A stretch of DNA of 62,947 nucleotides, filler included, from Basidiobolus ranarum (taxonomy: Eukaryota), in NCBI GenBank assembly GCA_040143965.1. It is 5 parts of 5 records of this genome, joined end to end, with 100 filler letters (N's around TTAATTAATTAA, not from the genome) between each part and the next. Parts side by side here need not be neighbours in the genome. Positions count along the whole stretch, not along the records: positions 37,863 to 50,363 come from JASJQH010000539.1; 4 more parts are not named here. One strand, given 5' to 3'. Below are positions 1 to 62,947 of the stretch, piece by piece; positions within the stretch are counted from its first letter, which is position 1, and every line of letters starts with the position of its first letter. The translations under genes and the position numbers were made by a program. The notes below the pieces were generated by a model, which saw only the letters and a list, made by a program, of their open reading frames with translations, had not been told where the DNA came from and did no database searches.

Positions 1-2393
1 TCCTCCTCATAAGGCTCATTAAACCCACCAATTTCCGGGCCAAGATATCGTATACCAAATAGTTGGAAACTAAACATTCCAGGAATCGAGAATCTGAGAT
101 GGTCCCAGTTTGACCCTGTAAACCAAACGTTCCTTATTATTAATCTATTCATGAGAGGTGGATTTCTTACAGACTACTTACAGTTGTCACCGAGCCAATG
201 ATAAGCGATGGTTCCACTGCCAACAAAGGTACTTCTACTAAGCAAGAAAGGCTTGCGGTCTGGATGGTAAGATTTAAAGGCATTGACACTAGCCAACGAC
301 TCCATATGACCAAAAAGATTGTGAACATCGTATTCTTTGATGCCACCGTAGTGCTCTGCATCCATAGGAGATGTACGGGTATGAAGGGGCGCATGTGTGC
401 CAGCATTGTTAATCTTATAAGGAGGATTCAAGATTCCAAGAGGTACATCCTGATCTAACTCTGGTTGAGCGTCTTTATCGATAGGGACTTCTTCCTTCTT
501 TAAAATTTCTTGAAATCCTTCTTCTGTGTCATTGATGTTGGTTTGCTCGGAAGTACCAGCCTGTTGCACCATGGTTTCAACGTTCTGGCCTTCAGTTGGG
601 ATCATAGGACCATCATCATCTGGTAGATGTGTGCAGTCACCGTCTGCAAAATTGGCAATCTCGTTCATGTCTACCAGATCAAAATCAGTTACAAAAGAAG
701 TTATACCATGGATAGTGTGAATATCAAACTTACCAAGCCAAACACCATCTAATGGCAAGGTATCGAACCATTCATGGAGAAGCTCTGTCCAATATTTCTC
801 GGCCTCAGGGTGGAACCAATCTACATTATAGGAATGGATGAATATATTGCTCTGTAAAACGACCGAATGACAAACTATCGGGTAGAGCGTAAACTTACCT
901 GGGAATGCGGTTTTCCCTGGCCATACACGTCCGATGAAAATTTCTCCATCTGCACGCTTGATGAATATATCGCGCTCCATACCAACTTCGTAGGACTTAT
1001 TCCCTTTTTCAACTTTGATTCCAGGATCAACAATCATAGTCATTCTTTGGTTCCGTGAATGAAGATCCTTAATGAATTCATTCAGTTTTGGAGGAGGATA
1101 GCGAACGGGGTCAAACGTAAATGACTTGTATTTATCCATGTAGCTACAGCCAACAGAAATCCCGTTAGAAAACGCTTATAAAGATCGAGTAAGTAGTGAA
1201 CGATTGTTACTCAATGTCTATCCAAATGCACTCTAAAGGAATATTAGCCTTTCTGTAATCTTCAACAACCTTTTTAGCGATATCGATAGTGCTATATCCC
1301 CAACGACATTGATGAAAGCCAAGCGACCTAAAATCACCCATTGAAGTAAGTAAACACTAATATTATTTTCTACCCTTTTTACATGTAAACTCACCAATAA
1401 GGCAACATGGCAGGGCGACCAACAAGTTCCTGATATTGCTGGGTTACTTGTTGTGGGGTATCTCCCAAAAATACGTATAGATCAAGAACACCACCAATAA
1501 CCCGGTAGGTTAGTTGACTGTTGTCTTCAGATAATTTGATATCCATTCCATTACTATTAAATAAAAGCTGCGTACACGTGAGCCAAGAAAATCCCCACAT
1601 CAAGCAATTCACTAGACTCTACTAACCACACCATGCGCTTTACCATCGCGAATCTCCATGTAGAATGGGTGACTTCCATATACATTTTCATCCTCAGGGC
1701 ATGGAGCATCTAATATACTATTTAGTCTGGTGATGAGTAACGTTGTAATACGAAGTGAAAATTGTACCTCGACTCCAGAGAGTGGTCAAGCTTCCCTCCT
1801 CTCTACGGAATTTAGAAGTGGTTTCTCCTAATCCGTAAATATTTGCATTTTTGGGAAGGTGAGTAGACAACTCCAAGTACTGATCCTTAAAAACAAGACC
1901 AAGGTCACTGGTATCAAATATCTTCTCCCCAGTTTTACGCTCAACGATGAATCCGAAAGGAGAGTCGGTATAGCGAAAATTGTATTCACATGACTCTAAA
2001 CCTTGAATGTTTGGGGAAGGAACATTGTTCAAGGGAACAATTTCTTGTGGAACTTGCCAACGCTTTTCCCCGACATCAGTGATTTTGATGTGTATGCGAT
2101 TAGGTGTGTCGTAAGTCACTTTGAGCTTCAGCTGATCGATGTCTTCTCCATAGTGTGGTAAAACGGAATGTAAAAGGGATAGTCTAGCATCCAACCCATT
2201 GGGAGACTTCGCACAAATCTCGCTAAGAGAGTACTTCCCTATCTCTTTCGGTGAAAAATGGCTAAGATAGGTACATATATAAGGATGTGATCTTCGATTA
2301 GAAACAAAGAATAACCCTTCCAAAGTGAACCTGAACAACATACCTAGAGACTGAAGACAGGGCACGTCTTAAAGACTTGGTTAAAGAGGACAT
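1..2393 (-). CDS. Glycoside hydrolase family 31 alpha-glucosidase (multi-exon, 3' end runs off the contig)
   Basis: Spliced exons give [37 protein letters not shown], the nucleophile motif DGVWL|DMNE (split by an intron), [12 protein letters not shown] and the acid/base motif HWLGDN. ATG at 2393 with exon 1 2344-2393 and a GTATGT donor. Confidence 0.93.
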
Positions 2394-3693
2394 TGATGCG
2401 TACGAATGTTGGTGAGGAAAACATTTAAATCCTCATACTTTTATATAACTCTAAAAGTTAGTGATCCAATCAAGTTCACTAGCTAGCGTGGTTAAAGTCC
2501 CAATGAAAAGGGGTAACTTGTAGGAAAGTTCAGAATGGCTGTAGTGAAGAATGACCTAATCTCCAATAATTTTACCCTGATTGTGGGGGATTGGTTGATT
2601 TTGACTAGGTTTGATTAGTTTGGGAGTTATTGTGACGATTGTAATGATTAATAAAGAAGCTGCCCCTGACGTACATAGTGTCTACGTGCTCCCTTGGATA
2701 GACTAGTAGAGATTCTAGTTTCTTTGCGGACGTCGCTTCTTATCAAGAGGTGTGTTTTAGGGATACATGAGCTCACTCTTCCATAATCTCAGAAATATTA
2801 TGTACTAAAGGGACTTGATTTTACTACCCCACAGATCCGATAGATTGGATGATGTCTTTGATGGGAAAGTTAATTTACAATTGAGATTTAGATATGAATA
2901 TGATCAATGAGCTGGGTTTTTGAAGCGTAAATTACATAGGGGGCGTTCGAATCCGGTCGTTCCTGGGGGTATAAGAAAATTAGCTGCCGACTCGGATGCT
3001 CCATTAAAGCACTAACTATAAAAACCATGGTCACAAGCAATGAAGTTGTATGAACGTAACCCATATATTTACCATCACATCTGGCTGACTTTATTGCGGG
3101 GTATTTCATGGCCTGATTTAGATAGATTCCAGAGAACTCGCTATGGGACTCTGATTCATTAAACTCAAGCGAAGAATTGACCAATGGAGCAGGAAATACT
3201 AATCTGCCTATTTGTCTGGTCAGTAAGTGTATCGTCGTTTGTCTACTCGCTGGTGGAGTTACGCTTTGATTAGCATAGTGTTATCTGATCGTCACACCGC
3301 AAATGCAATTGGTTTAGAAGAGAAACCAAGGTGGCAGAGATTGCTTATCAAGTAGAAGGTACACACATCATATATATTGACGGGAAAACATCAACCTGTG
3401 AAAACAGATAGGAACATCATTAGCACTTCAAGTGCCTCTACGCGAAGCTGCATGAAGCGTCAGAGTCAAGTCACTTCGAATAGGTGAATGTGTATTATAT
3501 GCTAATATTATTAACGAGGTCACCTTTTAATTGACTAAAAATACAATAACCAGTGCTTAACAAAATAATTAAGAAACAAAATTTAAAGGACGTGGATGCG
3601 TCAAGCGTTGTGGAAGGTGCTTTCCATGAGATGTTAATAAGAATTAATTGTACAACAGCATGGAATTTCTCTAGAAGGAAAGGCCAATCAACG

Positions 3694-4836
3694 TTACGAG
3701 GATCCATAAAGGGTATCAACTTTATACATATTTCCGTGTAGCGCCGAATGAATAGTAACTGACTTGCCAAATGACCAGATCCATCGATGATCTTCTTCAA
3801 CCTTGAAAAGTTCATCTGCATATCCAACACGCTCCCATTGCGGTGAATTAGAAAGAACATGCAAGAACTCTTGCCCATGTCCGTCTGGAAAGCCTTGACA
3901 TCTCGGGTGGTTTCCATCACTATATGTCTGATTATAGGCGTATTCAAGACAATGCGCAAACTGTACATCTTCCGGCCCTTGAAATGCAGCATTGCTCAAA
4001 CAATAGGGGATGTAGGGTCCAACGATGCTCAATGTCTTACGATTCATAACATAGCCTGGAGTAGCAACAATTAGTGACGATGTATTGGTGTAAACTGTAT
4101 ATATATATCGAATATTACCAGGCCCACCCCAACAAGACACTCCATCTCTACCAGTTCTTCCAAACAATAAAGGCTCGTTGTGGTCGAGTTGTGGGTTGTT
4201 CAGATGTTTCATCAATCGATGCAATTTCACATATGTATCATCATCTACCTAGAAATATCATCAGTAACAAAGTACACAACTCAAAGCCATGCGAGTAGAA
4301 AAGAACTCACCTTCATAAACCATTCAAAATCATTTAAATAGTGTTGGTATACGTAATAGAAGGCTTTAAAGGTCTTCTTGTATAGAGTACTATACTCCGT
4401 ATCTTCTACCGGGACATTTTTAAGGCCATACTCTGAGGTATCTTCATCAGTTATGAATCTCACTTCCACTTGGGAATCCGAGTTTCGTCTATCCTTTATT
4501 GCTTTCGCTTTTAAGCCCCAAGTATCTCCAACGGCTCTTGCGCGCACGTCAAGATACTCCTTGGACGTGAGAACAAGACTCAACAATGTTCTCGATTCGC
4601 CCCTTTGATTAGAGAAAAAATAAACTTTCAATAGACATTCTTTGAAGGAGAGAATAGTACGTTGTCAAGAATACTACTTACCTTTGATGACCTTCCACTT
4701 CTATTATTTTTTTGAAATCCACTCGCTGAGTCGAAAGTTGAATTAAAGTAAATATAAACAGCAGTAGTACGGATAAAGTAGTGCATATGAAAAGAAAACT
4801 TTTGGCACTAAATACACGCTTTAAGCTGTTTACCAT
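3694..4836 (-). CDS. GT31-family beta-1,3-galactosyltransferase (C1GALT1/Fringe-like), type II membrane protein
   Basis: N-terminal TM helix (FLFICTTLSVLLLFIFTLI), AVGDTWG, WFMK|VDDDTY (DxD), CWGGPG|YVM and EDVQFAHCL across four or more exons. Confidence 0.88.
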
Positions 4837-6460
4837 AGCGAAGAAGCCAATACTGCACAATTCTTGACAAGGTAGGAGGCAAGGTGACAAAGTGGCAGTT
4901 TGAAAATATTTACAAAATAAAGCACTCTTTGTATTTCATTTGAGTACAATGAACTGTTTATAAATGTCAACGGCCCCCTATATCTTTGTTCATTCATTAC
5001 TTCAGTAAAATCGCTTATCAAGCAAGTAATTAGTCGTTTGCATTGAGGACTGAGGGTCTTGCCACAATCCACCTGTACCATGAATCTATTATGGAAGTTG
5101 GGTATTTATTTAGCAAATGATAAGCTCATTTAGACTATTAAAATCGATGTATGTAGGAACGCTCTCATCAATAGAACGGTGGTTTCATTCCAACCATAAG
5201 AGAATGGCACACGCAGATCATCCCGATTGCTAGACGCAGATTTATTCATTGCAACTATTGAATCTTTTGACCTGGGATGGATTTCGCTTGTACCTGCTCA
5301 ACGGCATTAGCCCACTAAGATGTCAGTCTGCGTATAAAAAGCAAGCGTACTGAAACACTTTCAGGGAGAAATCAAATCATTAGGGAACCAAGCATAGAAA
5401 CGAAGAATTCTTAAGATCAGTCACTGCAGCGGCTTAGGTAATTCAGTTGTTCCTCTAAATTAAGCAAGTAGTATATTGGTAGGTGATTGTACACGCCAGC
5501 TTACTTTTATGAACCATCAAATAGCAGGATGTAGCAGAATATGATCGACGCAATACAATAGCCTTGATTGCATACTCAGGGAATAATCAATGTGTGCGTT
5601 GAAAGATAACTTGCTTTTCAGCCACAATCGATATTAACCCATATTGAAGAGGATCACGTTTCATGGAACTCTAGTCTATACCTGCAACTAGAAATAAGGA
5701 GGATTACCGGCAGTCGCTAAGATCCACCATCCATCTGAATTCATCGCAGACTCTAGAAGGTTTGCAAGTAGAGATCTGTACCCTCATCTCATGATTTCGA
5801 AGATTTACTTGTGTTCATTTATTACTGAAGGCAACTACGATTGATAAATCTTCTGCGATCCTGATTAGCCCGACTTGATACCAATAGTGCACTGTATGCC
5901 GAACATAATCCACTTCGCAACTCCTATTTCAATCTATATTTGTACGACAGCAGCTCTACTTCCTCTGTTACAGCTCGACATGACGTTCATTCCCGTATCT
6001 ACTCCAAGCGCTAAAACAAATGAAACCCCGCATGATACGTACTCTAGGCATCTTCAAAGTGGCCAAGGAGCCGAACGCTGCCTAGATAAATCCATATGGC
6101 GAAAGGGAACTTGGCATTTCCAAAAGCATTTGAAAACCACCACTCCATGGAGTACTTGCAAACATATGCGAACAATCTTCTATAACCACTAGGTACTTCT
6201 GCGATACAATCGCTGGATCGGATCGGGCTAGTTCCTCAAATGACAATGAGGTAGGTTACAATTGTACTCTTCATCCATACAGACATTATGAGGAAGTCTT
6301 CACAAAGCAAAGCTTCCGTATAATCTGCACAACATCTCAGAGACTGATATTATTTCCAGTATGAGCGGAAAGCTATTTGTTTGCAGCACTATAAAACCAC
6401 CTAGGCCAGTACTATTTCCCAGTGCTTAAGTTGGATCCAATAACCTTCCAAATTTAAAAT

Positions 6461-7812
6461 ATGGCCTATAAACTTTTAACTTGTCCCGTTCTAGCTACCA
6501 TGTGCCTAACTTTGGTTAATTCCCAAGATGACGGTGCCGGTTTCATCTTCAAGTGCGATCGAGCTGGAGACTTTGCTTTAACCTTCGACGATGGTAATGT
6601 TCACTTGAATTCACTTTACCTTGCATCATTTACTAATCACTGAGTTACCACTTGTGAAACATAGGCCCAGGCGAATCCACTGAAGACTTACTTAGGATAC
6701 TAAAGGAAAAACGTGTGAAGGCAACCCTTTTTGTATTAGGCAGCCAGGTTGCTGACGATAACATCGCTCCCTTTCTGAAGCAGGCGTATGATGATGGCCA
6801 TCAGATTGCATCCCACACTTATGATCATACGGATCTGAATAAGCTCAGTACTGATAAGGTCAGGCAGCAGATGCTCAACACCGAAGCTGAAATTAAAAAG
6901 GTTATTGGCGTTGTGCCAGCTATGATGAGACCACCTTACGGAAACTGTAGTGACAGCTGCAATAAAGTGATGAGAGAATTGGGCTACGCTGTAATCCAGT
7001 GGAATTTTGATTCGGATGACTCGACGTACATTTCCAAACCTAAATAGCAAGACGAACTTATCGATAACATATTGAGCAAAATCTACCGGTCCAACCCTAG
7101 TAAGGACAGTTGGATATCGCTCCAACATGATATCCATCAATTCAGTGTCAGTAGAACTCCAAAGATCATTGACCGCATTAAGGCTAAAGGATATAACTTT
7201 GTCACTGTAACTGAATGTCTCAGTAATAGACTTCCAGCCTATAGGAATCGATTAAATTTGCCAGCCCCTCCCTCTAGTCTAGGTACCTCACGTCTTTCTA
7301 ATTCTAAGCCAATAGCCGGTGTTACACCTCCCAGTTTGCCCCCTTATAATGTAGATCGACCTTCCGACTCCAGCCAAGTCAATCCATTTGATACTCCCCC
7401 TGCTGAGTCTTTTGGATCTAGCTTAAACCCTCCCTCTAACCCTAAACCACTTAACTCTTCTCCAGTTAATCGCCCTGGCTCAGGTTCTGGCTCAGGCTCT
7501 ACTCTAACCAAACCTTCCAGTTCTATAGCGTACAGCACTGGTTCTGCCACAGCATCCAATACCATCGCAACTTCATCACTAACCTCAGTCTCTGTACCAA
7601 ATAACCATATCTCGTCTGGTACTTTACCCCACATTTCCCGAACATCAATTACCACACCATCTTCACAATTTAATGCTTCAAAGTCCTCCACAGCATCTTC
7701 CCCCCTCTATCCACTCCCCACCGCCCAAATTGAGAGCAACACCATTACTACTACCCCCGTAATTTTAGTCACTTCCTTAATAGCCTTTTTAGGACTCTGT
7801 GTTAGAATTTAG
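6461..7812 (+). CDS. Chitin/polysaccharide deacetylase (CE4, NodB domain) with signal peptide, Ser/Thr/Pro stalk and GPI-like tail; interrupted by in-frame TAG at 7045-7047
   Basis: Intron 6594-6664 joins TFDDG|P. Also HTYDH, RPPYG, WNFDSDD and LQHD. ORFs 6715-7047 and 7072-7812 share one frame with a single TAG between them. Hydrophobic C-terminus VILVTSLIAFLGLCVRI. Confidence 0.88.
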
Positions 7813-8777
7813 AGCTACATATAATTGTATTCATAAGTACACCCCTAGAGTAATCATTCCATTGACGGTAGCTTTCCATCAACTGACATTATACATACGA
7901 AAGATCTCTGGCTGTCACCTGGATTTCTATAATAAACTCAAGCAGGTATTCACCTGGTAAACCTGATGTATCCTTATTTTATACACGCGCTGGTGTAGAG
8001 TGGTGGATTAGGATAAACAAGCAATATCACATTCCAACTTTAATGGGATTCGATTCAAAGCACACGGATCTAAAGGATTTGCAATGTCAAACCCGTTAAG
8101 CTCATGACACCATCACTTCGTATGTCCATGTGGAAAGCTATAATGCTAAGAGTAAATAACAAGTTGCCTTGAATTGTCGTTTCCAGTCCATCAGGGTTGT
8201 GACATTCTAAGAATTCCCTTATTCTTGATTCCTTTGAACAATATCTGAAAAAAGCTGAGATAACTTACGCTTGCTTTCTATTAAGATTTGCTCTGCTATA
8301 CAACCTGAAGAATTAGTTATTAATTGGGACAGTTAAAGGTTTAATGAAAAGTGGGTTATTGGCTTGTACACTTGTAGATGTATAGTAACTGATGTAATTG
8401 TTGCTAAAATACATAATTATATCTCAATTCTGATATCTTCAAAGTTGGATATTGCTCTATCTTCATTGTAACAGTATAAAGCACGTCTATTGTTTACTGC
8501 TCCTCTGCATCCTTGAGAGAGCATTTCTATAGCTTAGGTTCAATAGACTCATAGGAGTAAGGTTTTATGACTGGTGGTCAAGGGCTCTTCTGTAATCTTG
8601 CTTGAAATATTAATCCTAAACCTTACCATATTCCCTGTTGCATATGCATTTTCACTAATCATATCCTTCACATTTCATCATAGCAAACTGATAAAGTAGG
8701 AATTAGCATATTGTCTTTCCAAGTGTATTTCTATCAATATATTTTCTGAATTTCTTATGATTACCACTGATAGTTGC

Positions 8778-10789
8778 TGTTGAAATTAACGTAGCCTAAA
8801 TATCTATATAGTCACATATAGCTTAGTATTTAGTTATTCTTTATCTCACTAAGATATCACTCACTACTCTCATGAGGAATTTACTTGGAATATCTTTACC
8901 AACTTAGAATACATCGAGTACAAAGTTGACATTTATAGTTTTGTCAAGCAGTAAACAAATAAATGTATAGGGTGTGTTAAGGGAGGTCCCAGAAACTTGT
9001 GTGAAAATTTTGAACCCTCTAGCACGAGTCTGAAATCTCTATATCTGAGAACTTCTAAGTAAATTCCTCATGAGAATAGTGAGTGATATCTTAGTTCAAT
9101 ATAGGATAACTCAATACTAAGCTATTTATGACTATATAGGCGCTTAGACAATGCGAATTCCAACAGATAATACTTCAATAGGTAATATCTCAAAGAGCAT
9201 TGTAATCATATTAACATTCTGTGACTGATATTTAAACTGTGATTAGGCTGTATGCCACATATACAATTGATTCATGTGGTGGATGTGGATGTGGAAATAC
9301 CAGTAGAAAAATATATTTAAAAAAAGAGAATTAGCTCACTTTTATAGAGTCGGCATCCAGAGTGAGAGTCCTGAGGATATTTGGTATCAGTACCTGAAGA
9401 AAAAATCCAATACTATGGACGATCCAGAATATATTTAGTGATTCTATCAAGAACATTTTATTGACGCATGAGCTAGTATATATTGAAGCAGATGTAGCTT
9501 AAGCATCAATTTAGTTGTGCAGCTAGCTACCTAAATTTCATTTTGTTTTCATTCAATATCTTTAATCGGAATTTACTTCAAATACTTGTTCTAACTTGGA
9601 AATACTCAGATTTTAGAATTGTCACAAACTTGTCCCTGAGACTCCAGATTTTGTGCACATGCTACTGGAACTTTTCTGAGCATATTCTAGATGTTTATCT
9701 GCCTACTTCATGACAAAAGTATAAATGTCAACTTATATTCAAATATATCATTTAGTGAAATTGATCAATTCTACTAGCACTCCCAATCACTTCCAATAAC
9801 TCCCAAGATACTTCAACAGTATATTCAAGTTGCTAAAGTATTTGGGAGCCTGTTGGAAGTGGTTTGGAGAGTTAGAGGAATTGGTGGTTTTCACTTGTTG
9901 ATTTATTTTGTTGAAAGTTGACTTTGATGATTTTGTCAAGATGTAAGCAAACCAGTGTGCAGAATGTGTTGAGGAAGATCCCAGGAACATATGTGCCAAG
10001 TTTGGGGCTTCTAGCACAAGTTTGAAAGATCTATATATCTGAGAACTTCCAAGTAAATTACTCATGAGAATAATGGATAATATCTTAGTGAATTATAAGA
10101 TAACTAAGTACTAAGCTATATACAACTATATAGGTGCTTAGGCAATGCTAATTTCAACATCCACAATCTTCAAATTCTCAAAATACAATACTTACTCATT
10201 GCATATAACCTGAGGCAATTTAGAGGGCTAAAAACTATATATTGGCAAAAAGTTAACTCACAGACAGTCTGAATACAGGTGACAGTGCTATCACATGCAC
10301 AAACAGAATGAACTTCATTCACTTGAAAACTATTGATTGGCCTTGCATAAAACGGGTGCCAAATACAAAGCAGCCAATGCAGAGATTAAGTCATCTGAAA
10401 ATGATCATTAAAATATGAATCAGTTATGAGTTATAATGTAGGTACCCAGATGATGTTGGAATTAGCATTGCATTGCCTAAGCACCTATATAGTCATACAT
10501 AGCTTGGTATTTAGCTATCCTATATTAAACTAAGATATTACCCATTATTTGATATCGGAGTTTACTTAGAAGTTCTCAGATATATAGATTTTTTCAAACC
10601 AGTGCTAGAAGCCTCAAACTTTGCACACATGTTCCTAGGACCGTCCTTAACACATTCTACATGTTGGTCTGCTTACCACTTGACAAAACTATAAATGTCA
10701 ACTTTCTACTCAATAAATCAACAAGTGAAAACTACCAATTTCTCTATTTCTCCACACCACTTCCAACAGGCTCCCAAAACACTTTAATA
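8778..10789. mobile_element. Cluster of five solo/partial copia-type LTRs (~330-350 bp family)
   Basis: Copies: 8778-~8890 (+, 5' part), 8916-9165 (-, partial), ~9490-9818 (+, diverged), 9831-10159 (-, full), 10454-10789 (+, full, flanked by GATGA/GATAA). Termini TGTTG...CA. Same sequence as the LTR next to the copia PPT at 35437-35784. Confidence 0.85.
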
Positions 10790-12525
10790 GATAAATAGTG
10801 TTAATGCTTTCGAGTATTAATTTGGAAAAGAAATAATTCTCATGCTATTTTTCTGCAGATTTGACACGAGCATATAACTACTCAGTACCAGTACTCCTCC
10901 CCGTGTTCTTAGGTCTCCTCAATCTTTGTTGCCATCCTAATCTGTATTGGCTTCTAATCCAGTAAGTAAAGAACTTATTCCAGCCTCCGTATCCATACCG
11001 GATATATTGGGAGAGAAGAGAAATATCAATTGGAATGTATTACAAGGATCTTCAGAAAAACACTTGGGAATGTTTGAAAAGGTTTCCAACAAGTATACTA
11101 ACACTTCGACTTTTCTTGTCATTTGCTGGATATTTTCCAAATATATCTTCCTATTGTAATATTCATCTGACAAAGTCAGAAAATATGCAATAAATATAAT
11201 AAACATAGCATATGAACGTTAGGTGCTCAATACATCAGCAGATACAGTCCAGTTATTAAGACATCTAATAACGTGATGAAAGAAGAAACAGTCTCCAGAT
11301 AGAATCCTTCCATCGACTGAGCAGTTCAGAACATCTATACAATCTCATTCTAGCAAATTTTCAAAAGTTCTGACAATTTAGTGGGTTTTCATTGCAATAA
11401 ATAGTAATTAACGTTTTTTTGTGGTTGACTTGAATCAATAATCCACTCTGAATTAACAGCGTCGATCAACTTGTTATGCCCCTTGAATTACTACTAATTC
11501 ACCAACTCCGTTCCATTCTTGAGATTTTAGTCTTGTTGATCCTTTTGAATTTATATTAATTAACGTTCCTACCCCAATTTATTCTTTTGGTTCCGAGCTA
11601 AGCACATCTCCACCACATACCAATTATTGTTAAACATGTCGCTTTCGTACCTTAATTCAAAGCCCTCTGCAACTGTGATTACCACCACCCCCTTGTCCCT
11701 TGAACGTTAGCTACAGTCACCATCAAACATGTAACATCCCAGCATTGAATAATTCTATTGACATGATCCCAATGAACTTCAGGTCTTAGATTAGAAACAA
11801 GTGATTTGACGTGCTTTTACAGGGCTCAAGTGAATCCAATACGTCATTTGATCGCAACATTGATTACAATAGTCTATATGTCGACCTATCAGCTAAGTAG
11901 GCTCATCAAGCCCACCCTGAAATGGAAAGAATACATGTCCAATGCAAGAAGTATACTATTGTTGTATTTCATCTATCCATCTTAGACGTATACAAGCAAG
12001 CGCAGAAACACTAAAAGCAATATCAAAAGGCATCATGAACATACTCAAAGGGGTCCGTTTGCCAAACTAAAATGACAGCCCTTAGCCATGGCCTAAATTG
12101 AAAAAGCCCAATTGGGTCAAGGAAATGAGGAGGGATGAATTGGAAGCCAATCTATCTAGGCGAACATATTGAATGAGAATATTGAATACTGACAATATGC
12201 ATGATGATCACTCTGGTAGGAAGTGTGCATACCTCAGGAGCTTTGGCATTGGATTTAGAGTGATAAGCTCACATCACTGTTTATCTTGAGCTAGATTGAT
12301 TATCAAACCGCTGAGCCAGCCAGCGATGCGGTGGTTACCCTCCAAGGCTTACCTCCTCATCATAATTCTGATTCGTGTAGATTTTGGCGAGACTTATTCG
12401 CCTCTCCCCCCGCTCATTGTCTCACCTCTAGTTTCAGCAACATACCCTACACCAGCGTGGTTTACATCAATTGCAATAATTCTTGCGAATTTCTTTTCTT
12501 CGGCGTATTGATTGAGTTTCTGCAT

Positions 12526-12625
12526 NNNNNNNNNNNNNNNNNNNNNNNNNNNNNNNNNNNNNNNNNNNNTTAATTAATTAANNNNNNNNNNNNNNNNNNN
12601 NNNNNNNNNNNNNNNNNNNNNNNNN
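12526..12625. other. Artificial contig linker (N44-TTAATTAATTAA-N44)
   Basis: 100-nt spacer carrying stop codons in all six frames; identical to the other three. Confidence 0.97.
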
Positions 12626-13030
12626 AATTGAATTGAATTGAATTCACACTCTATTCTACTTGAATCAATTGTGTGAATTTACGTATTCTATATATACACA
12701 AATATTTATACTACATCTGGCTCGATCAGCCACTCAATAAATCACACAGTATACACTCGTTATACATATATAGGTTGTGGTCTGTACCTGTTCTGAATGC
12801 TCTTAAGGCTAAATTCAAGGTTCTTAGTGGAGGCTGTTCATTAATAATACCTTACTTGACTGAAACATCAGTTACATCATTAACCATACGAACATATCAT
12901 CCAAGCGATGCTACAAGAGCCTAGATCGAGTCTAGAATCAAGGCTAACCTGGACTTCTTTAGATACATCTTTGAGTTGGTATTTAAGAACTCGCCTCGTT
13001 AATGACTACTCATTCTAATTCCATTCTAAC

Positions 13031-13387
13031 ATGTCTTCCAAACGTATGCTTTTGACCCTGTTCGGCTCCAAGGGGTGTGATCTTTGTCATGAAGCCAAAA
13101 ATACCTTATTAAAAGTCCGGAAAATCGTAAGTTTCACCTCCCGTTTCCTTCATTTACCCTTACCCCTTACCCTTACGCCTTAATGAACTCACATATGATT
13201 ATACTTTAATGTTTAGTATCCGTTCGAATTTAAGGAGATCGATATACAACAACCGGAAAATCGAAAGAAATGGGAGAAATATACCTTTGATATCCCAGTG
13301 TTACACTTAAATGGAGAAGAGATTATGATGCATTCAGTGGATGAAACGAAATTAACTGATACACTGAAAAAGAAACTCGCTGAATAA
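13031..13387 (+). CDS. Small glutaredoxin-like protein (DUF836 / C5orf63 / YDR286C family); not in the ORF track
   Basis: Exon 1 13031-13126 MSSKRMLLTLFGSKGCDLCHEAKNTLLKVRKI (CxxC), intron GTAAGT...TTTAG, exon 2 13217-13387 YPFEFKEIDI...WEKYTFDIPVLHLNG...KKKLAE*. Confidence 0.88.
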
Positions 13388-14240
13388 ATTCCCTGGAAAA
13401 GAAGGTTTCTTGATGTGAAGAAATATGTTTATCTCTTCCTGACTCTCTCCTGGGCTCTTTCCTCTCCTCTCCAATTCACTTCATCTTCTTGTAAACCAAC
13501 TTTCTCTTGGAATCCCTTTGTAACACATGTAATAAATATGCGATAATTTTTATACTACCTTGTCAATATTCACATAGCACATAGGGTTGAAAGAGATAGA
13601 GAATGGATTTTTAATGACAGTGACATATTCAAGACCTACTATCTACTAGCTATCCATGGTTATTACGGGATAGGTACTGCGGTTTGGGGGAAAGGATTTA
13701 GCCAAAGTCTAGGTATTTTGTGAGAAAATTTCGCGATGACAAAGATAAACTCTTTCACTTCTTGCTTCTCAAAAAGAAATACTTTCATTCATTCTCAGTC
13801 GATTATTCTTCCATTGAAATTCTTTCTTTACTAGTTGATAGTAATTTTAACCAATATTTCTTCAACTATTGTTGTTCAATTTCATTTTAAATTCGCTTCA
13901 TTCTTAATTTCCTTCATAAGTACTTTATCTTAAGTAGTGACTTATAGTAATATATTATCCATCAAATCTATCTCCTCTAAAGACGCTTTTCTCTTGGAGT
14001 GCTAGCAAACTAGCTTCCAACGATATAAATGACTACATTATGTTTCATACATGGTGAGAGAAGAATGCCAAGGTTCATTATCGAAGTAAAACTTTTTTAA
14101 CACGAAATCATATAAATCAAGATGAATCTAAATTTGTAATGATCTACGATCCAAAACCAAGAAAATCATATCTTATTATTGAATAGACAAAAATTCAATT
14201 TAATCAAAGTAAACCAAAATGTTAGAATAAGAAAAATTAT

Positions 14241-14292
14241 GAATTGGAATTGGAATCGGAATCGGAATCGGAATTGGAATCAGAATTAGAAT
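14241..14292. repeat. Hexanucleotide microsatellite (GAATYG-like)n downstream of the TRP/FLC gene
   Basis: gaattggaattggaatcggaatcggaatcggaattggaatcagaattagaat. Confidence 0.8.
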
Positions 14293-14309
14293 AATGATTA
14301 AAATGAAAT

Positions 14310-16605
14310 CTAGGTTTCATTATTAGCAGAAAAGAATTTAGGTAAACTACCCATTTGTCTCTGAGAACCAGCTGAGTCTCGGGGATGTGGAATATCTTCA
14401 TATACAAAACTAGATTGACTAGGATGTGAATGGTGACTACTATACGCTGGTTTAGGTGAGAAGGTAGATACCGATAGATTGGCACTGGATCTGGTGTCGG
14501 TGGTATCATCGATCAAAACTTCTTGACGTAAACCCGCTGACTCACGTAAACTCGCCATATATCGATCATAGGGAGATAGGCCCATTCCATCGACTGAGGA
14601 AGTGTGTGAAACATTATCACTTCTGGGTCTGTATCCACCATACATCTGTTCAGAGGATAAGGGTCTCTCAAATGGTGGTCCACTAACAACACTAGTGGGT
14701 GCTGAAATTCGACTTAAAGATATCCCCCGGGGATGAGAAGGTGGGTTGGGAGTGGTAGAAAGAGAAATGTCATTGATTACGGTTGGCTTCGTATACCGAT
14801 GAATGATTATCTTGAGAAGACATGCGATGGCTCGAATCACCCAAAATAATTGGAAAATAAGGATCAAAAAGATGCTTATCAAACCACACCAATCTTTAGC
14901 TTCATCACTGGTTTTGATCGCTGGTAAGTAAACAAAGAGAAGTGCCACTAGAACTACTCGGAATGCTTGGAATATCGTCTCCCATCTGTTCACATTGCTA
15001 CTGATGTATGGATGGATTCCAACACATGCATAAAACATCCCCAATTCAAGGCACAAAACCAAGATTAACTGTACAAGCCCATTTCTCTGTCCAAAGGCAA
15101 TGATTCCAGCGAGAATCACATGATGTCCATACTTGACCCAAGCGTAACGATAGGATGAGGTGGTATAGGTATTGTAAAGTGGACCAAACGTCAACATATA
15201 AAAGGTGTCGATAAATATGATGGATACGGGGGAGATTCGAGTCAGATACACCAACGCACCAGCTATCACAGCTAAGCTCAATAAAATCACCAGTATCGCC
15301 GCAACAACGGTCAACCATATTGGATCATGAATCATTAGTTGGTTGAAGGCGAAAAGAGTCAACGGAAGATGGAACAACAGCAGGAATCTCAAAATGTTAC
15401 CTAAAAGTACTCGGTTAGATGAGTAGAAATGTCAAGGATCCTCAATCAAAACATACCTAGCGTGAATGCAAAGAGTTTCTTTTGCGAATAATACGCTCCA
15501 TCTGACCTCATGGCTAATATTGCTACTCCATTGATAAGTCCACTAATCAGCAACACCGCCACAAGTACAAATGACATGAATATTAGCAACGAAACTAGAA
15601 GCTCGTTAGATTCGAGACCCACCAAGTGAGCAAAAAATAAGATCCCCCGATCCTTTATCGAGAGGTTCGGAGTGATATGTGTTACAACGTCTACCCCAGA
15701 AGCTTTAATGGCACCATTATTTGTGATGTTATCAGCCAGGATCCCCATAGCGGAGTGAAATTTGGAAACAAACTTTTGATAAAAGAAGGAGTAATCTAAA
15801 TTGAGAAGACCAGTAATCACAAGGAATTGGAAATGGTTCACCATATCGAAAACCCCTGGGTATCTGAAACTTTGCATACGTCCATCAATCCCCAGACTCG
15901 AGGTATAGGCGAAGATATCTCGGACGTTACCGAAAATATATCCAAAACATAGACTGATGATAGGTAGTATCAATGTGCATAACATTACAATGACAACTAT
16001 GTTGTAGTATGTTTCTTCCGTTTGATTCACAGAGGTAGTAAAACACCCATATTCTCCCCCTTCTTCGTCAATAAGCAACCCCGTTATTTGAACTCCAACA
16101 AAAGGAACATAGGTTGGAAGATTCAAGACCTAGCCAAAGTGTCAGAGAATGGAATGGAAGGATAAACGTCATTTGATAGTACCTTATTAAGAGTAACTTT
16201 GCCACCTTGAGCCGGGCATTTTCCCAAGGAAGCACACAAATCTGAATCTTTCACACTATCTCTGTAGTTTAAAGTAGAAATGACATATATCGCGCTAGCA
16301 CTCCGATCTATTATAAAAAAAATACAATTCTATTACTATTGAACAGTAAGGTATAGGGTAGTAAATGAAGGTATACTTTTGGCCTGGGAGAAACCATAAA
16401 GTGTGTCATTAGCTTCGCCAGTGACCTGAATGTCAATGGCTCTATTATTTATGTTAAACGTAGCAGTGCCATTTATAGGATTCCATGAATGGCCCGGATT
16501 CCCACACCGCCCAAAAGCGGTCTCACTTAAAGCACTTTGGAAAAATAGAGCTGTAGTAAGGGCTATGAAAAGGGAAGAAATAATTATGTTTTTTGAGTAA
16601 AGCAT
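14310..16605 (-). CDS. TRP-like / flavin-carrier (FLC/Pkd2 family) membrane protein with N-terminal ML-like domain
   Basis: Signal peptide, Cys-containing ML-like region, DMVNHFQFLVITGLLNLDY, FGPLYNTY, multiple TM helices and a low-complexity cytosolic tail. ORFs 16336-16605, 15446-16126 and 14310-15392 link by GT-AG introns. Confidence 0.85.
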
Positions 16606-17252
16606 GAAGGTTTGTCACTCTAGGCAGCAACCAAAGCTAATATGGCTAACAGAAATTTTACAAAAATGAAGGGAGTCCTTCCTATATAATCGGTGGTATA
16701 TCTAAGTGACTATTTAACAGTAGTGAGAAAGGAAACTATGAGGCATTGAGTTAAAGTGGATGACGAGGAAGATAACTGAACGGAATCCCTCATATTTATG
16801 TTCGCTATGGTTATGCGGGTAATGTAGATATAATTCCAAACTCTATTGGTTTTCCATTCTATATTCTATATCAATACTATGTTATATTATAGATCAACTA
16901 TTAATAGAGAGAGGCGCTTTTTCAGTAACACTGAATGCATCAACCAGAAATTTGTATCCGTTTTTATCTAAGAATTCTACCTCTCATACACTACTCTTAC
17001 TACCGCTCCATTAGTTCTAAATCCATTCATTTTAATGATTATTTTGATCAAGCCAGCGAATGAACAATGAGGAAATTAATAACCATATCCATAAATAGTA
17101 ATACGAATGTTAAATGGATTAGTGGTGAAAGCAGTCGCGTAAATACTGGTGAATTTGCTCCAACTCATTTCTATGGTGAGTAAGTATTGGAAATGCGAAA
17201 TGCGAATTGTGAAGTGCTTTGACTCAACTGTATAGAGTAATACTGGGAAGAA

Positions 17253-20200
17253 CTACATTTCGGGGTTGCTGGATATGGGTGGAGGTGAATCTGCCTCAAC
17301 CTCTTTAAAGGGTTTGCTCAATATGTGCCAGACAAGCCTTTGCTCCCTAGTCTGTAGATACTTTGTAACATCCAAGACTAAACAAATCAAAAATGGGATT
17401 AGAGGTTGTGGTTTGTTTGCGATCTGTGTACAAATGCTCATTTACCATCCGAATCGTGACCGCGCAACCGTATCATACGCTTGTACAGGTTGATTAAAGG
17501 CTCCAGTATACCAACAGTTGCGAAAGACTTGAACTCATCTACAAAGCAAAGAACTCAGTAAAATCAAAGTGTACAATCGTTGATAACATCATCAAAACCT
17601 ACCATCGTTGCGTGTTTCTAAAGATCGGATCATCTCTTCCATGTAATGGATTAAGAACTTTATGCTGTGTTCATATATAACTCTATGGACTTGAACTTGC
17701 TTTTCTGCCGAGACATGGCTCTCATATTCAGTATCGTCGACATCATAATCGTCCATACAAAGCTCCTCACTGTTAGATGTGGTATCTTGATCCGCCTAGT
17801 GTAAAGGTAGAGGCGTTAAATTATCTACGCGTGCATAAATCTTGCTTGGGTTTAACTTACACCGGGAAGAACACCATTAACAACATCTTTGATTACCAAC
17901 TGAAGCTCAAAAATATCATCGGTTAAGTGGCAAAGGAACCTCTCAGCTCGGAATACACACAACAGAGCACGATCATATTTTGCATCGGCAAGATTACCCA
18001 GTAAAAGAGCGGTAAATGCAGTCAAAGATAACTTTTGAATGTATACCTTAGCGATGGAGTTGGACATTTTATCTTGCAAGAAAACAAACCACTGAGCAGA
18101 TGATTTAAATAATTCTCTACAGACTCAACTGGTTAGTTAATTGCTAATCATATCTCAAATACTTTGAATCGTTTGGTTACCTGGCCCACTGAATTTGATA
18201 AGAATGATCGGCTTGAGTATGACTTGAGGTTGCAAAAACGTATTGAATAAGTGAATTGAAGCTTTCTGTTAACATCTGGATAAAGCGAGAATTCTCCGTA
18301 GGATTGACCAGAACTCCTTGGAACAGCAATTCGAAGCAGACGGAGACAGAATCTGTCTCTATACATCTGGAAATTAGGATATTATCCAAGATTCCAGGAG
18401 CAATTCCGCTTTCTTCGCATATCGAGTGAAGACCTTCTCGGATTTGATCCAAGTAGCCTTGGAAGAATGAGGATTTTTGCATGCAAGAGCCTCTGACGGT
18501 AGCGGCAGATAACCCATCAAGCAAGTACTACGTAGAATAATGTAAACATTAAGTAATTCAGGAACAGTCATTTCAAAGTAGTCACTTACTGGAATAGCCT
18601 GTAAGACAATGTTTTTACGGCAGTAAATGATCCATTCGACTTGATTATTGCTGTTGATGATGTGTGTTGAGCTTTGGGGTGTCGATTCGGGTTCATCAAG
18701 ATCGTCAACACTAATAGACGGCTTGTAGTCATCAAATAGGTTATCTGCAGTGATCGCTGGAGTGTAATCATCAAATAGGTTGTCAGCAGTGACCGCTGGA
18801 GTATAATCATCAAACAAATTGTCTGCAGTAATCTTTGGTGGCGAATAGTCGTCAAAGAGATTTTCTGCAGTTACGGCCTTGGGTTGTGAGGCAGGCTGAT
18901 CCCATCCCCAATCATCGAAACTGACAACACCGGTGTTGATCGAATGAGCAGATGTATGACCAGGATCCTGCGTCACGTTCTTACCGAATTTGGATGCAGA
19001 AGGCTTGGACAATATGCCAAACTCCCAAGTTTGAGTGATTTCCAGGGCAAGAAGAGGGCATCCTAGATCTTGGTAAACAGAAACCACTTCCCAAATGTAA
19101 TTGGTTTCTTGTTCTGAGGTGAGGCAGAGTTGGTCCCAGCGGAATTTATAGGACTTATCCTTGAAGGACTGAAGCAGAACGAGTGACGCCGGGTCAATCC
19201 GAGTTTCTGCTGGCTTTTGATTCAACTCTAGACCTTCAGTGAGCTGAGAAAGTGGCATCTGAATAGAACAATGTAAGCAATACAGGATATACAAAACTAC
19301 CTATGAAGTGTCTTTACCATCAAAGCTTTAAAGGATTTCTCTCGCTCTCCCAACAGCCAAAAGCCTAACGCCACAAGCCATCTGTTCCCCTTGTCGAACC
19401 CTTTGACCAGAACATGGTCACGAAGTAACTCTTTTAGTGTCGGACTGTCATCCCCTGTCAATTGAGTAAGTTGAGACTGTGGTACGCTTATATACCATCA
19501 AGCAATTAAACAATAGAGACCTTCATAACAACGACAAATGGCAATGGCCAATTGGAAATCTTTCAGATAGTTAAGACAAACTCTAACAGCATCTTTGAGG
19601 CGATCACCCAGTAAGAAAAAGGCAGCGGCATATTCTATCGGAAGAGCAAATTAGGAACATTTTGAAGCTTCAATTTCCATAAATCACAAACGTACCATAT
19701 CTTTGTTTTCCCAGTAGCACAAAGGCATTCTTAAGAGCTGCTTGTTGCCACCTAGCTTCCGAAAAGTCATTTGCCAAAAAACTGACCATGGCGGTTTTTT
19801 CCTTATGATAACCAACGTTCTTCCATAAATTGTGAAGTAGCTTTACTTTCCTCAACGCCAAGTAATATATGGTACTGTCAACCGGGTCTTTTTCTTCTTT
19901 GGACATGTAATGAGATTTTCCTATCAGTTCTATTTGACGTTTCTGTTACGTAAATCAGTGAAATGATTAGTTTGTTATTTTCTTGTACAGGCCAATGGGA
20001 AACCAAGACTCACAAAGGTCTCTTCACTGTTGATCCAGAGAGAAAATCCATAGGACCTTGCATCGCTCCATAATAATTTGCCATCACAACTTTCGGTGCA
20101 AAACTCGATCAAGAGGTCCTAAACAATACTAACGGTTACCATTTGGTCTCATGGCGCTTGATTCTGTTCAAGTTACCTGGGATTCACTGTGGAGTGCCCA

Positions 20201-23200
20201 CATCATATCTCTGTACGATAGTTTTCCAGAACCGGGCTTCATGTGAGATTTCATACACTTCATAAAAGTGTTTAACTTCAAAGACAGTAGAAACCGAGAA
20301 CCATTTTCATCCAAAGCGCGAGCTTGTTCTTCTATCTACAAAACGATCCAAAATGGTTACCGAACCGTTCACACTATATCCCGGTCAACATGCACATACC
20401 TTGCTTACGCCGTCAACTATACCCATGAGATGCATCTGTTCGAGGTTCGAAATACCATTCAGGGATTTTTTGGTGAGATGTTCTACAAGCGCCTCTGCTT
20501 GGACCTGATTGAATTCTTTGGATTCGGCTTGCTTTTGCCTAAGACGATCGAGATGAGGGAGATGAATGGCCAGCAAAATGATGGTACTCTTACTCACCTC
20601 CAGGTATCCTTATCTTCATAATCATCGAAGAGTTGATTGTATTTCTCCTGAGCAAAGACGGGCATCTGAAAAGAGAGATGTTGTGAGTAAAGTGTTTGAT
20701 TTACCAATTGCATGAACTCGTATAACCTTGTTGTGAATGAAAAACTTCATAGGCACAGGAGGTACTTCAGCAGTTGTATTGGAAGACTTTGAATAGGCCT
20801 CCAAGTAGTTGTACAGTTGCGTCAAAATGTATTTGACAATATTTACTTTTCCTAGATCAACGGGAACCGATAAGAGTCAAAAATAATCATTAACTGGAAT
20901 GGAATTTGTGCGTTATACCCCAAAGCATGTATTGTGTAAGATGATTTGGATGATGATGAGGCAAAGGCGCCTTCCCTATGGCCAAAGAGTGATTCAACGA
21001 CGGGCCAAGGTTATCTATTTCGCCAAAAACGCTAGAGTTAGGTCTTCAAATGAAATCTTCCAAATGTACGATGATATACTGACTTGAGGTGTCTTTTTGG
21101 GGGATTATCCATTTAGAAAGGTACCAAAGTTGATTTCCAGTAGCAACAACAAGACCCTCTTTAGTCCAATCAGCTCCAGTGATCTCTCGCGAAGATAACC
21201 TTTGCAGTAAGGAAGAAATATGTCAGTTTACCATGTCATTCTAGTGTGAATGATCAGGACTTACTCAAGAATACTCATGGTTCCATATTCACGCCAAACT
21301 GAAGACTTGGATATCTCATCTGCTCTTTGTTGGCCAATAAATGTGATTCGGTCTTTGAATACGAGGGCTAGCATATGCTCCCCAATAGAAGTAGCGTTAA
21401 GTTCGAGTGCTACTAATTCATTATTTTCACTTTTACAAAGATTAGTTCCTTGTACTTCACTTCTCCAACAAAGCAACATACCTTATAGACACTTCGAACT
21501 CATCCAGGATATTGGTGGAATGCATAGAAACCCCGTAAAAGTTGATGTAAAGAGCATTTTCCCTGTACAGAGCTACAAAATACCATTGATCCAACCTATT
21601 ACTCATCTGAATCCTTCTCCCAAGTATAAACCAAACAATATACCTGTCACTATTTTTCCAAAAGGACTCCATCTGATGTACTGCACCGCTTCATTAAAGC
21701 GGTAGTTCACGACTTCATCCCATGTAATAAGTGACTCTGGTTCAGCAGGAATCTTAGCAGCCCAAAAGCGAAGAATCTTGGTATGTTGGGAGAATGTAAC
21801 TAAATCCACCTGATCTTGATCACCACTAATATAGGCAACGGAGTGAATATCAGCTTGGCATCTTTTTCCAATATTTGATACATTGTCTTGGGTTTCAAGT
21901 GCATTGCGTGAGCAGAACTTTGCAACAATACGAGATCCTGCAAAATGACAAGTTATTACCGGAGCTTCCGAGAATAGTAAGTACATCCATTTTACCTGAT
22001 AAATGAATGGACCAGACAAAGACAGTATTCTGATTGGTACTAAATCCGTAGACATGGTATTGCTCAGCATTTTGGTCGGACTTGAAAATGATATCAATAT
22101 GAGTCAAGGGATAGACTGGGTCGTAATTATCCAAGTGAAGTAGACATTTCCACCCTTCGTTTCTCTGATAAGAGTGTACGCCAATATTCTCCCCGTCATA
22201 CAGCAATATCAAGTTACCTATTCAAAAGCCCATCAAAATACATTCTTACATCCAAACAACCAGTCGTAGTGAAAATCAAACCTTGGGGTAAGCGCTGCGC
22301 AATAGTTATATTACTGCCTACAAAGTGCGAGTTGACCTCAGTCATCGGATCTTTGTGACTCTTTCCAAACTAGACATTCCATAAAGAATGATTACTAACA
22401 CTGTAAGAGAAATCAAACTCAAAATAGTTATGTCAAACCCTAGGCGAGCTGGCCTCCCATACTCCAATCTCCCCATCATCCGAGAAAGTCGTGATGTTGT
22501 TGTCGTAGAGAGACCCAATAATGGATGAAACGGTCCCGCGAGGTCCACTCAATGTCCGCTTTAAAAACAGCGTCGGGGTATCCATCCCGGAAATCACGGA
22601 AGCATAGTCTAACGTGTAGTAGTCAATAAATCCTTGAGGATGTTGAGTCAAAAAAGCGATTTCAGTCTTTCGAAGTGTCCCTACAATAAAATGACAATTA
22701 GAAACTAAGTGGAATCTGATGTGGGTTCGTGTATTAGGTACCCTTGTGTTCAGGATATTTGATGGTTGTTAAAACGCTCTCGTTGAATGAATTGAATCCC
22801 GAAGATGAAAGGGAGCAAGGTATCTTAGCCAGGCAGGAAACGGTGGGATAGTCGTGAGGATAGGTGTCCAATCCCTGCGTTAAAGTAGTCAGAAATCAAA
22901 GAGCTTTCCTGTCCTAAAATTGATCGCTTACATTAACTTTCCAAAATACTAGAGAGCCATCTAACTGTGCTTGAAAAAAGACGTCCGTATTGAGGTGCTC
23001 TGCGACATGTTCACAAACCCAGTGGATTGGTATATGATATGATTTGAATAAGTCGCGGTTAGGATTGCTACCCGCATTGAATTGGAACTGGCCTGGGTCG
23101 ATGGCTACCACCACGTTGAATGATTTAATCCCCGCTTTAATCGACTGCGCCCATACTCGACAAACACCATCCGCACACATGGTAAACACTGTCAAGGTAC

Positions 23201-24399
23201 TACTACTTTAGATAAAACACTTTAATTTCGAAACAGAGACTCATTGTTCGTTTGTACACACTACCGACCTCAACGACTGACGCCAATCCATATTGATAAC
23301 ACCGCGTGGATGAGGGAGATAGGTGAAAACAGGTTGACCTAAGTAAACCAGTAAGATTGTTACTATTTGAAGTAAAAGAAAGAATCAATATCATAGCAAC
23401 TTTGTTCCAACTCCCAAACTTTAACTAGACGATCGTTCTAATCAGGAATAGCACATCAGTTAGTGGCCGATTAGATTGAAATATTACTAAAGAATTTGTA
23501 CCAAGCCTACGGAAGCCAAATACTTTTGATCTTTGGATAATTTTAACATGTACACTTGGGATGATATTCTATAGCCGTAGAATGAATATGTATACTACTA
23601 TAGAAGCTTTGATCTATGGCAAAATGTACCTTTGACTCCAAATTGAACTCCATTCCTCACCACTGAATTTCCACTGGACAATAAAATCTGTACTGGTGAA
23701 CAGCGAACCTTGGTGAAATTCAGTAAATATTAGTAAAACTGGCCAAATAACGATACTTCGTATGTGGCCACATAATACATACCTTCTGGACCCCAGCAAA
23801 GGCAAGTGACCTCAGTATCAAACGTTTTTTCACACAAAAGTCTCCATTGTAGGTTCTGTTGAGTACTCTATTGATTAGCTTGATGCCATCAAACAAAATA
23901 AAAAATAAAACTTACCATGGTATTGGGCGCAACTGAATATGAGTATATTGCAACAGTGTTTCCATAACAAACACCAATCTAGACAATTCGAAGGTTTATT
24001 CTACTAGTACTATGGCTCGAAATAGAGTCTCAAAATATATACCTGGCCACTCGTAGGATCCACTGCTAATACAGAGATTTCTTGCTTCTCTTCATTGGTT
24101 TGGATGGTTTGAATATACTCAAATTGATCGGTGTATACAACAATACAATTTCCTGAGGCGTAAATCTAATAAATTTCGAAGAATCGTTAACTAAACTGCT
24201 TCCATATGGTCTTGTTCAAAAAACACTACTGCTTATAACTGGAAATTCAAGCAATTGCCATTCCACTAATTGAATCGTTTAGAAAGATAAAAAATGTAAA
24301 GCAACATACAATATAAGAAAAGCCTTCTAAATTAGCTCGACATAATATTTGGGTAAAGCTGTTTGCTTTCCCCGAATAACTCGAGGATAGTAGGCGCAT
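17253..24399 (-). CDS. RAV1: RAVE complex subunit Rav1 (V-ATPase assembly; DMXL/rabconnectin-3 homolog), many exons; exact 3' end uncertain
   Basis: ATG at 24399 MRLLSSSYSGKAN...|IYASGNC; WD40-like exons (FTMCADGVCRVW); Rav1p_C motifs LPHHHPNHLTQ, FLANDFSEARWQQAALKNAFVLLGKQRY, AAAFFLLGD and GCPLLALEI. Confidence 0.92.
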
Positions 24400-25146
24400 T
24401 GCTGGTGAATATATGTGTAAAGATATAACAATTTAAAGAACGTGTAAATTAGGTATTAACATAAATTATCTATGACAAGCCCTAATGCTAAGCACGAATT
24501 TTCACGTAACCATAGATTTGACTACGTATTTGATGCCAGACTAATCACTCAGAAATTGACCTAAAGCTGTAAACAGTCCCGACATTAATTGTTGCATTTT
24601 ACCTCTCGTGGCTGATTAGATTCCCACAATTAAATCACAAATTACAACTAAACCAGCTAACCATATCATCAAACACTAGAATATCTATGTAGAATATGAC
24701 ATTCCACTATAAGGCCCAATTCGGTAATTTATTCTAGTATATATATGATATATATATACTAACACGATCCATTGTTAACGCACAAAATATAATTTCTGAT
24801 GGAACGAAGGCTGGAAGAGTAATACCAAAAAGAGAACTCAACATCTGGCCATGTCCAAACCTGATTTAAGGTTTTAAGGGCTTGAGGGAATAATCCGTTA
24901 CTTTTTATGATCCCCAATTTGTTCTGGGTATCTTATATATGTGTTTGCATCCAGTCTTGTATAATATAATCATGATTGTCCAGTGATCATGATCCTGCCA
25001 TTCCATGCAGAACAATCTACCGAAACTTAGGCTTTGGCGTATATATATATATCGACGAGATCGCAATATTACCATATCTTTTGTAAGTGGCTTTTATCCA
25101 CTGCTTGTTACTATATATCCCTGCGAGCTCCCAGAATCCCTTATAC

Positions 25147-25246
25147 NNNNNNNNNNNNNNNNNNNNNNNNNNNNNNNNNNNNNNNNNNNNTTAATTAATT
25201 AANNNNNNNNNNNNNNNNNNNNNNNNNNNNNNNNNNNNNNNNNNNN
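25147..25246. other. Artificial contig linker
   Basis: N44-TTAATTAATTAA-N44. Confidence 0.97.
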
Positions 25247-27590
25247 TGAGATAAGTCTCTTCAGGAAAGGCTAGCGCTCTGCCCTACTGTCCTTCTATTA
25301 TACGATTTACAGAAGGTGAATAATATCACGAGTCGCATTCATCGGTTGTTAGACCTTCTAATGTGTGCTTGGCTAAGGGGTTTATCTTTGCTCCCTCACA
25401 AACTCAGCGTATCGGGATAACTCTATCCTTGAACTTTCTTTCCATACAGATAATAAGGGTACCAAAGAACCGCATCTTACGCCATCACTCCGTACAAGTG
25501 TATGATGACAAGGTTGAGCAACAACCATAATGGTATTCGGTTATGGTTGTAAGAGATGTCGCAAGGTCAGTGGATACCCATTGGGTAGACGAATGAACGT
25601 AACCACTAATTCCCGTTCAATGAAGTAGAGCTGTCCATAGTCGGTTCAATTCATTTCCATCCAACAAATACCATTAATATAGCAGCCATGTGGCGCCTCC
25701 TAGTTTTCTTAAGATAGCCAGTTACGATGCAGAGTGGAGCTAACTAGCCTTGCTGCAGCAATCTTCACTTGGATAAGGATTTTATGATGTCATTAAAGCG
25801 TAAGTCAGTTTAGAATAGAGTCTGATTTTTGAAGGTTTGCCGCTACCTTCGCCTTGACGGAATAGTCATCAAGCAAAGCATCTCACGGTGCTTCCAGTTC
25901 CAAGGTCATTTCTAGTAAACAGTTGGCTAATATTTAGTGAAAGAGGTAAGCTTATACATTTGCGCAGCAAGATAGCTGGCAATCTTCTCTGGATAAACGA
26001 TTATTTCCGGTTTACTAGTGTTCATCGCAATGTGTCACTATTTGAAATGGCGGAAGAAGCCACGGACAACGGTGGTCGATTCCTTGTGAAATTCTCAGAA
26101 CTCGGCACACTACATACGTCAATACACACTCTTGATTCAGTATCTTAAAATGAGACCTCAGGCGCCTGATATTTATATTGCCTTCCAGATCTTACCGTAG
26201 CGGGTTCTTATGACGCATAAATCGATGACCGCGATCACAGACCGCTTGCATAGCAAGGTTAGATTTCTGTAGCAAGATGATCTGGATAACCAGAAACCGG
26301 TACACATACCATAACATTCTACTACATCACAAGAAATACCGAGAATGGAGTTGGTGCCACAGAGCCCTAGAGACCATTCTCGATGGTTGCTAGAGCATCA
26401 CTGTCACATAGCTGATCCGGTATGGAACGTGACTGAGGTTGAAGGGCCCTTCATGCTGCCCGAAACAACCCGAGGAATACTCACACAGTTTATCTACTTG
26501 GAGAGAATGGCATGACTTCTTGGCCCAACCCTAAATATGACCCTGTTTCCCCTCCCCCTTGCCCATGTGCAATGGTTTTTCCTTTACGGTCAATCGCCGT
26601 GTGTTAACAGGACAAGGAAAGCGTTGTCATCTGGAGCGTCATTATGTCTTCCATAAAAGGATACAAAACTAAACCTATACAGTGGCAAATTCATATGTAG
26701 TTTGTTCCATGTAGATTATGACTGTAACATGCAAAAAGATAACGCGCTGATTGATCTGCACTATGCAAGTTCCATTGGAACCCAAATGTTTCAAACGCAA
26801 CCAAATTAGGGGATCAGACCAATGCTGAATGGCCAGTTGTCAAGACATGGGGTCCCTGTTTTCACAATTGCAACTCAATCTTATTTAGGTACTTAACTAA
26901 AGCACTCCGACTAGACTGGGCGTTTGATGTTGTCTCTATCGGTTCAATAGATTAGATCCAATCTGGGATTACCATCACTCCCAATTACCTGGTTTTTAGT
27001 CGACCTGCTGCGCGATTAATTGCGGCTGGAAGAACAATCTTTTGAAGAAACCAATCTCGATCCCAATAAATCATATGCATTAAAGCAGCTGATCTTTCTT
27101 GAAGAGTGACTTTCTTTTCAAGTCATTTCTAACTTCAAGCTTGATGATCTCAATCAACAGATTAATCAAATGGTATTTCCCTTGGTAACCTGACAAGATG
27201 GCGCGGTATCCGGTATTTACTGAATATCCATTGGGCATTTAATTTGGTCAGCATCTCCTCCTCAAACCCTGATTCTTACTTTGTAAAATAATATATATAT
27301 ACTCCTCATCGATAAAGCCAATTTTTCATCCATAGTTGGTGAGCGTCTGGTTTACTAGTAACCTGATTATTGCGGTTGATGAGTCTGTTCAGACTCTACT
27401 TCTTAAATTTACTATTACTTTATCGGGCGTACGCATCAACGGTGGTATATCTGTCTTCTATTTCAAACCCCTACTCTGTAGTGGCTCCTTTCACACGAGT
27501 GGCAGCTCGTGATACCCTCAAAAGCGGATACTCCCTTCCTCAGGAGCTTTCCCATTTTCAATATTTTACTTTGTTAAATAACAGAGTTCT

Positions 27591-28721
27591 ATGCTTCAGA
27601 TAGAAAGTACACTTAACTTGGCCTTGAAAATCGATATCGAACCAAATCACAAGCAAGTTGAATTTGGGCTGTGCACTTGTTTTTGTAAGAGAATGGAAAA
27701 GGATTCCCCAGAAATCTTATTTTCCGGGAAGCAAAAACTAAAACAAAAAGAAACCATTCAGTCTTCTTACACAAACCAGGACAAAAGACCCTCTTTTGTG
27801 GTCTCTACTGACACCCGATCGAGTTCAAATTCATCTGAACAATTCCCACCTCACAATCTAACGAGTGCATATTCGGCACCACTAACTCACCTTTCCCTTT
27901 TACCCAGTAATAGAGAAAAAGATGGAAATATTATCTTCAAACATGCTTGCAAGTCGAACGATAGTATGGACTTGTCTACTGCCAATACTTTATCTTTTCC
28001 TATGGAGACTGATAGGATATTTATACCACCTATGGAGCCCAATATTTATGTAGGCCCACCAGAAAATTGGGAGAAAATTACAGGTCCTTTGCCGGTTAAC
28101 CCGTACAACTGTGAGATGAATTTACGCCGACCTTCAATAGTAGCGTCGCAACAGGATGAGCATGAAGATATACCTCGATCTGCTAGCGAAAATTCCATCA
28201 AAATAGCTCCAAATAAGAAAGGGTATCAGTCTGAGGAATTTGGTGAGTCTTCGTGCAGTACCGCTGCTAGCAAAGATACGTGGCGAATACTAGAGTTGGA
28301 GACTCTCAAATATGAACTGAATCAAGAGTTACAATCCCATAAAGATGATAAAGAAGAAGCGTCAGGTCCTCTGGATTCGGGAGAGTCATCGAATAGAGCT
28401 CAAACGAGAGGAAACTCGCCAATTCCTTCAGATACTGAGACGGACGAGAAAAAACACGTGTGTAAGCTATGTAGCCGTAGCTTTTCTCGACCAAGCGCGT
28501 TGAAAACCCATATGTATACTCACACTGGGGAGAAACCATTCACATGTACCTATCGTGGATGTGAGAAGCGATTTTCAGTGGAGTCGAATCTACGTCGACA
28601 CTATAGACTTCATTTGTCGCATGAACGCCATTTACATGAAAGGTTTTCTCACGATACGTACGACAAGAATGTGAATCCGCATCTTAGACAACCTCATGGC
28701 TTCTATCCCCCACCTTCATAG
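27591..28721 (+). CDS. C2H2 zinc-finger transcription factor (two fingers); true start may be 27693
   Basis: HVCKLCSRSFSRPSALKTHMYTH-TGEKPF-TCTYRGCEKRFSVESNLRRHYRLH after a long disordered N-terminus. Confidence 0.92.
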   Translation: MLQIESTLNLALKIDIEPNHKQVEFGLCTCFCKRMEKDSPEILFSGKQKLKQKETIQSSYTNQDKRPSFVVSTDTRSSSNSSEQFPPHNLTSAYSAPLTHLSLLPSNREKDGNIIFKHACKSNDSMDLSTANTLSFPMETDRIFIPPMEPNIYVGPPENWEKITGPLPVNPYNCEMNLRRPSIVASQQDEHEDIPRSASENSIKIAPNKKGYQSEEFGESSCSTAASKDTWRILELETLKYELNQELQSHKDDKEEASGPLDSGESSNRAQTRGNSPIPSDTETDEKKHVCKLCSRSFSRPSALKTHMYTHTGEKPFTCTYRGCEKRFSVESNLRRHYRLHLSHERHLHERFSHDTYDKNVNPHLRQPHGFYPPPS

Positions 28722-31700
28722 TCACGAACTACCAACTCCTTTGGCTAGAGTAGTCTCAACTTTACCATACTTGGATGCTGTTCATCTTGTAATGGATCCC
28801 TCATCAATGTAGTTTATTTCATTATGAAATGGAGTCTCTCCTGTTCATGGAAGTGATGCATGCTATTATCCACAAGCATGATATCGTATATAGTCCAGTA
28901 CTGCTTTAATATTTCACAAACCTTTCTAAATCTTCTTTGGAATCTTTGGCCATTGCAGTTCCTATCACGTCCATAATATTGTGCTCAAGTTCCATGTTCA
29001 TCTATTTGTTGTATTATAGCTCTGGTTTAGGCTCACACTAGCTTGGCTGTTTTCAAACCACCAAACAAAATATTGAATACCTCATTGATTCCTTACATTT
29101 TCCCAATTTTGTATCGATTTTGCTTTTCTTTCATATGTTTTCATTTCACTAATAACTATCTTCTGACAAGTTCATGTATGGGACGTTGTCTAAGTGTAAC
29201 CAATGAAGATTCACTATGTACCAATCTTTTGACTGTCCCCAAAATTGTGAATTACACGCGAGACCTTCAGTTTGCCACTGCCCCCTCCTATCCCAGGAAA
29301 AGTAATAGGGCATGGTGCGAGTCGAGGACGTCACATCGCACCTATGTACAGAGGGGGACTAATTTTCATCAGTTTGAGGAGTGACGCACCAGAGATCTTT
29401 CACTCTAACTTACTAACCCTAATTGTCGATTAACAATATCGGACATGTACAGTTGATGCGATTTTCTAGTTGAAGTATATTGGTTTCACTCAGGTGATTA
29501 GTTTCATCATTAATGCGGCTATGCACCAAAATCAATGAAGGCAGCTGATCTTTGAATGCCCTCGATTTCTGAAATTAATTAACCTGAATGTATGCATTCC
29601 ATGGACTTATGCACTCTCTCACTTGGATTATTCTGACCAACCTTCTATGTTTCTCTACCTACTGCGACCCTTCTACACTACTTATATATATATTTGCACC
29701 TTGTAGCACTATGACCTTCGAGCGTTCACGAGGTCTGTCGATAGCTTTATTGGCTGAAGAATATTCTTTATTATATTTGTAAGCTTAATCCACAAGGCTC
29801 CCAGGAGGCTGATGCTACTTACCGGTAGGTCAGAGAAATAACCATCTATAGAACACTTGGAGTGTTAGCCTGATAAGGCTGGAAGATCCGAGAATATGCC
29901 CTTTTCTGGCTTTCATATATGCCACAACAAAAATAAACCCATGGTGTTCTCTCGGAACATTCCTTTGATGTTCATAAAAACATTGAGAATCTAAACAACC
30001 CTAGGTACTAAATCCATTTTATTTCAAGTTCAATTCGTCCTTGGGGGAAAGAGGTATCCTTGATTCCCCCTGCCAATACCTGATATCATTTGACTGTGAA
30101 GAGAACCTTGGATATTTTCGAGCATGATTTCGGGTTAGAGATATTTGGAACGATTTGATCACAAAACGATATAGCCTTAGCACCTGCCACCTGTAAATAC
30201 TAGTGGTTTCAACGAGATCATCAGAAATCTAAGGTCGGCCTAGGCCAGAACCCGCTGTACAGGTTTTTAACTATCAAAAGCATCACCAAAGAGTGCATCG
30301 CATTCTCAGTAATGCCATCTCGATCGAAATGCTCAATCAATAGTAAACGTAGAGTTTTCGTGAATCCAGGATATATTAAAGTGGAATTTGATTGGGGTAT
30401 GTAACAAGCGAATATGAAACATTCGTACAGTATGTAATTCATATTGTGCTTTCTAAGGATGCTTAGATAAGCTAATACATAAGTATATCAATTACTATAG
30501 ATACAATCAACCAATGAGAGCGCTCTCATTGCCAATTTTTGTGGTCTTGCTTAATACGAAGCAACCAGGATTTGGCTGGTGCGTCGAATGTCAAACATAC
30601 TGAAAATAGACATAAACCAGTATTGACCAAGCTCAGCGGCTTCGGCTCATTCATATGGTATATGTCAAATAAAGGGGCGTTAAGGCAGGTGGAGTTTGTT
30701 CACGAGATAATTTGGGTACCTATTTTCACTCTTGAACCGGGCTCCATGGATTCAATTGAGTAATTGTGGTTATAGGGAGCTTACCATCCATACTATATTT
30801 AGGAAGACCAATCGTTTTCTAGGCGGAAGGTCAAGACCAAGAACATCAATCTTGATTTCTCTCCAACAAATGGTGATTAGATCTTCCTTTTTTTTCATTC
30901 ATTGTAGAACGTGATTGGTGTTCACGGTGACATGAATCCATACCAGGGGATGCATCGTAGTTTCATGGGGAACTCCATATTCTATAATCCCGTTTGCTCT
31001 GTAACTATTTTCGTAAGCATCGTTTTACATCCTACGGTCTATTGACGATACACCATACACCATGGGGCCTTCATAGATGAAGATCTCATAGTCGCTTTCA
31101 CGTCATGTCGCTTCCTTCACAAGGTGGTTACAGACTCTAGTGAAGCGAAGAAGCTATGCGGCAATTGGATGCACAATGAGATGTAAGCCTTGCAAGGCTT
31201 TTATCAACCAGCAAAGTACCAGATAAGATGGCAAATCTCACTACAAATATGGATATCTGTATCACTATGAAAAACGATTAATCGGTATCATTCCTCAAGC
31301 TATGGGTGCCTAATCAAGACGAGGGGATTAGACCAACGACTGCTTATTCGAGTAAAAATATCGATTCAAAATTTACCATGAACATACCTAGATTTTTACC
31401 TTAATCAATGAATCTTGATACATATACATCATACCTATTAGACAGGGCTATTCCAATGGATTTTTGCCACAGGACGTTAGAAAGAACTTTCCTATCTCAC
31501 CAGTAAGAGAAAAAAAAATAGTAAGGACGCATTTTATTAAGAATAATAGTAACTATCGCCAAAACCTTAAGAAGAGTAGTGTTGACAGTCTCAATATATG
31601 AAAAAGGTACTCTCTGCACTCTCAGTTACTCCATATGAAATATAATATGTAACTTGTCATGAAGGAGAGACGAAAACGACCCTTATAATCTACAAAAAGC

Positions 31701-34700
31701 ACTTAAGACCCTAGTACCACCAGTCATATACTAAAGGCTTCCTCATATTTAGAGAACAAGCGTCAGAAAATGTGAAAACCTTGACCAAAGTATGAGTAAA
31801 ATAGATACTGAATATACCTTTAAATCTTCAAGTAATACACACCTGTCGTATGGTCAGTATACCCTAAATAACACACGAATAATAATAGTGAGATATATAT
31901 CCACAGAGAAGGCTAGTATACATATTGTTTTGTTATGACTAAAGGTTGATAGTCCTCAGTTCAATATCGAATTTTAAATGATATGGATAGCAATATATAG
32001 AGTGACTATGGCTGGTATTGGACATAAGACACAATGGACCACCTAGTGTGAGCCAGAGTGCCTACTTCACTCGCACAGCGGTACTTAAGTTCCTCTACTA
32101 AAGTATCTTCGTCATTCCTTCATTTTAGATATTTATAGACCTCAAATACTCTTCTTATACTCTCCTCATTGTTAAATCCAAACACATCGGACCTTGCTAT
32201 TCTAGTATTACCCTGATTGATTAGCAACAATCTTTGAAGAGGATAGGATGCATCTATTTGTCTTCTAAACGACAAAAACAACGTATATATCGAGTATAAC
32301 ATATTTAAATATCTTTCTTGTCTTTGAATAATGCTATCTATATGCACTAATTTTATTTAATTCCCTTCTTAGTAAGCATTGCTTGTCGTTATGTGGCTAT
32401 TCATGATATAGCGCCAAAAAAGTGATCTATGTCTACTAGTTACGTAGATTCTACTATACGCATATGATACTTCGCTCGGTTCTTCGCTTGAATATAGAGC
32501 TAAATGATAAGAGATCTGGCAAGAGTGAAAAAACAACTAGGGATGTATCAGGTTAATATCGGCAGCCATGATAATACTTGGTCAAAGTAAGGTGATTTCT
32601 AATCTTATCCCATCATGTTACCATGGATGCCATATTAATCGAAACTAAAGAATTGATCGGTTACATGATCGCATCAAATCAAAGTACAAATGTGGTTCGG
32701 ATATTCCTCAAACCAAATCCATTCAATTCATATGCCTGTGTTCCATTCATAATGCTGTAAACATCCAAGAGGCAGTTTTTCCTGTAATAAGGAGATTCTG
32801 CACACAAACCCCTTCCAGCTGAATGGGTGAGTGTTAAATAGCCACTTTTATGGTTTAAACAAAATATATCCAAATACGACAATGTTATCAATCAGGCTAG
32901 CAGAACAATAACATGGTCTAGTAGTCATAGGTAAAGTCATTATTACATACACTATGTCAGCTATGTAAAGTTACAGGTACTCCTTTCGAAGTAGTATGGA
33001 TCTCTTTCGCATGACGTATAGGAGATCTATGACGTTGGCGATTTCTACCATCTACATCGTAGGCTTGGTAATTTGATGTGCATTTGTCAGCCGCGAATGA
33101 TTACATATCCAGTGAATTAATCTCGTATGGGATGCGTGTGCTGGACCATCGAAGCTGAATCTTGGCTTCAGCCTCACTATAAGATTAGAATTTATGCAGA
33201 TTATTATTGAGGTTACTCATCCACTCTAAATTGGGTTTTGTAGCCCACAATTTTCAATTCATGGGCGGCCAAGTGTGCTGAAGCTACTTTAAGAAATCCG
33301 ATTCTTTCTAGAAATTCATCAATGTAGTGCATTGCAAAGAAGAGGTTATGTGGTACAGAGGGAACAGTAGCTTACCATCTCTTAGTTACCTACCAGATGG
33401 TATCGTTCGGGGGAGAGTAGACTACAACAGATACAGAACGGAACGGATCAGAAGCAGACAATTTAGGGAAGTGAATTGCCTATCACAAATATTCGGGATT
33501 TCCCTATTATGTAGGTAACTAATCCCCATCAACACTTGGACACGTTGAAGCTCTAAGGGCCAACCGAATGGCTAGTATACAAAACACTCTAAACATAATA
33601 GGAAATGCTCCTTTGGACCGGTTTAACTAGCAAGTGATGTTCGCCCAGTGTATGTGTCTATAAGCAACAACAGTATTTAACCGTAAGCGAACCATTGGAT
33701 GTAAATTATCATTTGGGAAGCACACATGTCGAACAGAAGATCTAAGTGATACTCGTCAATACCGTCGCATAGAACTGCTGAAACATGACAACATCCCTAG
33801 TTGGTATTCCCCACATCGTCCTCCCAAGGACATGTAAGTCAAAGGAGACACTGATTCGATTTGAAACTGATTTTGGGATGGGCTTCAGACAACAACATAG
33901 GAAGGAATAGTCTCAATGGCGATAGATTGACACACCAATTTCTTCAGCGGATATTGTCCACTTCAACCATAAGCCTGCTTGGTGTGACACCATACCCCCG
34001 TTAAAAAGGGTATTAATAATGGATAGCAGCTCTCAGCTAAAGATAGGTGATCTTACTGAATGGAGATGAGTGGGGCAATAGACGGGTCCGATCCACCATT
34101 CGTTTCCTCATTCCAATCATCCCAATCATATTCCACAATTTGCCAACCTTTGTGGAGGAAATTTAATTAATCCTTCCAGGTTACAGACAAACTGCACTGG
34201 CATCGAAAAAGTACGGAATCAATGAGGATTCTCCGATTTACTTCTCAGATGTCTTGATGATGCGCCATATAGCTAGATAATCCCAAGACTCTACATGAGA
34301 GACTGAGGTATATCGGGATTGTCAACTGCCAGAAATAGAGGCTTTGTCCAAATCCAAGCATCGTGTCTAACTTACTAAACTGGATCTACTTTGTACAGTT
34401 TCAGCCACTTTACTCAAGTGAGCAAGCAAGAATTCCATATTCATATTCATGTTTGAGCTAGTACCAACTGACATCACACAGTGTGTCATTTGTATGAGTT
34501 GGTAGAGTGAATGAGATTCTGGTGGGTTCCAGTCTACAATATTCCGTAATCAATTCAATCGTCATGGTGTCAGTAGAGTGTGTAATCGTGGACCAACACA
34601 AGATCCTCATTGTGGGTATCTTACAAGGATAATCCTTTAAGCTGGTCGTCTTTAGGATCATGAAGGTGAGTGGTCGTATTCACGTGGAAGATAGCAACCA

Positions 34701-35244
34701 AGAGCATTCACCCCCTTCCACTTGTTTACCCCTTTAGAGCATGGCGGTGCGGTTCTCGTACTGGTGAACATGAATTTATGTTTAGTACTCTAACCAATTC
34801 AGGAATAGTACAATCGAAGTAATTCTCATGCCATTAAGCCCAATGAGCCATTCATTTTGTTCAGGAGTTCCATTCTATTGAAGTTATTAGAATTTAGGAA
34901 AATTCTCCTCTATTCACGCTTTGATGGTACTTATTGGTGCTTTCACATGAAAATAGATGTATTATCTGGCCAACATTTTGCATCTTCTATGGCCTCGTTG
35001 AGTTTCTGAGCTAGGACAGATTTTTCAAGTGGACAAAATAATCATTTAGCTGTTGGTTTCACAATGTATCTGAGCACTTGAAGTGTCTCATATTACTACT
35101 CTACCAAGTATTGCTCTTCAATGCTGATATCAATAGCAATATATAATATTAACGATAGATACACAACTATCTCATATGAAATCTGTTCCATTTGAGCAAA
35201 GACTAACCAACATTATATTTTAAAACATACATAATGTATTGTGA

Positions 35245-35410
35245 ATTAGATATTGAACTAAGATATCACCCATTATTCTCAATTGGAATTTACTTACAAG
35301 TTCTCAGATATATAGATTTTTCAACTTGTGTTAGCAGCCCTGGGCTTGGCACACATGTTTCTGGGACCTTCCTTAGCCCATTCTACAAATTAGTTTGTTT
35401 ATTGCTTGAT
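35245..35410 (+). mobile_element. Partial LTR copy, tail-to-tail with the copia 3' LTR
   Basis: ctaagatatcacccattattctc...aagttctcagatatatagattttt...ggcacacatgttt matches the internal part of the LTR family. Confidence 0.75.
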
Positions 35411-35436
35411 ATCACTCATTGATATCAAGAGCTATT

Positions 35437-35784
35437 TGTTAAAGTACTTGGGAGCCTGTTAAAAATGGTTTGGAGAATTAGAGAAAAATGGTGGTTTACA
35501 CCTATTGATTTTTTGAGTAGAAAGTTAACAGTGGTAGTTTTGTCAAGATGTAAGCAAGCTACCAAGTACAATGTGTTGTGAAACATCTCAGGAGCATGTG
35601 TGCAAAGTTTGGGGCCTCTAGCATATGTTTGAAAAATCTATACATCAGAGAGCTTGGAGTTGGTAAAAATATTCTAAATAAAATGCAATTGAGAACATTA
35701 GAAAATATCCTGGTGGAATGTAAGGTAACTAAGTACTAAGCTATATATGACTGAATAGATGTTTAGGCAATGCTACTTTTAACC
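35437..35784 (-). mobile_element. 3' LTR of the Ty1/copia element
   Basis: Starts right after the minus-strand polypurine tract TTGAGGGAGAG (35785-35795) and ends ...CTTTAACA; homologous to the solo LTRs at 8.8-10.8 kb. Confidence 0.85.
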
Positions 35785-37762
35785 CTCTCCCTCAACTAAA
35801 TAGTCATATAAACTAATCCTCAGGAAGGTCTAAATTTCTCAAATTTCTGTCTAGTTAATGGTCTGGTTAATATATCAGCAATCTTGTCTTCTATAGAACA
35901 ATAAGCTAAGTCTATAAGCTTATCCTCTATAAAGAGCAATAAGTTAAGTCAATAAACTTATTCTCTATAGTCTCTCTAATGAATTGATATCTAACATCTT
36001 TAAATTTGCTTCTATTATAAAAGGTAGGATTTTTAGTGAATTTGATATATATTTGATTATTTCAAAATATCATAGTGGGCAAGTTTTGAGAATAATCTAA
36101 ATCTGTTTAGAGATTTCTTAGTCATATTGCTTCTTTTGTTGCTTCACAGGCAGTCATGTCTTCTGCTTCTGTTGTAGAAGCTGATATGGTAGGTTGTCTC
36201 ATTGAATTCCAAGAAATAGCACCATTATAGCAAAGAAATAAGTATCCTGTGATAGACCACATGTCTTCAATATCTCCTCCCCAATTTGCATCTGAATATC
36301 ATATTAGATCAAAGTTTGATCCCAAATATGTGTATCTTAAGTACAGATCCATAGTAATTTTCAAATATCTGAAAATCACTTGACTGCTGTGATTTGATCG
36401 AATCCATAATTTTGAAGGTATTGGTACACAACTCCCACTAAATATGCAATATCTGGCCATGTTCCAACCATGATATACATCAAACTGCCAACCATAGATT
36501 GATAAGGAAATATAGGGCTATTGTTTGAATGCAAGAATGTCCGATTTGAGCCATTTTTAGTCAAACTGAGATTTGCCTCCATTGGGGTAGATGCTAGATT
36601 ACCATGTTCCATTTTAGCCTTGTTAGGTATATCTAGGATATACTTAGACTGGTTTAAAGTTATTGTTTTGTAGTACTATTTATCTCAATTTGGATTCCAA
36701 GATAATACATCAGTTCACCAAGATCAGTCATTTTGAATTTGACAGATATGATGGATTTTGTTCTCTCCAAAGTCTTTAAGTCATTGGTTGCTATAATAAG
36801 GTCATTTACATATATGGCTAATAAAACTGGGTTTGTCTTATCTGGCCTGAAGTAGATACTATAGTCAGCATTTCTCTTTTGGAATTTGAGTGTTTTCCAG
36901 AGTTTGCAAACTTTTTCAAGGTCTTCTGGGTCTACAAATCTGTTGAGCTGATCCATATAGATCTTCTCAGCAAGCTCATAATTCAAAAAAGCAATTTTGA
37001 TATCTATTCAATCTATAATGAACTGATATTTAGCTGAAATTACTGAAATCAATCTAATAGAATTAAACTTTGCTACAGGAGCAAAAGCCTGAGCATAATC
37101 TATTCCTAGTATTTAGGAATAGCCTCTGGCTATTAGTCTAGCCTGCTACCTTTCTATACTGCTACCAGAGTTGTATCAAACTTTAAACACCTATTGGGAG
37201 CCAATTGATTTTCTATCATCAGCTAAGTTGGTTAAATTCAAGTTTGAAAATCAATTAAAGCCTGGTACTCATAAGCATTGCAAATATTCTAAATTTGCAT
37301 GATGGCCATTCAGAGCCTCTTTTACAGTCTGAGGTTCATGTATTTGAGCTGTGTAGGCACAGGCTTAATTTTGTTACTAGTTGAGAATGTAATCAGAGCT
37401 ATTTCTGATCTAATTTGATCTCCTGTGTTGTATAAAGGTACTTCTACTTCAGGCATTGTATTGGGCACTTCAGTAGGCAGATTTTAGTTGAAGGGTCTGC
37501 AGGAATGCTGTTTTCTACATTGTGTTGGTGTGAATCAATTTGAACAATTGGATTGGGGGATAGTTGATTTATATCATCATATGAGGTCACTTTGGGCAAA
37601 TATTTTCTTTTCATTAAACAAAACATCACTGGACTTGATTAACTTCAAAATTTTGATGCATAGAGCCTATAGGCCTTAGTTTGAGTATAATAACCCACAA
37701 ATATGGATTTCTGACTTTTTTGATCACATTTAGACTGATTATTGGTCATAATTTTGACATAA
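35785..37762 (-). pseudogene. Decayed Ty1/copia pol (post-integrase linker, reverse transcriptase, RNase H), truncated by the contig end
   Basis: ARLIARGYS, FAPVAKFNSIR, AIYVNDLIIA (YVDD-like), MTDLGELMYYLGIQI, YQSMVGSLMYIMVGTWPDIAY, YSDANWGGD, STTEAE and ADILTRPL, with many stops and frameshifts. Confidence 0.93.
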
Positions 37763-37862
37763 NNNNNNNNNNNNNNNNNNNNNNNNNNNNNNNNNNNNNN
37801 NNNNNNTTAATTAATTAANNNNNNNNNNNNNNNNNNNNNNNNNNNNNNNNNNNNNNNNNNNN
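37763..37862. other. Artificial contig linker
   Basis: N44-TTAATTAATTAA-N44. Confidence 0.97.
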
Positions 37863-39624
37863 GCTTTGGCGCGTTTCTGGCAAGAAGTGGCACACTAAAC
37901 CCAGTCACTTCAAAAGGATTGTCAAAGGTATATTGGTAATATGTCAGATTTTGATATTGCTTATCTAATCCGAGAGAAAATCAAAAAATTAGATAATCGT
38001 CAATTTTCTATTGCCCTGCCTACTTTTCTCAAAGATGGTAACCAGTATAAATACAGAGAACTTGCCTCAAATGGGGTGAGTGTTCATTGATTCCAGACTC
38101 TATTTCAATGCACAACTAATTCAAATTTCAAGAATATTGGCATGCGTGGTACTGTTCTACATATTCCTTGGTGGTTTGTTTGGTTTGGGGTATAGATTCT
38201 TACTACCACTTCCAAAGAATTTTCGAAATGGGTTTGTTGGTAAGTTGCTCAAAACCATTTTTTAAAGATATTACTTAGTTATTGAGCCTCTTTATGTTTG
38301 AAGCTGCCTCTATCTGGGCCAATTGGGTATACTTTATTTTCGATAAGTTCGGCTATTTGTCCTCATTAATATTCAACCCATATAGGGAGATCTACCTTTG
38401 GCTGTCATGACATCAGTAGGAGATAGCCCTCCGTTTAAGCCAGGAGATAGCTCTATCGGTGTAGCTTACATGTCAGTCTTTATAGTGATGTTCAATCTTA
38501 GCCTATTTACTTTAGGGGGATACAAGTTAGTACAAAGTGACTATAGAGAAATAGAAATAGATGTAGAGGACCATATTGCTACACCAAATGGAGCAGAGGA
38601 TTTAGATGGGCTGTTTTCAGTAGAGGAAGAGGAGACAAATTCTTTAATTTGTATGCACGTACCTGCCAGAAATTACAAAAATGCACACATAGAGCCTAAT
38701 GGCATAGAAACATCAAAAAATCATTCTTTACAAGAAAAGTATTGCCTAAGAGGAGAATCAAGAGTGAATTTTCCGCAGACGGAGTGCTCCACATACATCT
38801 TCCCTGAAAGAAGGTCTGTCATACGACAACAATCGGAGCCAGTTTCAGTTCCCATGTACAGAAAAAACTCAAGTAGTAGTATCCCTACAATTTATTCAAA
38901 CGGTGACATTTTGAGCACCAAGAAAACTTGTACTTCTATCGCAAATTTCCATATAGTTGATGGAAAAGAAAGCCAAGATCCAAACGTCAGAAGCGATCCG
39001 ATACGTACTCGCACCACATTCGGTGATATCACCGACTTTGATAAGCCTAATCCAGAAAGAGTAACAAAGTTAAACACCCGTATTTACGATATTGTAGCAG
39101 TAATATTCTCACCTCCCAACGTAGCCATCATAACTGGAATTGCTATCGGTTTAATTGGATCATTGAAACACATGTGGGTTCGAGAGGGTAGTGATGATCA
39201 ACACGAGCCACCTCTGGAGTTCTTATTCCAGGTCATTTCAATGATAGGCGCCGCATATTTACCATTATCATTGGCTAATTTAGGAGGTGCTTTGGTAAAC
39301 ATTGATATCAGTGCTATACCATTGTACATTTCGCTTTCTTTTGTCGCCATCAAGTTAGTTGTCACTCCGGTTGTTGGTATCTTCACTGTTCAATTTTTGA
39401 CCTATTCGATACATTGGTTTCCGGTCGATGATAAACCTCTTCGATTTTTGGCAATGTTTGCATCGTGTGTACCCACCGCGACCTCGATAATGATTTTATC
39501 ACAATTCTTTAGCCCCACAGGTGAGGCTAAAGAGGTAGCTGCTCTGTTGGTACTTCAATATTTATTCGGAATGATCACCATGGTAGGTACACTAGCTTAT
39601 ATATTGAATCTTCTATCTGTCTAG
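37863..39624 (+). CDS. Auxin efflux carrier-family (Mem_trans; ECM3/PILS-like) transporter, 5' truncated
   Basis: Exons encode NFLLPCLLFSKM, WANW|GDLPL and GVAYMSVF; central hydrophilic loop; then SPPNVA, IGAAYLPLSLANLGGAL, KLVVTPVVG and CVPTAT. Confidence 0.88.
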
Positions 39625-40230
39625 AAAGTTTAGAAGAATAAATAGATTGGATACGCTCAAAATATAGTTGAGGACGTCTAATAAAAACTAAACAATAGAG
39701 ATATCATGAAGCTGTAATGTGTTTTCTTTCAATTGAAGTAACTTTGCGACGTTTCCTTTCTGCTACTGCTTGTGTTATTAGGTACTGGTGATGGTTTGGA
39801 TAACACTCTTATTCGGATAGATCTGGATTTGCTAAAATTCCATATATTTTCACACCATGTATACTACTCGTATTAAGCCTTAATTATCAAGATAGTGAAT
39901 AATAACTAGTTCGTCTTTATTATTCATACAAACCTCATTATCATACTAAACAGATGTCTTTTCAATGAATCAATTTGATTGTATGAACAGAAGCGGACAA
40001 ATCTAAGATCTAGAATATAGGATTTGAAATAGACCCATTAGTCACTCCAACATGTTAACTCGTAAATGTATATAAGAATATGGCCATTGATATTGAAAAA
40101 AGTACATATGAGTGTAGAAGTATTCAGGAATAGTAAAACGAATCAATGGCTAGTGTAGAAAAGCTACAAAGCTAAATAGCATTGATTTCTTAACAACAAA
40201 ATAAGGGAATGACTATTATGTATATAAGGC

Positions 40231-41704
40231 TTAAAATGAAGACCAGTTTTCATTTTCCCAATCGCTGCTTTTTTTTATAGGTGTCTTCTTTCTAGATCTG
40301 GGAGACAGTCTACTTGCGGCTGTAGTACGGGGACTGCTACTACTTTTATAGGTATATTGCGCTTGATTTTCATCATCATGTTCGTCATATTTACCAGTAG
40401 AATTGTTATTGAGACCAGAATTATAGCTGTTATCCAATTGGTTATTGTGAGCTTCATAATCGGAAGAGTTATTATAGCCTACGTTAGAGGAATCGTAGGT
40501 CGAGTCAGGTCTTTGGCCTCCTTGTGAGACTGAGTTAACATACTCCGAAAACATAGACAATCCACGGGATCCGGTGTCAGTAACAGTTTTGCCCAAAGAT
40601 GATACATAGTTAGTCATGTTTCGTGTAAAATCGGGATCGGTTACAGTCTCCGTGGCTGGTTTAAGAACCTGTTCTTGAATTTTTTCCGCCCCTACGGCAG
40701 CTAGCTTGGCACCTTCGGAAGCTAGAACAGTGGCACTCATGGACAACATTGACCAGCCCTTGGAAAGATAGCTCATAGGATCAGTGAGCATATCTTGTGA
40801 TTCGGACCCACCAGACTTAGCACTTGATGCATAAGCAGGATTTCCAAAGCCACCATATTTGCCGCCTTGATTAGGAGGCAATGTGTCGGAACGATGCTCA
40901 TTTATCATTCCCATTCGTGCAAAATAATCTTCATTTTTTGATTTTTGAGAGCCGTAATTATTTTGGTTATTTTCACCTGTAGAATTAGAAAATGAACGCT
41001 GAGCGGTTCCTAATTTAGGCGAGGTAGCAGCTTGCTTTTTGTTCGCGATTCGAGGCGAGGCTGAGGGAGCATTAAATTTACGACCTTCGCATTCTGCAGT
41101 AAGCTATTGATAATCACAAAATCAGAGATAGCTTAAGGATTTTGTCAACAAAAAAAGGAAATCGTAATTCGAATTTATACCTTTTCACGATAGAGATCGG
41201 CAAAGTGACTGGTGTATTTTTCACGAATTGATAAACCCTCACGATAGTCAGGTTGACTCTGGAAAAATTCTAAAGCTCGTTTGTTGCCACCCAACTTAAT
41301 TGGCAAAGATTTAGTATTTCAAAAGGATATTTATCATTGCTGAGCTCCGATATACCTCCATACGTTTCAGTTGCTCTTTGGACCATTTATCCATTGTTAC
41401 AGAGCGGACAAAGCTTTAAGGAGATTAGCGTTTACTTATGTTAAGAGTAGCTTGCTTCGGTGTGTACCTGATATGAACACCGAGGGAGCGATGAACACCT
41501 GAGCACTCCAAACAAAAAAAAATACCAAGAGTAACAGAGGCCCATTGTGGATTAGGAGCGCCACAGTCGATGCAGTTCTAAAAGTGTCAAGTATATATCA
41601 AAAGAGAGTACTTCAAAGAATATTTCTTAATAGTATACTCTTACTTTGTTCCTTTCCTGAGTTTGAAGATCAGCTAATATTTTCTTATAGTTTGTCGACG
41701 ACAT
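40231..41704 (-). CDS. GCS1: ADP-ribosylation factor GTPase-activating protein (Gcs1/ArfGAP1)
   Basis: [44 protein letters not shown] zinc finger; [14 protein letters not shown] and [11 protein letters not shown] (ALPS-like); C-terminal WENENWSSF. Confidence 0.94.
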
Positions 41705-42976
41705 GAAGTTCAAAGAGGTGATGAAATCCTGAGGGTATTTAGTAAGCCGTAAAAAATCACTCAAGTACTAGTAACAGCAAAGAAAGCTGCACTGGGAGAG
41801 AAGATAAGTTTGTGAACAACGTAAGAGATTTCTGGAAATAAGATAAACTAGTAGATACTGACCTGAAAGAGTAAAGTTGTAAAAGACAGCGATCATGACT
41901 AACGATTCTGCTGGTCATATAAGATATATTGAAGGATTCTGCAAGATGTGCGATGGCATAATGACAACATAAGAATTTCAGATAAATGGGTTTTGTGAGC
42001 CAATGGCAAAACGGAACATCATATCATTCTAAATACTCTTGATCACTTTGTCATTACTTCTATTCTAACAGATTGAAGCAACTCAGTTGCATTAATCATT
42101 TTCACATAAATAGAGTGAAGGCCGTTTTTTTATTGTAACAAGGACTGTCAAATTTGCAAACTAATTTTAGTTCCAGCTAAAATAAACCAGTTCGAATGAT
42201 GGATGAGGATAACAAAATATCAAACCATAGATAGTAACAAGTTAGTGCTGCGCACACTATATTGATTTCAATTAATTTGTAGGTAAAATAAGGCAGAAAC
42301 TTCAGCAGCCGAGGAAAGGCAATATAGATAACTCCGCTCTTTCTGATTTGGACTGGATGAAGCTATTGCTCGGCTGAACGTACGTCCAGGAGCAACAACA
42401 CTCAACTCTCTTTGAACCGTGGAGTGGGGAAACTTGTCACCGGTACTAAAACTAAGGCTATTCTTGCCATTTTGGTCCTACAAAAGCATTCTTGTTTCTG
42501 ACACGAGAGCTCTCGACCTATTCGTTTTGGATACCTCCAAGTCATTCTGTTGTGTTTCTAAGATTCTGAAGTCGCCTATTCAGGCTGAAACTTCTGGCCG
42601 GTTTGTTGCAATTCCATAGTTGAACTATTATGTGTTACCATAGTCAATTGATTTGTTTATGATCGGTTATGTTGTATTATGTGGCGTGTACGTTGAGTCT
42701 GTCGAGCGTTTAAGAACATTTATCAATGAATGCTTGGAGTAACGCCCTCATTGACCAAAGAGTACGATACGGCAAATCTTACATCAGAACCACCTAAATT
42801 ATCATGCGTCAGTTCAGGATGATGCGATCATTAATCCCTCATATATAATTGGATCATCGGGTTCTACAGGTGCTGATTTGCTACCTGGAGATACCCTTTC
42901 ATGCTTTATAGACCTTACGATTCTTTTGAGGTCCGATTGTAAATTTGCTTTTCTTACCTTCCCCCTCTTTATAACT

Positions 42977-43569
42977 ATGGTACGTAGCTCACATACTGAT
43001 GAGGCTCATATTATTCAGCTCTCAATATACATTTCTAATCAATAATAAATTGATTTAGGCCAACCAACTTACTGAGGACCAGATTGCCGAATTCAAGGAA
43101 GCTTTCTCTCTTTTCGACAAGGATGGTGATGGTAGCATCACCACCAAGGAACTTGGTACTGTGATGCGTTCCCTAGGACAAAATCCTACTGAAGCCGAAC
43201 TTCAAGATATGGTCAGTGAAATTGATGCCGATGGTAATGGTCAAATTGACTTCACCGAATTCTTGACCCTTATGGCTCGCAAAATGAAGGATACCGACTC
43301 CGAAGAAGAAATTAAAGAAGCTTTCAAGGTCTTCGATAAGGATGGTAACGGCTTCATCTCCGCCGCCGAACTCCGTCATGTTATGACGAATTTGGGTGAA
43401 AAACTCACAGACGAGGAAGTTGATGAGATGATCCGTGAAGCTGATGTTGATGGTGATGGTCAAATTAACTACGATGAGTTTGTCAAGATGATGGTAAGTC
43501 TGTTGAAGTATGGACAAAATATTACAATGATGTTTACTTATTCTACTTATTTTTTAGATGACCAAATAA
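42977..43569 (+). CDS. CMD1: Calmodulin (149 aa)
   Basis: Exons ATG 42977-42979, 43059-43493 and 43558-43569 give [26 protein letters not shown]...FVKMMMTK*, with four EF hands. Confidence 0.98.
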
Positions 43570-44551
43570 ATTGCAAGGAATATATGCTCATTATATAAAT
43601 AAATCATGACTTTATGCCATAACTTTATTTGCTCGCGTTTTCTGAAAATTCTTGGGAGGGCAACGAATGCCACGTGTGTATACCAGATTCTTACAGTATT
43701 CATTTTTTTTCGTAACCTCAGCACAATGGTTGTTGGGACACCTTCCAGCGCGATGTTTGAACATCTAGTTTCTTCAACTATCTGTTACTGAATATCAACC
43801 ATTTGTGCATAGCTTCATTAGTAATGTTTTGATATTCTGTGAGCCAATTGACAGAGAGTAGCGTATCATAGTATTGTTAAAAGATACTTGATTTGATACA
43901 GTGTTTTACTCTAAAATGAGACGATTGGAAATCCAATTGAGATAATCTGAAAATTCAAATTAGACAATTCACCTTTTCTTCTGGAACGTGTACAACACAA
44001 AAAATGAGATGATTTGCTCTTATTTTTGAGACAAAACCCGGTTCTTTTTCAGACATTACTTGTCATCATTAAACAAAAATAATCTGCTAAAAGACAATAT
44101 ATCAGTGATGTATTTAAGAAAAAGCTATAACAAAAGAAATGGTGTCAGTTCGTTTTTCTCTTCCTTTTCTTTATGGAACCACCTCTAAAGATTATAGAGC
44201 AGTGGGCACTTTTGTTTGTTAGTCATACGCATATAGACAGAACATCGTCATTTATGATCATTAATTATATACCCATCACACTCTCATGTTGGCATTCATT
44301 CTTGTGCCTAAGCTACCAATCTTGTACCTTGTCACAAATGAATCAGTCAAATCCACCAAATCCAGCTGAGCTAAGCCACTACCTAAGCAAACGTAATAAG
44401 ATGGCTATGAGATAAATGAACAAAACAATTGTAGACAAATTGTGCAATTCATTGCTGTAACTCGTCATGTTTTTTGAGAGTATATGCTTAACAAACTTTT
44501 CTATCTGTAAACTAAAAAAGAGGTCAATTTTCTGTTTCTCTTCTTCTCTTT

Positions 44552-44947
44552 ATGGAACCACCATTAAAGATTATAGCAGTCAAAAACTCAATCACTGGTA
44601 TTGGGTGGAAGCCACGGTACGTTCCGCTTCTCAAATCACTCATGGCTAATGTCCATATCCTTGTAACGCACACGTTCACCTTTTTGAAGTACATTTTTAT
44701 TCAAGAATTGGAAAATGACCCTGCCTTTGCCCTGGAAAATTTTTCCAACGTTGATTTTTACAGAGAAGTCTTCTTGTCGCTTCTCCAGAATTACAAACCA
44801 AATAAACAAACAGCATCGTCAAAGTCAAGAACCTACCGAGAGCTTATCAACAACCATCGAGACTTATACTTTCAACATAGTTTATATGAGCCAATTAACT
44901 TAAAGTATGCACATCAAATAGCCTCAATTAGCCGTCCCCCTCACTAG
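44552..44947 (+). pseudogene. Truncated Fanzor1-like (eukaryotic TnpB) N-terminal fragment, probable transposon relic
   Basis: IAVKNSITGIGWKP...VHILVTHTFTFLKYIFIQELE...DFYREVFLSL...YRELINNHRDLYF...YAHQIA matches, from recall, the N-terminal region of Mucorales-type Fanzor1 proteins. Intronless; stops before the expected TAYxNNI motif; no RuvC triad seen. Confidence 0.7.
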
Positions 44948-46695
44948 TGTTTACATGCAAGCAAATTGTCATGCTGTGTCAATTGAGTGCCACCTGAATA
45001 TGCGTTTGCGTTGGCTGTAGCCTAAATTAAACGTTCCGCCTTTTTGAGCCTCCCTACTTGCAAATGTGCAGGCTGACAAAGGTGGCCGATTAGATTGGGC
45101 TTGTTTACAGATTGAAGAAATCATTGTACTACTCCGATGCTCACAGTCACCCAGATGCATTATGAATCCAAGAAGTCAAATGACAAACTGCGCCTCAACG
45201 ACAACGTAAGACCCGCATTCTTTAGGAACGGAGAACAGGGTGTTCCAGTAATCAGAGACCCTGACCAGATACCAGTTAGCAAGAACTTATGAATGAGCTA
45301 AAATGACTGTAAATGACCGCATCTGTATGAGTAGCGCTGCACTAGGGTAAAAACGTTCAGTACTTCATGTATTGTTGCAAAGGAATTATCTTCATTCTCC
45401 GCCGCCTGCATATCTTTAGGATTGGGCCGATAAACTACCAGGCTGAGTTTTACTTCTGTTGACTATGTGAGGCTATGAGGTCAGCGGTTCACAGTGTCAT
45501 GCTTGGTTTTGGCCTTGATTCATATATTTCAATTTGTCCTCAAATGGCCTCCCGACGGGTTGCTGAATCAGAAAAACAGCTGCTGTATAACTTGGAATAA
45601 AGTTTCAGAAATACCCGGAGATTACAGGAATGTAAATTCAGATAGTTGTTTGAAACAATAGATAGAGATCACCCTCCAACTAGACCATAATGGCCAGGTT
45701 TAATAAAAGTGCCAAATACGATAGCTGGCAATAGAATCAGTGGCGATGTAGAGAGGTCAGAGCTCCCGCCAACTTGAATTATGTCTCATCGGCAGCACCA
45801 GTAAATGACGATGAACATCTATGGTTGCACATAAACAGTATTTTGCACTCTCCTGGTTTGCCCAATGGAGGAGGAGGTGGAATTGGAAATATCTTGCTTC
45901 ACTGCAGTGTCATATTGCATGTGGCACTTCGGGTGTTATTCTATGCACGGCTAAAATAGTCCTGAATAATGCTTTGTGAGTTGAGCTGGTCTCATTATTT
46001 GATTTCATAAACTTGCTTTCGGGGATTTTCAGTGAGCTTTGTGTCGCGATAATTCAGCTGCACAATCAAGCAGTAAATGTGGCTTCGTATCCTCTCAGAA
46101 GACATTGTTGTCCACATGTATTGTACGGAAGAGCCTCAGACATTTGGTCAGTTCGATATCAAGCACATATCTGAATCCAAATTGGAGAATCGCACGAATA
46201 AATGATTATGGCCAGTTTGCTAAAAATTACTAATTTCTAGGATGTATTGCTTATATCTAGAAATCTATATCGGTCTATCAAATTAACAGACATTTGTTTG
46301 CTCATTGTTCGCTTAAATGCAACTAAAGTATCGCCAACTAAGCCCCTCTTAGGGCCCCTAAACTCCTCTGCCATATGATTGGAGCCCAGCATTCTGTTCA
46401 AAACATATATAATAGGCAGCGTTGTAGCTATGTCCTTCAGACGATCTGAGCCATTCCTCCACTTTCTTATCACTTTATCTACATTTCCTTAGTTCTTTTG
46501 TACCAAATCGCCCCTCAAACTCTATTACTCTTTCATCACATTAGGTAAGCTGCTTTAATATTCATTGCTCTACTTCTTCAGTTGAACGTTCACTGAAGAC
46601 ACTTGGTATTTCTCACTTCATTCTCGCATTGGATAAATCTAACAATATGAATTTCTATTTCTGCTCTTTAGATCCTAATCGAGCTTAACCTTAAT

Positions 46696-48444
46696 ATGGC
46701 CACTACCGATAATACCGCTCAAGTTACCCTCCCCTCTGACCAAGAGCAAGCCCCGATAGTCGACACTGTAGCTCCTACCGAAGATCTTGTCCACACTACT
46801 GATGCCACTGCTCAATCCAATGAAGTTGGTGCTTCTGAAACTCAAGAAAGAATTCAAGAAGTTTCGAATGGTATTCTCTTCAAACGTGGCCCAAGGCCTC
46901 TTCGATTATGGAAAAATCGATACTTCGCATTTCACTCAGAGCCCATCCCACTTGCTCAACTACGTTTAGTGTCAAAGAAGTATACGAAAGCTATCTCAGC
47001 TGGTAAAGAGGAGTTTGAGAAAGTAAATCGTTCCTTATTTCATGATATAGCATCTGCTACTGTGTCTGGTCAAGGGCTATTGTTTTATTACAAATCTAAT
47101 AGCCCTGATCATGTCGAAGTTCCATTAGGAATTGTTAATCTTAGTGATGTCGAATCCGTTGCTCCCATTAAGGCTAGCAAGCCTTATTCCTTTGCGATTA
47201 AGACTCACGCTAGAGAGTATGTTCTAGCTGCTCCTAATGCCGATGAAGCCAAAGCGTGGATTCACACTGTTCAAACCAGACTTGATTCTCTCTCCACTTT
47301 GGCTAATCCAGCAGAAACACCGCAATATAAAGAGATATACGAACAACTTGTGAGCCGAGAAGCGTTCAACCCAAAGACTACTCCTCCACTTCCCACTGGA
47401 ATCCTATCTGATACTGAAGTACTTTCTGGTTCTGATAATGAGAACGAGCCTCGCTCGGCTGAATCTCAGGCTGCAGAGGCCCCCAATGAAGAGGCTGTAG
47501 TTGCTGCCGAAGAGGCTGCCACTGAAGAAGCTCCTGCTGTAGCTGATATTTCTAGTGAAGTGCAGTCCGATTCTCCCAAGCGCAAGTCAATGTTTGGAAA
47601 CTTCAAGTCTTTCATTAATAAAAAATCTGACAAGCCAGCAGATGCTACCCCTCTCTCACCCGAATTATCTGAAGGAGATCCACAAGCTGCTGACCAGACC
47701 GCATCTGAAGCTCTCCCTGAGACGGCTGAATTAGCTGTACCTGAGACATCCGAACAGAAAGCTGTGAGCACAGAAGTCCCCACCGCTGAAGTCAAGAAAG
47801 ATGAGCATCCTTCTCGCCCACTCTCTTTCCATATTCCCAAGTTTTTCAAAGGACCAAAGAAAGAAGACAAACACGAAGCAATAGCAGAAGCAGCGGAAGC
47901 TCATCCAACGGAAGCTGAACATGCCACAGATATTTCAACTACCGAGGCTGTAGGTGCCGCCCAAGTAGAAGGCGATGCTACTACTGCCACTGAAACACAC
48001 GAGGGACAGCCTGCAGAATCAGCTAGACCAGCATCCCCTTTCAAACGTACCTTCTCAAACTTTCTCCATTTGAAGAAAAACAAACAACCAGAAAATCCTA
48101 ACGATCCAGCCGATGTAGAGATCCAGCCACCCGTCTCCGAGACTGACAATCTTGAAAAGCCTTTGGATATCGTTGATAATACTACATCTGAAGTCGCTAC
48201 ACCACCCCCTTCTGAACCTACCCCAGATGCAGTTAACGAGGAGGCTGCTGCCGATGACGCCACTGATAAACCCAAAAAGCCAACTCTATTCAAAAGGTTG
48301 AGCTTAATGGTTCGTTCAAACACCGCACCTAAAGGTGCGGCCCAACCCGCTGCGGATGTTGCAACTGCTCCTGCTGTAGTTGAGGAACCCATTTCTGAAT
48401 CCCATGAAGAACGTACTGTTGAAGAGGCAGTCAAGGCTAACTAG
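46696..48444 (+). CDS. PH-domain protein with long acidic Ala/Glu/Pro-rich tail (Meu6-like)
   Basis: GILFKRGPRPLRLWKNRYF...LLFYYKS...PLGIVNL...FAIKT...YVLAAPNADEAKAWI split PH fold; tail with basic-hydrophobic patches (KRKSMFGNFKSF, LFKRLS); probable 5'-UTR intron ~46545-46671. Confidence 0.85.
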   Translation: MATTDNTAQVTLPSDQEQAPIVDTVAPTEDLVHTTDATAQSNEVGASETQERIQEVSNGILFKRGPRPLRLWKNRYFAFHSEPIPLAQLRLVSKKYTKAISAGKEEFEKVNRSLFHDIASATVSGQGLLFYYKSNSPDHVEVPLGIVNLSDVESVAPIKASKPYSFAIKTHAREYVLAAPNADEAKAWIHTVQTRLDSLSTLANPAETPQYKEIYEQLVSREAFNPKTTPPLPTGILSDTEVLSGSDNENEPRSAESQAAEAPNEEAVVAAEEAATEEAPAVADISSEVQSDSPKRKSMFGNFKSFINKKSDKPADATPLSPELSEGDPQAADQTASEALPETAELAVPETSEQKAVSTEVPTAEVKKDEHPSRPLSFHIPKFFKGPKKEDKHEAIAEAAEAHPTEAEHATDISTTEAVGAAQVEGDATTATETHEGQPAESARPASPFKRTFSNFLHLKKNKQPENPNDPADVEIQPPVSETDNLEKPLDIVDNTTSEVATPPPSEPTPDAVNEEAAADDATDKPKKPTLFKRLSLMVRSNTAPKGAAQPAADVATAPAVVEEPISESHEERTVEEAVKAN

Positions 48445-49656
48445 TGTCTTACAATACTAATGATTTAATGTCGGCTCATGGACTTTGATCTTCTAATGTG
48501 ATGCCTGTGACCTTGATTCAAACTCTATTGTAAGAATACCATTTAATTTTTCTTCGTTTTACCCGTAAGCAACAGTCTATCGACTCTATGCACCTTTGAC
48601 TCACCTACGCTAATTACATTCGTTTTCCAATCTTTCGGAAAGATTGCAGTGTTTTATAGTAACCACTCCATTAGTTTTAAACGTTCATCTGCAGTTTGGA
48701 TTATATCCTCTATTTTTATCCCTCATCACCTACCTCTGCACTAATTGAGATACAGTTATATACATAGAATAAATCTTGAGTAACTATAAACAAATTGAAA
48801 GTTATACTATACAAAGCAACTGGGGAGGAAGTACTAGAGTAACACATGGAGAACCATATTAAGATTTTAAATGTTGCGCTTGTCCTATCTAAACTTAATT
48901 TAATACCATAAGTTACTCTTTGATTCTCTCGCCTCCATATATAATGAATAAACCATATAGATAACAGGATGCGGGCTTAGTATTTTCGTCTAGCTTTGTT
49001 TGCTTACTGGTATTTTCATATTAGCAAAGTCTGTTACAAATGATAAAATAGTTGATGTTAAAGTTCATAGATACATCATAATATCTTGTAGTCTTTCGCA
49101 ACGAGCTCTCAAAAGGTGGGTTATTGTTCGAGTCAGCTATTGGCACCAATATGAAAGCTTCTAAGTATAGTATTCAAATAATATGTTCTACTCCTCTTCA
49201 TTTCAGAGAATATATACCAAGTAAATTATTGATGTGCTTTTAATCTAACAATTCCCATTGAAAAGGGGACAATCTTCCATTCCATATATTGAGTTTCTAA
49301 GCTATGTGAAATATATGGCGATCATTGAGAACCCTAGAATGTATATAAACGCACATTAATTCATGATCGTCGTAGAAATGTGGAAGCGAACTTCCCAAGT
49401 TTTGTATTGATGATAGTTTGAATCCGAGAAAACATTTGACTAACTCATATTTTAGTATCAGCTTATAAGCTTATATGAAATCTTTAAAGGTTCTAAGAAG
49501 TAAAGAATCAACTAAATAAAGTGTTTTGGCATTTAAAGGAATTTATTGAATTCATGAATAAACAAAACCCAATTGTTACTAATTAATGATAAAGATGATA
49601 AAATATCTTGGAACAATCAGAGATCAATTGGAGACTGTAATGGTCAATTCGCTATT

Positions 49657-50363
49657 TTAAGCTAAAATGAAATATGAAGTGATGGCGATGAATGTGATGG
49701 TACTGAAAGGTACACTATAGGTTAATGTATTGGATGTTTCCGCTGAAAAATTGGTAAATTCTCTTTTTTCAAAAGAAACAGAGTTTGCATTGGGGTCAGT
49801 GTTAGAATTATCCCCAGCTCCATCGGAGCCGTTAGTTGGAGTACTAGTGTCGTTAATAGAACCAGAATCATCCCCAGTATCTTCATAGTCATCAGTTGAA
49901 GCGCTAGCGTCATCGCTTGAACCAGAATCATCCCCTGTATCTTCCGAATCATCAGTTGAAGCGCCAGCATCATTGTCAATGTTTTCAGAGTCGTCAGTTG
50001 AGGCACTAGAGTCATCACTTGAGTCAGAATCATCAGTTGAAGCGTCATTTCTAGTGTCATCCCCAGTATTTTCAGAATCATCAGTTAAGGTGCTAGCGTC
50101 ATCGCTTGAACCAGAATCATCCCCAGTGTCTTCAGAGTCATCAGTTGAAGCATCAGCATCATCTCCAGCATCTTCATTTGAGGCACTAGAGTCATCATCT
50201 CCAGAGTTGTCAGCTGAAGCACTAGTGTCATCGGTAGAATCAGAATTGTCCCCAGTGTCCTCAGAGTCAGAATTATCTTCATCGTAGTGGGAGTCATCCG
50301 CAGTACCATTATCACCATTTGAAGCAGAGTCCGGAGTAGAGGAAATAGTGTTATCAGGTAAGG
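49657..50363 (-). CDS. C-terminal part of an Asp/Ser-rich repetitive cell-surface protein with GPI-like tail (5' truncated; correct frame not in the ORF track)
   Basis: Open frame 50361 to 49657: ...ASTDDSEDTGDDSGSSDDAS repeats...SFEKREFTNFSAETSNTLTYSVPFSTITFIAITSYFILA*. Confidence 0.8.
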
Positions 50364-50463
50364 NNNNNNNNNNNNNNNNNNNNNNNNNNNNNNNNNNNNN
50401 NNNNNNNTTAATTAATTAANNNNNNNNNNNNNNNNNNNNNNNNNNNNNNNNNNNNNNNNNNNN
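50364..50463. other. Artificial contig linker
   Basis: N44-TTAATTAATTAA-N44. Confidence 0.97.
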
Positions 50464-50603
50464 AATGGTATGGTGAGATTGTGTTGCGTCATACTCAGCC
50501 CCAAGTAGTGGAGAAGATTGTCGAGAAAATTGTGGAAAAAGAGGTTCCAGCTAAGGTTGAGCTTGTCAAGAAGAAGTCTTTCCTCAAGAAAATATTTGCT
50601 TAA
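50464..50603 (+). CDS. 3' end of an unidentified gene
   Basis: Open frame WYGEIVLRHTQPQVVEKIVEKIVEKEVPAKVELVKKKSFLKKIFA* with coding-like codon usage, followed by an AT-rich 3' UTR. Confidence 0.6.
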
Positions 50604-50867
50604 TTTCTGCTAAGATATACTTAAGGACACTCGCATTCATATACACTCCTACTATTATCAGTATAATTCTAATGTTTTCATACTACTATTTCATTAATAC
50701 CTATGACATTTCGCTGAATAACTTCTGATTTAATAAAATATTGGTTTTGTCAAAGGCAAGATGTCTCTATGTTCATGAATATTTTATTCAGTAATTATTT
50801 GACATATTTAACCAGAATAGTAAGAAATACATGACTGGCTTTTAACATACCACATTTAACCAATATA

Positions 50868-51665
50868 TCATGGTGTCCCAGGATAATGTGAATTAGGATA
50901 TATAACAACGTATGCAAGAAACCAAAAGCCATACCCACATAAAGAACCAGTTAAGGTTTCGTAAAAATTGTGAAAATAAATGGAGGTCATAATGAGCATC
51001 CACCACCATAATCCCCAAAGGCAAATAAGACATTTACTCAAATTATGTTGCCAAAAACTCTTTCTAATCCGTCTGTGAAGTCGAATATCGAACATTAAAC
51101 TATGAAACTCCTCCCATAGAAAAAGGGAAGAATGGATTAAAAGTAGACAATGACCAGATAGATCATGTCCACCAAACCAAATTCCTCCCTTCCTTTTACA
51201 AGAAAAAGAATCATAGATCCCAGGCAGGGAACAAGCTCCTCCCGATAAAATATATACGCGATCCGTAAGAGAAGGTCCGAAAAACCCCTGGGTAATAATA
51301 TACCAATATATACTGGCATATAACCAGCGCACCAAAGAGGCGACGACTTTTCGTTTATTTCGATAAGTTAACGAAAAGCCGGCGTATAAAAGAAAAGAAC
51401 CACTTGTCCACGCCCAGCCATATTTCACAAAATACGCGTTAAATAAATTTCCTTTACGAGTGAAATAACGAGTATGAGTAGATGAGTCGATAAGAAGATT
51501 AAGGAAGCTTCCACAAAGGATTGTTACTAGATAGGTAACTGCAAACCGTTGATGTGGTCGGATATGAATATTGGAACTGTTTACTACAATTGTTTCATCA
51601 AGGTAAGGATCTGTAAAACTAGCAAATTGAATATCTCCTCCCCTAATAGCCCTTTTACTTCTCAT
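50868..51665 (-). CDS. SCS3: FIT-family (Scs3/Yft2/FITM2) acyl-CoA diphosphatase / fat-storage-inducing membrane protein
   Basis: KGNLFNAYFVKYGWAWTS, FFGPSLTDR, GGHDLSGHCLLL and WWWMLIMTSIYFH; single exon. Confidence 0.92.
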   Translation of the reverse strand: MRSKRAIRGGDIQFASFTDPYLDETIVVNSSNIHIRPHQRFAVTYLVTILCGSFLNLLIDSSTHTRYFTRKGNLFNAYFVKYGWAWTSGSFLLYAGFSLTYRNKRKVVASLVRWLYASIYWYIITQGFFGPSLTDRVYILSGGACSLPGIYDSFSCKRKGGIWFGGHDLSGHCLLLIHSSLFLWEEFHSLMFDIRLHRRIRKSFWQHNLSKCLICLWGLWWWMLIMTSIYFHNFYETLTGSLCGYGFWFLAYVVIYPNSHYPGTP

Positions 51666-51968
51666 GATGCTCTAGCGAATACAAGTTGGAATAACCATTC
51701 AAGTAAAATATATATTTGCTGATAATGTCAAGTTCTACGCGATATTTGAAGGCAAACCTTTGAAAGGATTTATTTCCGAAATCACATTTATACCAATCAT
51801 TATACTTAGCCTTAGAGAGTTTACTGCGGTTTGAAGCCAATTGGTTGATTTAGTCAATTTTCATTTGTAAAGATAAATAGATCAGGTTGTCATAACAAAC
51901 AATCATACAAAGCATGCGTAGAAGTACTGATACTATTTGTGACGGATTACGATTGTTTCTTAACATCA

Positions 51969-52488
51969 ATGATTTTTCCACCGCTGCAACCTTCTCTTTT
52001 CCCTAGAGCCACTATCCCTCGCTCCCTTAGAAAATCGGAACTCTCTGAACTTGATGAATTAGAATTAGCCCAAGAAGAATACGAAAAGCAGGTACATTTC
52101 ATCCTCTTACTAGTTGAAAAACCATGGACTTATCCTAGATTTGCAGTTAGATGAAGTAAGATGTGCTGGACATTGGTATAACCCAATAGGATTTCAACCT
52201 GTCTCCGAGGAAGAGGAAGAAGAGGAGGAAGAAGAAGAGTTTGAAAATGATGAGGTAAGTGTTGACTGGTGATTTCTTGGGCTAACGGAAAGAATTATGA
52301 ATCTCAATTAAACCTATAATTCACAATAATAGGAAGAATATGAAGAGACTGAATTCCAGAATTCCGAAGAATTTGAACAAAGTTTCGGAGAGATGTCCGG
52401 CATTCAACAGCCTGAATACTATGACTCCGATATAGAGGAAATGGAAGAGATGGAAGATGAAGAAATGGACATGGACGATCTTGAATAA
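51969..52488 (+). CDS. APC15: Anaphase-promoting complex subunit 15-like
   Basis: Three exons (51969-52091, 52147-52254, 52333-52488): PSLFPR near the N-terminus, a helix, NPIG, then a long Glu/Asp/Met-rich tail, the same layout as animal ANAPC15 (PSLFPR...VPIG...acidic). Confidence 0.7.
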
Positions 52489-52965
52489 CTCCTATCTGAA
52501 AAGCATCTCTGGCGTATTCTGGCGTCTAAACAATTATGGTGGGCGTTGATGTACAGGAATACCTTGTTGACAAGTACTTGCATATTATCATTCACAAATA
52601 TAGACTTCGTAATTTAATAAAACCGGTACATTCAATTTTTAGTACAATTCTAGGTATCTTCTTTCGATAAATCTAAGTCAAACTAAATGTGACTATTTTT
52701 TGCTTTACCGAAACGGAGATTCTCTTCTGCCTACTAACCGACTAATATATACACCTTCACAAGGCTCCTAATATTATATCCTTGTAGTGAGTAAGTATCG
52801 AACTACAATATTGGATTATTTCTTGGCAGATATAGCCAAACTGATTATGGATGATGCGGCATCAAGAGAGATGAGATACAGCTTCGTTCAATCATATGCA
52901 TTATAAAATAAGCGCGACATCCTACGAGGGTTAAGAATTAAATGCTTTTTAACTTTAATACTAAA

Positions 52966-54110
52966 TTATTTGTACACATCGGTATTTCTGAAACTCGAAT
53001 TATCTTTGAGAGCATCATTGTGAGTTTTGTATTCCATAATGGTATCACCGGGGAGGTTGAGCACTCGCTTCAGGGTATCCCTAAATTTCTTGTGATTAGG
53101 AACAATGGTGACATATAAACGCAATTTAACAAGCTCTATCTACCTGATTTTTAGGTTGATTCGGCCCTCCTCAGCTGAACGATTCCACACAGAGAGGATA
53201 TCTTCAGAATGGCGAATGGAAAGGACAGCACCACAGATCTCAGAGCCTACGTCAAACTGATCACCAATAACCGCTAGAACCTAGAGAGGTGTTAGCAATC
53301 AAGGAATGCTTCGTTACAATTAACAATCGCCATTACCAAGCTTTCCCAGTATCGTGAAGCTAAACCTTTTTTCAAACGTACGATCCATTTCCCGCCATTG
53401 ATGTTTATATCGTCCTTTGATAAGAATACAAATGAGTCCCAAAGTCGCGAAAGTAAATGACAAATGAATCAACATACCTCCCAAACTGGGCGAACGCCTT
53501 GTTTGAATAAATGATAGTCACTAATGGTCGGTAACTCATGTGGTCTACGCAAATGAGAGTAAACGGCCCAAAAGTCTTCAATCTTGACGGATAAAATTGG
53601 ATTTAATATAAGGTGCTTAAGTCGGTCCAGAAACAAATGACACTTACCGATGAAAAGGCTGCTATCTTTTTCATGGCGCTTTCATAGTTGAGAATTTTCT
53701 GCCCAGGTTGTCTATGCATGAACCAAAATACCCAAGTATAGTGTAAAGGATGTATTCCGGAAGCAGGCTGACTAGCAACACTTGCTGGTGTAACAGAGCC
53801 TGAAGACGAGGCTAAAGAGCCGGTGGTGCTTGGCGCCGTCACGACGGCAGTGCTGCCTCCATTGGGCGCCAGAATGTTGGCTGTGTTGAGACTGGAATTA
53901 GAACGTTGTAGTTGAATGAGTTTAGAACCGGTTGTAGAAAGAATCGATGAGTTCGAGGCTGTGCTACCCGAACGGGAAGGTCTATTGGTAAAAAAAGATT
54001 GAGTACAAGAACTGGCGGAAAATTATAGATGTGTGTTGAGGATTTCCCTCCTCTCAAGATCGTTAGCATACATACTGTTTTCTCAATGTATTAACAGTAG
54101 TTGACTCCAT
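52966..54110 (-). CDS. EIF4E2: Class II eIF4E (4EHP / eIF4E2-like cap-binding protein)
   Basis: HPLHYTWVFW...NYE (Tyr at the Trp56 position), EDFWAVYSHL, PVWE|DD, GGKWIVRLKKGLASRYWE, EICGAVLS and IR|DTLKRVLNLP...MEYKTH. Confidence 0.9.
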
Positions 54111-54764
54111 GCCACTTAGATAGGATTAACTTTCTTTCGTAGTTATATGTATAGAAAGTAGGGAAATATTTTTTAATAAAAATGAAGAAATAACTCTAGT
54201 ATTTTACAGATCAGGCGTTAAGCAACAATACGCGAAAACGTGTTCGAAAGTGGTGAGTGACAATAGAAAAGATATTGCTTTTAACGCTATAAGACGCAAG
54301 TATAAATAAAGACAAGTATAATCAATGAAACGATCTTTTTGCAAACCATTATTGAACTTCCCTAACTAATAGTAAGATTCAATTCAATACGTCACTATAG
54401 TGTAGTGTTTTTTTTCTGGTTTTTTTTCTCTGAGTAGTTAGTGTGTTTAAAGTCATTTCAGTGTGGTGATGGACTAAATGTTACTTAAGTCACATGATTG
54501 CATGGATTAAGTTAGGAAGTCAGAGTCTGTTATGATTTTGTCAATGATTAATGGCATCCAATTACTGCCAATAAACTATTACACCAATGATTGAAACCCC
54601 TTATTGATGCAGTGCGGATTGAATGATTGAATGCACTGGAATGCCTCCCTATGATATTGATCGGTGTATTAGCTCAGTGACACTTGACTTTGATTATTCT
54701 TTGTTCCCTTAAGTGTTACAGGAAACTTTCCAATATCGTTCTTGCTGATTTTGTATAGGCAACA

Positions 54765-57356
54765 ATGGACCGCCGTAAGGAAGAATTAGAGAAAAAGCGT
54801 TTGAAGCTAGCGGAATTAAGACGTGCTAGAGAGGAGAGACAACAAGCATTATTGGTTTCTCAAAATAAGGACCGAGAGGTAATATCAAGCCCCTTTTTAC
54901 ATAAACTCGAATGCTTTTCAGAAAAATAATTCCTCATCTATGAGTTCAGGGCGTTAAAGACCGTAGAGATATCGATGATCTGGTAGCTTCTCTTGTCGGT
55001 GATAGAGCATCTCAACATTCTCCCACCGGTCTATCCTCACCAGAGCCAATCGACAATATTTCCGATGTTGGTGGTAGCGTTTCTCCCACAAATACTGCCG
55101 CAACTTCTCCTACACAAACCTTTATGCCAAGGTATTTTTATAATATTGTATATACTATACAAAATATAGTTTTCTTACTATTATAGCAGCGCCGGTCAGC
55201 CACGTTTTATCCCTGAATTTACCTCTGTGGAAACTGTGATTTGGGACCTTCCTCCTAAGGTATTCTAGGATGTAGTCAAATAGATAAATTTCTTATATTC
55301 TAATCGAGCTCTTAAGGAACGTGTTATTTATAACAAAGAAGTCCAAACCACCGAATGTTCCTTTGATAAACCCGAGGTATCCGAAGAAGAAATTAGAGAG
55401 CGAATTCAAGCCGAGCGTGAAAAAGACGAAAAAGCTAGAATGGTCGCCCTTGAGGAGGAGCGTACGAAGCAGCAGAAGGAAGCAGAAATTGCTTCCATTG
55501 TCCGTGGTAGGTCCTGAATCTGAATCGGTTTACATATAATATCGTCGATATTGAATTAGAATTGGCAAAATAGAACTATCAGATGAAGAGAAAAAGGCAA
55601 TCGTTTCCTCAAATGAATTTGTGGACTTTATTGATCAATCCTCGAAACTCATTGAGAGAGCACTCAATGAGAAATACGATTTTATGATCGATTATACTCT
55701 GGGACATGACGGTGATGGGTAAGAATTGTCAATGACCTAGATGTGGCGAGCGATTTTTATTTATAATTCTTTTGCTTAGCGACGAGTCTTCAGGAAACCG
55801 TGTTAAATTCCTTTGCTCATTTTATGATGATAAATGGTCGAAGAGTCGCTCCATTACTGATGTAGCTTGGTCACCTAAGGTAATTTATTCTCCCTATTTT
55901 GTTTAGTATTTTTGTCTCAATATCTGAATATTCTTTAGTACCCGGAGCTGTTGGCGACATCATACAACAAAAATATGACCTCAGTGAATGAGCCGGATGG
56001 CGTAGTACTAGTATGGAATTTACATTTGATGGATCGCCCAGAATTCGTATTCCATACTCAGGTAGGTTGTTCATCCAGGAATTCGTAGATGCTTTGTGCT
56101 GATTTTACATCTTTAATGTATTAGTCAGATGTTATGAAGACCATGTTTTCACCATTCCATCCAAACTTAATTATCGGAGGTACATATTCGGGACAAATTG
56201 TTCTCTGGGACACTCGTGCCAAATCCCTTCCAGTATTGAAAACCCCCTTATCTGCCGTTGGTCACACTCACCCTGTGTATTCAATGACTATGGTCGGAAC
56301 TCAAAATGCTCACAACTTGATCAGTGCCAGTACCGACGGCACTGTTTGTTCCTGGCAACTTGATATGCTTGCCCAACCTCAGGTGAGTCTTCTCTGTTAA
56401 ATTAGCTATAGTGCCTCCGTTTATTTACCCGCTTATGAAATACAGGAAACCCTTGAACTTTTGCATCCTTCTCATAACAAAACCGACGAAATCTCTGTCA
56501 CAACTGTCGGTTTCCCAGATAATGAAACGACCGCATTTTGGGTTGGTACTGAAGAAGGCAACGTGTACCAGGCGAACCGTTACGACCGTGCCGGAAGGTA
56601 TTGGATTTCTATCGTTTTATCGAATCGAAGTTAGGATAGTCGTTGTTAATCTTATGACCCTCTGGAATATAGCAAGGCCGGTATCAATCAGTTTGATACA
56701 TATAAAGGGCATAATGGAGTGATCACCGGACTCCATTTCCATCCCTTAGTTGGGCCTATCGACTTCTCGGATCTATTCTTGACTTGCTCAGTAGATTGGA
56801 CAATTAAACTATGGAAAGCCAAGGTTAGTTTCCTTAAAATTCTCAATTACTTAGCATAACTATGGTCTAATGTTGATTCCCTATGAAGTCTGTCACTAAA
56901 GCGCCTACAGCACCAAGACAAATCTCGCCATTGTATTCATTTGAGGAAGCCAGTGATTATGTCTATGATGTTAAGTGGTCGCCATCGCATCCAGCAGTGT
57001 TTGCAGCTGTTGATGCTAGTGGACACTTTGATTTGTGGAATCTCAACTCGGATACTGAAGTAAGATATTTATCTAATATACCTTTCCCCACTCCTCTTGA
57101 TTCTAATCTCTTGTCTCAGGTACCTACTGTAAGAACCGTTGTTGGATCTGGAAGAGGACTTAACAAGATTGAATGGGATAAAGAGGGTCGTAAAACTGCC
57201 ATTGGCTCCTCCGATGGACATTTGTACGTGTATGATATTGGAGATATGGCTGTACCACGCCCAGATGAGTGGAATACATTCCAAAAAACTGTGTCAGAAA
57301 TGACCGCCTCTTCACCCCAAACCGGAGATGGTAGTAAATCCTTGGTTGGTCGTTAA
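54765..57356 (+). CDS. PAC11: Cytoplasmic dynein intermediate chain
   Basis: [25 protein letters not shown] coil, YNKEVQT (LC8 site), IERALNE, and WD40 repeats ([33 protein letters not shown]). Confidence 0.95.
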
Positions 57357-57694
57357 ACCACTTAATGAACATCTACCTAAGCACTTTCTCCAGAAACATT
57401 CCTTCTTGTATTAATTAATGCGGAAAAGCAACGCAACATTCCTTCGTAATCAATCCTTAAGAACCCCCCTCCCAAACAGTCATAACTAACCTGGATTAAC
57501 ATATATAATGTCGTTTTATGAATGAATTCCCAATAAATCCCCACGAATCACGATACGAAAGGCTTTATTGATTGTACTAGGTAAAGTAGGTGAAATAGAT
57601 TCCCATTCATTTAAAATACATGAATAAGTTATACACAAGTTAGAGAGATCGAAAGAATCTGTAGGAAAGTAAGTATCAAACCAAGTAAAAAGAT

Positions 57695-58514
57695 CTATGA
57701 TTTTGTTTGTTTAAACGAAGCTAGAGAAAGTTCTTTCTCAATATTATTGAATATGTTCACAGTGGACTGAAGTGAATCGATCAAAATCTCTAAACGAGTT
57801 CCATCAAAACTCTCTTCCTGTAAAATTTAAAATCTCGTTAAAAAGATTATCGAAAGGATGATACCGTTGTGATAATTTTACCTCGCGAAGTTGATTAAGC
57901 TCTTCACCAAATCCTTCAGTAAGCTTGGTAAGATAGAAGTCTTTGAAGTGGTCTTCAGCGGTACTTTCTAGCTGACTCTGGGCCTGTTCAATATCCATAT
58001 TATCCTGAAAATCAACCTCTAATTAGTCACACTAGTAAAAGCAAAAAAAGATTGACTTTCTTGTGACAACATACCAGCGACGATTCTACAATATTAAGTC
58101 GATTGAAGCTTTTTGAGGTGTCCAAATTCAACCGATTAATGGTTTTCCAAAGTCCAAATTCCACAAACTGCTTTGATAGAGGAAGTTCAGAATTAACTTG
58201 GATGTCCTTTGATGAAAGAAAAATCCCATGTACGTTAATATCTACATTGAGTATTTGGGTGGTCGATAAACAATGTCCTCTTTTACCTTCAAAACGATAT
58301 CGGTAAGTAGGTCGGGTTCTTCATTCGAAGTATTGGATATCTTCTTGAATAGATTGACCGATTGTGTAATTGAGGTAAGTACATCAAGCTGAAGTTTGGG
58401 GATTTCTTCAAGTAGAGTATCTTTAGAGGCATTCTTGTCCAAAGATATATCACTATCGATGATATTCGATAACAAAGTCTCCAATTCACCTAGAACTTCC
58501 TTTAAATCTTCCAT
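57695..58514 (-). CDS. RSA3: RSA3-domain (ribosome assembly protein 3-like) protein
   Basis: C-terminal FKDFYLTKLTEGFGEELNQLRE|EESFDGTRLEILIDSLQSTVNIF fits the RSA3 consensus; four exons joined by GT-AG introns. Confidence 0.7.
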
Positions 58515-58654
58515 ATCTAGTGTTTACCGAAAAGTGGTGTAGAAGATTTTTCATTCACGAAATTCATAGCCATACAAATAAACAGACCCGTTTTTTTTCC
58601 ATTTTTCCATTTCATTCTTGATGATAAACGCTAGTATTCTCAGATGAATTATTT

Positions 58655-59702
58655 TCATTTGGTAAATTTATTGATGTTAATTTTATGAAATGATTCTTTT
58701 TCTTTTGTAATAACAAAGCTTAATCTGCGCTCGTGTATGACAGGGAAGTATTCATTTCGTGATAAATGGATACTTGGAAATATTTTCGTCTATAATTAAA
58801 GTTACATTAATTCTTGCGCCTTACCTCAAGATTTCTCGCTTCATCAGCTTTTCTTGTTAGATAAGCCTAAATAAAAGTTAATCAAATGCAACCGTTCTAA
58901 AATGTAGTAGTATCACTTACAGCAGTTCCTTTTAGATGTTTTTTGTGCTCCTCTATACTTTTTTGAGCACGTTCTAAGGGTATACCAGCTCCAACTCTAT
59001 GAAACAATAACTTCGGCTCCTTTGTTTTCGAAGGGTTTTTCATAGAAGAACCTAAGGAAGGATTTCGAGCTTCGGCCATATGAGTAGTTTGGAGATCTTT
59101 TGAAGTAATGTTGAGTAATCTAAGAGTTTCATAATATAGTAAAATACTCTCGATATATTTGGATGATACTTACTTGATAGTTTGCTTTTCACCTTTTCTA
59201 ACTCTACTTTAACTTCGGCTTTGGGCCTTTTTACGGATACATTCTCTTCAACATCCCCTTGACCTCTACCATAAAGAGGAAAAGGTTCACCAGAAAGGAT
59301 CTTCTCCGATATAAAAGGCTCGATTAAAGTTGGGTTTTTTGTTGATTTTCTTTTGCGGATATAAGGTCGAACTTCGGGTACTGGTTCAGTGGTAGAAGGT
59401 GGAAGAAGTTGAGAGAGTTGAGGTTCGTAATCAAAATCTAGATTTCAGTTGGATATGAAGTTATTAGTGGTACTATATAAGAGAGTTTTTTGGTCATTAA
59501 TACCTGGTTCAGTTGTAGATTCCACTGGATTTACGTGTTTTGTGTAGTATTGTGAAGTTTGTTGTGGATGAGTATATGTAGGAATATTTTGAGACCAAGA
59601 ACCACTTGAAGATCCCGAAGCTCCAGGTGGTAAAGGCTCAGAGTTTACATACCAGGTTTGTGTATATGGATCCCAATAATGCTCTGGATAATGTGAGTTC
59701 AT
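58655..59702 (-). CDS. Hypothetical multi-exon protein (WDPYTQTWY motif, Pro/Ser-rich, basic segments); splice junctions partly uncertain
   Basis: ORFs 59445-59702 and 58897-59079 plus an open middle exon and short 3' exons bounded by GT/AG; one junction needs a GTATCA donor to keep the frame. Confidence 0.55.
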
Positions 59703-60199
59703 GTTAGGTTGGTGGTGATTTCTTGGCTACTCTTTACAAACTAGGGGTTAGGGTACTCTTTACAAACTAATGCTTAAACACTTTGAGTTAAGTGAATAAA
59801 AAGAAGCTTTGTTTTTTGTTTAACTTGGATTTGCCACATAAAGCAATCTTGTAAGTAACTGAGCGTATTTGACCACAGTGTTACCCTGATAAACAAATCA
59901 CCTGATTCTGGGGGCCTAACAAATCGGTACAGCTCATGGTTGAATAGCCTATCAATGTAAGCTCAGATAATCTTAATATGTTGTGTAATAAATAGTGTAT
60001 ACCATAAAAGGAAAATTAATAGAAGATATGTTTGTGGCACTACGTGTGAGTTACCATTAAGATTTATTTTTTCCAAGGAAATATGCAATTAAGAATGAGT
60101 GTTTTGCCAGTGAGGGCTAGGGAATACACTTAGCTAGGGAATACAATCGGATACTACTGACAAATATGAAAGGATAGGGCAAACTATGACAGCTAAGAT

Positions 60200-60448
60200 T
60201 TATAATCTGTCTCTAGTGTAAGATTTGGCAAATTCCCTGTTCACAGCGAACATCTTGATATTGGTATCTTGATCAATATGCTTCCAAGGATAAGGGTTGC
60301 CCTTTCTATCCCAAACGACTTGGGAGCCACGGGCGAGACGGGTGACATACCAGGCGGCACCACCAACGGCAACACCAAGAATACCAACGATGGGAAGTAC
60401 TTCCACGCTGTACCAGTTTTTCATGAAGTTTCCTGCTCTAGCGGCCAT
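60200..60448 (-). CDS. NDUFA4: NDUFA4/COXFA4 (B12D/MLRQ family) small mitochondrial membrane protein
   Basis: EVLPIVGILGVAVGGAAWYVTRLAR TM segment followed by VVWDRKGNPYPW; 82 aa. Confidence 0.88.
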   Translation of the reverse strand: MAARAGNFMKNWYSVEVLPIVGILGVAVGGAAWYVTRLARGSQVVWDRKGNPYPWKHIDQDTNIKMFAVNREFAKSYTRDRL

Positions 60449-62893
60449 TGTTAGTATTGGTGTGAAATGGAAAGGTGAGGTTCTTGGGTGGCGATGCCAT
60501 GGTTATTTATACTTTGGAGTTACGGAAGCATTCACCAGTTACATGCCCCAGGAACAAATCATTCCACTTACAAGTCTCACATTACTTCCGAGTCCAAGCC
60601 GAGCAGATGTTGGGGAAAAAGAAGAAATAAATATATAGATGCTTACATCAACCATCCTCTACATCCGCTTGGCTCCTATCTACAATACTCTACAATAGGT
60701 GTCTAATTTAGTTGGTCAATTACCTCACTTGGAAGAACGATCTGAGATTAATCTTGCTTTTGTCAAAGATTAGTCACCGAAGGTGCAATCCATGTGCCAG
60801 TAGGAACCGTTTGTTCCCATTTAGCAATTGGGGTGATTCTTTGGATTTTTGGGGCGTCACAACACTAAGTGCGAAACCGGTTAAACAGAAATTCAGAGTA
60901 ATTTACGTAATTTATTGTCTCGGACTGGGGAAGTTCAAAAGGATTCATGTCAACGATAATCGCATGGAAGTTCCCAACTTCGGAAGTGAAAAAAAGCGCA
61001 TTTGGATGTTACACGTGGATGGCATTGGAAGGTTATTCGTCAAAACTAAGAATAGTTCAACATCGTATCAATAGCAGTAAATTACGACCTTAAATGACCT
61101 ATCGATGATGAAATAGATTGGATGCACCTCCTTGATTTGAGTACAATCAGATGCTCAGGGCATGTCACTTGATTGCTTTGCTGAAGTGCTGCGCTTTTGC
61201 TCTCGAGAAGCCTTCTATTTGGCCAAGTAACCAATAAAACCTGTATTTAAGTAATATTTAATATGGCAAAACTGTACAGAGACATATTAATCCCCAATTC
61301 TAGTATCACTGCCAATTGTTGGTAGTTAAACAACTTTATTTTCATATTCTGATGTCGAAGAAGTAGGTTGTATGAAGGACAACGGCAGATAATGCTATCT
61401 ACATCCAACCAGTGACTATAGGAGTTCCCACGCAGATAGAGCAGTCAATTCCGAAGATATCCAACCACTTTTCAGTGTAATCACGCCAACAACTGGGTAA
61501 TATCCAACGAACCTTAAGAAGCATATCCATATATATAATAATGTATATATTAATTACATGCGTGTAGTAACTCCGTAAGTGTTCTACATTTTGGACTTGT
61601 AGCGAAAGACAAAACGAAGTCATCCAACAAATAAAGAGCAGTATAAGCCGCCCAACAAATAAAGACCACTCGGCTGGTACTACATTCCAATCATGATTAT
61701 GATAACCCTTCGTTTTCTTTTGTCTCAAGAGTTGGTATCGATAAAGACTTGGTATCGGTACCATTGTGTTTGTTATATTATCCATTTTTAATTCCGAAAT
61801 CTCTGAAAAAGCTTAGAACGTTAATACCTATGAAGGTAGGGATTGTTATAACATGTTCTCCATAATCCATTAGGACATGGGCTTAACTTGATATTTAAAA
61901 CATCCACCATAGAACTTCGTAGAAAGCCTGTCATGTAATTATATAAACTTGGAAATATGCTGACAAGACTATGTCCGAACATACTGGGAAACAGTAGTTG
62001 TGGCTACCAAATTAGTGGGTTCCGTTGCTATTCTTGCTGTAGCACTAGTGATGCTATTGTATATATTGTTTAGTTAAACAAATTGAAGTCTTTTCTTTCA
62101 CATAGCTGATGGGATGACAGTTCAGGATCACAGTTCAGATTCCTTAGCTGTTAGATTAATAAGTACCAGTCATGGGTTATAGTAGACAATATGGATTCAG
62201 ATTTAAGTTACATCATTGCAGCCTCTTTGATACGAACACTGTACCCTTAGTAGTCATAGGTATTTCCGATCTCCCGCTATCATTTAAGGCTTAGTTTGCA
62301 ATTGTAATATCTCAATAACCACACTATTGATCAAGTTGAAAACTCATTTTGGTATTAGTGATTCGGTTTGGAACCAATTTTTTGGCCTGCAATGTTACCT
62401 AGAAAATAACAATCCCGAAATAATCCTTTACAAGAGTAGAAATTCCAGAGTTTGTGAAGATATTTATTCTCTAAAGGCAACTGAGTAATTCAAGACAGTG
62501 GTTGTTAATACATGGGTGTTAAGGACCTAAATATTAGTAAATCTACTTCCAAATTTAATATCTATTTACTATATCCGTCAGATTTACAAACTCACTCAAA
62601 ACCCCTCAACATCCTCACAAAATTTTTGTAGTACTATACAAATGCTATTGCTATTTTTCTTGATTTTCAGAACAACTTATAAAATAGAAATAGCTAATGT
62701 ATATATGATGCCATAATTACCTGCCCTGTTTTGTGATTGAAAGTACAGATTACAAGGTAGTTTATTAATGAAGTGTTTCCATACTTAGAAAAGTGAATCA
62801 GGCTCAAGTGTCAGTACTAGAGTAATATGGTCAGTAATTCAAATCTCAGATGTTTATATAAATATGGGTAGCCCAACTTGAACATGCCCTAAA

Positions 62894-62947
62894 TATTGAA
62901 AATACCATAGCCTAAACATCTATATAGCTGTATATTGCTTAGTACTT
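62894..62947 (+). mobile_element. Start of another LTR-family copy at the contig end
   Basis: tattgaaaataccatagcctaaacatctatatagctgtatattgcttagtactt aligns with the LTR 5' end tgttgaaattagcattgcctaagcacctatatagttgtatatagcttagtactt. Confidence 0.75.

What the first reader, a model, noticed from the sequence alone, without database searches (positions are those of the whole stretch)
44552..44947. Fanzor1-like (eukaryotic RNA-guided TnpB) fragment between calmodulin and a PH-domain gene
Seen: an intronless 131-aa ORF in an otherwise intron-rich region, with motifs KNSITGIGWK, VTHTFTFLKYIF, FYREVFLSL, YRELI and AHQIA. Known: Fanzor1 proteins are transposon-borne, omega-RNA-guided nucleases reported in Mucorales and chytrids, and as I recall their N-terminal region follows this pattern before TAYxNNI. 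Inference: this is an internally deleted or truncated copy, implying that an intact Fanzor family may exist elsewhere in this genome and lineage. It retains about 10 CpGs in 400 bp, unlike the copia relic, which suggests a recent or low-copy insertion.
Basis: partly seen in the sequence, partly recalled or inferred. Interest (0 to 1): 0.85.

Follow-up and report, generated by a model that had tools for sequence, protein, structure and literature searches.

The report
Dead Fanzor1 transposon front end
The flagged reading frame is the front fifth of a Fanzor1 RNA-guided nuclease gene, left behind with one transposon end in a Basidiobolus genome, and it is ordinary transposon debris that cannot cut DNA or move.

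Summary
Its only match among solved structures is Parasitella parasitica Fanzor1 (E 2.6e-24). Its predicted fold superposes on that structure (TM 0.77). Its closest long relatives are Fanzor1 proteins of 593-713 aa.

Homology covers only codons 1-125 and stops at 44925/44926. Nothing else in the 63-kb window resembles a Fanzor, so the RuvC nuclease, the zinc finger and the 3' end where the guide RNA lies in studied Fanzors are missing.

A metagenome relative (L001) shows the parent element: 2.86 kb, 135-nt terminal inverted repeats, TA flanks, no transposase gene. The window keeps the left repeat (TA|CAGTG..., 43897-43926) but no right partner. The relic therefore spans about 43897-44926. It also holds a roughly 70-nt duplicate of the 5'UTR and start codon.

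The host is Basidiobolus ranarum. No searchable paper names Fanzor together with Basidiobolus.

Verdict: a 3'-truncated, immobile Fanzor1 relic. It is a new member of a known kind and of low interest. The closest named relatives are from Rhizopus (about 70% identity), which hints at horizontal transfer.

The parts
43897..43898 (.). TA dinucleotide abutting the left terminal repeat; putative Tc1/mariner-type target site
   Evidence: The sequence reads TA|CAGTG. L001 has TA next to both repeat tips. The right-hand copy is absent here, so a duplication cannot be shown.
43899..44035 (+). Left terminal inverted repeat of the Fanzor1-carrying element. The tip is well conserved. The inner boundary is approximate.
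   Evidence: 43897-43926 matches the L001 right arm (reverse complement) at 93% over 30 nt and the left arm at 87% over 31 nt. A gapped alignment extends to about 44001-44034 at 64-67%. The 28-nt tip occurs once in the window with up to 3 mismatches, against 0 expected in 100 shuffles.
44129..44203 (+). Stub: a duplicate of the element's 5'UTR, ATG and first 8 or so codons (MEPPLKII), then unrelated sequence
   Evidence: 44129-44197 matches 44510-44576 at 78% over 69 nt, the only internal duplication in 43880-44960. The core is 39/43 identical. It is 84% identical to L001 2200-2243. Three-way alignment.
44510..44551 (+). 5' untranslated leader of the Fanzor1 gene, homologous to L001
   Evidence: DNA homology to L001 starts at 44513 (= L001 2184).
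44552..44926 (+). Fanzor1 codons 1-125: a low-confidence N-terminal segment followed by the helices that match the front of PpFz1
   Evidence: The AlphaFold2 model has pLDDT 84.9 with helices at 21-55, 67-76, 90-110 and 120-126. Foldseek gives PpFz1 TM 0.77, rmsd 1.6 A. DNA identity to L001 is 76%.
44925..44926 (.). Breakpoint: the end of all homology to Fanzor genes
   Evidence: The nucleotide alignment with L001 stops after ...ATAGCCTC. The protein alignment stops at residue 125, where relatives continue with YEV.KI.TAY.
44927..44947 (+). Non-homologous read-through tail (ISRPPH) and the TAG stop

Best explanation
The region 43897-44926 is the 3'-truncated left part of a non-autonomous Fanzor1 DNA transposon with Tc1/mariner-like ends, inserted downstream of the calmodulin gene of Basidiobolus ranarum. 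What survives is the left terminal inverted repeat, a rearranged 5' region and the first 125 codons of the Fanzor1 gene. Those codons happen to stay open for six more codons into unrelated DNA. The lost parts are about 80% of the gene (the rest of WED, the RuvC D-E-D nuclease and the zinc-finger TNB domain), the 3' end where the guide omegaRNA is encoded in studied Fanzors, and the right terminal repeat. The relic therefore cannot bind a guide, cut DNA or be mobilised. Shown: the homology, its extent, the breakpoint, the single repeat end and the absence of all other parts from the window. Inferred: the domain names of the surviving part, the TA target site, and that the loss was a deletion or rearrangement after insertion.
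For: PpFz1 is the only PDB sequence hit (E 2.6e-24, query 3-124). The fold model (pLDDT 84.9) matches PpFz1 at TM 0.77 and rmsd 1.6 A over 106 columns, with SpuFz1 next. The four 'longer' hits include 593-, 625- and 713-aa proteins. Two of these, P0004 and P0002, were compared with the PDB. P0004 matches PpFz1 at E 9.5e-158 and P0002 at 6.3e-144. Against SpuFz1 they give 7e-50 and 2.1e-43. tblastn of four relatives on the whole window hits only 44552-44926; every other hit has E >= 0.63. The L001 element has 135-nt repeats at 89% complementarity and TA flanks. The window matches its repeat tip, its leader and its first 125 codons (76% over 416 nt), and nothing beyond. The window's repeat tip is unique and has no inverted partner. 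Passages of Xu et al. 2024 (PMC11423790) place the omegaRNA interface on RuvC/TNB and the RuvC-WED junction, which are absent here. Passages of Bao & Jurka 2013 (PMC3627910) describe Fanzor1-only elements with Mariner repeats and TA duplications.
Against: The fragment looks well kept. The frame is open from the native ATG. It holds the consensus residue at 16 of 17 columns that are at least 80% conserved among 77 relatives, and at 39 of 44 columns that are at least 60% conserved. CpG is not depleted, unlike the copia relic. That is what a young relic would show, but it is also what a retained gene would show. Transcription could not be tested. The assembly could not be checked with reads, so a misjoin at 44926 is not excluded. 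The left-end anatomy (stub duplicate, shorter spacer than in L001) is not fully explained.
Confidence: 0.9

Rival explanations
1. The 131-aa ORF is a retained, expressed stand-alone protein: a Fanzor front domain co-opted, for example, to interfere with or regulate active Fanzor copies.
For: The frame is open from the native start. It keeps 16 of 17 strongly conserved residues. The model folds confidently as a helical unit (pLDDT 84.9). CpG o/e is 0.77, like host genes and unlike the copia relic.
Against: An open frame of this length arises by chance (11 of 500 shuffles). The exact protein is not in the 15-billion-protein collection, although other B. ranarum proteins are. The best hit in the 'near' length class is 75% identical, so no orthologue with the same truncation was seen. 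The ORF tail is six unrelated codons. The second stub and the single repeat end look like debris.
Confidence: 0.04
2. The gene is whole in the organism, and the break at 44926 is an assembly misjoin or a very long intron.
For: Multi-copy elements often cause assembly errors, and no read data could be laid here.
Against: No later Fanzor coding sequence occurs on either strand in the 18 kb downstream or anywhere else in the window. No right terminal repeat exists. The break has no splice-donor GT. The flanking host genes are in normal order.
Confidence: 0.04
3. The relic is two independent, nested or adjacent insertions of related elements, each truncated, rather than one element with an internal duplication.
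For: There are two copies of the leader and ATG, 381 nt apart and only 78% alike. A weak second match to the inner part of the L001 repeat lies at 44408-44500 (67%, E 2e-4).
Against: Only one repeat tip exists. The 306 nt between the two copies has no other similarity to L001. With a single outside element to compare, the two models cannot be told apart.
Confidence: 0.3

Closest known systems
Parasitella parasitica Fanzor1 (PpFz1; PDB 9cf0-9cf3; Xu et al. 2024, PMC11423790, passages read)
   Same: The N-terminal region is homologous at about 43% identity (phmmer E 2.6e-24). The predicted fold superposes at rmsd 1.6 A.
   Different: PpFz1 is a complete omegaRNA-guided nuclease with RuvC, TNB and an FRI insertion. 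The window holds only the first 125 codons and no guide region.
Fanzor1-only elements with Tc1/mariner ends and TA duplications (e.g. PUl-4; Bao & Jurka 2013, PMC3627910, passages read)
   Same: The relative L001 carries only a Fanzor frame between long inverted repeats flanked by TA. The window has the same kind of left end, TA|CAGTG.
   Different: No sequence comparison with those named elements was made. The window copy has only one end. That CAGTG is a Tc1-like terminus is recalled, not tested.
Fanzor1 families of Mucorales (Rhizopus, Mucor, Phycomyces; Table 1 of Bao & Jurka 2013)
   Same: The closest named relatives are Mucorales proteins: Rhizopus microsporus at 69-70%, Gilbertella, Spinellus, Pilaira and Helicostylum.
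   Different: The host here is Basidiobolus ranarum, phylum Basidiobolomycota, which is not in that table. The MuDR-type ends reported for some Mucorales Fanzor elements are not what is seen here.

Membership tests
Fanzor1 (eukaryotic TnpB-like omegaRNA-guided nuclease) | Sequence and fold homology to experimentally characterised Fanzor1 proteins | tested here: met
   PpFz1 at E 2.6e-24. Foldseek gives PpFz1 TM 0.77 and SpuFz1 TM 0.60, prob 0.97. This holds for residues 1-125 only.
Fanzor1 (eukaryotic TnpB-like omegaRNA-guided nuclease) | C-terminal RuvC catalytic triad D...E...D (motif given in the Bao & Jurka 2013 abstract) | tested here: not met
   Absent from the ORF and from the whole window. 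It is present in relatives: IDPGRRD, DEFKTSS and WNRD in P0004.
Fanzor1 (eukaryotic TnpB-like omegaRNA-guided nuclease) | C4 zinc finger / TNB domain | tested here: not met
   No such sequence in the window. Relatives have CPxC, and P0004 has a weak PF07282 hit.
Fanzor1 (eukaryotic TnpB-like omegaRNA-guided nuclease) | omegaRNA encoded at the 3' end of the gene and the right transposon end | tested here: not met
   No 3' gene part and no right repeat. No Rfam match in the window. The stretch 44927-45300 folds no better than shuffles (z -0.82). No omegaRNA model for this family was available, so this rests on the missing 3' end.
Tc1/mariner-type non-autonomous DNA transposon | Terminal inverted repeats at both ends | tested here: not met
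   Only the left repeat is present in the window. The relative L001 has both, 135 nt at 89%.
Tc1/mariner-type non-autonomous DNA transposon | TA target-site duplication | tested here: inconclusive
   TA abuts the left repeat in the window and both ends in L001. TA is its own reverse complement, so it may equally be part of the repeat. No empty site was available.
Tc1/mariner-type non-autonomous DNA transposon | Related autonomous element with a DDE transposase and the same ends | not tested
   No genome is held for the window, and none was seen in the window or in L001.

The most novel reading that the evidence does not exclude
The truncated ORF is not debris but a retained stand-alone Fanzor front-domain protein, transcribed from the element's own leader, which modulates or blocks active Fanzor1 copies in Basidiobolus. 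A milder and more likely novelty is that this Fanzor1 lineage moved horizontally between Mucorales and Basidiobolus.
Probability: 0.04. Interest if true: 0.55.

Novelty: new member of a known kind. Interest (0 to 1): 0.15.

Why it matters
It matters little in itself, because broken Fanzor copies are common. Two modest points follow. First, a Fanzor1 lineage with Tc1/mariner-like ends is, or was, present in Basidiobolus (Basidiobolomycota). I found no paper naming this host together with Fanzor. Second, the copies in this clade start directly at MEPPLKI, without the extension seen upstream of that point in some relatives (35 residues in P0004). They are also about 70% identical between Basidiobolus and Rhizopus microsporus. 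That could guide a search for intact compact Fanzor1 genes and a test of horizontal transposon transfer between fungal phyla.

Tried and rejected
Pfam gave no family for the ORF. It also gave none for three of its four closest long relatives; P0004 alone had a sub-threshold PF07282 hit.

Copy number, intact copies, transcription and assembly correctness therefore stay untested.

Looking for a right end or an internal-deletion structure found none.

Looking for a structured RNA just after the break found nothing above background, and Rfam had no match in the window.

Element ends therefore rest on a single outside copy (L001). Read in a single frame, L001's Fanzor gene meets a stop after about 70 aa and many more further on.

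The earlier-findings index had nothing for this genome or sequence. A word search returned only dead Fanzor fragments from other genomes, which did not change my reading.

One literature search was badly framed and returned no Fanzor paper.

I considered the CpG argument for a recent insertion. The contrast with the copia relic is real, but the fragment's CpG level equals that of the flanking non-coding DNA (0.59-0.61 against 0.77), so it dates nothing by itself.

Full report
**Observation.** A frame this long is not remarkable by length alone. Eleven of 500 shuffles of the 3-kb intergenic stretch gave a stop-free frame of at least 143 codons. The flanking genes are as described: an EF-hand, calmodulin-like ORF upstream and a PH-domain ORF downstream. 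The 'copia relic' at 36660-37007 matches RVT_2.

**Identity.** Pfam has no model that hits the peptide.
- phmmer against all PDB chains finds exactly one sequence, Parasitella parasitica Fanzor1. The match is E 2.6e-24, query residues 3-124 against chain residues 512-632 of the MBP fusion.
- An AlphaFold2 model built on a 45-row alignment has mean pLDDT 84.9. It has a low-confidence first 20 residues, then helices at 21-55, 67-76, 90-110 and 120-126.
- Foldseek puts PpFz1 first (E 1.8e-5, TM 0.77, rmsd 1.6 A, 106 columns, 43% identity). SpuFz1 entries come next (TM 0.60, probability 0.97). Only these first matches are Fanzors, and only the two PpFz1 rows reach E 0.001 or lower.
- The word-indexed search for longer proteins returned 4 hits among 266 candidates. 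They are P0002 (593 aa, 68% identity), P0003 (247 aa, Basidiobolus ranarum, 65%), P0004 (713 aa, 48%) and P0005 (625 aa, Pilaira anomala, 48%).
- Two of these were compared with the PDB. P0004 matches PpFz1 at E 9.5e-158 and P0002 at 6.3e-144. Against SpuFz1 they give 7e-50 and 2.1e-43.
- They carry the RuvC and zinc-finger motifs: IDPGRRD, DEFKTSS..CPxC, and WNRD in P0004.
- The exhaustive HMMER search found 141 cluster representatives at E <= 1e-3, 63 at <= 1e-10 and 4 at <= 1e-30. Many are short fragments.

By the general TnpB/Fanzor architecture, which I recall rather than tested, the surviving part is the first WED strand plus REC helices. I did not obtain domain boundaries from any call.

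**Extent.** Homology stops abruptly.
- tblastn of P0002-P0005 on the window hits only 44552-44926. Every other hit has E >= 0.63.
- In the protein alignment the window matches through residue 125 (...AHQIAS). It then reads ISRPPH-stop where relatives continue with YEV.KI.TAY.N.
- The nucleotide alignment with L001 ends at 44925.

**The parent element.** This locus, L001, has a Fanzor frame from an ATG at 2220. The frame is broken when read straight through. It lies between 135-nt inverted repeats (1721-1855 and 4446-4580, 89% complementary) that contain internal direct repeats. The repeat core TAGTG... is flanked by TA at both ends. No transposase frame is present.

The window matches L001 in three places:
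- 44513-44925 against L001 2184-2594, 76% over 416 nt. This covers the leader and codons 1-125.
- 44153-44196, 84%.
- 43897-43926 against the repeat tip, 93% to the right arm and 87% to the left arm.

A gapped alignment carries the repeat homology on to about 44001-44034 at 64-67% identity. The window sequence reads TA|CAGTGTTTTACTC... at 43897. This tip occurs once in the window with up to 3 mismatches and has no inverted partner.

It consists of the left end, a 5' region and a fifth of the gene. This is a 3' truncation, not an internal deletion that keeps both ends.

**Unexplained anatomy.** Self-comparison of 43880-44960 shows a single internal duplication. The stretch 44129-44197 matches 44510-44576 at 78%, and it covers the leader, the ATG and about 8 codons. 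A weak second match to the inner L001 repeat lies at 44408-44500. Either the left part was partly duplicated, or two related elements landed together and were both truncated. One outside copy cannot decide between these.

**State of preservation.**
- The fragment holds the consensus residue at 16 of 17 columns conserved in at least 80% of 77 relatives, and at 39 of 44 columns conserved in at least 60%. Those 77 are the proteins, out of 169 BLAST-matched ones, that span query positions <= 12 to >= 115.
- CpG o/e is 0.77 (11 CpG). This compares with 0.59-0.61 in the flanking non-coding DNA, 0.64-0.88 in the neighbouring genes, and 0.04 in the copia region.

This fits a fairly young relic that escaped whatever stripped CpG from the copia element. 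It does not prove function.

**Host and distribution.**
- A 412-aa ORF in the window is 100% identical over its full length to a Basidiobolus ranarum protein, phylum Basidiobolomycota.
- The ORF's exact sequence is not in the protein collection.
- The best hit in the 'near' length class is 75% identical and unnamed. Rhizopus microsporus follows at 69-70%.
- Named relatives are Mucorales (Rhizopus, Gilbertella, Spinellus, Pilaira, Helicostylum, Backusella), Bifiguratus, Syncephalis and Coemansia. By phmmer identity, Backusella and Syncephalis are at 36% and Coemansia at 27%.
- A quick tree used 48 of the 78 aligned rows, the closest by BLAST rank, over 126 columns. It puts the window in a 7-row clade (SH-aLRT 96) with the two R. 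microsporus proteins and B. ranarum P0003. That clade is nested beside a Gilbertella pair.

About 70% identity between phyla, in a region that Bao & Jurka's abstract calls highly variable, hints at horizontal transfer. No host-gene baseline could be computed, and most rows are unnamed.

**Mechanism.** Passages of Xu et al. 2024 place omegaRNA binding on RuvC/TNB and the RuvC-WED junction, and place TAM recognition on WED plus REC. The window copy lacks RuvC, TNB, most of WED, the 3' end where the guide lies in studied Fanzors, and the right repeat. It can therefore neither cut DNA nor be mobilised. I put 0.9 on a dead relic, about 0.04 on a retained small protein, and about 0.04 on an assembly or intron artefact.

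**Literature.** No paper in the searched library holds both 'Fanzor' and 'Basidiobolus'. One paper holds 'Fanzor' and 'Zoopagomycota', seen as a listing only. Table 1 of Bao & Jurka 2013 lists Rhizopus, Mucor, Phycomyces, Spizellomyces and Allomyces but not Basidiobolus.

**Verdict.** The feature is a new member of a known kind and of low interest.

Noticed in passing
window 35000-38000: The copia-type relic (RVT_2 hit at 36660-37007, minus strand) lies in a block almost free of CpG: 7 CpG in 3 kb, o/e 0.09, with TpG/CpA o/e 1.27. The window as a whole is at 0.69. This points to repeat-targeted C-to-T decay that the Fanzor relic escaped.
   Followed up: partly
window 44552-44926; proteins P0028, P0170, P0003: The Basidiobolus Fanzor fragment is 69-70% identical to Rhizopus microsporus fragments and 65% to another B. 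ranarum copy, and all sit in one well-supported clade. Other Mucorales, Syncephalis and Coemansia relatives are at 27-48%. This may be horizontal transposon transfer between fungal phyla. No host-gene baseline was made.
   Followed up: partly
L001 1721-4580: This metagenome contig carries a 2.86-kb Fanzor1-only element. It has 135-nt inverted repeats holding internal direct repeats (spacing 65 nt, reminiscent of IR-DR ends), TA flanks, and a Fanzor frame that is broken when read straight through.
   Followed up: partly
window 49657-50415 (minus strand): A long acidic Ser/Asp-rich repetitive ORF runs into a stretch of unknown bases, read as a run of X near its 5' end. This is probably an assembly gap inside a repeat.
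   Followed up: no
window 38386-39624: An auxin-efflux-carrier-family membrane protein (PF03547) has several diverged paralogues in B. ranarum and B. meristosporus at 44-65% identity.
   Followed up: no
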